From Mobula birostris (Eukaryota), in NCBI RefSeq assembly GCF_030028105.1, contig NC_092377.1:104027177-104091176 (forward strand): a stretch of 64,000 nucleotides of DNA, given 5' to 3'. Each line of letters opens with the position of its first letter. The stretch's first letter is position 1. Shown here piece by piece: positions 1 through 64,000 of the stretch. A program made the position numbers and the translations under genes. The notes under the pieces were generated by a model. That model saw nothing but the letters and a program-made list of their open reading frames with translations, had not been told where the DNA came from and searched no databases.

Positions 1-2387
1 CAGTGTCCTGGACCTAAGGAATGGGTATTATCAGATACCCATGAGTGAAGCTGACAAAGAGAAGACTGCATTCATATGTCCACTTGGATTCTTTCAATTT
101 GAAAGAATGCCCCAGGACATACCAGGATCCCTGGCAATTTTTCAACATGTCATGGAGTAGACTGTTGGGGCATGAATTTACTTGAGGTACTGGTGTACTT
201 GGATGATCTCATAGCGTTCGGGTCCACCCTGGAAGAGCACGAGAGAGGGCTACTGAAGGTGCTTGGCCCCCTGAAACCTGAAAGGTTAAAACTGTCACTG
301 GACAAGAGCAGCTCTGCAAGACGTCACTCAACCACATTGGGTACATAGTCTCACGGGATGGGGTAATCAAGGATTCGTCAAAAGTAGAGGTGGTGACCAC
401 ATGACCAAGGCCCAAGAAAGTGAGCACTCTACACTCATTCCTTGGGTTCTGTGGGTACTACTGGAGATTCATGAAGGACTACTCCAAATTAAACCACCCT
501 TTGAATCAGCTTCTGTGTGGGTACCCACCTTGAAGAAGAGAAGAAGGAGAATAAAAGGGGAAGAAGATAATGTTCCTCTTAGCCATGAGGGATTAGGCAG
601 TGTTCTATATCAGGACCAAGGTAAAGGGTTAACAGCAGTTTCTTTCATCAGTCAGAATCTGTCACCCTCTGAACATAACTACCCTATGTACAAATTGGAG
701 TTTCTGGCATTGAAATGGGTTGTGGTGGACAAGTTAAATGACTATTTTGATGGTGTCAAGTTTGAGGTGAGGACTGACAACAATCCACTCACTTATTTTT
801 TGACCTCAGCAAATTGGATGCTGCAGGTCACCATTGATTGGCAGCGTTATCAGCTTATAAGTTCAGCCTGTAACAGAGGCCGGGGAGCCAGAACATTGAT
901 TCGGATGTGTTGTCTTGGCATTCACGAGATGCTGAAAATCGACAGAGAGTGGGAGAGTCTTCCTGCCTCTGTTGTTCAAGCAATCTTCCGGTTTTCCGCC
1001 ACGGAGAAACCAGCAGCAAGGCTGTGGTAGGATAGAGCTGTGGATCATTTGGAAGCTTCCGGTTGCTCCATTCCACAAGCTTATTGCAATTTGACTGTCC
1101 GAGCACAAAGCAGTTGCCTGCCTTGAGCCCAGTGGAATTGGCAGACACCTAGTGACCTGAACCCTTCTATAGGTGATATTTGGACATGTGTTGCAGAAGG
1201 TGACATGGCCCAAGTTGAAAAGATGAAACACACCCTATACCCCTACTGATGAGAGAATGGAATAAACTGGAGTTGAGGAAACAGTTTTTATACAGGGTCA
1301 CATCTCCTCTAGACAGGCCTCGGTGTTCGTTGTTGGTTTTGCCTGAGAAGCATCGGAGAATTGTGTTGAAGTCACTTCATGATGATTCAGGTCACTTGAG
1401 GTTTGACAAGATCTATGGATTGGTTTGAGATCCGTTCCATTGGCCCCGAATGAATCCTGAGGTTGAGGGTACTGTAAGTTGTGTATTCAATGTATTTGGG
1501 GGAAGACACTACCGACAAGATTGCTCCATTATCCCACTTACTGAGTCCAGGGCCACTTGATTCAGTGTGAATGGATTTGCTCTCCATCAAGCCTGATTCC
1601 AGAAACACTGCCAATGTCTTAGTCAGTACTGATCACTACACCAGATATGCTCCAGCTTTCCCACAAAGGGCCAGGGGATGTCCACAGTAGCCAAAGTGTT
1701 ATGAGAAAAGTATTTTGTTCATTATGACCTGCCAAGATGGATACACAGTGATCAGGGAAGGAATTTTGATAGTAGGCAGATACATCAGTTACTGGGCATG
1801 CTTGGAGTGGTGAAGTCGAGAACCACACCCTGTCATCCTCAGGGTGATCCCAGTTCAACTGGACATTGCTAGGCATGCTGGGAACCCTGGATATCAGCAA
1901 GAAGAACAAATGGAATCAGCATATTGGGCATTAGGTCCACTGCTACAACTGTACACAGAATGAAGCTACTGGATACTCACCATACCACTTGGAGATCAGG
2001 CGTGTATTCGAGATTGCCTGTAGATCTCTGTTTTGGGACTAGCAGTGAAGACTTGCCACAGAAGATGTATCTTGAATATTTGTCTAATATGAGGAAAGAG
2101 CTAGCCATGTTCTCTGCTGACAAGTAAAATCAAGAAAACAAAAGAGATATGATCAAAAAATTAGATCCTCTCAAATGCTGCCTGGAAACGGAGTTTCAAT
2201 TAGGAACGTGGGGCTACGAGGGGAGCATAAGTTGGCTGACTGCTGGGTGTCTACTCCTTATGTGGTGGAGAACCAGATGCCAAATGTGCTGGTTTTTTGG
2301 GTGAAGCCAGAAGATGGGAATGGTCCTGTCAGAATTCTCCATCAGAATCACCTTTTACCTCTAGGACAGGAGGGACTAGTTGACTCA
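1..2387 (+). mobile_element. Degenerate Gypsy/Ty3 LTR-retrotransposon pol (RT, RNase H, integrase), truncated
   Basis: Interrupted frames read [36 protein letters not shown] (RT), YLDD, KLEFLALKWVVVDKLNDYF..FEVRTDNNPLTY (RNase H), an IHSDQGRNF integrase core and a KLADCW..PYVV C-terminal motif. Many stops and frameshifts. Confidence 0.88.
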
Positions 2388-2544
2388 TAAGACACAGGAG
2401 TAGAATTAGGCCATTCAACTCATCGAGCCTGCTCCTGCATTCCATCATGGCTGATCCCAGATCCCACTCAACCCCGTAGACCTGCCTTCTCGCCATATCC
2501 TTTGATGCCCTGACTGATCAGAAAATGATCAACTTTCGCCTTAT
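2387..2544 (-). mobile_element. CR1-type LINE 3' end fragment
   Basis: cataagacacaggagtagaattaggccattc... matches the reverse-complement 3' ends of other CR1 copies in this window (33705, 55880). Confidence 0.6.
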
Positions 2545-5500
2545 TGTGCACATACATCTATTGATGCTTCTGGACACATCTTCAGTGATGTTCCTGGAAT
2601 CATCGGGTGTTTCGGATCTTTCATCATCATACAACCTCCTCCAGGTGACCCAGCCGGGGCTGATCAGACCCCAGCTTGTGTCCAGATGGCTAGCTACTTA
2701 TGACTCCATGGCTCCCCTCTTTTGAGCCACAGCCATCTTGAGGCCCTCTCTGCCGCATCGGTAGTACTGCGGATGGCTCTCCTCTTCCTCTCTCCCTCAA
2801 TGCCCAAAATGCTGAACGCTCTAACTAAAGAACGGGCTACGAATCCCCTACAACCAACCTCCACTGGGAGACACCTCGCTCTCCATCCAGCCTGCTGACA
2901 GTTGCTGACCAGTCCTGCGTACTTGGAAAGCTTCCTTTCAAAGGCCTCCTCCAAGCCATCTTCCCATGGGACTGTCAGCTCCAGCAGCACCACTTGCTTA
3001 GTAGACTCAGACACTAGGACAATGTCTGGTCGCAGGGTGGTGGCTGCGATATGGTTGGGGAACTTCAGCTGCCCTTCGAGGTCCACCTACAGCTGCCAGT
3101 CCCTTGCAGAGGTCAGAATGCCTGCAGATGTTCTTTTGGCAGGTATTGGCTGCTCCCCAGCTCTGACAAAGGCAATGGTCTACTTGGAGGGTTGGGACCG
3201 CTTCGCCCACTCAACTCCTGCGCTGATAGCTTCAGCGATGGTCTTCAGGACCTGATCATGCCTCCACCTGTACCGTCCCTCACCAAGTGCCCTTGCACAG
3301 CTGCTGAGGATGTGCTCCAGGGTTCCTTGCTTGGAGCACAGTGGACATGCAGATGACTCTGCCTTGCCCCATGTGTGCAGGTTTGATGGGCTTGGAAGCA
3401 CATCGTACACTGCCTGGATGAGAAATTGGATACGGTGTGATTCGGCTTTCCAAAGATCAGCCCAGGTCACTTTCCTCTCAACCGCATTCTCCCATCTTGT
3501 CCAAGCTCCCTGTTGCTTCATTCCCACCGCCTTGCAGGCTCTCATCTCCTCCGCTACTGCCCTCACCTCCTCCTGAACTAGACGACGCCTTTCCTTCCCT
3601 CTGGTGTCCATTTGGGGAGTTGGAAAGGATCCTAGCCCAGCTCGGCCTTGTGTGACCACTCCCACCAGCCTCCTCTGATGCAGCCTCGCCTCTGCCTCCT
3701 GAACAGCTTCCTCTGCCCTCCACTTCCTGCCAGTACTTACTTGGATCCCTGCTCTAGCCACCTTCGGGTCACTTGAGTCCCTATACTGTAGCACTTCTCT
3801 GGATCTTGTTACCTTGAATTCTTCCTCCAAGGATTTGAAGGGCAGTTGCAGTTTGTTGTGGTGTCCATAGAGTGCGATGCTGCTCAGGCTCTTTGGCAGC
3901 CCCAGCCATCTCCTGAGGTGGTTGCTAACCCTCCTCTCTAAGGTTTCGACTGTTGAGATCAGAACTGCATAGACGAGGAGGGGCCACAGGATTCTGGGAA
4001 GAAAGCCATGCTGATACACCCAGGCTTTAAACTTCCCAGGTAGGCCAGACTTGTCCACAGATTTCAGCCAGCCATCCGACTGGGTGCAGGTTGCCTGAAT
4101 GGATGTTGTGTCCCTTAAAGAGCTGTCAAAGACTTCGCCTAAGCTCTTGACTGGCTTTTCTGTGATGGTTGGGATGGCTGTACCTGCGATGCTGAACCGG
4201 AACTTGTTCTCCACCTTCCCTTTCCTCAGCACCATCGATCTTGATTTGGCAGGTTTGAAACGCATCCGGGCCCACTCCACCAGCTTTTCGAGCCCTTGCA
4301 GAATCCTCCGGCAGCCTGGGACTGATTCTGTGGTGACTGTGAGGTCATCCATGAATGCCCTGATAGGTGGTTGCCGTTGAGCGGAATTCATTCTGGGCCC
4401 TCTGCACTCTGGTTCAGCAGACTTAGTGAGCATGTTCACGGCTAGGGAGAACAGTGTCACTGAGATAGTGCACCCTGTGATGATGCCGACCTCCACCTTG
4501 TGCCAGGTTGATGTAATTGCTCCTGAAGAGACCCTCATCCTGAAGTTGCTGTAATAATCAGCAATAAGGCCTCTGATTCTGCTGGGGACATGATATTTGG
4601 TCAGTGTGAGCTGCACCAGCTTGTGCGGAATGGAGCCATATACACTTGCCAGGTCGAGCCACAACACTGACAGGTTGCCCTTGTTCTCTCTGGCCTCCCT
4701 GATGAGCTGTGTCACCACACCGATGTGCTCCAGACAGCCCGGCATCCCTGAAATGCCACCCTTCTGGACTGATGTATCAATATAGGTGTTCTTTGCTAGG
4801 TAGGTGCACAACCGGTTAGAAACTGCACTGAAGAAGATCTTCGCCTCGACACACAGCAGGGAGATGATGCGAAACTGATCTATCTGGGTGGCATTTTCCT
4901 CCTTCGGGATCCACACCCCTTCAGCCACTCTCCACTGTTCTGGGATCTGCCCCCTTCTCCAGAAGGTTCTCAGGATCTTCCACAGACGCAGCAGGAGTTT
5001 GGGGTAATTCTTGTACACTTTGTACGAGGTGTTGCTTGGTCCTGGAGCTGAGCTTGCCCTTGCTTTGCGGACGACCTCTCTGACTTCCTTTAGCTGCAGC
5101 TCTGACATGTCGAACTGCACATCCGGTTCAGGTGGGTCTATTAGGATGTCGCACTCTCCCAACTCCTGCTCTCTTTCAGAATCATTATATATCTTCTTCA
5201 GATGTTGGTCTATGTCTTCCTGCGAACAGGCCTGTTTCCCACTGCGCTTCTCCCCCAGCAACTCCTTGGTGAACTTGAAGGGGTTGGCGATAAAGGCAGC
5301 ACGTTTTCAAGCCCTTTCACGACGCCGCCTCCAATGCCACCCTGCCCGGCGGAGGACCCTGATCTTCTTTTGTAGTATGCACATCAGCTGGGCCAAGCCA
5401 ATGCGCTCCTCTTCTCCTGCCTCCTTGTATTGGGACTTCAGCGCTTTCATCTCCTGCCTGATGTTGTGGATCCTCAATGCTCTTTGGTTCTTCGAGTAAG

Positions 5501-6078
5501 GTGTTTTGGAGCCTTCCTTCTCCTCCTCTCCAAACCGTTCAGCTGCGATAGTGACAATAATTGTTGTCATGACTTGCAGCTTCCTATCAACCCCTCCCTT
5601 CGCCGTTGCCTCCAGAATTTGGTTAACATCTTCATCAAACTGCTTCCACAGTGAAGTCATGTTAGCTGCAGGCCATTTGATCTGCCTCCTGTTAGACTTC
5701 ATGTTCGAGGGATTAGTTTGCAACACTTGGAGGTTCCGGGCACTATGGGGTGACTCCGGGCCTGGCTCCTCCTTCGTCTCACCAGGTTGGACGCCTGCGC
5801 GTTGTGCTGCTCCTGCTCCCGCCAAACACTTCATCCTCGCTTGGTGGATCTTCAAGCCGCGATCGTTCTTGCAGATTTTGCCACATGCACACTGCTTCCT
5901 CATCGTCATTTGTTCATTGCCTGGGTCTGATGTCGTTGTGTCCATCCGACTGGGGTGCTCATCCTCCCCCCCCCTCTCGGGCACCCCTGGGGGTAACTTT
6001 TCCTTAGATAAACATATGCACAGATTTGGCCTCCATCGCAGTCTGTGGCAGGGCATTTCACAGATTTACAACTTTCTG
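2545..6078 (-). mobile_element. Hero-clade (R2-Hero) non-LTR retrotransposon, near full length
   Basis: N-terminal zinc finger (CACGKICKNDRGLKIH), RT (WLDL..YGSIPH, AFMDDL), CCHC knuckle (CPLCSKQGTLEHILSSC) and restriction-like endonuclease (RPDIVL..ELTVPWE..KLSKY), followed by a ~150-bp 3' UTR. Confidence 0.9.
2694..5945 (-). pseudogene. Hero RT-RLE polyprotein ORF broken only by three in-frame stops
   Basis: ORF-track segments 5307-6056, 3180-5261 and 2694-3086 share one frame. Stops lie at 5307-5309, 3180-3182 and 3087-3089. The start ATG at 5945 is a guess. Confidence 0.85.
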
Positions 6079-6079
6079 G

Positions 6080-8446
6080 CTGCCTCCTGCCTGTCAGCTA
6101 TTCTGCTATCCATGCCAGTGTCTTTCCTGTAATGCCACAGGATTTCACCTTGTTAAGTAACCTCATGTCTGGCACCTTATCAAACGCCTTCCGAAAATCC
6201 AAGTAAATGCCACCCACTGTATCTCCTTTGTCAACCCTGCTTGTTACTTCCTCAAAGAACTCTAACAGATTTGACAGGTAAGATTTCCCTTTACAGAAAC
6301 CATGCTGATTTTGACATTTTAACATTACTCTCCAAGTACCTCAAAATCTCACTGTCAATAATAGACTCCAACACTTTCCCAACCAATGAGGTTAGGCTTA
6401 TTTGCCTATAATTTCCTTTCTTTTACCTTCTTCTCTTTTTAAAGAGTGGAGTGACATTTGCAATTTTCCAGTCCCCTGGGACCATGCCAGAATCAAGTGA
6501 TTCTTGAACAATCATGACCAATGCATCCGTTATCTCTTCAGCAACCTCTCTCAGGACTCTGGGATGTAGTCCATCTGGTCCAGATGACTTATCCACCCTT
6601 CGACCTTTGAGTTTGCCTAGCACTTCTTCCTTTGTAATAGCATTGGTACTCACTCCTGCTCTCTGACACCTATAGACCTCTGGCACACTGCTAGGGTCTT
6701 CTACAGTCAAGACAGATGTAAAGTACCTATTACATTCATCTGCCATTTCTTTGTCCCTGATTACTACCTCACCAGCATAATTTTCCAGTGGTCCAATATC
6801 AACTCTAACTTTCCTTTTACTCACTATATAACTGAAAGAAAAGTTCTGGTATCCTGCTTTATATTATTGGCTAGTCTACCCTCATATTTCATCTTTTCTC
6901 TTCTTATAGCTTTTGTTGGATTTTAAAGCTTCCCAATCATCCAACATTCCACTCACTTTTGCTATATTATATGCCCTTTTTTTGGCTTTTATGCAGTCCT
7001 TAACTTCCTTTGTCAGCCACAGTTGCCTACCCCTGCCATTCTCTGTGGGACATATCTATCCTGCACCTTGTAAACTGTTCTCAGAAACTTCAACCAACTC
7101 TGCTCTGCTGCCATCCCCACCAGTATCCTCCTCCAATCCACCTGGGCAATCTCCTCTCTCATGCCTCTATAATTCCCTTTATTCCATTGTGATACTGACA
7201 CACGTGAGTTATACTTCAAATTGCAGTATGAATTCAATCATATTATGATCACTGCCTCTGAAGGGTTCCTTTACTTTAAGCTCCCCAAAAAGATCTGGGC
7301 TATTGAATAACCCTCAATCTAAGATAGCTCTTCCCCAAGGAGGCTCGAGCACAAGCTACTCTAAAAAGCCATCTTGTAGGCATTCAACAAATTCCTTCTC
7401 TTGGGATCCGACACCAACCTAACTTTTCCAATCTCCTTGTATATTGAACTCTCCCATTACAATTGCGCTAATACCCTTATTACATGCCTTTCCCAGCTCA
7501 CTTTGCAATCTTAACCCCACTATTAGCTACTATATAATTCCCATCATGGTTTCTTTACCCTTGCAATTTCTTAACTCCACCCACAAAGTTCAACAATCCC
7601 TGACTCTGTCACCCCTTTCTAAAGATGTAATTCCATCAGTTACCAACAGAGCCACACCACCGCCTTTGCCTTCCTGCCTATCCTTTCTATACAAAGTATA
7701 TCCTTTGACGTTCGGCTCCCAACTGTGGCCTTCTTTCAACCATGACTTAGTGATGCCCAGAGCATCATACCAACCAATCTCTAATTGCGCCATGAGTTCG
7801 TCCACCTTGTTCCAATTCGTCAGCTATGCATTTATCTGCCACCTTATTGTATTCCTATACTCACTGTCGCGTGGCATAGGCAGCAATCCTGAGATTTCTA
7901 CCCTTGATGTCCTGCTTCTCAGTTTCCTTCCCAATTCCCTATATCCTTTTATTAAGGAGTTTCTCTCTTTTTCTACCAATATGTACCACAACTTCTGGCT
8001 GCTCACCCTCCCTTTTCAGGATACTGTGGACACATCCAGAAACAACTTGAACACTGGCACCTGGGAGGAAAACTATCATCTGCCTTTCCACTTAGCATCC
8101 ACAGAACAGCCTATGTGTTCCCGACTATAGAGTCCCCTATTACTGCTGCCATCCTCGTCAGTTCCCTACCCTTCTGAGCCACAGGGCCACACTCAGTGCC
8201 AGAGGCATGGCCACTGTTGCTTCCCCCAGGTAGGCCGTCCCCAGCAAAAGTACTCAAAACAGAGTACTAATTGTTGAGGGGGACAACAACAGGGGTTCTC
8301 TCCACTATCTAATGTTCCCCCTTCCTTCTCCTGACAGTCAGCCATTTATCCGTCTCCTGTAGCTCACATCTATTACTGCTTCACTTTCCCTAACAAGCAG
8401 AAGGTCATCGAGCTGCAGCTCCAGTTTCCGAACACGGTCTCGAAGG
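6080..8446 (-). mobile_element. Degenerate CR1 LINE (RT, APE endonuclease and ORF1 SGNH-esterase remnants); continues at 11224-11306 and ~11775-11990
   Basis: QHGFCKGKSYLSNLLEFFEEVT..YLDFRKAFDKV (RT), ITKSWL..GGGVALLV (APE), ISGLLPMPR (ORF1). ORF1 sequence acacggtctcgaagg|agctgcatctcg rejoins across the 8446-11223 insertion. Confidence 0.85.
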
Positions 8447-11223
8447 CCATTACAGAGACTTGGATGGGTCAGGAGCAGGAATGGCTACTTCAAATGCCAG
8501 GCTTTAGACGTTTCAGAATGGACAGGGAGGGAGGCAGAAGAGCTGGGGGCATGCACTGTTAATCAGAGATAGTGTCACGGCTGCAGAAAAGGAGGAAATC
8601 ATGGAGGTGTTGTCTACGGAGTCTCTGTGGGTGGACGTTAGGAACAGGAAGGGGTCAATAACTCTACTGGGTGTTTTTATAGACCACCCAATAGTAACAG
8701 GGACATCGAGGAGCAGATATGGAGACAGCTTCTGGAATGGAGTAATAATAACAGGGTTGTTGTGGTGAGAGTTTTTAATTTCCCAAATATTGATTGGCAG
8801 CTCCCTAGAGTGAGGGGTTTAGATGGGGTGGAGTTTGTTAGGTGTGTTTGGGAAGGTTTCTTGACACAATATGTAGATATGCCTACAAGAGAAGAGGCTG
8901 TACTTGATTAGGTGTTGGGAAATGATCATGGTCAGGTCTCCCAGTGGGAGAGCATTTTGGAGACAGTGATCACAATTCTATCTCTTTACTACAGCATTGT
9001 AGAGGGATAGGAACAGACAAGTTAGGGAAACTTTTAATTGGAGTAAGGGGAACTATGAGGCTATCAGGCAGGAACTTGGAAGCATAAATTGGAAACAGAT
9101 GTTCTCAGGGAAACGTACAGAAGAAATGTGGCAAATGTTTTGGGGATATTCGTGTGGGGTTCTGAGTAAGTACGTTCCAATGAGACAGGGAAAGGATGGT
9201 AGGGTACAAGATCCGCAGTGTACAAAGGCTATTGTAAATCTAGTCAAGAAGAAAAGAAGACCTTATGAAAGGTTGAAAAAACTAGGTAATGATAGGAATC
9301 TAGAAGATAATAAGGCCAGTAGGAAGGAGTTTAAGAATAAAATTAGGAGAGCCAGAAGGGGCCATGAGAAAGCCTTTGGGGAACAGGATTAAGGAAAGCT
9401 GCAAGGCATTCTACAAGTACGTGTAGAGCAAGAGGATAAGGTGTGAGAGAACAGGACCAATCAAATGTGACAGTGGAAAAGTGTTTATGGAACCAGAGGA
9501 AATAGCAGAAGTACTTTATGAATAATTTGCTTCAGTATTCACTACGGAAAAGGATATTTGCGATTGTAGGGATGACTTTCAGTGGACTGAAAAACTTGAG
9601 CACATAGACATTAAGAAAGAGGATGTGCTGAAGCTTTTGGAAAGTATCAAGTTGTATAAAGCACTGGGACTGGATGAGATGTACCCCAGGTTACTGTGGG
9701 AAGCGAGCGAGGAGATTGCTGAGCCTCTGGCAATGATCTTTGCATCATCAGTGGGGACGGGAGAGGTTCTGGAGTATTGGAGGTTGCGGATCTTGTTCCC
9801 TTATTCAAGAAAGGGAGTAGAGATAGCCCAGGAAATTATAGGCCAATGAGTCTTACTTCAGTGGTTGGTAAGTTGATGGAGAAGATCCTGAGAGGCAGGA
9901 TTTATGAACATTTGGAGAGGCATAATATGATTAGGAATAGTCAACATGGCTTTGTCAAAGGGAGGTTGTTCCTTACAAGCCTGATTGAATTTTTTCAGGA
10001 TGTGACTAAACACACTGATGAAGGTAGAGCTGTAAATGTGGTGTATATGGATTTTTGCAAGGCATTTGATAAGGTACCCCATGCAAGACTTATTGAGAAA
10101 GTAATAGGGCATGGGATCCAAGGGGACATTGCTTTGTGGATCCAGAACTGGCTTGCTCACAGAAGGCAAAGAGTGGTTGTAGATGGGTCATATTCTGCAT
10201 GGAGGCCGGTGACCAGTGGTGTGCCTCAGGGATTTGTTCTGGGACGCCTACTCTTTGAGATTTTTATAAATGACCTGGATGAGGAAGTGGAGGGATAGGT
10301 TAGTAAATTTGCTGATGACACAAAAGTTGGGGGTATTGTGGATAGTGTGGAGGGCTGTCAGAGGTTACAACGGGACATTGATAGGATGCAAAACTGGGCT
10401 GAGAAGTGGCGGATGGAGTTCAACCCAGGTAAGTGTGAGGTGGTTCATTTTGGTAGGTCAAATATAATGGCAGAATATAGCTTTAATGGTAAGACTCTTG
10501 GCAGAGTGGAGGATCAGAGTGATCTTGAGGTCCGAGTCCATAGGACACTCAAAGCTGCTACGCAGGTTGACTCTGTGGTTAAGAAGGCATACAGTGGTTT
10601 GGCTTTCATCCATCGTGGGATTGAGTTTAAGAGCTGAGAGATAAAATGTTGCAGCTATATGGGACCCTGGTCAGACCAAACTTGGAGAACTGTGCTCAGT
10701 TCTGGTTGTCTCAGTACAGGAAGGACATGGAAACCATAGAAATGATAAAGAGGAGATTTACAAGGATGTTGCCTGGATTGGGGAGCATGCCTTATGAGAA
10801 TAGGTTGAGTGAACTCTGCCCTTTCTCCTTGGAGTGACGGTGGATGAGAGGTGACCTGATAGTGGTGTACAAGATAATGAGAGGCATTGATCATGTGGAT
10901 AGTCAGAGGCTTTTCCCCAGGGCTGAAATGGCTATCACAAGAGGGCATTGTTTTAAGGTGCTTGGAAGTAGGTACAGAGATGTCAGAGGTAAATTTTTTA
11001 TGCAGAGAGTGGTGAGTGTGTGGAATGGGCTGCCAATGGCAGCAGTGGAGGCAGAAATGATAGGGCCTTTTAAGAGACTCCTTGATGGCTACATGGAGCT
11101 TAGAAAAATAGAGGGCTATGGATAAGCCTAGGTAGTTCTAAGGTAGGGACATGTTCGGCACAGCCTTGTGGGCCGAAGGTCTTGTATTGTGCTGTAGGTT
11201 TTTTATGTTTCTATGTTTCTATG
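8446..11223 (+). mobile_element. 5'-truncated CR1 LINE (APE-RT ORF2 with 3' UTR) nested in the minus-strand CR1
   Basis: Starts at AITETW, contains RT ORF 9777-10298 ([24 protein letters not shown]) and FADD, and ends in a (TTTCTATG)n tail at ~11205-11223. Confidence 0.9.
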
Positions 11224-11306
11224 AGCTGCATCTCGATCCACCTGGCGCAGATGTGGTCACTGGGGAGGCTGGAAGTCTCCTGGAAATCCCACATCTGACA
11301 CCTAGA

Positions 11307-11772
11307 TGTGACCCCATATCTGACCGCAAAGCACTCCAGCGTGTGGTGGAAACTGTCCAGTGGATTATCGGCACCCAATTGCCCACCATTGAGAATATCT
11401 ACCATAAGCGCTGCCTGGGCAGGGCGAAAAACATTATCAGGGATGCACCTCACCCTAACCATGGACGTTTTACTCTCCTCCCATCCAGTAGGCGCTACAG
11501 GAGCCTCTGCTCCCACACCAGCAGGCACAGGAAGAGCTTCTTCCCTGAGGCTGTGACACTGCTGAACCTCTCATCACAGCGCTAAGCAGTATTGCATCCG
11601 TATTGTACTGTCTCAGTACTTTTATATTTGTGTGCTGTAGCACTTTTTTCATTGGCAGTTATTTTGTAAATAACACTATTCTTTGCATTTCTGGTCAGAT
11701 GCTAAATGTATTTCATTGGCTTTGTATCTGTACTCGGCACAATGACAATAAAGTTGAATCTAATCTAATCTA
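11307..11772 (+). mobile_element. Rex1/Babar-type LINE 3' fragment
   Basis: RKALQRVV..IIGTQLP..HPNH..LLPSSRRYRSL..SFFPEAVTLLN, AATAAA and an (AATCT)n tail; possible TSD ctaga at 11302-11306 and 11770-11774. Confidence 0.8.
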
Positions 11773-13509
11773 GAGGAGAACACTGGCTTTGTAGACATAC
11801 CCCATATTCTCTCAAGATTTAAAGAAGTAAGGAATGAACTTGCCTACTTACGTTGCCTCTGCCTGTTCTCACTGAAGCCCTGTTGAGCCAGAGCCTTATT
11901 ACTCTGCCTCAGACTACTCCGATGACAACTGCTCCCACAATGACCGCTCTGCTAGATGGTACCTTCTTTTCTAGAGAGTGGGTTTCACATCGATAATCTT
12001 TGTCAGACCTGGGCGTTTATGCTTCCATTGCTTCTGCGCAGAACTCCAATCAATGAGCCTGACGTGGAGCCTACATAGAGCAGGAGAGTTCTGCTCAGAA
12101 GGGGGAGAACAGAAGGACAATCAACTGAAAGACCTGGAAGGAACTTAACCACTGAATGCTGTACAGACTCAGAGGATGAGGAATTTGGGGTGGGATATAT
12201 GTCAACTTCTGCAAAATACCCAAGAATTGATGAAAAGATTCCTGAACCTCCCCACCCGGACTCAGATTTAGTGGGGTGGGGGGCAGGGAACAGCAGTTGA
12301 CTTGAAGTGAGAAAATGAAGGGAAGCTGGGCTGCAATGTAATTGGGGATGAAGCTAAGCTCAGTCAGGTGTTGGGGACCCAAGTTGCCGGAAGACACGGT
12401 CGTGGACAGGGAGATGCATCTCCAAGTAAACACCATCTTCAGTGTTTGAGCCTGAAGATGGGATAAGGAGGTCTCAAAGGGTCAGGAAACCCCAGACAGG
12501 CTTGCATAAAAGCAGCAAGAGAAGAGAGTATTCTGTCTTCCCTGTAGTGAGATATGTCACTACCATTTACAAATGGATTGGAGATACAAGCAGCACAAAA
12601 TTCCTTTGAGAACTGTGTATTAATGATGGGTTGATAAATTTCAAAGTCATGAGGACATGATTATTTTTGGTGAGGGGAGAAAGTAGAGGCCTGGTTAAGA
12701 TTTTTAATGCTGTAAATGCTGTAGGGTATTTTGTTTCAGTTTCTGTAGAAGCAGTGTGTTCTGCTGAGAGAGTTTGGGTTTCAGTTAAAGGGGCTGTGAT
12801 GTACAACTTGGGAATGTTGAGTCAGCTAATCAGAATGTGGAATTGGGAGAAGGTTCCAGGGCACGATGGGCGGAGAGATTTTGTGACGGACAGTGGTGGG
12901 GGGTTCTGGTATTTTCAAGGGGAAATGGAGAGAGAAGATCGAGAGAACTGGCTGTAGGATTCGATTCAATCAGAATTTGCGATTCTATGGCGGCTAAGGT
13001 GGGAAGTTGATCGGTGAATAGGAGTCAGTGCCATGTGTAAGAGATACATCCAGTTTTTGGAAGATATGAGCTCTAATCTTGTGAACATTGACTGGTTTAA
13101 TTATGATGGACCCTTATATTTTTTTCTTTTTTGTTCTTTAATAGGTGCTCCTAATCCTTTGATCCCTAATGCTGGGTGTGTACATGCCTGTGTGCTCATT
13201 GCACAGTGTGGAGAGTTTTGTAGGTCTCTGTCCTTACAGTGAAGGACAATGTTGGAAAGTTCATTGTCCGAGTGGAACATTGCTGACTGTTTCCGGACAA
13301 TGCAGTGTGGCATGTTTTCATTGATTCCTGTCAGTTCTCTATTGGGATGTAGAGGTCACATAGTGCAGTATCAGTTATCTGTCACTGTAAATACCAAGTG
13401 TGTCCCACTGGTACATTTCTGCAGGCTTCCAAGTATTTGTGGGACATAAATAAAATGAGAAAATGCTGGAAATAATCACCAGATGGAGAGGGTTGGTGAG
13501 TCCCAGATG

Positions 13510-13870
13510 GGAACCACACTCAGCAGAACACAAGACAACAGGAGCAGGAGTCACCCACCTGGCCCCTCACCCCAGCCCCACCATGCAGTGTGAACCTGGC
13601 TGATCTGTCCCAGGCCTCACCTCCTCTCCAGTGCCACATCACTCAAACATTCCAGATCTTTCCAAAATGTATCTTCCTCCGTGTTAAATGCGTCCAGTGA
13701 TTTGCCTCCATACGCTCCGGGACAGAGAATTCCAAATGTTCCCCACTCTGTGATAGATACCTGTACATCAGCTTTAAAAGAACACTCTCTGACCTTGTAA
13801 CTCTGTAAACATCCCAACATCTCTCCTGTCAACACTACAAAGGACCTCGTGTGATTCATGAAGCTCACTC
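13510..13870 (-). mobile_element. Old CR1 3' end fragment
   Basis: Degenerate similarity to the CR1 3' UTR and ORF2 C-terminus of other copies here. Confidence 0.5.
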
Positions 13871-14306
13871 TTCACTTTTCTCAACCCCAAAGAACCAACT
13901 TTTGGGGATACTGTGGTTCCTGCTCCATATTTTATTTATTTGTTTTTTTACGAATTATTTGCACGATTTGTCCTTTTTGTACATTGGTCATTTGTCGGTG
14001 TTTGTTGAGTATGGTTCTTCATAGATTCTATTGTTTACTTTGTGGGTGCCGATAAGATGAACTTTAAGATTGTATCTGGTGTACAGATTTTGATAATATA
14101 TTTACTTTCACCATTAAACTTAATTCATACCGTCTGTATAATAACTGGATCAGGATCACGTGACGGCTTCTACTCATTCACATTGAATTATTTACTTTCT
14201 GTTCTATGAAATTATTTTCCTCCTGGAGGACTTTTCAAATTTCACGATCTCGGCGGTCTGGCGCTTTTCCCCTTGACACCTGTTCATTGGTGAATGAGGC
14301 TGGTCT

Positions 14307-17091
14307 GTCTGTCTGTATCTTGTTTTACGGCAGTCGGCATCCAGCTTAATGGTGCATTACCACCACCTTCTGCTCCGGAATGTGCACTAGACATATATTC
14401 TAAATTCCTTCACCCAATCACACACGCACACACACACAAACCTACACTTTACCCTCCCATCTTTGACCATCCTAGTACCCTATTCCTGTTTATCCGTCAT
14501 ATCCTATAAAAAACCCCTGTACCCCTTAAGAATGCTAAAAATACCCAGACCTGTGCTCTCTCACCCATGCCCAGCAATCCTTTTAATGTGAATTCCTGCA
14601 CCCCCAACTCCCTTAGTTTAATTCTCATCATCTCTCTCTATATCCCATACTTCCTGCAACACAAAACTACATGTTCTACTGACTCCTCTTCCTGACATTC
14701 CTCACACAATCCTGTCTGGTGTTTCCCTATCATTTTCAATGTTTTGTTTAATGCACAATGCCCCAGCTTTAACCTAGTCCACACAATTTCCTCTCTTCTG
14801 TTTCCATTACCTACCCTAGTAACTGCAACACTCTTTTGTATTTGATATAAATGCCTCCCTTTCCCCTCCCTGTCCCATCTTTCTTGCCACATTCAGTTGA
14901 CTTTTTCCCAGATTACACACTTAACCTCTGCTTTACTGATACTAATGTGCATTTCCACATTTTCTTTAACACCCTCTTTGCCAACTCATCCACCCTCTCA
15001 TTCCCCTTCACCCCTACATGTGCTGGAACCCATAGAAATTTTACCTGACCTCCCTGATTTGCAATTCTTGTAACTAACTGAAAGACTTCATAAAGTACAT
15101 CTTGCCAACTGTTTGTGTGAAAAAACCTTAAACTTGCTAGAACTGAGGATGAATCTGAACATATCAATGCTTTGGCTTGTCTGGCTTTCTGCACCCATTG
15201 CAAGGCAACCAACACTGCCAGCATCTCCACTGTAAACACCCCTAACTTATTAGATGTTCTTCTGCTGATTCCAATTTCTTTTGCTGGAATGACCACCCCA
15301 AACCCTGTCACTCCTGTTTCAGGTTCCTTCGCACCATCTGTATAAATGTGAGTATAATCACTAAACTTTTCCATCACATGGCAGTTAAATGCATTTACCA
15401 AATCTGTTTTATATCTTTCTTTCCTTTTTACCTCTAACAAATGCCGGTCTATGTCAGGCCATACAAGCTTCCATGGAGCTACAACTGGATAAACTACTGA
15501 AGGACTTATCCTCAGATCAAACACTCCACATTCTTTCGCGATATCATTCCCTACCCGACTAAAGGTATCCCTCTGAAACCTCCCATTTTCCCAGCACTCC
15601 TGCAACACTCCTTTAGCAGGGTGAGAATCATTGTGCCCCTGCAAGTTAGCCCAGTAGTTTGCCATCAAATACATCCTTCTTAGTTCCAAAGGCATTATTC
15701 CCATTTCTACCTGTAGGGCTGACACTGGTGACGTTTTAAAAGCCTCACTGCACACTCTCAAGGCCTGAGCCTGAATCACATCCAGTTTCCTTATAAGGGA
15801 CCTAGCTGCTGATCCATATACTATATTTCCATAGTCCAACACAGATCTTACTAAAGCCACATACATTCTCTTCAAAGCTGAACAAATTGCTCCCCATTCC
15901 CTACCAGTCAAACATCTCATCACATTTATTACTTTTTTACATTTCTCCTCAACTTTCCTGGTATGGTCTGTCCATGTTAATCATGAATCAAATATAACTC
16001 CCAGAAATTTAAATGATGCATCCCTTTCTAATTCAACCCCATACATCCTTAACTTCTTTCCTACCTCAACTCTTTTCCTGGTAAAAAATACAGTTTGTGT
16101 TTTATCTACTGAAAATCTACATCCCCAATCATAACCCCACTCCACCACTTCATCAATTGCTTCTTGTAGTTTCCTGATTATATGGTCCATGTTCCTGCCT
16201 CTTTTCCACAAGGCCCCATCATCCGCAAACAGTGACCTACCTATATCCACTGGTACCTTTGTGAAGACATCATTGATCATAATCATGAAAAGTAACGGGC
16301 TAATCACACTACCTTGAGGTGTGCCATTTTCCACTATGTACTGTTTTGATAATTCTGATCCAATCCAAACTTGAATTTTTCTACCAAACAAAAAATCTTT
16401 AATCCAATTAAAAACTCTCCCACCAACCCCCATCTTGTGCAGTTTAATTAATAATCCTTCCTTCCACATCATATCATAGGCTTTTTCAATGTCAAAGAAC
16501 ACTGCCACTACTGACTCTCTATTTGCCTGGGCCTTCCTTATTTCAGTCTCTAACATAATCACTGAGTCCATGGAATTCCTTCCCTTTCTAAATCATTCTG
16601 ATAACTTGCCAGCATTCCCCTTTTCTCAAGCTCATACGATAACCTTTCTGTTATCATCCTTTCCATTATCTTACATATACTTGATGTTAATGCAATTGGT
16701 CTGTAGCTAGTGGGTTTTGACAGATCCTTGCCAGGCTTCCTTATTGGAATTACTACTGCTTCTTTCCATGCACTTGGTAATCTTCCCTCCTCCCACACTC
16801 TGTTATAAAAATGCAGCAACTTCAAGAGCACTCCTTCTCCTAGATTTTTTAGCATCACAGAGCAAATCAGATCTTTCCCTGGGGAGGTTGGTCTCGATCT
16901 CTTTATTGCTCTCACCATTTCTGCTGATGTAAATGGATCATCAATTATATCATCTGTTCCTTCCCTCCTGTTTAACACACCTGGGTGTTGGCTCATTATT
17001 CTTTCCCTTCTCCTTCTCCTTTCTTCAGACAAATTTTCTGAACCGTGTATCAGTACAAATGGCTTGGCCATGATCTCAGCCTTATCCCTAC
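14307..17091 (-). mobile_element. 5'-truncated I-clade (Nimb-like) LINE with RT, RNase H and C-terminal zinc knuckle
   Basis: FFDIEKAYD, GTPQGS and LFADD (RT); IYTDGAK..VEMLAV..CSDS..WVPAHVGVKGNERVD (RNase H); CEECQEEESVEHVVLCC. 3' end GGTGGTGGTAATGCACC..GCCGTAAAA followed by (GACA)n. TSD atgaggctggtct (14294-14306) / atgaggccggtct (17092-17104). Confidence 0.9.
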
Positions 17092-17378
17092 ATGAGGCCG
17101 GTCTCTGTCAGGATTTCTCATTTACCAATCAGAATAGGCGATTTACTGCCAATCAAGCGCCACTCTACATTGGGTCAGGAAGTACAGACGTCGGCGGGAA
17201 AAAAATGGTAATTTCCGGTAAAATGAAACTATCCGGGAATGGGAGGGAGTCCGCTCTGTACACAGATAAATGTAGATTATTTTAGGGGAGGAAAAGCGAT
17301 TTAGACCAAGAGTCGAAGTCGCTTGTCTACGACAGACACTTTGAACGGAAATCTCCCGGCCTCACCCCAGCCGGTACT

Positions 17379-17419
17379 CAGCCCTTCCACAGACAATCTG
17401 AGTGGCTCTGAAAAGAGCC
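17379..17419 (-). terminator. Histone 3' stem-loop and HDE of H2A copy 1
   Basis: GGCTCTTTTCAGAGCC at 17419-17404, preceded by CCCAAA; purine-rich GGAAGGGCTG at 17388-17379. Confidence 0.95.
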
Positions 17420-17450
17420 TTTGGGTTTTTAAATTGTCGCGTTTATCTCT

Positions 17451-18070
<620 letters not shown>

Positions 18071-18209
18071 ATCAAACTATATTTATTATCAATGTATGTA
18101 TACTATATATAGCCTTGAGATTTGTCTCCTTAGAGGCAGTCACAAAACAATGAAACATAATAGAACCCCTTAAAAAGACTGTAAATTAGAGGTAAGAGTG
18201 GAAGGGGAG

Positions 18210-19945
18210 CTATTTAACACTCTTCATAAACCTTTCAATCCTGCAGTCATTTTCGTGAACCTCCTTTGAACCCTCTCCAATTATCCGTTCGGAAGAGTGG
18301 AGTGACATTTGCAATTTCCATTCCTCTGGAACTGTGCTAGAATCCTTTGATTCTTGCAAGATCATCACTAGTGCCTCCATAATCCCTTCATCCATCTCGT
18401 TCAGAGCCCTGAGGTGTAGACCATCTGATCCAGGTGTCTTATCTACCTCCAGTCCATTCAGTTTCCTAAGCACATTCTCCCTACTAATGACATCTTCACT
18501 CATTTCTGCCTCCTGACGCTCTTGAACTTCCAGCATACTGCTTGTATCTTCCACAGTGAAGACTGCCGCAAAATCCCTATTCAGTTTGTCTGCCATTTCC
18601 AGCATTGTTTGGCAGCAGTCTCTCTTTTATAATTTACTACTTTCTTCTCTCCTTTATAATTTATTTATCTGAATAACCTTGTGCTATTCCCTTTAATATT
18701 ATTGGCTAGCTCATCCTCCTATTCCATCTTTTCCTTTTCAATGGCTTTTTATTGCCTTATGCTGATTTTTAAAAGCTTTCCAATCCTTGAATTTATTTAC
18801 TAATCTTTGCTTTATTATATGCCCGCTCTTTGGCTTTTATTTTGGCTTGACTTCTCTTGTCAGCCACAGTTACATCATCCTGCCTTTAGAACACATTGTC
18901 CTTGTGACGTATCCATCCTATACCTTTCAAGTTGCTCTAAGAAAAGCCAGCTGTTGCTGCTTTGCCGTCATCTCTGTCTTTGTCTGCTTCCAATCAATTT
19001 TGACTAACTCCTATCTCATGCCTCTGCAGTTTCCTTTACTCCACTGTAATAACGATACACTTTAGCTTCTCCTTCCCAAATTGAAGGGTGAATTCTATCA
19101 TATTTTGATTACATCCCTTAGGGTTCCTTTACCTTAAGCTCTCTGATGAATTCCAATTTATTGCAATCCAAAACAGCTGATCCCCTAATGGGTGCTACCA
19201 TGAGCTGCTCCAAAATCCCCTTTTTGAGATCCAGCACCAAACTGATTTTCCCAATCTACCTGCATATTGAAATTCCCCATGAGTATTGTAACATTCCCTT
19301 TTGACATGCATTTCTATTTTTTGCCTTGTAATCTGCACGCCACATCTTTGCTACTGTTCAGAGGTCAGTATATAATTCCCACTAGGGTCTTTTTGCCCTA
19401 GGTCAGGACTGGAATGAAAGATTAGAAGTCAAAGTAAGAAGGTGGGGGAGTGGAGGAAGAAGCACAAGGTGGTATGTGATAGATGAAACCTGGATTCAGT
19501 GACACCCACATCATACATGACAATCTGTAACTGTGCTATAAGTTTATCTACCTTAATCCGTATACTATGTGCATTCAAATATAACACCTTCAGTCCTGTA
19601 TTCATCACCCTTGTTGATTTTTTCATCCTTTTACATTGCAATTCATCCTGTTGACTGGAATTTTACCCTATCATCAGCCTCTCCTTGCTAGCATCCTCCG
19701 TTTGTGAACCAACAACCCCATCTTCAGCCTTATCACTCCAGTTCCCACCAATCTGTGAAATTAGTTTAAGTCCTCCCAAACACCTCTATCTAACCTGCCC
19801 ACAAGGATATTGGTCCTCTTCAGGTTCATGTCTAAGCCATTCCTATTGTACAGGTCATACTTGCCCAGGAGAGATCCCAATGATACAGAAAACTGAACTC
19901 CTGCCCCCTGCACCAGTTCCTCAGCCACACATTCATCTGCAAAGG
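18210..19945 (-). mobile_element. Degenerate, internally deleted CR1 LINE
   Basis: FAAVFTVED..KTPGSDGLH (ORF2), LKVLYLNAHSI (APE start) and MNVWLRNWCRGQEF (ORF1 esterase C-terminus). Confidence 0.8.
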
Positions 19946-20960
19946 TGAAAAGACAAGGAGGAGAGAATCTGAAGATACTGGAAATCCAAAACAACACACA
20001 CACACAGTGCTGGAGGAACTCAACAGGCCAGGCAGTATCTATGGAAAAGAGTACACAGTCGACTTTTTGGCCGAGACCCTTCATCAAGACTGGAAAGAAA
20101 GATGAGAAGTCAGGGCAAGAAGGTGGAGGTGGTGGAGGAAGAAATACAGGGTGATAGGTAATAGGTCAAACTGGGAGAGTTGGGGGGGGGGGGGTTGAGG
20201 TAAAGAGCTGGGAATTGGTGAAATTGAGAAATTCAGGGCCAGGAAACTTGAAGTCATTCAAAGGATCAGGAGCATGTGAAGTGTCATGGATGTAGGTAGG
20301 AAGGGACTGAACTGGGGGATAAAATGGAGTCCAGGTATGCAGATATACTGTATGTTTGGTGGAGCAGGAACAAGTTTAAACAATGGGTTTACCTGTACAG
20401 GCAGGTTCATGTATCTTGAGTAAGAGGGAGAAACAGGAGGAGTGAGGCAAGGGGACCATGAGATTGGTGGCAATGGATGTGAGAACTCCAAAGTTAATAA
20501 GGTCAGTGATGGTGGGGAGGCAGTGGCCTGGTTCCCCTTAGAGGGGTTCTGTTCCAGAGGTAAGTAAGAGGAAGTGACTGTGAGTTGTCTCCTGGCCTCA
20601 GCAAGCTAGGGGTCAGTCTGCCTGACCACTACAGTACCCCACTTACCTGCGGATTTGATGGAGAGGCTACTAATAGTTTGGAGAGCAGAGTTTTTGGAAG
20701 GAGTGAGTTTAGAATTGAAGGGAAGAGTGTTAAACTCGAGATGGGTGATGTCTCATTGACAGTTAGCAATTAAAAGATCCAGAGCAGGTAGAAGACCAGA
20801 GTGGGTTGTCCAGGAAGAAGACAGGAGAATGGGTTATTGGTGTGAGCTGGTGAGTCCTTGCCAAAGAACTAGGCATGGAGACTTGCCTACTGTGAAAATG
20901 AGATGATCAGGGCCAGGGCCCTTGAAGTAATTAAAACGATCAGGAGTGTGTGAAGTGTCA
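19945..20960 (-). mobile_element. Penelope-like element fragments with a decayed hammerhead motif
   Basis: Terminal sequence ..cagtcttgatgaagggtctcggcc..gtcgactg..gctgcctggcctgttgagttcctccagcac, shared with 60928-61020, plus RT-like remnants. Confidence 0.65.
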
Positions 20961-21649
20961 CGGATCTTTACTTCATCCCCTCCCCCTCTCCCTATGCTGC
21001 ATGAAAGAAAAAAAACAAAATCCTTCCATGGGCTTTAGTTCTTGAGAAAGTCACCTTTGTTCTACCTCCTCGTGTTCTGGGCCTTTCTACCCGTAAGAAC
21101 ATGTTTTGTACCATTCTCTCTGGGCACATAATGATATCAAACACCTTTGTCCTGTGTAACAAATGACCTGTAGCTTTCACATCACTATAGTGCCTCACTC
21201 CAATGAGAATGACTGTTTCCCTCCCCTTTATATTGATTGGCATTGCTGTCGATGAGTTTACCACTGTCGATCACCTGTTGCGGGGGGCAGGGATCAGAGT
21301 AATTAGAAAATCTCCAGGATTGGCCATGAAATATCATGGGCTCTTTGTATCACTGTGGGACATGATCAGAACTTGAAATAATACTGATGGAGAGAGACAA
21401 ATTGAGCCATGCCACAGATTGAGGACAGGCAGAAATGGTCCGTTCTTATACAGAGAGGAAGACTGTCCAAAAATTTGCTGATCAGTCCAGATTCCTGATC
21501 CATGCCCAGTAAGAAGATGAGTTGTTCCTCCGACTTGTGTTGAATCTCATCAAAACAGTGTGATGTCAGAGCTCAACATGGAGACTAAAATGATCTCATC
21601 TGAAATGCTGTCCTTCACTCACTGATGTCTTTTGTAAATCTTCTTACAG

Positions 21650-22790
21650 GTTTGAAACAGAAAAATATTTGTGTACAGGAATCACAATCAAAACAACACA
21701 TCAGGTTTCCATCCTCTTTTGAGATATTTAATGATTGACCAGATTTAAAAAAAAATATATTCACTGTTGATCCTTGGAATCGAAGCTGTATCTCATCCCA
21801 GCTGGAAACGTACTTTGTGTCCGAAATGATGTTTTCTGCTGTAACTCAGTGAAATCCACTGGAACCGGGTGCTGAGAACACACCGGCATTAGAGAGAAGC
21901 TCTTCAACTGCATTGATTGTGCGAGGGATTCACTATATCTGACATCAGACTTGATACATTGCCAGAGAATTGATAGCAGACAGATATCATTCACCTGCTC
22001 TCAGTCTTGGAAGGGATTCACTCACTCAGCCATCCCACAGACACACCAGTGAGTTCACAGTGGGAAGAGGCTGTTCACTTCCTCAGGCTGTGGAACAGGA
22101 TTCATTCACTCATTCAACATACAGACACACTCGTGATTTCACACTGGGGAGAGGCCATTCATCTGCTCAGACTCTGTGAAGGGATTCACTCAGTCATCTG
22201 ACCTAAAGGCACACCGGTCAGTTCATACTGGGGAGATGCCGTTCACCTGTTCAGGGATTTCCTCAGTCATTTCAACTGAGGGTACATCAGCGAGTTCACT
22301 TGAGAAGAAGCTGTTAACCTGCTCTGTGTGTGAGAAGGGAGTCACTCAGTCGTACAATCTACGGAGACAATGGGAAGAGGTCATTCACCTGCTCAGACTG
22401 GGAAGAAATTCACTTGGTCATCCCGTCTACAGAAACACCAGTCAGTTCACACTGGGGAGAGGCCGTTCATCTGCTCAGACTATGAGAAGGGATTCACTCA
22501 GTCATGTGAACTGATGGTACATCAGCGAGTTCACTCTGGAGAGTGGCCGTTCACCCGCTCAGACTGTGGGAAGAGATTTGCTTGGTCTTTTGAACTATTG
22601 GTACACGAGCAAGTGCACATGGGAGAAATGCTGTTCACCTGCTCTGCGTTTGAGAAGGGATTCACTCAGTCATTGCAACTGAGGGTACAGTCGCAAGTTC
22701 ACACCTGCCCTGTGTGACCAAAAAGGTTTGCTCGGGCATCCCACCTGCTGACGAATCACCAAAATCACACAGGGAGACAGTTTAAATTGT
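21650..22790 (+). pseudogene. Decayed C2H2 (Kruppel-type) zinc-finger array exon
   Basis: Repeated HTGERPF-C-x2-C-x3-F-x5-L-x2-H units spread over three frames ([43 protein letters not shown]), with lost Cys residues and frameshifts; splice acceptor ttcttacag ending at ~21649. Confidence 0.88.
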
Positions 22791-23759
22791 ATTGAACTTT
22801 TAACTATTACGTTTGGTGAATCCAGTTGCAAGTTGAAGAGTGACTGTTGGTGTCAGATTCTGCTGTTCATCACACCTGGAACTGAACCCTGATCACTTGG
22901 CACGGGAGGGAGTTTGTTCTGATGACATTAACCTTTAATTGGACCGGAGTTAAATATTGTGGATCTGTCAGAGATAAATGAGTCCCATTTTAAATTTTGA
23001 TTCTTGCCCCTTGTTGACTCTGCAGTGCACACAATGTACAGTAGGGAGGCCATTCCACCCCTCTGGTGCCTGCCAGTGTTTCTGTTCCATCTCCTCCCAT
23101 CACCCTGTAGCAATGTTCTTTTTTCCTCTGTTCCTTCAGCTTCCCCTGAAATCCATCCCTGCTGCTGCCCCTGTGGAGACGGGTTCTGAATGGTCACCAC
23201 TCTGGATGAAGAAGTGACGTCACTGATCAACTGGTCTCTGACAACTTGCACTCATTCTTCCTTTAAACTTGATTTCCTTGTGCCCAAGGGCAACAGTCCA
23301 GCCCCTGTCACCGATCTGCTCTGAAACTTCACTCAGAATTGTCAATTTTATATGAATATTGACCAATTGAAATCTGTGCAGCTTCTAACACCTTATTTGC
23401 ATATATAAATTACCAATCATTATACAATCTTACAGGTAGTAATAACCAACAAAACTACATATTATTTACTCTTTTTAAAATTTTAACCTGCTCAGAAGTG
23501 GCCAATTATATTTTAGTTTTAAGTTAATTATTGTCCAATGGAAATTGTGTGCTTCTTGTCCTTCATAACGTCTTGGTCTGTTCAGGTCCCTGGTGTCCAA
23601 ACCGTACAAAGAGAAGCTACTCTTCCAAGGACCTTGCTCTGTACAGCTGCAGACTATCTTAACCCTCACCTTGCCACAGTATGGTCCAAAAGTTACTACA
23701 TCACAGAAATAAATTAACAAATAAATAAATAAATAAATAATGTGAAATAGGAATAGGGA

Positions 23760-25066
23760 GAGAGTGTTCATGGTAGAGTTGGTAGTAAGGAAAGGAAATC
23801 CAATATACATTGACTGGTTGTATCATGGCCTTGTATGGAAACATCAGTGCCCTTGTGCGGTAAAACCTACAAATAGTATTGCATATGAACCATTCCATAT
23901 TAGGTAAAGCACTCCCCACCCTCATATAGCTCATCTATACGGAGTGTTGTTGCAGGAAAGCAGTATCTGTCATCGAGGGTATGAACTTTTCTCATTGTTG
24001 CCATCAGGAAGAAGGTACAGGAGCCTCAGAACTGCACCACCAGGTTCAGGAACAGTAATTACCCCTCATTAACATTCCTACTAATTTCCCCTTACAGCTG
24101 CGCGGACTAACCATTGCCCTGAGTAGTGTCAAGCACCATTTTGCTATGTCCCATAAGAACCAACAAATAAACCAGTGGATCAATCATAAGCTCATTTATT
24201 TTAATTGCAGCAAGGGAAGACCATCACCGCACAAATACTGGTGATAACCTCCAAAAAACAGGCAGCATTGTCACTCCTTTATACACAAGATCGGCTACCA
24301 ACACCTCATTTCAAGGAAAGGGTGCGTTCTATCCTTCTGCTTAATCAGTGTACTTGGCATTCTTCCAATAACACATCTGCTGGTCTGCAGTTTGTCAAGG
24401 ACTCTGGTTCCATCAGCATAATGTTGTATAAACACTATTAGGAAAGCACCTTGGTACAATGCAGGTTTGATTTCATTACAGACAAAAATACCATTTTGTA
24501 ACTACACGTACATCTCCACAGCAGGAAATTATTACACAGTCTGAAAACTGCACAGCACTTCATTTTTTTTTGTAATACTATGAATATTTGGAATGAAAGC
24601 TGAAAATTTACATTTTTGATTTTATTTATTAATTGAGAGGTACAGTATAATGGAAACAGTACAACAAAACCTTTCTCTTGTCTGTCTTTATTCCAGGTGT
24701 GTGGCAACAAATGCTGTGTGCACAGGAGTACTGCAGTTACTGTGTGGCCATGCACCCTCACAGCCAGGTGGGAATAGTACCTTCAACTATCAGGTTCTTG
24801 AACTAGAGGGGACAACTTCACTTGCCTCAGCACTAAACTGTTCACACAATCTATGGAGCCACTTTCAAAGACTTTTCATCTCATGTTGTCAATATTTATT
24901 GCCCATTTATTATAATTACTTTTCTCTTTTTGTATTTGCACAGTTGGTCCATCCTGTTGGGTGCAGTCTTTCATTGATTCTATTCTGTTTCTTGTATTTA
25001 CTGTGACTGTCCACAAGAAAACTCAGGGTTGTATATGGTAACATACAATCACTTTGATAATAAATT
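23760..25066 (+). mobile_element. Rex1-type LINE 3' fragment split by a ~700-bp insertion (~24070-24775)
   Basis: LPSGRRYRSL-like sequence at ~24000-24060 resumes at ~24780 and ends with AATAAA at ~25059. Confidence 0.6.
24127..24450 (-). mobile_element. Possible solo-LTR remnant
   Basis: Minus strand has TATAAA (~24283), then AATAAA (~24200), then a ..TTGACA terminus at ~24128, the U3-R-U5 order of an LTR. No TSD confirmed. Confidence 0.35.
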
Positions 25067-26889
25067 TACCACTTAGGAGGGACATAGCATCCCAACTCTT
25101 GTACTCAATGACAATCACTTTCTTTGCCACTTTCTCCACCCACATCAGCACTTTAAGGAAATCTATCTGCAGGTCCAAAAATTTTGTAACACTTTCCATG
25201 ACCCTATCAGTATCTGTCCTGGTTGAACTGATCAAAAGGCAATAGTTCACATTTGTCTGATTAAAATTCCAGCTGGCATGTCTTTGCTTCTATTCTCAGG
25301 CACTCCATTAATACATACGACAAACAGCAGAAGAGCCAATATGCACACCACTGATCACAGCTACCAATATAAAACAGATAGATGTGCGGATATGAAAGGG
25401 AAAATGGAGGAGAGCAACGCTGTGAGAGTTTGTCAGGATGGGAGGACGTTACAGCGAGAGTGAGAACCAAGGATGAGAATGGGAAACCTGAGTCACGGAG
25501 GCAGTGAACTGTTCCCGGGTCAGCAGGCAGCGAGAGAAGAGGCTGATGCCTACAGTGGAGCAGTCAAGCCTCTCACCTCTTCATACTAACCCTCTGTCCA
25601 GCAGTTCTATCTACTTATGCTATGGGGAAAGCACTCTGCAACCTACCCCTCATAATTTTCTGTATCTAAATCATCTCTCTTAAGTGGAGGGCTACAGGGA
25701 TTGGTGATAGCTCCATTGTAGGTTATCATGATATCAACAAACTGGATGATAATGTGGTGAACTGGATCAGTAAACTTGCAGATGACATCAAGATCAGGGA
25801 TGTAGTGGACAGTGAGGACGGTAGAAGCTTGCAGCATGATCTGGGAATACAGACCCATAGTTCCTTGAAAGTGGTGTCACAGGTAGATAAAACCATAATG
25901 AGAGCTCTGACCTTCGTAAGTCAAAATACTGAATGCAGTACAGGAGTTGGGATGATACGTTGAAGTTGTATAACACATTGATGAGGCCAAATTTGGAGTA
26001 TTGTGTGCAGTTCTGGTCACCTACCTACAGTTAATCACCTGTCCCAGAGAAAGCATGAAACTGTAACATTTCCAAAACTTCAAACAATCAGGCGAAGTGG
26101 ACAGGGTTTTGTGAAAGTGATTCCACGTTTCACAATTACATTCGAATCTTTGAAGTGAGAACACAAGCTGCGGATAAAGGAAACGGTGGTTGTCCTGAAC
26201 TACAATGTCCATTTGATAAGCTGCTCCTTCACAGGGAGTCAGGAAAATGGAAGCTCACCGTGAATACTGAACCTACTGGTGACATAAAGAGAACTGGGAA
26301 CGCAAGTTGTGAAGATGGGGTAAGGAGGCAATAGAGAGATTTTGGGAGGAAGTGAGATTGTACATTTTTTTGCGGGAAAATATGCAATAAAGCACATTCT
26401 CTAAATGTTGAAAGATGGCAGAGTATTATCTGATGAAGAGGTTCCTGCCTGAAATGTTAACTCTGTTTCTCTGACCAGGGTTGCTGCCTGAGCTGTGTTT
26501 TACTTGAATCTCAGAATTCTGGTCTGCGTGTTTATTTTTTTCCCCCGGAATATCATCGGTTAATTCTCGGAGCATTGAGCACACATTTCAAGAGGTTTGC
26601 GTCAGTTATCCGGGGCGTGAGGTGGTAATGTCACTGACCAACCTTCGATATCGGATCTGTGCATCTGTAGGTTTATCCGGAGCGCTGCGTTTCTGTTCCG
26701 TTTTGGCTAAACCGTTGGAAATTGGCGGTTATGGATGATGAAAATGAGAGGCCGCCCCCTACTCTGTCTGTCAATGACTGTCTCCACCCCCCCCCCCCCG
26801 TCTCTGTCTCCTCGCTTTCCCATCTCTTTCACCGCCTTAACTCTTTAATGTGCAATTAAATTTCAAAGAAACCGGTAAATGAGCCCGGT

Positions 26890-27080
26890 AATTATTAGAA
26901 CCGTTCTGAACACAATTTGGGCGCTATCGGGTCACGAAGAGCGCGGTTGTTACATTAACGGTCCGGAGATTCGACTCCCATTCTCTTATAGTGAGCGCAA
27001 TAACCCAATCAGAGAGCAAGAAAAGCGCCGGAAGTACCCCAGTTCCCCGGTGGCCTGAAATTTGAAAAGCCCGCCGAAAA
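26890..27080 (-). promoter_or_regulatory. Orphan H2A-promoter-like module (copies at 30157-30320 and, inverted, ~36525-36710)
   Basis: CTATAAGAG on the minus strand, CCAAT 27005-27009, CCGGAAGT 27028-27035 and TTTGAA 27061; shares co-linear blocks with the H2A promoter. Confidence 0.55.
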
Positions 27081-27690
27081 TGAACCCTTGTCTCCAAAAA
27101 TATTCATTGACTCATTAATTCGATTAAGATTTATTTCACAGTAAAAGCCCAACGTTAATTTAACTCACTATATTCAATGTTTCTGGACATTTAGTTTCCA
27201 AAAGTCAATCCAGTTTATATTCGCGGTCGCCGGTGTATAAACGTCATCAGGTTTTGCACTGGTCATTTTAAACCGCGGTCTAAGGCGAGTTTGCAACGTG
27301 TAAAAAAAATGAAAGAACGGGGATTCCAGTGACTGCAGACGGTTGTGTCCACGGGAACCGATCATGCACTCGACTGGAAATGATTGGAAAACTGCATTTA
27401 TTAAAGTTCATTCCCCATAAAAATCACACATGCCTGGAAACCTTAGCCACAATAACCGACTGTACACGGCAAGAGGCACCCTGACGGCGAGGGAGAAGTT
27501 TATCTCTGGTGTTCGCGCTGCCATTAACCCAACGGCACAGAACTGCTGATTCTCAATGTTGGTGGGTCCAGCCGTGTTGGAGTCTGTAATAAACCGGGAT
27601 GAATTATTGAACAATATTACACAAAACCCACAGGGGAAGGTCAGAGGGAATCGGCGTGTCGTAAACACAAAAGGTGAGTGAATAGGAAAT

Positions 27691-27733
27691 GACAGCCCTT
27701 TCCACTGCTGAGTTAGTGGCTCTTAAAAGAGCC
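27691..27733 (-). terminator. Histone 3' stem-loop and HDE of H3 copy 1
   Basis: GGCTCTTTTAAGAGCC at 27733-27718, followed by GGAAAGGGCTG. Confidence 0.95.
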
Positions 27734-27762
27734 TTTTGTTGTGCTTGGTGCCGAGGCCGGAT

Positions 27763-28179
<417 letters not shown>

Positions 28180-28234
28180 TTAACAGTCCGAGTAATCTGA
28201 ATTACCGAGATTATAATGTCGAAACTGCATTCGC

Positions 28235-28495
28235 GACTGGCTTTTAAAGGGTTGAGAAAGTGCCGCCCATTTCCCTCTGATTGGTTGTAAGGGAAATATC
28301 CAATACAGGGTTTCAGCGCTGCGATTGGCTGTCTTTTCCTTCATCGGTTTGAAGATCGTGGTGGGGAATAGTATCTGTGACCAAATATGGAAACTGGTGA
28401 CTAGGGTCAGAATTCAGCAATCAGGCTGCAGTGGGTCAGAATTCAACAATCAGGCTGCAGTTCATTTTCAAATTGCCCGCCAATTTCAAGAGCAA
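28235..28495 (-). promoter_or_regulatory. H3 copy 1 promoter
   Basis: TTTAAAAG TATA-like at ~28248-28241; CCAAT boxes at ~28280-28284 and ~28324-28328; TTGGCGGG and TTTGAA motifs at ~28467-28483. Confidence 0.65.
28404..28461 (+). repeat. 29-bp tandem duplication
   Basis: gggtcagaattcagcaatcaggctgcagt / gggtcagaattcaacaatcaggctgcagt, one mismatch. Confidence 0.9.
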
Positions 28496-28554
28496 CCAGG
28501 TTTCTTAAAATAAATAGAATGAATCATTAATTATCAGATTTCACCTTCATTTAA

Positions 28555-29050
28555 ATCACAAACGAGAGAAAATCTGCAGGTGCAGGAAATTCAAGTAACA
28601 CACACATACTAAATGCAGGGCCATGACGGCCGAGCTACGAAAAAGAGTAGAATCGTCGTTTCGGGCCTGGAAAAATGTTGTGGAGCAAGAAAGTGGGAGA
28701 GGGGAGGAAGAACTACGGGGGCGGAGGAGGGGGCGTGAAACCTGGAGGGGCGAAATAGAGAGCTGGGAAGTTGATTGGTTACAGAGATACAGGGCTGGAG
28801 AAGGGTGGCGGGGTGCGGGGGTCTGATAGAAGGAGAAAAGGCCGTGGAAGAAGCGAAGGGGTAGGAGAACCAGATCGAGGTGATGGGCAGATACGGAGAT
28901 AAAGTGAGAGAGGGAAATTGGAATGGGGAATGATGAAAAGGGCCGGGAAGTTTGAGGAATCGATATTCATGCCGTCAGGTTGGAGGCTACCCAGAGGGAA
29001 TGTAAGGTGTTGCTCCTCCAACCTGACTGTGGATTTATCGCGACAGATTA
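28555..29050 (-). mobile_element. Penelope-like element 3' fragment
   Basis: EEQHLTFPLGSLQPDGMNID (GIY-YIG C-terminus) followed by a pyrimidine-rich 3' region. Confidence 0.75.
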
Positions 29051-29512
29051 ATTCATTTATTTAAATCATCGATTTAGCTGAATCTGAATTTTTGCATATT
29101 TACTGCATAGCTTCTCGAGGTGAGTGAATTCAGTCCAGCAGGAAACGAAAGGACAGGCAGAGAATTAAGGTCGACTTTATTTTACTAAATGATTTGGGTG
29201 GGGGTGGAACAGAACGGCAAAAGGTTTTCAAAGGGATCACAGGAATCTGCACTGAACTGAAATACTGCTCAATATGTCTGCAAAAACATTCATTACAATC
29301 ACATGATTAAATTCTTTTTCTGCTCTCGCTCCTAGTCCGCTGCTCAAGGCCAAATCGACTGCCACTGTCTCCTTGTACGCACACCGCTCTGACGGGCCCG
29401 AGAGGGAATCAGAGAGACAGCATCAGATTAGAGCAGAGGCCTCTCATCTTTCAGCTCGCTCGGGATTTTACTACAAATGCCAATTCCTAGTTCTTTCCTG
29501 GGAGGTATGGGG

Positions 29513-29528
29513 GGCTCTTATAAGAGCC
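29513..29528 (-). terminator. Histone stem-loop of the H1 pseudogene
   Basis: ACCAAC-GGCTCTTATAAGAGCC, with GGAAAGAACT downstream. Confidence 0.85.
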
Positions 29529-29562
29529 GTTGGTTTCAGGACTTTACAAGTTGCATTTTTTT

Positions 29563-30107
29563 TTACTTTTTGGTCGCCGTCTTCCTGGATTTCACCTTCG
29601 GCTTGGATTTTCCAGAATCCTTGGCTTGGCGCGATCTTCTTGGGACTCTTGGGCTTCTGCCCAGACTTCTTGGTTACTGATTTTTTATCTGCCGTTTTTT
29701 TAGCCGCTGGTTTCCTAACAGCTTGTCTTTTGGTGGAAGTTTTCTTGGTCGCCAGTTTCTTTGTCGCTGGTTTCTTAACTTTTTTCACGATTTTCGCGGC
29801 GCTGTCTTTTTTAGCGGCCTTCAAGGAACCGGAGGCACCCGCGCCCTTAGTGTGAACCAGCGAGCCACTTTTCAATTTCCTTTTAATAACCATCTTGATC
29901 TGACTTTTGAACTTTTCCACATTGACGCCGTTGGCGGCCGAACCCTTCTTGATCGCGACTACGGGCACCCCTCGGTGACTGCGGCAACCCTTCACAATCT
30001 CGTCTATCTGTTCGGCCAGCTGGCTTGGTCCGGGCGGCCGCCGCCTTTTTCTTGGGCGTCTTGGTCGTAGCGGCGGGAGCCACTTCAGCGACTGCGACTC
30101 TGGACAA
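29563..30107 (-). pseudogene. H1: Linker histone H1 pseudogene
   Basis: N-tail (AEVAPAATTKTPKKK..KPAG, beginning at TTG), globular domain (AIKKG..NGVNVEK..IK..GSLVHTKGAGASGSLK) and final tail (AKDSGKSKPKVKSRKTATKK*) need two frameshifts (~30020, ~29625); no in-frame ATG. Confidence 0.9.
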
Positions 30108-30329
30108 ACTCCCTCAAACTCAGGAGTCAAAAATGAAGCAAGCGGCGGTTCAAGGCAATTGTTAGAACCGTTCTGAACACAATTTGGGTGCTATCGGGTC
30201 ACGAAGAGCTCGGTTGTTACATTAACAGACCGGAGATCAGACTCCCATTCTCTTATAGTGAGCGGAATAACCCAATCAGAGAGCAGCAAGAGAAGCGCCG
30301 GAAGTACCCCAGTTCCCCGGAATCTCTTC

Positions 30330-33300
30330 TGGGGTAGGCATGACCTGTTCAAAACTGCTAGGTCACACCTGAACCTGAGGGGGACCATTATCCTTGTGGG
30401 CAGGTTTGCTGTATCTGGGGGAGTGGGGGTGTTAGCTTATTCAGCAGCAAGGTGGGAAGCTGAGTGATAGGACTGAGAAGGATGCAGCAGTTGGTATACA
30501 AGTGAGACTGAGGAAGGACAGGCAAAATTGAGGAGGTAGGGCAAAATTGAAAAGGGTGTTGGATGCAGGACTGAAGGTATTACATTTGATCGCACACGGT
30601 ATATACAACAAGGCAGATGACCTTGTAGTTACAGATTAGTAGTTATGACGTCATGGCCATAGCTGATTCGTGGCTGAAAGAAGATTATAGTTGGGAGTTT
30701 AACATCCAAGGATAAACATTGTATTGAAAGGAGAGGCAGTAGGCAGAGGGGATGGGAAATGTAGAAGCCTTGATGGGAGAGTTAAGAAACCACACCGGTA
30801 AAAAGACCCTGATGGGAGTTAAATATGTACAAGCATCTGTACAGTAGCCAGGATGTGGGCAGGATATTACGAATGAGATGAAAAGGCATGTAAAAAGCGT
30901 AAGGTTACAATTGTCATGGGGGATTTCAAATATGCAGGTAGATTGGGAAATTAGGTGGTCCTGGATCCCAAGAGAGGGAATTCAAGAGTGCCAGTGGGCA
31001 GAGGTGAGTATAATTGCTATTACTAAAGTGAGGTGCTAGGAAAGCTGAAAGATCTGAAGGTAGATTAAGTCCCCTGGATCAGATGGACTACATCTCAAGG
31101 TTCTGAAAGAAATAGCTGAAAAGATTGTGGAGACATTAGTAATGATCTTTATGATTCACTAGATCCTGAAATGGTTCTGGAGGACCGGAACATTTGAAGT
31201 ATCACTCCACTCTTTTAAAAGGGCAGGAGGCAGAAGAAAGGAAATTATAGGCTAGTTAGCCTGATTTCAGTGGTTGGAAAGACGTTGGGAGTCCATTATG
31301 AAGGATGAAGTTTCGGAGTACTTGGAGGCACGTGATGTTAGCAGAGTTTCCTTAAGGGAAAATGTTGCCTGACAAATCTGTTCGAATTCTTTGAGGAAAT
31401 AACAATCAGGATCAAGAAAGATGAGTTAGTGGGTGTTGTTTACTGGATTTTCAGAAGACCTTTGACAAGATGCTGCACATAAGGCTACTTAACAAGATAA
31501 GAGCCTGTGGTGTAACAGGAAACACACTAGCATGGAAAGAAGATTAGCTGACTGACAGGAGGCAAAGAGTAGGAATAAAGGGGACCTTTTCCAGTTGAGA
31601 GCCGGTGACTCATACTGTTCCGCAGGAGTTGGTGTTGGGCCTGCTTCATTTCACATGATCTCTCAATGTTTTTGTTGACATAATTGATGCCTTTGTAGGC
31701 ACTTTGGTGGATAGTACAAAGATAAGTGGAGGGGCAGGAAGTATTGAGGTGGCTGGGAGTCTGCAGGAGGACTCAGACTGATTAGGAGATTGGGGAAAGA
31801 AGTGGCAGATGCATTCCATTGCAAGGACGTGTGTGGTCAAGCAGTTTTCATATACTATTTTCTATATGGGGAGAAAATTTAAAAATCTGAGATGCAATGG
31901 GACTAGAGAGTCTTTGTGCAGGTCAAATGGCCTATTTCTTCTCCTATGTGTTATGGTCCTGGATGTACTTCAAAAATTCCACCTCTAATCCTTTCACACA
32001 GAGGTGTTCTGGTTAATTTTGGGAGAGTTGAAATGCTTGACTGGTGTAACTCTATTCCCTTTACACATCTGTGTGATTACCAACATACCTGCTCCTCAAT
32101 CTCCCAGCAGCTGCTGGGAGTCGAACAGTATAAATTCAGCAATGCATAAGATATTTTATTTATTCCTAAACTCCACTCACACAGCATCGTGTGAAGAACC
32201 TTCTGAAATGTTCTTCCTCATTACTGCAGAAACTGCCTCCTTGATCAATAATGCAACATTCCTCCCTCCCCCTCTTTTACATCCCTCCCTGTCACATGTG
32301 AACCTTCTACACCTGGAGTGGGGAGTCTCCAGTCCTGCCCAGTTTTCACTTACAGTGTCAGAGTTGCACAGGACAGAAACTGGCCCTTTGGCCCGTCTCA
32401 TCCATTCTGACCAAGATGTCTACCTGTGTGAGTCCCATTTGTCAGTCTTTGGCCCATTCCCTCTAAATCTCTCCTATCCATGTACCTGTACAAAAACCCG
32501 TTAAACATCGTAACTGTACTCTCCCCTGCAGCTTCCTCCAGCTGCTCGTACCATATACCCACCACCCTCTGTGTGGAAAATATTGTTCCTCGGGTCCCTT
32601 TTGAGTCTTTTCCCTTTGACATGATGACCTCCAGTTTTAGACTCCCCTAAACCTTCTGCCCCATTCCAGCTTAACGACGTTCTTCCAATAAGCAGCTGAC
32701 CAGAACTGCACACAATACATTGTGGTCTCACCACTAACTTGTACATGAAGTCCCAACTTCTGTACTACAAGCCACACTGATTAAGGCTGTGTGGCAAATG
32801 CCTTCCTCGGCACCCTGTCTACACTTTTAGAGAACTATGTACTTGTACTTCTTGGTCTCTCTGTTCTCCAAACTCTCGAGGACCCTACTCAATGTCACAG
32901 ATACACCGGTGTGTGCCCCCAGCTAAAAGAGTTTTCTGTCACTGTCGCTGACCCAGAACAGAGAACAGTACAGCACAGGACGAGGCCCTTCTTCCCACAG
33001 TGCCAAATGAAACTGAATCTCTTCTGCCTGCAGGTGATTCATTTCCTGTCTAAAAGCCTTTGAACTGTCACTATCCGCCACTCCCCATGGCAGACCATAC
33101 CAGGCCCCCACCACTGTAAATAAAACTGAACTTTGACTTGCCCTGCACACACATTTAAATTCTCACTCTGTCACTTTAAAGCCATGCTTTCTTTATTTGA
33201 CATTTCCACCCTGGGAAAAAGATTCAGACTCTATCTTATCCACACCTTTCATAGTTTTATAACCTTCTGTCAGGTCTCTACTCAGCCTCCTTCGGTCCAG

Positions 33301-34660
33301 GGAAAACAGCCCCAGCCATCCAATCTTTCCTTGTAACTCAAGGCCAACAGTCCAGGCCTTCTGAAAATCCAAACACATCACACACAGGTTCCCTTCTCAC
33401 ATCCAGAAAAACTCTGGCATGTTGGTCAAACACAAGCTGCCTTTCACCAAGCCAGCTGACAGTATCTCAAACCAGGTCACAGTTGGACATGATGGTGAAG
33501 AAATCTTTTGGCACACTGGCCTTCATCAGTCACTGCTCTGAGTGGAGAGGTTGGCATGTTGTGTTGCAGCTGTAAAAGATGTTGTTGGGGCCGCGTCAAA
33601 ATATTCTTTTTAGTTTTGGTCACCCTGTTGCAGGAAAGTTGCTGGAAATACTGCAGGGGAGATTCACAAGGATGTTGCCAGGACATGAATGACTGAGTTA
33701 TAAGAACATAAGAAATAAGAGCAGGAGTCGGCCATCTGGCCTGTCAAGCCTGGTCTGCTATTTAATAAGATTGTGGTTGATCTGACCATGGGGTCATCTC
33801 CACCTACCGGCCTTTTCCCCTTACCCTTTAATTCCCCTACTATTGGTTCTTCCCTCACCTCTGAAAAACGTAAGTCTGTCCTACATTTCCTTTGGGCTCC
33901 TATGCTCTAATCCAGGCAGAGTCCTGGTGAACCTTGTCAGATTCAAGTTTTATAGAGGTGCAGTGTGACTTCCTTCCTCTTGTATTCAGCACTCCTGCTA
34001 ATGAAAGCAATGCAGTGTGTAATGAGACTGAGAGAGGACAGGATGATGGGGCAAAATTGCAGTCAGTGGGATGAGGTGAAGTATAACATGGGGACAAAAT
34101 CAAAAAGTGTTATGAATACAGGACTGAAGGTGTTAGATTTGAATGCACACAATATATGGAATTTTAGATGATCTTTTGCACAGGGATTTGCCTTTATGAT
34201 GTTGTGGGCATCATTGAGTCTTGGCTGAAAGAAGGTCATAATTGGGAGCTTAACGTCCAAGGATACACTTTGTATTGAAAGGGCAGACTGGTTGGGAGTG
34301 GGAGTGGGCTAGCTCTGTTGGTGAAAAATGAAATCAAATCCTTAAAAAGAGCTGACATAGGATTGGAAGATGTAAAATCCTTGTGCGCAGAGTTAAGAAA
34401 ATGCAAGGGTAAAAATACCCTGAAGGAAATACCATAATAAGATTTATATACAGGCCTCCAAATGGTAGCCAGGATGTGGGATACAAATTTCTCCTAGTGA
34501 GCTTGAGCCCACTAGGAGGAAGGCAATTGTGTTATGTAATGAACCAGATATGATTAGCGAGCTTGAGGGAAGAGCTGGCTGAAGTTGACTGAAAGGCAAC
34601 ACCAGCAGGAATGACAGCAGAACAGCAGTGGCTGGAGATTTTGGGGGCAATTTGGAAGGT
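30330..34660. mobile_element. Patchwork of old CR1 fragments in both orientations
   Basis: APE/RT remnants on + (30330-31940, 33990-34660) and on - (32170-33470, 33705-33950), e.g. GGGRNVALLIKE, LDFQKA, LKVLDLNAHNI. Confidence 0.75.
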
Positions 34661-34669
34661 CCCTTTCTC

Positions 34670-34905
34670 ACCTTATTGTATTACCTGTGCATTATCTCCC
34701 TCCGGTGCTCTTCCGCCTTTCCTTTCTTCCATGGTCTTCTACCCTCTCCTACAGATTCCCCCTTCTCCAGCTTTTTATTTCTTTCCCAGCTCTTTACTTC
34801 ACTCATCCCCCTCTCCTGGTTTCACCTATCATCCACCACCTGTACTTCTTCCACACCTCCCCCAATTTCTTGATCTACCTTCTCATCTTTTTTTTTCCAG
34901 TCCTG
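34670..34905 (+). mobile_element. Penelope-like 3' fragment
   Basis: Similar to 60720-60930 and to the reverse complement of 28700-28900. Confidence 0.55.
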
Positions 34906-35325
34906 CAGACTTTCCCGTCTTTGACACAACACCTCTTCAGATTTGTGCTCAATGCTCCGAAAATTGACTAATGATATCCTGGAAGAAGAACAGATGCGGA
35001 AACCAGAATTCTGTCATTCAAGATACAGCTCAGGCAGCAACTGTGGTCAGAGGAACAGAGTTAGCGTTTCAGGCTGAAACCTCTCCATCAGATAACATTC
35101 TGCAACATTTCAGCTCCGGCGAACGTGCTCCAAGCAAACCACCTCCCCCCACCCCACCGCCGGCCAGCCTCAAACTGATGTCGGAAAAACAGCCAATCGC
35201 AGCGCTGGGACTCTCTTACAACCAATTAGTGGGGGTTAGCCGGCCCTTGAACCCTTTAAAAGCCGGTTCCCACGGCTGCTCCGACATTCCAATCCCGGTA
35301 CTGGAGACTATACTCGGACTACTGA

Positions 35326-35742
<417 letters not shown>

Positions 35743-35771
35743 ATCCGGCCTCGGCACCAAGCACAACAAAA

Positions 35772-35813
35772 GGCTCTTTTAAGAGCCACTAACTCAGCAG
35801 TGGAAAGAGCTGT
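35772..35813 (+). terminator. Histone stem-loop and HDE of H3 copy 2
   Basis: GGCTCTTTTAAGAGCC at 35772-35787; GGAAAGAGCTGT at ~35802-35813. Confidence 0.95.
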
Positions 35814-36799
35814 CATTTCCTATTCACTCACCTTTTGTGTTATAGACACGCCGATTTCCTCTGACCTTCCCCTGTGGGTTTTGTGTTTTATTGTTCAATA
35901 ATTCATCCCGGTTTGTTACAGAGTCCAACACGGCTGGACCCACCAACACTGAGAATCAGCAGTTCTGTGCCTTTGAGTTAACGGCAGCGTGAACACCAGA
36001 GATAAACATCCCTCGCCGTCAGGGTGTCTCTGTCCCCATACCCCTGCCGTATAATTGTTTTTTTTTTGGCCAGATTTCTAGGTGTTTGCGGTTGTTACTG
36101 TTACGGGGAATGAGCTTTAATAAATGTATTCCTGTCCCGTTTCTAGTGTAGTTCCGGTTCTTTCACACAACTTCTTTCACGTTGCAAACTCGCCTTGGAG
36201 CGTAGTTTGAGAGAGGCCTGTACAGAACCTGCTGACGTCTATACACCGGCCGACCGCCAGTGTAACCTGTGGTTCTGCTTTTGGAAGCTAAATCACCCGA
36301 AATATTCAAACTGGCGAGTTAAGTAACGTTTAGGCGGTTACTGGAAAATAAATATTGATTGAATGAATGAGTCAATGCACATTTTTTGCAGACAGCTGTT
36401 CAATAAATATGTTTTGTGCCTCAACATACAAAAATGCTGGAGGAACTCAGCAGGACAGGCAGCGTTCATTGGAAAAAAAAGTAGTCAACGTGTCAGACAG
36501 GAAGTTCTCTGCTTGTGTTTTTTTTCAAATCTCAGGCCATCCGGGGTGAGGTTCCGGCGCTTTTCTTGCCGCTCTCTGTTGGGGTTATTGTGCTCACAAT
36601 AAGAGAATAGGAAAACTAATCTCCAGACCCTTAACGGTGCATTTCGTGACCCGATACCGCCCAGACTGCGTTCGGAGTTATTTAAATCTCGTGGTATAAT
36701 TATCAATAATTACCTGACAACCTCATCCACCCATTTTAAATTTAATCGCATGAGTTAACATTTCAGGTCAATGGTATGGGACTTGCTCTCCCTGGTCAC

Positions 36800-36839
36800 T
36801 GCACTCTCCGTGAGACGGTGGGCGGCTCTTAGAAGAGCC
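36800..36839 (-). terminator. Histone stem-loop and HDE of H4
   Basis: CAAAA-GGCTCTTCTAAGAGCC at 36839-36824, with GGAGAGTG downstream. Confidence 0.92.
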
Positions 36840-36871
36840 TTTGTTCTGTGTTTGGAAGAACGAAGAGTTCC

Positions 36872-37192
<321 letters not shown>

Positions 37193-37234
37193 TCACTCCA
37201 GTCGTTGTTCAATAACAAACTGTGTGCTGGTGTC

Positions 37235-37275
37235 ACCTTTTATACACAGCGCCCCGACCTGTCCGAGAAACGCGT
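37235..37275 (-). promoter_or_regulatory. H4 promoter TATA and H4 subtype-element-like motif
   Basis: GTATAAAAGG at ~37245-37236, preceded by TTTCTCGGACAGGTCGG, which resembles the H4 GGTCC site-II element. Confidence 0.6.
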
Positions 37276-37740
37276 GGGGGGAGAGCGAGAACGAGAGAGG
37301 GGAGGAGACAAAGTGACGGACAGTGCAGAGATAGAGAGACAGACGGGGAGGGGTGGAGACAGTCAGTGACAGACAGCACAGGGCGGCCTCTCACCTCCAA
37401 CTTCCAACGGTTTGGCCACAACGGAACAGAAGCCCAGCTCTCCGGGGAAAAAAAAACAGATGCACAGATCCGATATTGAAGGTCTGTCAGTAACATTACC
37501 ACATAACGCCCTGGATAACTGACGCAAACCTCTTGAAATGTGTGCTCAATGCTCCGAAAATTAACCGATGATATTCTGGAAAAAAATAAAAGCGAAAACC
37601 AGAATTCTGAAATTGAAGTACAACACAGCTCAGGCAGCAACCCTGGTCAGAGAAACAGAGTTAACGTTTCAGGCAGGAACCTCTTCATCATATAACTTCT
37701 GCTATCTTTCAATATTTAAAGAATGTGCTTTATTGAATAT

Positions 37741-39364
37741 TCTATGCACACTTTGAAAGGGAGAACACAACTACAGCTGAGAAGATCCCTGCTGTAGGGA
37801 TGACCCTGTAATCTCCGTCTCAGAGGCCGATGTTAGGCTCTCTTTAAAGAGAGTGAACCCTAGCAAGGCAGTAGGTCCTGATGGAGAACCTGGTAAGGCT
37901 CTGAAAACCTGTGCCAACCAACTGGCGAGAGTATTCAAGGACATTTTCTACCTTTCACTGCTATGGGTGGAAGTTACCACTTGCTTCAAAAAGGCAACAA
38001 TTACACCAGTGCCAAAGAAGAATACTGTGGACTGCCTTAACGACTATCGCCCCGTAGCACTCACATCTATAGTGATGAAATGCTTTGAGAGGTTGGTTAT
38101 GACTTGACTAAACTCCTGCCTTAGCAAGGACCTGGAACCATTGCAACTTGCCTATCGCCACGATAGGTCAACAGCAGACACAATCTCAATGGCTCTTCAC
38201 ACAGTTTTAGACCACATAGGAAACACAAACACCTATGTCAGGATGCTGTTTATCGACTATAGCTCAGCATTTAATACCATCATTCCCACAATCCTGATTG
38301 AGAAGTTGCAGAACCTGGGCCTCTGTAATTTGATCCTCGACTTCCTAACCAGAAGACCACAGTCTGTGCGGATTAGTGATAACATATCCTCTTCGCTGAC
38401 GATCAACACTCTCTGTATACACATGACTGTGTGGCTAGGCATAGCTCAGATACCATCTACAAATTTGCTGATGATACAACCATTGTTGGTATAATCTCAG
38501 GTGGTGACGAGAGGGCCTACAGGAGTGAGATATGCCAACTAGTGGAGTGGTGCCGCAGCAACAACCTGACACTCAATGTCAGTAAGACGAAAGAGCTGAT
38601 TGTGGACTTCAGGGAGGGTAAGGTGAAAGAACACATAACAATCATCATAGAGATATCAGAAGTGGAGAGAGTGAGCAGCTTCAAGTTCCTCAGTGTCAAG
38701 ATCTCTGAGGATCTAACCTGGTCCCAACATATCGATGTAGTCATAAGAAAGGCAAGTCAGAGGCTATACTTTATTAGGAGTTTGAAGTGATTTGGTATGT
38801 CAACAAATACACTCAAAAATTTCTCTAGTTGTACCGTGGAGAGCATTCTGACAGGCTGCAGCACTGTCTAGTATGAAGGGGCTACTGCACAGGACCAAGA
38901 GAATCTGCAGAAGGTTGTAAATCTAGTCAGCTCCATCCTGGGCACTAGCCTACAAAGTACCCAGGACACCTTTAGGGAGCAGTGTCTGTTATTAAATACC
39001 TCCAGCACCCAGGGCATGCCCTTTTCTCACTGTTACCCTGTTACCATCAGGAAGGAGATACAGAAGCCTGAAGGCACACAGTCAGTGATTCAGGAACAGT
39101 TCCTTCCCCTCTGCCATCCGATTCCTGAATGGACTTTGAAGCTTTGGACACTACCTCACTTTTTTTTTATATACAGTATTTCTATTTTTGCATATTTTAA
39201 ATAATCTATTCAATATATGCAATTGATTTACTTGTTTATTATGTTTTATATTACTTATTATTACTTTTTCTCTCTCTCTGCTAGATTATGTATTGCATTG
39301 AACTGCTGCTGCTAAGTTAACAAATTTCACGACACATGCTGGTGATAATAAATCTGATTCTGAT
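37741..39364 (+). mobile_element. 5'-truncated Rex1/Babar LINE
   Basis: [53 protein letters not shown] plus (CTGATT)n tail. The empty site is visible in the paralogous arm at ~26380. Confidence 0.9.
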
Positions 39365-41449
39365 TTTCCTGCAAAAATGTAGGATCTCACTTCCTCCCAC
39401 AAATTCTCTCTATTGCCTCCTTACCCGATCATCACAATTTACGTTCCCATCTCTCTTTATGTCACCAGTAAGTTGCAATATTCATGGTGAGCTTTCATTT
39501 TCTTGTACCCTGTGAAGGAGCAGCTTATCAAATGGATATCTTAGTTCAGGACAACCACTGTTTCCTTTATCCACAGCTTGTGTTCCCAGTTCAAAGATTG
39601 TTAAATGTGGAATCACTTTCACAAAATCCTGTCCACTTCGCCTGATTGTTTGAAGTTTTGGAAATGTGCATTTATTCTCTCTGTTGTTACAGCTTCAAGC
39701 ATTCTCTGGAACAGGTGATTAACTGTAGACAGGTGACCAGAACTACACACAATACTCCAAATTTGGCCTCATCAATGTGTTATACAACTTCAACATAACA
39801 TCTCAACTCCTGTACCCAATGTTTTGATTTATGAAGGCCAATGTGCCCAGAGCTCTCTTTACGACCCTACCTACCTGTGACCCCACTTTCAAGAAATAAT
39901 GTGCCTGTAAACCAGATCACACTGCAAGCTACACCCACAATCTAGGTGTCATCTGCAAATGTGCTGATCCGCTTTACCACTTCATCATCCAGATCATTGA
40001 TATAGATGACAAACAAAAATGGACCCAGCACCGAACCCTGCTTAAGAGGGGATATGATTTACATATGGAAAATCATGTGGTGCAGAGTTTGGGTAGGTTG
40101 CAGAGAGCTTTCCCTAGATCAGAAGTAGATAGATGTGCTGCATGGGGTTAGGGTGTTAGGTTGAGTGGGCAAGAGAGTGAGAGAGGATTTGAGAAGGCCG
40201 TGTAACCCAGAGTCCCTGGAGTACACTGCCAGAGAGAACAGTGGAAACAGAGTCATCGATGATATTTCAGAAATGTCTCCTCAAACACGTTAATTACCCA
40301 GATTAAATTGAACTTGCTTTTCCCTCACTTTCTAAATTCTGACCTGAAATGTTCACTCTCTTCGCTTCCTGAGCTGCTGAGGGTATCCAGCGTTCTCTGC
40401 TTTAATTTCAATTTCAATAATTGTCCTTTTGGTCCTGGTGCCAAATTCTGTATTTCTTACCCAACTGCAGTTCTGATCCTGAAATATCCTTGTGAAGCCC
40501 CTGTGGAAGTGTCTACGGGGGCTCCCTGACTGACAGTTCACTCTGCCCCAACTCCCAGTCTGTGTTCAGAATGTCACATGATATGAGGCCACTTCCTTGG
40601 GGCATTTGTGTGTTATATCACTGACATTGTTCCTGTGGCAATGGGATGGTGTCATCCATGTGGGAGGGGTGGGGGGGGGGGTTGGCTTAGGATGCGGGAG
40701 AGGTGAGATTATCCTTGGTGGGGCAAAAGAGACTGAACTGAAGTGGGGCTCATCTGTACCTGTTTCAATTTTGAAGAATGAGAGGTGATGTAATAGTCTT
40801 CTGCTGGGGTTTGCAGATTAATCTGGATAGATGAAGAAGACAGCATCTGGATCAGATGAGCTGCTCCTTAATCTCTGCAGTTGCCATGTGGATCTGGAAG
40901 TGGACTGGTGGAGTCTGGTGCGCCTGACTGATCATCCACGGTGGGCATCTTCTTTTCCTGCCTGGTATGTGTCTGTCAGTGCCTTACTGCACCAGCTCTG
41001 TACTGCAGGCTTCCATTCTCATCCTTGGGCTCACATCCTTCCTTGGTCCTCAACCCCTCACTCTCTGTGTAACATCTTCATGTGCTGACAAACTCTCACA
41101 GATGTGCTCTTCTCCCTCTGTGATCCTTCTGCATCTACACATCCGTACTGTTTCCAGATCGGAGACCTGTGACCAGTGGTGTGCCTCAGGGATCTGTGCC
41201 TGCACCCATGTTGTTTGTCATATATATTAATGATATGGATGTGCCTGTTGATAAATTGATTTTTAAAATAAATAAATTACTATTTTTGATTGGAGGCCTG
41301 TGACCAGTGGTACTGCTGTGAAGGTGCTGTGTATTTTGTTTGTCAAATATATTGACAATCTGGATGAGAATATACCTGGTGCGTTTAAATTTGTAGTTGA
41401 CACCGAAATTGATGGTATTCTGAAATGAAGAAGATCATCCAGTCATCTG

Positions 41450-42610
41450 GTACCTCATCTATGGCAACGTGAATACCTTTTAATTTCTAAGATTTGCCCA
41501 CACAGTGTCATGTGAAAAGCCTCTGAGACATCCACCATCATTACTGGAGTGATGGTCTCTCTCACCAATGATGCTATGTCATCTCCTCTTTTACATCCCT
41601 CCCTATCAGGTGTGAACCTCTCAAATGCAGAGTGGTCAGACTTGAGGCTGTAGACAGTGCAGACTGTGCACATGTGATGGAGAGGAAAGCCCGATATTTT
41701 TCAAATGTTGTAAATGTATCTACATTACAGCTTCCTCTGGCAGCTCACTCTGTATACCCACCACTCTCTGTGTGGAAAAGCTTCCCCTCAGGTCAGTTTT
41801 AAATTTCTCCTCTCTGAACTTAAATCTCTCCTAGTTTTAGATTTCCCCCACCCTGGGGAAAAGACTGAGATAATCCAACTAGTCAGTGCGGCCTGTGGTT
41901 TTATAAATTTCTATACATTTTCTCAGCATCATAATCTCGAAGGATATACAGTCACCATCTATTCAGTCTTTTCTTATTTCTCAAGTCCTCCAGTCATGGT
42001 AACATTCTTGTGAATGTGTGCTGCACCATTGCCACCTGAATGACATCCTTCCTGTTGCTGGCTGACCAGAACTGCACACAATACAGTGTGACTTCAACAA
42101 CGTGTACATCCCAACTCCTGTACTCGATGCACCGACCAATGAGGGCAAGCCTGCCAGTGCCCGCTTCACCATCCTGTTTACCCAAGTCTCTGTTTTCCTG
42201 GAACACGTGTCTCTGCTTTATGGCCCTCCCCAAAACTCTACTATTCACAGTGCAAGTTCTGAAAAGGAAAACCCTCACACTTGTTTGTGTTAAATTCCAT
42301 CTGCTATTTGTAGGCTCACTTCCCCGGTTCATCAGGATCCTGTTCTCTCCTGGGTAACTCTCCCTGACCACTATGCTACTGACTTTGCTGTCACCTACAG
42401 CCGTACCAACCACTGAGCTTGCCCAATGGGCCTGAGATTGTTGCCCCCTGTAAGCACGAGGGCTGTGGGAAGGATGAACAACTAAACTATAGCACCATGG
42501 TTCAGGGAACCATTTATGATGGGGGAAAGAAGAGAAACGTAGTTGTGATTGGGGATAGTATATTCAGGGGAAGGGACACGTTATTCTCTCCTGAGCATCG
42601 AGAGTCCCGA
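41450..42610. mobile_element. Old CR1 fragments
   Basis: YCVQFWS..RKDV..FTRMLP on -, and VVVIGDSIFRG (ORF1 SGNH motif) on +. Confidence 0.7.
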
Positions 42611-43590
42611 ACACACAACGCTTATTGTTACCGGACAGATTTTTGCTGTTGGTGATGCGGTTTCATTGCCGTTAAAGCAGTTAATTACCTGCATTCAGGT
42701 GATATAACTGTCCTGAACCTTATTCTGAATCTATTTGAGACTCAGAATGGGTTAACTGTCGTTTCACAAAACAACTTCACATCGGAGTTTCGGCCCTGAC
42801 CGCAGTTTTCAAACCGTCCATAGCCTGATGCGTCTTAAATAATAAAAAACTGTCATGTTCTATGAATCAGCATTTATACTGATCAGTGATTCAATACGAG
42901 ACTCTCTCATACCACAAAACTAACTTCCGGGGACGCTGCGTATTAGGTTCTATGTATTATTTCTGTGGTTTTTATTCATTTGCACGATTTGTCCTCTTTT
43001 GCACATTCGTTGTTTGTCGGTCTTATGTGTGTTTTTTCATAGATTATATTGTTTCCTTACTTTGTGGGTGCCTGCAAGAAGATGAATTAAGGTTGTATAT
43101 GGTGTACAGATCTTGATATAAATTTACTTTGTACATTTAACTTAATTCACAATCTATATTATGAATGCATCAGCGTCTTGTGACGGCTCCTATTCACACA
43201 CACTTGTAATTACTTACTTTTGAACTATTCTACAAAATAACTTTCCTTTTGGTGGACTTTACAAATGTCATGATCTCGGTGGTCTGGCGGTCAGTTTTGG
43301 CGCTTTTCCTGTTGCAGCCTGTTAATTGGTGAATGAGGCTGCTCTCTCATTGGGCTGTTTCATTCATCAACAGATTTACCACCAATCGCCACTCTACATT
43401 CATTCAGGAAATCGGGACGACAGCGAAAAAGTCTTTATTTTCTGGTAAAATTAGGCAATTCGGGAATGGGAGGGAGTTCGGGCTGAGAGGGCGCTCTGTG
43501 CAAATAACTGCGGTAGCTTTGAGAGTTTAAGACGGTTGTCTACGACAGACACTCTGAACGGAAATCCCCCGGACTCACCCAGTCGGTACT

Positions 43591-43631
43591 CAGCCCTTCC
43601 ACAGACAATCTGAGTGGCTCTGAAAAGAGCC
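43591..43631 (-). terminator. Histone stem-loop and HDE of H2A copy 2
   Basis: GGCTCTTTTCAGAGCC at 43631-43616; GGAAGGGCTG at 43600-43591. Confidence 0.95.
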
Positions 43632-43662
43632 TTTGGGTTTTTTAAATTGTCGTTTTATGTCA

Positions 43663-44272
<610 letters not shown>

Positions 44273-45341
44273 ATATTTATTATCAAACTATATAGAGCTT
44301 TGATTTTCATCTCCTCAGAGGCAGTTACAAAACAAAGAAACCTAATAGAACTCATTAAAGACTGTCAAACACCCAATGTGGAAAAAAAGATCAAATTGTG
44401 CAAACTATAAAAGTAAACAAATAATACTCAGAACTAAAGCTCATGAAAGTGAGTTCACAGCCACAAAGCCGGTCCAGGATCCTGTTAGTTACAGGCTGCA
44501 GCCTTACTTCAGCACAGGGACGAATACACTCCACCAAGCAGCAAGCTGAACAAATCCCTCACCCCAGCCCTTACAGACTGACACTTTCAATATGGCTTGG
44601 AGCTTGAATCGCTGAATCATCAGCTCATTCTTGGCTCCCGGACCTGGGGTTTGCTGCATTTATTGGTTCTTGGGCCCGGGCCCCACCAAAGGAGAAACAA
44701 AATTAAACAATAGACCAAAAGAAAGCAATTGGAAATCTCTGTGTGAACGTGGACTCCCTGTATAACCACTCACTTTATCCTAGTTACTGTCCACAGAGAA
44801 TGTGAATTAATTCTACCATAACTGCCTCTGGTAGTGTATCCTTCTTTGTGAAAATGTGTCACATCATGGAACATCAACTGGTGGAAGCAGAGAAACAGCA
44901 ATATGACAGTTAATTTATGCTGGTGTAAATTCAGAGCAGCTGGGAAAGAGTATAGTTGAGCGACCAAGCAGCATTCACTTCTTAACTATAACCCGAACAA
45001 CAGAGAGTATACAAAAATCCCATGTAACTCCATCCACGTTTAATGGAGAGTTCAGTGGGACAAGTGTTTGAAGATGGGGCAGGAGAAGGGGAAGCTCCGT
45101 GTTAGTTCAGTGTGCAGGATCACAGGAATGTCACCAGGCAGGGCGACAGTTAATCGTCATCAACATGATCCTGATGAATATTATCTCCTGAAAGAGGAAA
45201 ATTGAAGCAGTTGCAGAAAAGTATTGTCAAAATATTAAGACGTGCCTCTTCAATATTTTCCATAACTCTTTAATGGAAACTGTGTGGTGTTTAACTGAGC
45301 CATTGGGTTTTCAGTTTGTTTTGTCAGCACTCTGTGGAAAT

Positions 45342-45568
45342 ACACTTGGAGCTGGTGTATTTGGTCAATGCATTTGTCCCTTCCAACATGGCGTGATTTG
45401 ACAGCTTCCCAAGCAGCAGTAGGCACATGGCAGTCTGGATCTCCCAGGAGCTGATGGACAATCATTTCTTATAATGGCCAGGCAGGAAGTCTCACCTGTG
45501 TTGTACTTGAAAATATCATTCACGAATGTGTTCATGATGCTCATGGCCTTGGAGGAGATGCTGATGTC
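45342..45568 (-). pseudogene. H2B: Histone H2B pseudogene (5'-truncated, diverged)
   Basis: Minus strand reads DISISSKAMSIMNTFVNDIFKYNTGETSCLA / [37 protein letters not shown] with a frameshift. A decayed stem-loop (ACCCAATGGCTCAGTTAAACACCAC) lies at ~45285-45308. Confidence 0.9.
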
Positions 45569-45569
45569 T

Positions 45570-48390
45570 CCAGAGCTTCAACATCTATAATGGTGTGACC
45601 AAAACTGTAAGCAATACTCCAGATGTGATCCAACTAGATTTTTATAAACTGCAACATAACTTCATGACTTTTGAACATTGTCTCAACTGATAAAGGTAAG
45701 CCTGCCATAGGCTTTCTTAACCAGCCTATCAACCTCTGTAGCCACATTCACGGAGGTAAGAACTTGGTGCCCAAGATCCCTCTGCTCATCAACACTATTG
45801 AGGGTCTTGCCTTAAACTATCTCTTTACATTTGACCTAACCAGGTGTAACACTTCACATCTGGCCGGGTTAAAATACATCTGCTATTTTTCTGCCATTAT
45901 CTGCTCCTGATCTATATCCCACTGTATTCTTTGCCCATCTTCTACACTATCTACAACACAACCAATGTCTGCATCATCTACAAACCAACTGACCCACCCA
46001 TTTACATTTTCATCCATGTCATTTAGATACATCACAAACAGCAGAGTAAGATCTCTGCAGAATACCAGTAATGACAGGCCTCCAGATGAAATACGTCCCT
46101 TCGATCACTACCATCTGTCTTCTACGAACAAACCAGTTGTGAATTCAAATGGCCAATTTACCATGAATCCCATGCATCTTAATCTTCTGGATGAGGAACC
46201 TCGTCAAACACCTTACTAAGACCTTCATCAATCACCCTCATCACTTCATCAAGATACTCATTTAAGTTAGTAAGACACTACTTTCTCCACATAAAGCCAT
46301 GCTGTCTCTCCATAATTAGGCCATGATTTTCCAAATGCTCATAAATTTTATTCCTAAAAATTCCCTCCAGTATCTTTCCTACCATTGACATGAGACTCAC
46401 TGGTCAACAGTTTCCAGGATTATTCCTGATTCCCTTCTTGAATAATGGAACAATATTAGCCACGTGCCAGTCCTTCAGGAATTCACCTGTGGCTGGAGAG
46501 GACATGGAGATATTGGTCAAGGCCTTTAATAATTTCTTGTCTTGCTTCTCTCAATAACCTGAGGTATATCCCATCAGGCCCTGGGGACTTATCCACTTTA
46601 ATACTCTTAAAGAGACTCAGCACTACCTTCTACTTTAACATGAAATGCCCTGGTATGTCAATACACTCAGCATTGATCTCCCTATCCTCCACATCCTCCT
46701 GCTTGGTAAATACTAATTTAAAGTACTCATTAATGACTTCAACCACATCATTGACATCCAAGCAAGCGTTTCCCCTTTATCCTTGAGTGGTCCTACTCAA
46801 TGATAAAGGATTGGTTGTGTTGTAGATAGTGTAGAGGACGGGCAAAGGCACAAAGGTTGGAGGTGTTGTGGATAGTGTGGAGGGCTGTCAGAGGTTACAG
46901 TGGGACATGGATAGAATGCAAAACTGGGCTGAGAAGTGGCAGATGGACCAGAGGGTTCTTGGAGTCCGAGTCCCGAGGACACTCAAAGCTGCTATGCGGG
47001 TTCACTCTGTGGTTAAGAAAGCATACAGTGCATTGGCCTTCATCAACTGTGGGATTGAGTTTAAGAGCTGAGAGGTAATGTTACAGCTCTATAGGACCCT
47101 GGTCAGACCCCGCTTGGAGTACTGTGCTCAATTCTGGTCACCTCAATACAGGAAGGAAGTGGAAACCATAGAAAGGGTGCAGAGAAGAGTTACAAGGATG
47201 TTGCCTGGATTGGGGAGCATGCCTTATGAGAATAGGTTGAGTGAACTCGGCCTTTTCTCCTTGGAGTGATGGAGGATGAGAGGTGACCTGATAGACATGT
47301 ACAAGATAATGAGAGGCATTGATCATGTGGATAGTCGGAGGCTTTTTCCCAGGGTTGAAATGGCTAGCACAAGAGGGCATAGTTTTAACGTGCTTGGAAG
47401 TAAGTACAGAGGAGATGTCAGGGAGATGTCATATTTCTATACACGAATGCTCCGGATGGCTGTTGATGTGAGTTGACAACAGCATATGACGAATGTTGAG
47501 CTCTATAACAGCCTACCAATGCTCAGCACTAAAACTGAGGCGAGAAGACTGCAACCAGCAGGGCACTGTCTACGCCACCCTGAGCTACCTGCCAGCCTAG
47601 TCATCATATGGGAGCCCAAGCATGGGATGATGAACCCTGGGTGCCCTCCCAAGACTATGGTCAACACGCTCCTAGAAGAGAGCGGTGCGGCTAATGTAGA
47701 TGAACTGAACACACTGATGAGAGAGAGGGAGAAGTGGAGAGTCTGTCATCGTGCCCGACGCCGGCCCCCTAGGCCTGAGTCGACGTAGTAGTAGTAGATG
47801 GCAGGGGTAATTTTTTTTACGCAGAGAGTGGCGAGTGCGTGGAGTGGGCTGTCGGTGGCAGCAGAAACAATAGGGTCTTTTAAGAGACACCTGGATGGAT
47901 ACATGGAGCTTAGAAAAATAGAGGGCTATGGGTACGCCTAGGTAGTTCTAAGGTAAGGACATATTTGGCACAGCTTTGTGGGCCGAAGGGCCTGTATTGT
48001 GCTGTAGGTTTTGTATGTTCTACGTTCTACTCTCTCCCTAGTCGTCACATTGCTCTTGATGAATGTACAGAATGCCTTAGGATTCTCTTTAATCCAACTG
48101 GCCAAGGATTCTTCATGCCCTTGGCTTTCCTAATTCCTTTCTTGAGATTTTTTCTGTATTCCTTGTAATCCTCAAGCGGTCTGCTTGATTCTAACTACTT
48201 AAGCTCTACTTACTTTTCCATTTTCTTCTTGACAAAAGTCATCACCTCCCTGACATCCAAGGTTCTCTTACCTTGCCATCTCTGTCCTTCCTTCTGACTG
48301 GAAAATATCTGCTCTGTACTCTGTGCAGTTCGTCTTCAGGCATCTTCCACATATTAGATTGCATAAAAGATATCTCTCCCAATTAACTCT
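45570..48390 (-). mobile_element. Old CR1 LINE truncating H2B, hosting a younger + strand CR1 3' fragment (~46797-48028)
   Basis: RT remnants on -. The inner copy has LQLYRTLVRPRLEYCAQFWSP..LPGL and a CR1 tail; ctactc is present at both junctions. Confidence 0.78.
47424..47797 (+). mobile_element. RTE-X-type LINE 3' fragment
   Basis: YTRMLRMA..HMTNVELY..RRLQPAGHCLRHPELPA..WEP and a (TAG)n tail; TSD agatgtcaggg (47413-47423) / agatggcaggg (47796-47806). Confidence 0.8.
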
Positions 48391-48399
48391 CTGGGTTAA

Positions 48400-48860
48400 A
48401 GTGCATGGGCCTATAACAAGAGTTGGACAAACTTGGGTTGTTTTCTCTGGAGTAACAAAGGCTGAGGGGAGATCTGATAGAGGTTTATAAGATTGTGAAA
48501 GGCAGGTATAGAGAAGGCAGGAAATACCTTTTTCCAAGGATTGAAATGTCTAGTACCAGAGGGTGTGCGTTGGAGATGAGGGGGCGTAATCGCAAAGGAG
48601 AAGCGAGGGGAAAATGTATTACACAGAGAGTGGTCGGAGCCTGAAATACGCTGCTGGGGGTGGTGGTATACGCCAAAAGTTAGTGACTTTTAAGAGATGT
48701 TTAGATAACCACATGAATGTGTGGAAAATGGTAGGATATGTACATTGTGTAGGGAGAAGAGATTCATTTAGTTATCACAATTACTACTAATTTAATGGGT
48801 TGGCACCACATAGAGGGCTGAAAGGCCTGTTCCCTTGCTCTACTGTACTATATTCAATGC
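48400..48860 (+). mobile_element. CR1 3' fragment
   Basis: LRGDLIEVYKI-like sequence and a 3' UTR ending ..gggctgaaaggcctgtt..ctgtactatattc. Confidence 0.65.
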
Positions 48861-48959
48861 AACAGCCACACCAGACTGTAAGAGCATGGAACATTACAAC
48901 AGCCGGTACACAACAGTCAGGGCACAGACTGTTACAATAGCTGGTACCATACTGTAAGG

Positions 48960-51485
48960 TAGTGGTCACCAACCTTTTTAGGCCCAAGATCACCTACCTC
49001 GACCTTAGTGAAAGGCAAGATCTACCTATTAAATCATTTAGAGAAAAAACAGCTCAGATTGTACTTCCAATTTGAGGCCTTTTATTTGGGTTAAATGTAT
49101 TTGAATTACACAAAATACTTTTGTCAAACTTTCAAATTAGTTCAAACAAGAAAACACTGTAACTGGCATATCAAACAGGCCATAGGTGTCTTTCTTTAAG
49201 AATATTACAATCACCTTTAATTCTAAGTTTTATTATTTAGTTTTATTTCAACACAAAAAGTAAATTAATAAAAATTGACTGTTCCACTCAGTGTGATGAC
49301 TGGGGCTGAATACTTTCTGCTAGTTCCCTGAAATTTGGCTCATACCTACAGACAGCCAGTCTGAGACAGTCTGTGAGGTATCTGTCAGTAAGCGAGCTCC
49401 TGTACTTAGATTTAATAATTTTCATCTGTGAAAATGCAATTTCACACAGATAAGTTGACCTGAAGTAGGCACTGACTTTTAGTGCACATGCGGTGAGAGA
49501 AGGAAACTTCTCCCTGCTAGCAAGCCCCCAAAGTCACCGTCCCCTGATCTTGTTTTAAGCTTGATGTCATTTTGCAAATCAATTATTTCCATTTCAGAAT
49601 CACTTGGCACACCAAATACTTGCTGGAGTTTGGCTGCTATCTGTTCTATATCGATCGGCAGAAATGGGTTTGAAATAAATGCAGCAATATCTTTCATGAC
49701 GTTTAACTCCCCAAAACGCCGATCGAACTCTATTGCCAGTTTGTCTAAGTGAGCACAGTACTGCTCAGGGCGAAAAGCATTTTTTTCCGTGATGGCTGGT
49801 AACATTTTTTCCAAGTTGGGAAAGTGTGTCAGCCTCTCTATCTTTAAATTTGAAATCCAAACACCGAGCTTGGCCTTAAATGCCTTTACTGCGCTTATCA
49901 TGTGGGTTAGGTGTTGGTCTTTTCCCATGAGCTCGTTATTAAGTGCGTTTAATTTAGCCGTTATGTCTTTCAGAAACACTAAATCCAGTAGCCACGCATC
50001 ATCTGACAGCTCCTTGTGCTCGTCGTTTCTTGTTGACAGGAAAGTCTTTATCTCAGGCAGCAAGTCAAGAAATCGTTGCAGTACTTTGCCGCGACTCAAG
50101 CACCGAACATTAGCATGAAGAATTATGTCTCCGTAAGCGGCATCGAGCTCATCCGATAACGCCTTGAATAAGCGGTGCTGAAGCGCTTTTGTTCGAATCA
50201 AGTTTATCAGTTTGACCACCAGTGTCATTGCCTTCCCAGCCAAGGCCTGCTGATGAATCACACAGTGATAATCTAGGAAGCTGGGAAAATCAGGGTCATT
50301 ACGGCACAGTGCTATAAAACCAACGCGCACACCACGCATTGCTGGGGCCCCATCAGTAGTAATTGCCAGCAATTTATGAATGGGGATGTCATTTTCATGG
50401 ACCATACTTTTTAAACTCATTGTAATTATCCTCACCTCTCGTTCTCTCCTTTAATTGCAAAAGCGTCAGGAAGTCCTCCTTTGTTGTAAAATCCTGGAAA
50501 GCCATTCTGATAAATACAACAAGCTGAGCTGTTTGCATTACATCCAGGGACTTATCGAACTGCAGTGAAAAATATTCACAGAGTGACAATTCCTTTAATA
50601 CTTGTCGATCCACATCCTCTGACAGTGACTCCACCCTCCTTGTCACTGTTGTAGGGCCAAGCCGTATATTATGTATTGTGGTTGTGATGTAGCTTTTGTT
50701 TTTAAAGCTATTAAAAACAGTCTCTGTGGTAATGACCATTGCTTCCTTGAATAAATTGCCATCTGTAAAAGGCTTCTTGTGTTTCGCCAAAAGGTGACTT
50801 ACACAAAATGATGCTTCAATAGCAGCCTTATTTTGAGCAGCATGTTTTGTGAAAAAGGATTGCTGGGCCTTCAACCCCGATTTCAGATCCTCAACTTTCC
50901 TGGCACGAATTGCGCTCTTTGGGGGGGTTGGTGTCTTTAAATTTCTGGTGGTTGGTGTTGTGGTGCTGCTCCAGATTCCCTCTTTTAATCAGTGCTTGTG
51001 TTTGGTGGCACAACATACATACACACTTGTCTTTCAGCAAGGTAAATCGAAATTCTTCTTCCCATTCTGGATGGAAGTTGTACATTTTCGCCTTCTTTCG
51101 TGGAGCCTCCGCCAGACTAGCTAGTTACCTTGCAGGATATCACGAGTGAGTGCCGTATACTGATGTTCGCGACAGTCTGTACTCTTTTCTAATCTAATTG
51201 GTCGCTTTGATGCAGCACAGGCTACGCTGAAAATGCGGTGCACGGCGGGGGAGCTACACACAAGCGCACTGGGCAGAAAGAACGGAACTAAACCCCCGCA
51301 ACCCGGAAAAAATCTCTCTTTACAAATAGTTTTCAATAGTGAAAATATTGCTATATTACCATTATCCTAATTAGTATTACTTACTTTTATAATGCTCACA
51401 TTACAACAGTATTTGTGTATTTATTTTTCATTTTTTTCAGGATCGACTGGGAAAGTCTCAGCGATCGACGGGTTGGCGAACCCTA
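48960..51485 (-). mobile_element. Full-length hAT/Charlie (GTF2IRD2-like transposase) DNA transposon, frameshifted
   Basis: 15-bp imperfect TIRs tagtggtcaccaacc / ggttggcgaacccta; 8-bp TSD ctgtaagg (48952-48959) / ctgtaaga (51486-51493). Transposase motifs: C..C..H Zn finger, FSLQFD, TTDGAPAM, HCVIHQQAL, STYLCEIAFSQMK dimerisation domain; stop at ~49288. Confidence 0.93.
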
Positions 51486-51711
51486 CTGTAAGAGCACACA
51501 CCGTTATAACAGCCAATACCGTATAGTAAGGGTACAGACTGTTACAGTAACGACACAAACCATTACAACAGCCGGTACCATTCTGAAAGGGCACAAACAG
51601 TGACAACAGCCAGTACTGTACAGTAATGGTGCAGCCAGTACGATTCTGAGGGAGCACAGACGTTTCCAAAAGCCAGTATTGTACAGTAAAGGCACAGGCT
51701 GTTACAACAGC

Positions 51712-54070
51712 AAGGATGTTGCTTGGATTGTGGAGCATGCCTTAATGAGAATAGATTGAGTGAACTTGGCCTTTCCTCCTTGGAGCGGTGGAGGATAAGA
51801 GGTGACCTGATAGAGATGTATAAGATGATGAGAGGCATTGATTGTGTGGATAGGCAGAGGCTTTTTCCCAGGGCAGAAATGGCTAACACGAGGGGGTATA
51901 ATTTTAAGGTGCTTGGAAGTAGGTACAAGGGGAATGTCAGAGGTAAGTTTTTCACGCAGAGAGTGCAGAGAGTGGTGGGTGAATGGAATGCACTGCCAGC
52001 GAAGGTGGTAAAGGTGGATAAAATACGGTCTTTTTAGAGACTCTTAGATAGGCACATGGAGTCAAGTCAAGTCTATTATCATTTCGACCATAAGCTGCTG
52101 GTACAATCACAGTAAAAACAAAACAATGTTCCTCCAGGACCCTGGTGCTACATGAAACAACACAAAACTACACTAGACTGTGTGAGACAACACAAGGCTA
52201 CACTAGACTATGTAAAACAACATAAAAACTGCACTAAATTACAGACCTGCACAGGACTACATAAAGTGCACAAAACTGTGCAGGGCAGTACAATAATTAA
52301 TAAACAAGACAATAAGCACAGGAGAGGACAAATTACAATATAATAATAAATGACGTAGATGTCAGTCTAGACTCTGAGTATTGAGGAGGCTGGTGGCTTG
52401 GGGGAAGAAACTGTTGCACAGTCTGGTCGTGAGAGCCCGAATGCTTTGGGACATTTTGCCAGATGGCAGGAGGGAGAAGAGTTTGTACGAGGGGTGTGTG
52501 GAGTCCTTCACAATACTGTTAGCTTTGCGGATGCAGCGTGTGGCGTAAATGTCTGTAATGGTGGGAAAAGAGACCCCGATGATCTTCTCAGCTGACCTCA
52601 CTAGCCGCTGCAGGGTCTTGCGATCCAAGACGGTGCAATTTCTGAACCAGGCAGTGATGCAGCTACTCAGGATGCTCTCGATACAACCTCTGTAGAACGT
52701 GGTGAGGATGGGGGGTGGGAGATGGACTTTTCTCAGCCTTCGCAGAAAGTAGAGACGCTGCTGTGCTTCCTTGGCTATGGAGCTGGTGTTGAGGGACCAG
52801 GTGAGATTCTTCGCCAGGTGAACACCAAGAAATTTGGTGCTCTTAACGATCTCAACAGAGAAGCTGTCAAATGTTCAGTGGAGAGTGGTTGCTCCGTGCT
52901 CTCCTGAAGTCAACAACCATCTCTTTTGTTTACATTCAGAGACAGGTTGTTGGCTCTGCACCAGTCTGTTAGCCGCTGTACATCCTCTCTGTATGTTGAC
53001 TCATCATTCTTGCTGATGAGACCCACCACGGTCGCGTCATCGGCGAACTTGATGATGTGGTTCGAGCTGTGTGTTGCAGCACAGTCGTGGGTCAGCAGAG
53101 TGAACAGCAGTGGACTGAGCACACAGCCCTGGGGGCCCCCGTGCTCAATGTGATGGTGTTGGAGATGCTGCTCCAGACTGAGGTCTCCCAGTCAGGAAGT
53201 CTAGGATCCAGTTGCAGAGGGAGGTGTTTAGACCCATTAGGCTCAGCTTTCCAATCAGTTTCTGAGGAATGATTGCGTTGAATGCTGAACTGAAGTCTAT
53301 GAACAACATTCGAACATACGTGTCTTTTTTGTCCAGGTGGGTTAGGGCCAGGTGGAGGGTGATGGCAATGGCGTCGTCTGTTGAACGGTTGGGACGGTAC
53401 GTGAACTGCAGGGGATCCAGTGAGGGGGGCAGCAGGGTCTTGATGTGCCTCATGATGAGCCTCTCGAAACACTTCATGATGATGGATGTGAGTGCAACGG
53501 GACGGTAGTCATTGAGGCAGGACACTGAAGACTTCTTTGGCACAGGGATGATGGTGGCAGCCTTGAAGCACGTAGGAACGACGGCGCTGCTCAGGGAGAT
53601 GTTGAAGATGTCAGTGAGAATCTCTGCTAGCTGGTCTGCACATCCTCTAAGCACTCTGCTAGGAATATTGTCTGGACCAGCAGCCTTCCGTGGGTTGACA
53701 CTGCACAGGGTTCTCCTCACATCCGCCATGGTAAGACACAGCACCTTGTCATTGGGAGGAGGAGTGGTCTTCCTCGGCACCACATCATTTTCTGCCTCGA
53801 AACGAGCGTAGAAGTTGTCCAGCGCATCTGGGAGGGAGGCATCACCAGCACAGGCAGGTGATGTTGTCCTGTAGTGGTGATGTCCTGAATGCCCTTCGAC
53901 ATGCATCGCGTGTCGCCACTGTCCTGGAAGTGGCTGTGGAGCTTAGAAAACTAGAGGGCTATGCGGTAGGGAAATTCTGGGCAGCTTCTAGAGTAGGTTA
54001 CATGGTTGGTACAACATTGTGGGCCAAAGGACCTGTAATGTGCTGTAGATTTTCTATGTTTTATGTTCTA
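51712..54070 (+). mobile_element. CR1 3' fragment interrupted by Rex1
   Basis: ENRLSELGL..RGDLIEMYK up to 52061; resumes at 53937 and ends in a TTCTATG-type tail. Confidence 0.85.
52062..53936 (-). mobile_element. 5'-truncated Rex1/Babar LINE
   Basis: [40 protein letters not shown] and a (GACTT)n tail; TSD tggag at 52057-52061 and 53937-53941. Confidence 0.9.
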
Positions 54071-54969
54071 ACAACTGGTACTGTTCAGTAAAGGCACAGT
54101 GCGTTACAACATTCGGTACTGCACAGCAAGGACACAAACGTTACAACAGCCCGCACCGTACTGTAAGGACACAGAAAGCTACACAGCCGGTACTGCACAG
54201 TAAGGGTACAGGGAGTTACAACAGTCAGCACCATACAACAAGGTCAAGGACTTTTACAAAAAATGAACTGAAATGAAAACACAAAGTGCTGGAAACACTC
54301 ACAGCTCAGTCTGCATCGGCTGAATATTTCCAACATTTTCTGGTTTTATTTCAGACACACAGATATATTGTTTTTTACCCAGAGACAGATAACTGACACT
54401 GCACTATATGACCTGTACATCCCTATAGTGAACTGAAAGGAGTCAATGGAAACACACCACACTGCACTGTCCAGAAACAGTCAGCAGGGCTTTACAACAC
54501 CAAGTCCTTCACTACGAGGAGACAGACATATAAAACTCTCCACACTGTGCAGTGAGCACACAGACCTGTACACACCCCACACTCTATTCCACTGTTAAAC
54601 ACCAGTACAAAACCAGCACTTCAATGACAGAGACCAATACAACACTGATACTGGACTGGGATTCATGGAACTGATCAGATAAGAGCAAAGAAACAACATC
54701 TCCTGGTGGGAGAGTCCAGAACAAGAGCAATAGGATGAAAGTTAGAGACAGGCTATGGAAGGGAGATGTCAGGATGGCAGATGGGGGAAGTTGAAACCAA
54801 TAGAAATTTTAGAGTGAGTAAGATGAGTAGGTAAGATAGACGGGTAAGGCAGGGAGCGAGAAAGGTCTGATAGAGTGAAGTGCAATAATTTTAATATAAG
54901 AAGCTTGACAAGTTAAGCAGATGAACTCAGGGCATGGATTTGTACATGAGACCAAGATATTCATTACAG

Positions 54970-55502
54970 TGATGATAATGATGATGATGGCGTTGAGACT
55001 AGTGTGTGATTTGGATTTAAGTGAGGAAGAGTTGCGCAGCGTCAGCCTCACTCTCTCTTCCCAATTCCCATCTGGATCCAGTGGCGAGAGAAGAGTTGAG
55101 ACGGCTGGAGATGGGACTAGGTGCAGTGGATGACTAGGGCATCTTCTGTGTCCTGTCCTGCTCTACGCGTTCCACGACATTTCCAGAGACCGGCTTCTTG
55201 ACTGTTGGACCTTCCATTGGTCTCGTCCACTCAGTCCGCCAGAGTCTGTCTTCACATGCTGGGATAGACAAATCCCTATCTCATGGAGGGTTTGAGACCC
55301 GTCGGCTACCCTCACCTGGTTTAGCCGGCTTGTTGAAGCCGTTGCCCGGGGTGTGGCCGCTGTCGCATGCAAACAGCTACAGGGAGCCACAAGTGAGAGC
55401 TGAGTGCCAGGTGGAGACCAAAGGTGGACAAACCACCCTGAAAAGGATGCGACATGTTCCCCCACCAGAGGTGCTACCGCCCCTCGACACCCCATACACC
55501 CC
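54970..55502 (-). mobile_element. Non-coding SINE-like retroposon, probably RTE-derived, with (CAT)n tail
   Basis: TSD (c)attacag at 54962-54969 and 55502-55509, inside a CR1 AITE codon run; no ORF or Pol III boxes. The RTE 5'-UTR origin is from remembered family resemblance, not a search. Confidence 0.8.
55309..55502 (-). ncRNA. Predicted HDV-like self-cleaving ribozyme at the 5' end of the retroposon
   Basis: P1 GGGGUGU/ACACCCC, P2 CUCUCACUUG/CAGGUGAGGG, P3 GGC/GCC, L3 starting UCC, J1/4 GG, P4 CGGCUU/AAGCCG and J4/2 CUAA, in the canonical nested double-pseudoknot order. Confidence 0.75.
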
Positions 55503-55871
55503 ATTACAGAACACGTTTAAGGAAGGGGCAGGACTGGAGCTCAATGTTCCAGGGTACAGAAGCTACAGGCAGGTTGGAGAAGGAGGTAAGAGAGGAGGGG
55601 GAGTTGTGCTTTTAAAAGGGGAGAACATCACGATGGTACTTAGAGAGGATATTCCTGTGGGATTGTCCAGTGAGACTATATGGGAGGAACGTAGACGTGA
55701 GATGAGGATGATCACCTTGAGTACCATCTGCCTTCCGAACCACTTGATGCAGAACCACAATGTCATCATCGGATTTCCTTCCACTGTATCTGTGTCATCA
55801 GCAGACTTGGACATCTCACATCTCGTTCCCTCCTCATGGTCATTAAACAGTGAACAACTGTGGCCAAGAGC

Positions 55872-58800
55872 CGATCACAAGATCACAAGACAAAGGAGCA
55901 GAAGTAGGCCATTCGGCCCATCAAGTCTGCTCCGCTACTCCACCATGAGCTAAACTATTCTCCCATCTAATTCCAATTTCTGGCTTTTTCCCCATATCCC
56001 TTGATACCCTAACTGATTAGATACCTATCAATCTCCTCCTTGAACACCTTCAATGATCCGGTCTCCACAGCTGTATGTGGCAACAAATTCCATAAGTCCA
56101 CGATCCTCTGGCTAAAAAAAAATTCTCCTCATCTCTGTTTTAAATGGGTACCCTCTAATTCTAAGACTATGGCCGCTTGTCCTGGACTCACCCACCAAGG
56201 GAAACAGCCTTTCTATATCTACTCTGTCCAACCCTTTCAACATTCGAAATGTTTCTATGAGATCCCCTCTCATTCTTCTATACTCTAATGAATACAGTCC
56301 AAGAGCTGACAAACGCTCCTCATATGTTAGCCCCTGCATTCATCCTTGTAAATCTTCTCTGAACTCTCTCCAACATCAGTACATCCTTTCTAAGATAGGG
56401 GGCCCAAAACTGCACACAGTATTCCAAATGAGGTCTCACTAATGCCCCATAGAGCCTCATCAACACCTCCTTACTCTTATACACTATTCCTCTTGAAATG
56501 AATGCCAACATAGCATTCGCTTTCCTTACTGCCGATCCAACCTGGTGGTTAACCTTTACGGTATCCTGCACGAGGACCCCCAAGTCCCTTTGCACTTCTG
56601 ATTTTTGAATTTTCTCCCTATCTAAATAATAATCTGCCCAATTATTTCTTCTTCCAAAATGTACAACTGTACATTTCTCAACATTGTATCTCATCTGCCA
56701 TTTATTTGCCCACTCTCCTAAACTGACCAAGTCTCTCTGCAACCTTTCCGTTTCTTCAACACTTCCTGCTCCTCCACCTATCTTGGTGTTATCCACAAAC
56801 TGAGCCACAAAACCATTTAATCCATAATCTAAATCATCGATATACATTGTAAAAAGAAGCGGCCCCAACACCGACCCCTGCGGAACACCACTAGTAACCA
56901 ACAATCAATCAGATTAGGATCCCTTTATTCCCACCCTTTGCTTTCTGCCTATCAGCCAATGCTCCACCCATTCCAATATCTTTCCTGTAATTCCATGGGC
57001 TCTCATCTTATGCGGCACCTTATCGAAGGCCTTTTGAAAGTCCAAATACACAACATCCACAGCCTCTCCCTTGTCAATCTTATTTGAGATTACCTCAAAA
57101 AATTCCAATAGGTCGGTGAGGCAGGATCTTCCCTTCATGAAACCATGCTGGCTTGGGCCTATCTTGTCATGCATCTGGAGGTATTTCATAATCTCGTCCT
57201 TGAGGATCGACTCCAATAACTTTCCAACTACCGATATCAGACTAATAGGTCTGTAATTTTCTTTTCGCTGCCTCCCTCCTTTCTTAAACAGCGGAACTAC
57301 GTTTGCAACCTTCCAGTTCTCCGGAACCATGCCAGAGTCAATTGATTCCCGGAAGATCATTTCCAATGCCTCCACGATCTCCAAAGCCGCCTCCTTCAGA
57401 ACCCGTGAGTGCACCTCATCCAGTCCAGGAGACTTACCTATTCCTAGTCCATTTAGATTCCCAAGCACTTTCTCTCTAGTAATCTTGACTGTACCTAATT
57501 CTATTCCCTGAGACCTCTGGCTATCAGGTATGTTGCTAATGTCTTCCAATGTGAAGACTGATGCAAAATACTCATTTAGTTCCTCTGCCATCTCTTTGTT
57601 ACCCATTATAATTTCTCCAGCACCATTTTCAATTGGTCCTATGTCCTGTGTCACTCTTTTACTCTCCATATATTTTAAAAAACTCTTAGTATCCTTTTTT
57701 ATGTTAATTGCCAACTTCCTTTTATAATTCATCTTTTCTTTCCTAATGACTTTCTTAGTTTCCTTCTGTAAGTTTTTAAAAGTCATCCAGTCCTCAATTT
57801 TCCCACTAATTTTTGCTTCCTTGTACGCCATCTCTTTTGCTTTTATTTTAGCCTTAACCTCTCTCGTTAGCCACATTTGTGCCATTTTTCCATTCATGAT
57901 TTTCTTTTTTCTTGGAATATATTTTTCCTGCCCTTTCCTTATTTCTTGTAGGAATTTCATCCAATTCTGCTCTGCCATCCCTCCATTTAGTTTACTTTTC
58001 CAATCGACTTGGGCCAGTTCCTCTCTCATACCACTGTAATTTCCCCTGTTCCACTGAAATATCGATACACCTGATCCCAGCTTCTCCTTTTCAAATTTGA
58101 AACTGAACTCAATCATATTATGATCACTACTTCCAAGAGGTTCCATTACCTCCAGCTCCCTAATCGCCTCAGGTTCGTTACACAGCACCCAATCCAAAAC
58201 AGCCGGTCCCCTGGTGTGCTTATGGACAAGCTACTCCAAAAAGCCATCCTGTAGGCATTCTACAAACTCCCTCTCCTGAGGTACAATACCTTCCTGACTT
58301 TCCCAATTAACTTTCACATTAAAATCCCCCATAATTATTTTCCTTCTGACACGCTTTTTCTATTTCCAGCTGCAATTTGTAGTCCACATCCCGGCTGCTG
58401 TTTGGAGGCCTGTATATAACTGCTATTAGTGTCTTTTTACCCCGGCCATTTCTTAATTCTACCCATAAGGATTCTACCTCTTCTGATCCTATGTCCCTTC
58501 TTTCTAGTGATTTGATATCGTTACTTACCATCAGGGCCACGCCACCCCCTTTACCTACCTTATCTTTCCTATACACTGTGTATCCTGGGATATTCAGCTC
58601 CCAATCACATCCACCATTTAGCCATGACTCGGTGATGGCCACAATGTCATATCTTTTAGCCTGTAGCTATACAACAAGGTCATCCAATTTATTTCTAATG
58701 CTATGTACATTTAAGTACAGTACATTTAGATCAGTATCTGTTACTGATTTTGCTATATTTGGTGAAAGAGGCAGGAGGAGAAGATGGCAGCGCGACGCAG

Positions 58801-60080
58801 CTCACAGCAGCCGCTCCGATGGTGATATCTGTTATCTGTCAAGTAGGAGCCATGCGCAATCCCGATTTGATGGAGACAGATGTGAGAGAATGGAGGAACA
58901 TCTGGTGAAACTTCTGAAATGCCTGTTTTGCTGCCGCTGCTACTGTGTGATCCAGAATCTCTGGAGGGGAAGGCCCTGAGTCCTCGGCTTTGCTTGTTGT
59001 TCAGCGGCCGGGGCGGGGTCGAAGTGCTCGGCAGAGGATGGTGCTCGGTGTCGGAGGGCTGGTGGGAGGCTCAAGGTTTTTGGACAGACTCAGAGTCGGC
59101 TGCAGTCGGGTGCTTCCAATGCATCGGCAAGTTTGCGGCGCTGGAGGCTCATGGCAGGGAGAGTTTCTCCCTTCTACCATCTGCGTGAGATGATGGGGCT
59201 ATTGGAACTTTGAGACTTTTTTTTACCATGCCCATGGTCTGCTCTTTATCAAATTACGGTATTGCTTTGCACTGTTGTAACTATATGTTATAATTATGTG
59301 GTTGTGTCAGTTTTAGTCTTGGTTTGTCCTGTGTTCTTGTGATATCATTCTGGAGGAAAGCTTGTATCATTTTTAATACACGCATTTCTAAATGAGAAGA
59401 AATGAGGGCTGAGTCTCCTCATAAGCTAATCTAATCTATATGTCCTTTTTGTCATCTTTAATGCACAGTATCTTTGACTTATTTCTATTTTCCTCTTCCT
59501 TGACCCTAACACCCTGGTTTCCTTCCAACTGCCAACTTAGTTTAAACCCTCCCTAACAGCTATATTAAACAATCCCGCCAGGATATTAGTACCCTTTGAG
59601 TTCAGGTGTAACCAATCGTTTTTGTATAAGTTATACCTCCCCCAAAATAAGATCCCAATGATTCAAGAATTTGAAGCCCTGCCCCCTGCACCAGTTACTT
59701 AGCCACACATTCATCTGCTTCATTCTGCTATTCTTATCTTCATTAGCGTGCAGCTCAGGCAGCAATCCTGAGATTATTACTCTGGAGGTCCGGCTTTTCA
59801 ATTTTGTTCCCAGCTCACAGTAATCTTCCTTAAGGACCTGCTCTCTTTTTCTGTCTATGTCATTGGTACCAACATGTACCAAGACTTCTGGCTGCTCGCC
59901 CTCTCTCCTCAGAATATTCTGGACCTGATCTGAGACATCCCGTACCCTGCACCAGGGAGGCAACACACTATCCGAGTATCCTTGTCCGGCTCGCAGAATC
60001 TCTTGTCTGTTCCCCTCACTACGGAATCCCTGATAACTACTGCATTTCTCCTTGCTCTAGGGTTCTCCAAAAGTTACCTC
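55872..60080 (-). mobile_element. Near full-length CR1 LINE (ORF1 SGNH esterase, APE, RT, 3' UTR)
   Basis: ORF1 VHVGTND..IISGLLP (59631-59966), APE (58319-58642), long RT ORFs 56914-58197 and 56320-56904, and a (CTTGTGAT)n tail. Confidence 0.92.
58759..59435 (+). mobile_element. Non-autonomous non-coding retroposon with (AATCT)n tail
   Basis: Probable TSD ctatat at 58753-58758 and 59436-59441; 5' AAGATGGC motif; second, partial copy at 60241-60540. Confidence 0.75.
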
Positions 60081-60240
60081 CTTCCAGTCTGAAATTGACC
60101 CACTGTTTCCAGCCACTCACAAAACACCGGGTTGTCATTCTCGAACGAGAAAGCTCAATCACCTAATCCTGAAGTTGAATGGCATTGCTAACTCTGAGTT
60201 TACCACTGTCAAATGTCAAGAGGGTAAAGATAATCCTCTT

Positions 60241-60540
60241 GGAAGGCGGGAGGAGAAGATGGCGGCGCAACGCAGCTCGCAGCAGCCACTCCGGTGGTGA
60301 TGTCAGTTATTTGTCAAGTAGGGTGCCATGCAGAATCCTGATTTGATGGAGACGGATGTGAGAATGGAGGAACATCTGGTGAAACTTCTGAAATGCCCGC
60401 TTCGCTGCTGCTGCTACTGTGTGGTCCAGAATCTCCGGAGTGGAAGGCCCCGAGTCCTTGGCTTTGCTTGTTGCTTGGAGGCCGGGGCGGGGTCGAAGCA
60501 CTCGGGAAAGGATGATACTCGGAGAGGCTGTGTCGGAGGG
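60241..60540 (+). mobile_element. Second, 3'-truncated copy of the same non-autonomous element
   Basis: Co-linear with 58765-59060; begins GGAGAAGATGGCGGCG. Confidence 0.8.
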
Positions 60541-60544
60541 CAGA

Positions 60545-61060
60545 ATGTCAGTCTGTAGCCTCCTCTTGTGCCCAGATGAGGCCACCTCAGGGTGGACGAA
60601 CAACAACTTATATTCCATCTGAGTAGTCTGATGGCATGAATATCGATTTCTCCATCAAATAGATTTTTCCCCTTCCCCTCCCCTTCTCTCCTCTATTTCC
60701 CACTCTGGTGTTTTACCTCTTTTCACCTGCCTATCCTTTTCTGCTGGGTCCCCTCCTCTTTCTTTTCTGCAATGGTCCACTCTCCTTTCCTATCAGATTC
60801 CTTCTTCTTCAGCTCTTTATCTTTCCCACCCACCTGCCTTCACCTTCACATTCCAGCTAGCGTCCTTCTCTTCGCGCCCCCCCCCCCCGCACGACCTTTT
60901 TATTCTGGGATCTTCCCTCTTCATATTCAGTCCTGAAGAATGGTCTTGACCTGAAACATCGACTGTTTATTCATTTCTAAAGATGCTGCCTGGCCTGCTG
61001 AGTTCCTCCAGCATTTTGTGTGTATTGTTTTGGATTTCCAGTGTCTGCAGACTTTCTTGT
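60545..61060 (+). mobile_element. Penelope-like 3' fragment with a minimal hammerhead remnant (60928-60965)
   Basis: EQQLIFHLSSL..GMNIDFS remnant; CAGTC-CTGAAGA-atGGTCttGACCt-GAAAC-ATC-GACTG. Confidence 0.75.
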
Positions 61061-61079
61061 GTTCACTTGTGTTAAATGT

Positions 61080-61490
61080 TTAACCATCACATTGGCTGAA
61101 TTCAGTTACAAGTTCACAAAGGACTGTTAATGTCAGATTCTGTAGATGTTGTGGCTGTTCATCACACCGAGGACAGACCCCTGATCACTGAGCGTTGGAG
61201 GGGTTTGTTCTGCTGTTGCTGGCCTTAAGTTAGACTGGTGTTTAATATTGTGGATCTGTGACAAATAAATCTGTCCTATTTCAAATCCTGTGTTTTGGGT
61301 GCTTCCTGTCTCTTGCCCAATGTACAGTAGAGAGGCCACTCAGTCCAACTGGTCCCTGCCTGTGTTTCTGTTCCATATCAGTCCTTTTACATCCATCCCT
61401 GCTGTTCACCTCTCGATCTCCCTGTGATGACAGGGTGCAACTGGTCAGCACTCTGTGGGTGAAGAAATTTCCCTTGAATTTGCTGCATGA
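61080..61490 (+). repeat. Orphan paralog of the zinc-finger gene 3' flank (22800-23215)
   Basis: Shared co-linear blocks: tgtcagattctg, gctgttcatcacacc, ccctgatcact, aatattgtggatctgt, caatgtacagtag. Confidence 0.8.
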
Positions 61491-61529
61491 CTTTCTGCAG
61501 ACTGAGAAGGATGATGGGCTCACTGTGGA

Positions 61530-64000
61530 ATTCTGAATTGCCATGAGTAAAGACCCAGCGCCATCAAACGCTGCTCATATGATAAGCCTGCATACATTTT
61601 CATGAACTTCCTTAGAACCCTCTTCAAGGTCAGCACGTCTGTTCTTAGATAGAGAGCCCCAGACTGCTCACAATCCTGCAAAGGAGGCCTCACCAATGTC
61701 TTATAAAGCCTCAACATTACATCCTTTGTTTTGTATTCTAGTCCTCTTCAAATGAATGCTAACATGCCATTTCCCTTCCTCACCACCGACTCAACCTACA
61801 AACTAACCTTCAGAGAACCCTGCACAATGATTCCCAAATCCCTTTGCACCTCAGGCTTTTGAATTTTTTCACCATTTAGAACATAATCTATGGTTTTATT
61901 TATTTTACTAAAGTGCATGATCATACACTTCACAACACTATCTACCATTTTTATTCTGTCTGAGTCCTTCTGTAGACTCTCTGCTTCCTCAACACTAACT
62001 GCCTCTCCACCTGTCTTTGTATTGTCCATAAACTTGGCCACAAAGCCATCAATTCCAACATATCATATCATTGACAGACAGCATAAAAAGAAGTGGTTCC
62101 AACACAGACCTGTGGAACACAGCTAGTAACCTGCTGTCACCCAGAAACAGGTCTCTTTAATCCCACCCTTTACCTCCTGTCAGTCAGTTAATACTCTGTC
62201 TTTTCTGTAATACCATCGGCTCTTAATTTGTTAAGTACCCTCATGTGTGGCACCTTGCCAAAGGCCCTCTGAAAATCCAAGTACACAACACCCACTGATT
62301 CTCCTTTGTCTATCCTGCTTGTTATTTCTTCAGAATTCAACAAACTTGTCAGGCAAGATTTTCCCTTAAGGAAACCATGCTGACTTCAGCATATTTTATC
62401 AAGTACCTTCAAGTACCCCGAGACTACATCCTTAACAATCGACTCCAACATCTTCCTATTACTGAGCTCAGACTGTGTGTGTGTGTCCAAAGGTAGTCAT
62501 AACTGAAGGGTGGTAGTGGGGACCAGCTCCCACTGCTAAACAAATGCTCTTCATGGCGTGCATCTCAAACAGCCCCTGACAACCAAGTCCAACTCCTGGC
62601 CTTCACATGTGGCACAGTTCTTATGCCCGGCGGAGCTGTTCTCACTGACAGGAGAAGGGGCAAAGGCGGGCCTCTGGCACCTTAAAACCAGTTGCTCCGG
62701 GCAGATGGGGCTCGTTAACCATGGATGGTAGCTCATCTAGGAGAGGGAAACTCTGATTTCAAACCTCCGCTGCCTTGCAGCTATACCCACTCACGGGAAG
62801 GACTTTGGGAGTAAACCTTGAGGAAAAATACGGAGTCAGAGTCCCGAAGGCGGCTGACTACTGTACTTAGCACCAGCACGGCAACTCCTGTGATGCTGCT
62901 GGCACCAAACTGTACCGACTTTCGTCGTTCCTTTGGACCTGTCATCAGCATGGAGAGGGGGGTCCCACTGCATGGGCAATAGACGGATCTCCATATCAAC
63001 TCTGCCCTGGCTTGCGCCCTGGAGAGGCCACTGCCAGTGACTACCAGAGGCGCAGTACCCATGGTCGACCATGACTGACAGAGGCCACACACACACACAT
63101 CCCTCCTTTCTTGAAGAGTGGAGTGATATTTGCAATTTCCTATTCCTCCAGAACCACCCCAGAATCCATTGATTCTTCCAAGATCATCATTAATCCCTCC
63201 ACAATCTCTTCAGAAATCTCTTCCAGAACCCTGAGGTGGAGACCATTTGGTCCAGGTAACTTCCAGTCCATTCAGTTTCCCAAGCACATTCTCCCTACTA
63301 ATGGCAACTTCACTCACTTCTGACTCCTGACACTCTTGAAATTCCAGCATACTGCTCGTGTCTTCCACAGTGAAGAATGCTGCAATATACTTATTCATTT
63401 CTTCTGCCATTTCCAGCATTGTTTGACAGCAGTTCGATATCTACTCTCACCTCTCTTTTACACTTTATTTATCAGAAGAAACTTTTGGTATCCTCTTCAA
63501 TATTATTGGCTAGCTTACTTTCCTATTCCATCTTTCTCTTATTTACGGCTTTTTTAGTTGCCTTATGTTGATTTTTTAAAAATTCATAATCCTCTAACTT
63601 CTCACTAATTCTTGCTCTATTATATGTCCTCCCCTTGGCTTTGACTTCTCTCATCAACCACGGTTGGATCACCCCGCCTTTAGAATAGTTCTTCTTCTTT
63701 GGCATATATCTACCCTGCTCCTTTTGAATTCCTCCAAGAAACTCCAGCCATTCCTGCTCAGTCGACATCACCCCTACTAGTGTTTCCTTCCAATCTATTT
63801 TGGTCAGCTCCCCTCTCATGCCTCCGTAGCACCCTTCAATCCACTGTTAGCCTGATACACCTGCCTTTAGCTTCTCCTTCTCAAACTGCAGGTGAATTCT
63901 ATCATATTTTATTCACTGGCTCCTTGGGGTTCCTTTACCTTAAGCTCTCCGATCAATTCCAGTTCATTGCACAACTCTCAATCCAAAACAACTTATCCCC
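61530..64000 (-). mobile_element. Degenerate CR1 LINE running off the window, hosting an insertion at 62474-63100
   Basis: LRLYKTLVRP, KFMDNTK and FFTVEDTSS remnants. Confidence 0.85.
62474..63100 (+). mobile_element. Second non-coding, probably RTE-derived retroposon bounded by (TG)n and (CA)n
   Basis: Interrupts CR1 ORF2; no credible ORF; (CA)n tail at 63086-63099. Resemblance to RTE/BovB-type 5' UTRs is from memory. Confidence 0.7.

What the first reader, a model, noticed from the sequence alone, without database searches (positions are those of the whole stretch)
54970..55502. Ribozyme-headed SINE: complete HDV-like fold whose cleavage site marks the element's 5' end
Seen on the minus strand: P1 5' GGGGUGU (55502-55496, repeated at 55493-55487) pairs with ACACCCC (55354-55348). 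P2 CUCUCACUUG (55399-55390) pairs with CAGGUGAGGG (55318-55309) over 10 bp with two G-U pairs. P3 is GGC (55388-55386) / GCC (55357-55355). L3 starts UCC and can form P1.1 with GG at 55347-55346. P4 is CGGCUU-caac-AAGCCG, and J4/2 is CUAA with the candidate catalytic C at 55324. The element starts at the first G of P1, directly against the TSD. Established: HDV-like ribozymes process the 5' ends of R2 and RTE retrotransposons, and ribozyme-bearing non-autonomous R2 derivatives (SIDEs) exist in insects. Inference: this is a promoterless, non-coding retroposon that cuts itself out of read-through transcripts and borrows an RTE-type RT through its (CAT)n tail, a SIDE-like family in a vertebrate.
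Basis: partly seen in the sequence, partly recalled or inferred. Interest (0 to 1): 0.85.

Follow-up and report, generated by a model that had tools for sequence, protein, structure and literature searches.

The report
Ribozyme-headed short LINE derivative
A 532-base jumping-gene copy begins exactly at an RNA fold of the hepatitis-delta self-cutting type; that arrangement is already known, but this fold has an unusual extra hairpin in its catalytic loop, and cutting has not been tested.

Summary
The element is a real retro-insertion. It has an 8-bp target-site duplication, and an empty-site joint is seen in all 4 runs laid. It belongs to a very high-copy family found under four organism labels.

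The fold is not a chance match. A metagenome pattern search returned 12 loci, and 11 of them carry the same head. P2 and P4 keep pairing through changes on both sides. A covariance model built only from six of those loci hits the window once, at 55304-55405(-), with 100.3 bits and E about 9e-23.

In three of the loci the head sits in front of an endonuclease plus reverse-transcriptase ORF. Two of these are complete single-ORF LINEs with RTE-type architecture. The window element shares about 390 nt with such a LINE's 5' UTR and encodes nothing. It is therefore a SIDE-like deletion derivative, not a Pol III SINE.

Two features go beyond the textbook fold. J1/2 is a structured 96-nt domain closed by the second GGGGUGU. 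A conserved hairpin sits inside L3. Rfam detects none of these heads.

Not shown here: cleavage, the ray's own partner LINE, and how the tail is recognised.

This scan has noted the same family before on other DNA of this genome (s1-145255, s1-145075, s1-145485). It is a new variant of a known kind.

The parts
55502..55509 (-). 5' copy of the target-site duplication CTGTAATG (G55502 is shared with P1)
   Evidence: joint 54961->55502, skipping 540 with 8 letters fitting both sides, 1 contig in each of 4 runs
54962..54969 (-). 3' copy of the target-site duplication
54970..55502 (-). whole short retroposon (532-533 nt)
   Evidence: depth about 230 outside and 7e4-3e5 inside in X1; similar in X5, X9, X10
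55496..55502 (-). P1 5' strand GGGGUGU; predicted cleavage is 5' of G55502
   Evidence: identical in 9 of 9 complete heads
55400..55495 (-). J1/2, a structured 96-nt peripheral domain. The closing helix pairs 55492-55487 with 55407-55402 (P1.2-like)
   Evidence: RNAalifold; 10 of 53 and 7 of 68 predicted pairs, over the whole head, keep pairing after changes on both sides
55390..55399 (-). P2 5' strand
55386..55388 (-). P3 5' strand GGC
   Evidence: never varies
55378..55385 (-). L3 5' side UCCCUGUA: U, CC (P1.1 partners 55384-55383), and G at the sixth place
   Evidence: UCCNNG in 10 of 11 parsed rows, UUC in L002; U/G role from PMC3774820
55359..55377 (-). extra hairpin inside L3: GCUGU / 9-nt loop / ACAGC
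   Evidence: the stem is kept while the loop varies from 7 to 10 nt in length and in sequence; changes are one-sided only
55355..55357 (-). P3 3' strand GCC
   Evidence: fixed by the search pattern in the relatives
55348..55354 (-). P1 3' strand ACACCCC
   Evidence: fixed by the search pattern in the relatives
55346..55347 (-). GG of P1.1
55326..55341 (-). P4 hairpin CGGCUU-CAAC-AAGCCG
   Evidence: 4 of 6 pairs change on both sides; a subfamily with another P4 appears loose ends
55319..55325 (-). J4/2 GCUAAAC with candidate catalytic C55324
   Evidence: role inferred from the HDV fold
55309..55318 (-). P2 3' strand
55115..55500 (-). part homologous to the 5' UTR of ribozyme-headed LINEs
   Evidence: L010 80.2% over 262 nt and 76.4% over 55 nt; L008 73.3% over 322 nt
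54997..55113 (-). 3' module of unknown origin, conserved with the L003 short element; includes a predicted hairpin at 55020-55052
   Evidence: no match in L005, L008 or L010
54970..54989 (-). tail of CAT-type triplets
   Evidence: period 3, 6.7 copies, 88% matches

Best explanation
This is one copy of a high-copy, non-coding, non-autonomous retroposon. It was made from a ribozyme-headed APE+RT LINE with RTE-type architecture by loss of the coding part, so it is SIDE-like.

Its first 194 nt fold as an HDV-like double-pseudoknot ribozyme, with a structured J1/2 domain and an extra hairpin inside L3.

Inferred mechanism: the element is transcribed as part of a longer RNA. The ribozyme cuts 5' of the first G of P1, which sets the element's exact 5' end. 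The LINE's protein then copies the RNA from its 3' end into a staggered nick, giving the 8-bp duplication.

Shown here: the fold, its conservation and covariation, the fixed 5' end, the insertion hallmarks, and the LINE origin of the head. Inferred: catalysis, read-through transcription, and use of the LINE's enzyme.
For: Insertion: the TSD and the empty-site joint 54961->55502 in 4 of 4 runs.

Family: 5843, 5059, 5211 and 8315 contig pieces were laid from four organism labels, and depth falls about 60-fold beyond 55512.

Fold across relatives: 11 of 12 metagenome loci hold the same head. On 13 rows, 94.9% of 351 cells pair, against 31.9-49.3% when partners are slid. Six pairs change on both sides, a count reached by 0 of 500 shuffles. 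P2 forms 10-12 contiguous bp in all 10 rows that carry both strands, using two different sequence sets. P4 uses at least 5 different stems.

This copy: the family majority has C where the window has U55392, which turns a G-U pair into G-C.

Independent model: built without the window, it gives one hit, 100.3 bits, E about 9e-23, with no non-standard pair marked.

Head and LINE: L005 (1056 aa) and L008 (1096 aa) have single ORFs with Exo_endo_phos and RVT_1 behind the head. L010 has both domains too. Their 3' UTRs are 26 and 35 nt and end in AAG repeats, as described for RTE elements (PMC2887409, passages).

Depth of conservation: the heads are kept although the L005 and L008 proteins are only 31% identical.

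Precedent: ribozyme cleavage at the 5' junction is reported for the R4, L1 and RTE clades (PMC3774820, passage), SIDEs are described in PMC3414825 (passages), and structured J1/2 domains speed catalysis (PMC4908430, passages).
Against: Rfam's HDV-type models give no hit at E up to 10 in the window region or in six related loci.

L3 is 28 nt with a hairpin, whereas the described cores have a short single-stranded L3 (PMC4908430; 15 nt for P1.1+P3+L3 together in R2, PMC3774820). Such an insert could impair catalysis.

P1, P3 and P1.1 never vary. Their 3' strands were fixed by my search pattern, so they give no covariation evidence.

The L3 hairpin shows only one-sided changes.

The 13 rows represent only about 7 independent lineages.

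The 3' module (about 117 nt) matches none of the three LINEs at hand, and the ray's own LINE 3' end was not seen.

The window copy differs from the depth-weighted majority at 28 or more of 532 places in X1, so this particular copy may be dead.
Confidence: 0.75

Rival explanations
1. The head is a conserved structured 5' UTR with the HDV-like topology, but it no longer cuts. It might serve translation, 5' protection or protein binding. The fixed 5' end would then come from a transcription start or from full-length copying, not from self-cleavage.
For: The L3 hairpin sits in the catalytic loop and is atypical. Rfam gives no hit. Non-catalytic roles such as IRES-like activity and 5' protection are discussed for such folds (PMC6765202; PMC13708176). 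L1Tc combines a promoter and a ribozyme in the same 77 nt (abstract listing of PMC3383444).
Against: All the core elements are kept: U, CC and G of L3, the GG of P1.1, and the J4/2 C. L3's UCCNNG is kept in 10 of 11 parsed rows, and it was not part of the search pattern. The first GGGGUGU is invariant in 9 of 9 heads while the second copy varies. The fold is conserved across LINEs whose proteins are 31% identical.
Confidence: 0.17
2. The fold is a chance look-alike in an ordinary SINE or repeat.
For: The MFE z-score is 0.03. The long J1/2 and L3 give a hand-drawn fold many degrees of freedom.
Against: A model built from other organisms' loci hits only this site. P2 and P4 covary. ARAGORN finds no tRNA gene in 54800-55700.
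Confidence: 0.02
3. The short element is not a deletion derivative of a LINE. It would be an independent composite: a ribozyme head captured by template jump and joined to an unrelated 3' module, like the R2/R1 hybrid SIDEs.
For: The 3' module at about 55113-54997 matches none of L005, L008 or L010. In L001 and L012 the head is joined to unrelated gene pieces. Hybrid SIDEs are known (PMC3414825).
Against: About 390 nt, well beyond the ribozyme, are shared with LINE 5' UTRs. The last 22 nt of the L003 short element resemble the L008 3' UTR (86%, E 0.01-0.08). The ray's own LINE was not available for comparison.
Confidence: 0.2

Closest known systems
R2 SIDEs and R2/R1 hybrid SIDEs of Drosophila (PMC3414825)
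   Same: Short, non-coding, not Pol III transcribed. An HDV-like ribozyme from a LINE sits at the 5' end, joined to a 3' end that a LINE enzyme can use.
   Different: Here the parent has RTE-type architecture. Insertion is dispersed with an 8-bp TSD rather than in rDNA. There are thousands of contig pieces per run rather than a few copies. The host is a vertebrate (a ray, according to earlier scan notes). The LINE origin of the 3' end is not shown.
HDV-like ribozymes at the 5' end of RTE, R4, L1Tc and baggins elements (Ruminski et al. 2011, as cited in PMC3774820 and PMC6765202)
   Same: The ribozyme defines the 5' end of a LINE that lacks a promoter, with cleavage at the element's first nucleotide.
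   Different: I could not read Ruminski et al. because it is not held. Rfam's models of described HDV-type families do not detect this head. L3 carries a hairpin.
drz-Agam-2 type ribozymes with a structured J1/2 (P1.2) domain (PMC4908430)
   Same: [quoted passage not shown]
   Different: Here the domain is about 96 nt. Its closing helix is formed by a near repeat of the P1 strand, so alternative pairings are possible.
NARTc / RIME with the L1Tc ribozyme in trypanosomatids (PMC3185411 and PMC3383444 from listings; PMC3414825 passage)
   Same: A truncated non-autonomous partner shares the ribozyme-bearing 5' end of its LINE.
   Different: A different LINE clade and host. In L1Tc a minimal 77-nt ribozyme doubles as a promoter.
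Canonical HDV and CPEB3 ribozymes
   Same: The strand order P1-P2-P3-L3-P3'-P1'-P1.1-P4-J4/2-P2', a 7-bp P1, a 3-bp P3, L3 starting UCC, and J4/2 with a C.
   Different: The first P1 pair is G-C here. My recollection, not from any call, is that HDV has a G-U wobble there. J1/2 is 96 nt and L3 is 28 nt with a hairpin.

Membership tests
HDV-like self-cleaving ribozyme | Nested double pseudoknot with strand order P1, P2, P3, L3, P3', P1', P1.1, P4, J4/2, P2' | tested here: met
   33 pairs in 6 helices, 94.9% of 351 cells paired
HDV-like self-cleaving ribozyme | Helices supported by compensatory change | tested here: met
   Met for P2 and P4. P1, P3 and P1.1 never vary, and their 3' strands were fixed by the search pattern, so they say nothing either way.
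HDV-like self-cleaving ribozyme | Core letters: L3 with U, CC (P1.1) and a G five places after the U; GG after P1; a C in J4/2 | tested here: met
   (UCCNNG in 10 of 11 parsed rows); the role of U and G is from PMC3774820
HDV-like self-cleaving ribozyme | Short unbroken single-stranded L3 (typical of described members, not a formal criterion) | tested here: not met
   L3 is 28 nt with a 5-bp hairpin, kept in all 11 parsed rows. This is the basis for calling it a variant.
HDV-like self-cleaving ribozyme | Site-specific self-scission 5' of the first P1 nucleotide | not testable with these tools
   Indirect only: 9 of 9 complete heads begin at GGGGUGU with 8 distinct upstream flanks, and depth drops at that point.
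Rfam HDV-type families | A match to a curated covariance model | tested here: not met
   No HDV-type match at E up to 10 in window 52000-58000 or in six related loci. These models cannot span the 96-nt J1/2 and the L3 hairpin.
SIDE-type non-autonomous LINE derivative | 5' end shared with an autonomous LINE, ribozyme included | tested here: met
   (L010 80.2% over 262 nt; L008 73.3% over 322 nt); LINE ORFs
SIDE-type non-autonomous LINE derivative | 3' end shared with the LINE that mobilises it | tested here: inconclusive
   The ray's LINE 3' end was not seen. L003 against L008 gives only 22 nt at 86%. The 3' module matches none of the three LINEs.
SIDE-type non-autonomous LINE derivative | No coding capacity for the enzyme, and no Pol III head | tested here: met
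   blastx against LINE ORFs gives nothing below E 0.59. The longest ORF, 113 aa, finds only two translated copies. ARAGORN finds no tRNA gene. A and B boxes were not scanned.
RTE-clade LINE (the partner) | Single ORF of about 1000 aa with APE and RT, and a very short 3' UTR made of simple repeats | tested here: met
   L005 and L008, compared with the description in PMC2887409
RTE-clade LINE (the partner) | RT groups with RTE references in a tree | not tested
   No named reference sequences were at hand. PDB relatives are only L1 ORF2p and R2.

The most novel reading that the evidence does not exclude
The head may represent an old, widespread structural subclass of HDV-like ribozymes. The catalytic loop L3 carries a conserved extra hairpin, making a three-way junction at the active site. 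A near repeat of the P1 strand closes a large J1/2 domain. The subclass is shared by LINE lineages whose proteins are only about 31% identical, in a ray and in unrelated hosts seen in metagenomes. It is invisible to Rfam models, and probably to descriptor searches that require a short L3. If it is active, many HDV-like ribozymes may have been missed. The hairpin, or the competing pairings of the two GGGGUGU copies, could gate cleavage or bind the LINE protein.
Probability: 0.45. Interest if true: 0.65.

Novelty: new variant of a known kind. Interest (0 to 1): 0.45.

Why it matters
HDV-like ribozymes at LINE 5' ends and ribozyme-headed deletion derivatives are both established, so the principle is not new.

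Three things are worth recording:
1. The non-autonomous family is very abundant in a vertebrate lineage, which gives a natural set of thousands of ribozyme copies.
2. The core tolerates, and conserves, a hairpin inside L3, the loop that builds the active site. That is a direct and cheap test case for how much the delta fold can be decorated.
3. Current family models miss the whole subclass, so surveys of delta-type ribozymes in animal genomes are probably incomplete.

Tried and rejected
Rfam scans with permissive thresholds gave no HDV-type match. They were run on window 52000-58000 and on six related loci.

Single-sequence MFE folding was uninformative: z 0.03, and it cannot draw pseudoknots.

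A second copy in the window was sought with blastn and with the covariance model. Neither found one.

I tried to collect copies through the 113-aa ORF. Only 2 proteins turned up among 7 candidates. Both are translated copies of the element.

A pattern that leaves P1 free found nothing in genome contigs or viral contigs, so no variation in P1 could be sampled.

blastx of the element against the LINE ORFs gave nothing, so the 3' module is not a recognisable piece of coding sequence.

PDB relatives of the LINE ORF are L1 ORF2p and R2 only, which does not resolve the clade. I ran no further search on clade names, because source names rarely give the clade.

The second GGGGUGU as an alternative P1 is rejected. 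Copies start at the first one. The second varies (GGGGUGC, GGGUUGU, or absent in L005/L007). It pairs with GCACUC in both sequence groups.

The hairpin stem as the real P3 is rejected. Its loop holds no conserved CC for P1.1, while UCC directly after GGC is conserved.

I built no family consensus and only described majority letters at single places.

Literature:
- Searches found no paper describing an L3 hairpin in an HDV-like ribozyme.
- In one search none of the 15 listed papers holds 'HDV-like ribozyme'. The search required only 2 of its 6 terms, so it does not exclude such a paper.
- Ruminski et al. 2011 is not held.
- I asked for no supplements. The supplementary ribozyme lists of Webb 2009, Ruminski 2011 and later surveys could contain this variant.

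Full report
WHAT IS THERE

On the minus strand, an element of 532-533 nt runs from 55502 to 54970. It is flanked by CTGTAATG at 55509-55502 and at 54969-54962. It ends in CAT-type triplets at 54970-54989 (period 3, 6.7 copies).

In addition, G55400-U55308 could lengthen P2 to 11 pairs. G55502 belongs to both the duplication and P1, so the start is ambiguous by one base.

No ORF in the element suggests a protein. Twelve ORFs of 30 aa or more overlap 54900-55600. The longest on the element's strand, 113 aa, found only 2 proteins among 7 candidates in the large protein collection. Both are translations of other copies of the same element, and P0002 covers element positions 56-500 in two frames.

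ARAGORN finds no tRNA gene in 54800-55700. The window holds no second copy, by blastn or by covariance model.

IT IS A RETRO-INSERTION OF A VERY ABUNDANT FAMILY

I laid the contigs of four runs, from four organism labels, on 54800-55700 at 80% likeness. The runs were chosen from the 24 listed. None of those is on record as RNA, and none holds half of the sampled words.

The numbers of contig pieces laid were 5843, 5059, 5211 and 8315.

In X1 the summed depth is about 230 in 54955-54985 and 7.7e4 in the next bin. It stays at 1e5-3e5 across most of the element. It then falls from 3.2e4 in 55482-55512 to 537 in 55513-55543. The other three runs show the same profile.

One contig in each of the four runs joins 54961 to 55502, skipping 540 letters, with 8 letters fitting both sides. 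This is an empty site with the 8-bp duplication. It is visible because the flanks themselves belong to a low-copy repeat (depth 50-500).

In X10, 57 contigs leave the stretch at 55503 with unlike continuations (agreement 0.36).

In X1 the window copy differs from the depth-weighted majority at 28 or more places in the element. One of these is 55392, where the majority C makes the U-G pair of P2 into C-G. Two others fall in loops: 55381 in L3 and 55334 in the P4 loop.

Loose ends at 55339-55349 reveal a subfamily with a different P4 sequence, followed by the same GGCUAAACC.

THE FOLD IS CONSERVED FAR BEYOND THIS GENOME

I then scanned JGI and GenBank metagenome contigs for the P3'-P1'-GG stretch and the J4/2 stretch, separated by a gap. 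This returned 12 loci.

Eleven of them carry the same head. L004 is a G+C-rich chance match.

There are nine complete heads: the window, L003, L005, L007, L008, L009, L010, L011 and the second head of L012. All begin with GGGGUGU. They have 8 distinct upstream flanks, because L005 and L007 share theirs.

- 94.9% of 351 cells pair, against 31.9-49.3% when partners are slid by 1-3 columns.
- Six pairs, covering 16 cells, change on both sides. None of 500 shuffles reaches these values or the covariation score.
- The count of further pair types is less clear (42 of 500 shuffles reach it).

The two P2 pairs scored as unpaired in five rows are an alignment effect. That sequence group has one extra base pair. 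Read sequence by sequence, P2 is 10-12 contiguous pairs in all 10 rows that hold both strands. It uses CUCUCA(C/U)(U/C)UG with CA(G/A)GUGAGGG in one group and UUCUCGGCCAG with CUGGUCGAGGA in the other.

P4 appears as at least five different 5-bp stems.

Limits of this evidence:
- The pattern fixed the 3' strands of P3 and P1, the GG, and J4/2, so their invariance is by construction.
- P1, P3 and P1.1 never vary and therefore say nothing for or against the fold.
- Several rows are near duplicates, leaving about seven independent lineages.

As an independent test, I built a covariance model of the core (P2, P3, L3 hairpin, P4; 100 positions, 23 pairs). It used six metagenome loci only, without the window. 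It hits the window once, at 55304-55405(-), with 100.3 bits, E about 9e-23 (rough calibration), over the full model length and with no non-standard pair marked.

TWO ADDITIONS TO THE TEXTBOOK FOLD

(a) J1/2 is 96 nt (55495-55400). RNAalifold folds it as a long rod in both sequence groups. The base of the rod is the second GGGUGU (55492-55487) paired with GCACUC (55407-55402), directly between P1 and P2. Over the whole head, 10 of 53 and 7 of 68 predicted pairs keep pairing after changes on both sides.

This explains the doubled P1 strand. The second copy varies (GGGGUGC in L010, GGGUUGU in L009, absent in L005/L007), while the first never does.

[quoted passage not shown] J1/2 loops of 216-498 nt occur in silkmoth R2 (PMC3774820, passage).

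(b) L3 is UCCNNGWA, then a 5-bp hairpin GCUGU/ACAGC with a loop of 7-10 nt that varies in sequence, then one G. The 5' side keeps the U, the CC for P1.1, and a G five places after the U. These are the letters said to be conserved in L3 of HDV-like ribozymes, where U and G form a reverse wobble (PMC3774820, passage).

The hairpin stem shows only one-sided changes. Its support therefore comes from a kept stem around a free loop, not from compensatory change.

In the sources I could read, L3 is described as a single-stranded part of the core (PMC4908430), and P1.1+P3+L3 together make up 15 nt in R2.

RNAalifold also offers a nested alternative, GUGGCU/GGCCAC, which competes with P1.

Rfam finds no HDV-type family at E up to 10 in the window region or in six related loci.

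WHERE THE HEAD COMES FROM

In L005 and L008 the head is followed by a single ORF of 1056 and 1096 aa (measured stop to stop). Each has Exo_endo_phos and RVT_1 domains. In L010 the same two domains follow, but they are broken by a frame change and cut off by the contig end.

The 3' UTRs are 26 and 35 nt long and end in AAG repeats. A single ORF of about 990 aa, an extremely short 3' UTR made of simple repeats, and duplications of 6-12 bp are the features given for RTE elements (PMC2887409, abstract and passages).

I did not place the RT in a tree. PDB relatives are L1 ORF2p and R2 proteins only.

The L008 and L010 proteins are 58-63% identical. L005 is 31% identical to L008. So the head, hairpin included, is older than these lineages.

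The window element matches the L010 5' UTR at 80.2% over 262 nt and at 76.4% over 55 nt further on. It matches L008 at 73.3% over 322 nt. It matches none of the ORFs (blastx, best E 0.59).

It also aligns over nearly its whole length (1-506 of 533, 71%) with a roughly 620-nt short element in L003. That element ends with about 22 nt resembling the L008 3' UTR, followed by CATCATCA.

The part at about 55113-54997, which includes a predicted hairpin at 55020-55052 kept in both copies, has no counterpart in the three LINEs.

Most family contigs diverge from the window copy at 54984-54986, inside the CAT run. They continue with about 30 other letters.

So the LINE origin of the head is shown. The origin of the 3' module, and what the enzyme recognises, are not.

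MECHANISM

The best reading follows the model established for R2 and reported for R4, L1 and RTE: cleavage at the element's 5' junction (PMC3774820, passage citing Ruminski et al.). It also follows the model for baggins and RTE elements that lack their own promoters (PMC6765202, passage), and the definition of SIDEs as short internally deleted, ribozyme-headed, non-Pol-III elements (PMC3414825, abstract and passages).

The steps are:
1. Transcription as part of a longer RNA.
2. Self-cleavage 5' of G55502.
3. Target-primed reverse transcription by the LINE protein.

Only the sequence-level consequences are shown here. The chemistry is inferred.

COMPARISON WITH EARLIER NOTES OF THIS SCAN

After my first reading, I found that the family had already been noted on other DNA of the same genome. 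It was followed up as a 'ribozyme-headed deletion copy of a LINE' with an L3 hairpin. Those notes also call the genome a ray or manta, which I did not verify.

I reused the deletion-copy idea and tested it with independent data. My results agree on the head and on the hairpin. The 3' end remains open.

NOVELTY

The arrangement is known. The combination of an L3 hairpin and a repeat-closed J1/2 domain, conserved across distant LINE lineages and missed by Rfam, is a new variant as far as I could check.

Searches found no description of it. In one search none of the 15 listed papers holds 'HDV-like ribozyme', but that search required only 2 of its 6 terms and so does not exclude one.

Ruminski et al. 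2011 is not held, and I looked at no supplementary lists. The claim that it is unpublished is therefore weak.

Noticed in passing
L001 1-2417; L003 2719-4308; L012 1-2056: In contigs with the prefix WLWI01, the same ribozyme head lies directly upstream of, and in the same direction as, intron-less host-type ORFs or ORF pieces. These are Cullin (L001), UCH (L003, just behind the short element), and a Peptidase_M16 piece plus an OTU piece between two heads (L012). In L001, likeness to the element stops right after the P2 3' strand. They may be chimeric retro-copies made by template jump.
   Followed up: partly
window 56344-58338 (-), also 53187-53891 (-), 4416-5396 (-), 9786-10289 (+), 16206-16954 (-), 6321-7028 (-): These are remnants of other LINE reverse transcriptases, only 20-31% identical to the ribozyme-headed LINE ORFs (tblastn). 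The first lies just upstream of the element on the same strand. The element's flanks are a low-copy repeat, so the element probably sits inside the 3' part of an older LINE.
   Followed up: no
window 54984-54986: Most family contigs diverge from the window copy inside its CAT run and continue with about 30 letters that can form a short hairpin (loose ends; 43, 23 and 55 contigs; agreement 0.63-0.66). The CAT tail may therefore be special to this copy or its subfamily.
   Followed up: no
window 55141-55192: Family depth drops 10- to 100-fold inside the element, with clustered differences at CpG sites. This looks like a hypervariable stretch, or a block that only some subfamilies have.
   Followed up: no
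L008 9005-9075: After the AAGAAGA tail of the LINE, the last 16 or so letters of its 3' UTR are repeated. PMC2887409 describes 3' partial copies of this kind for RTE elements.
   Followed up: no
L003 2576-2657 (+): Rfam gives a sub-threshold match to the mir-310 family (33.2 bits, gathering score 48, E 0.00037), about 60 nt upstream of the short element.
   Followed up: no
window 35613-35741: A run of 129 N, either a gap or masked. I left it untouched.
   Followed up: no
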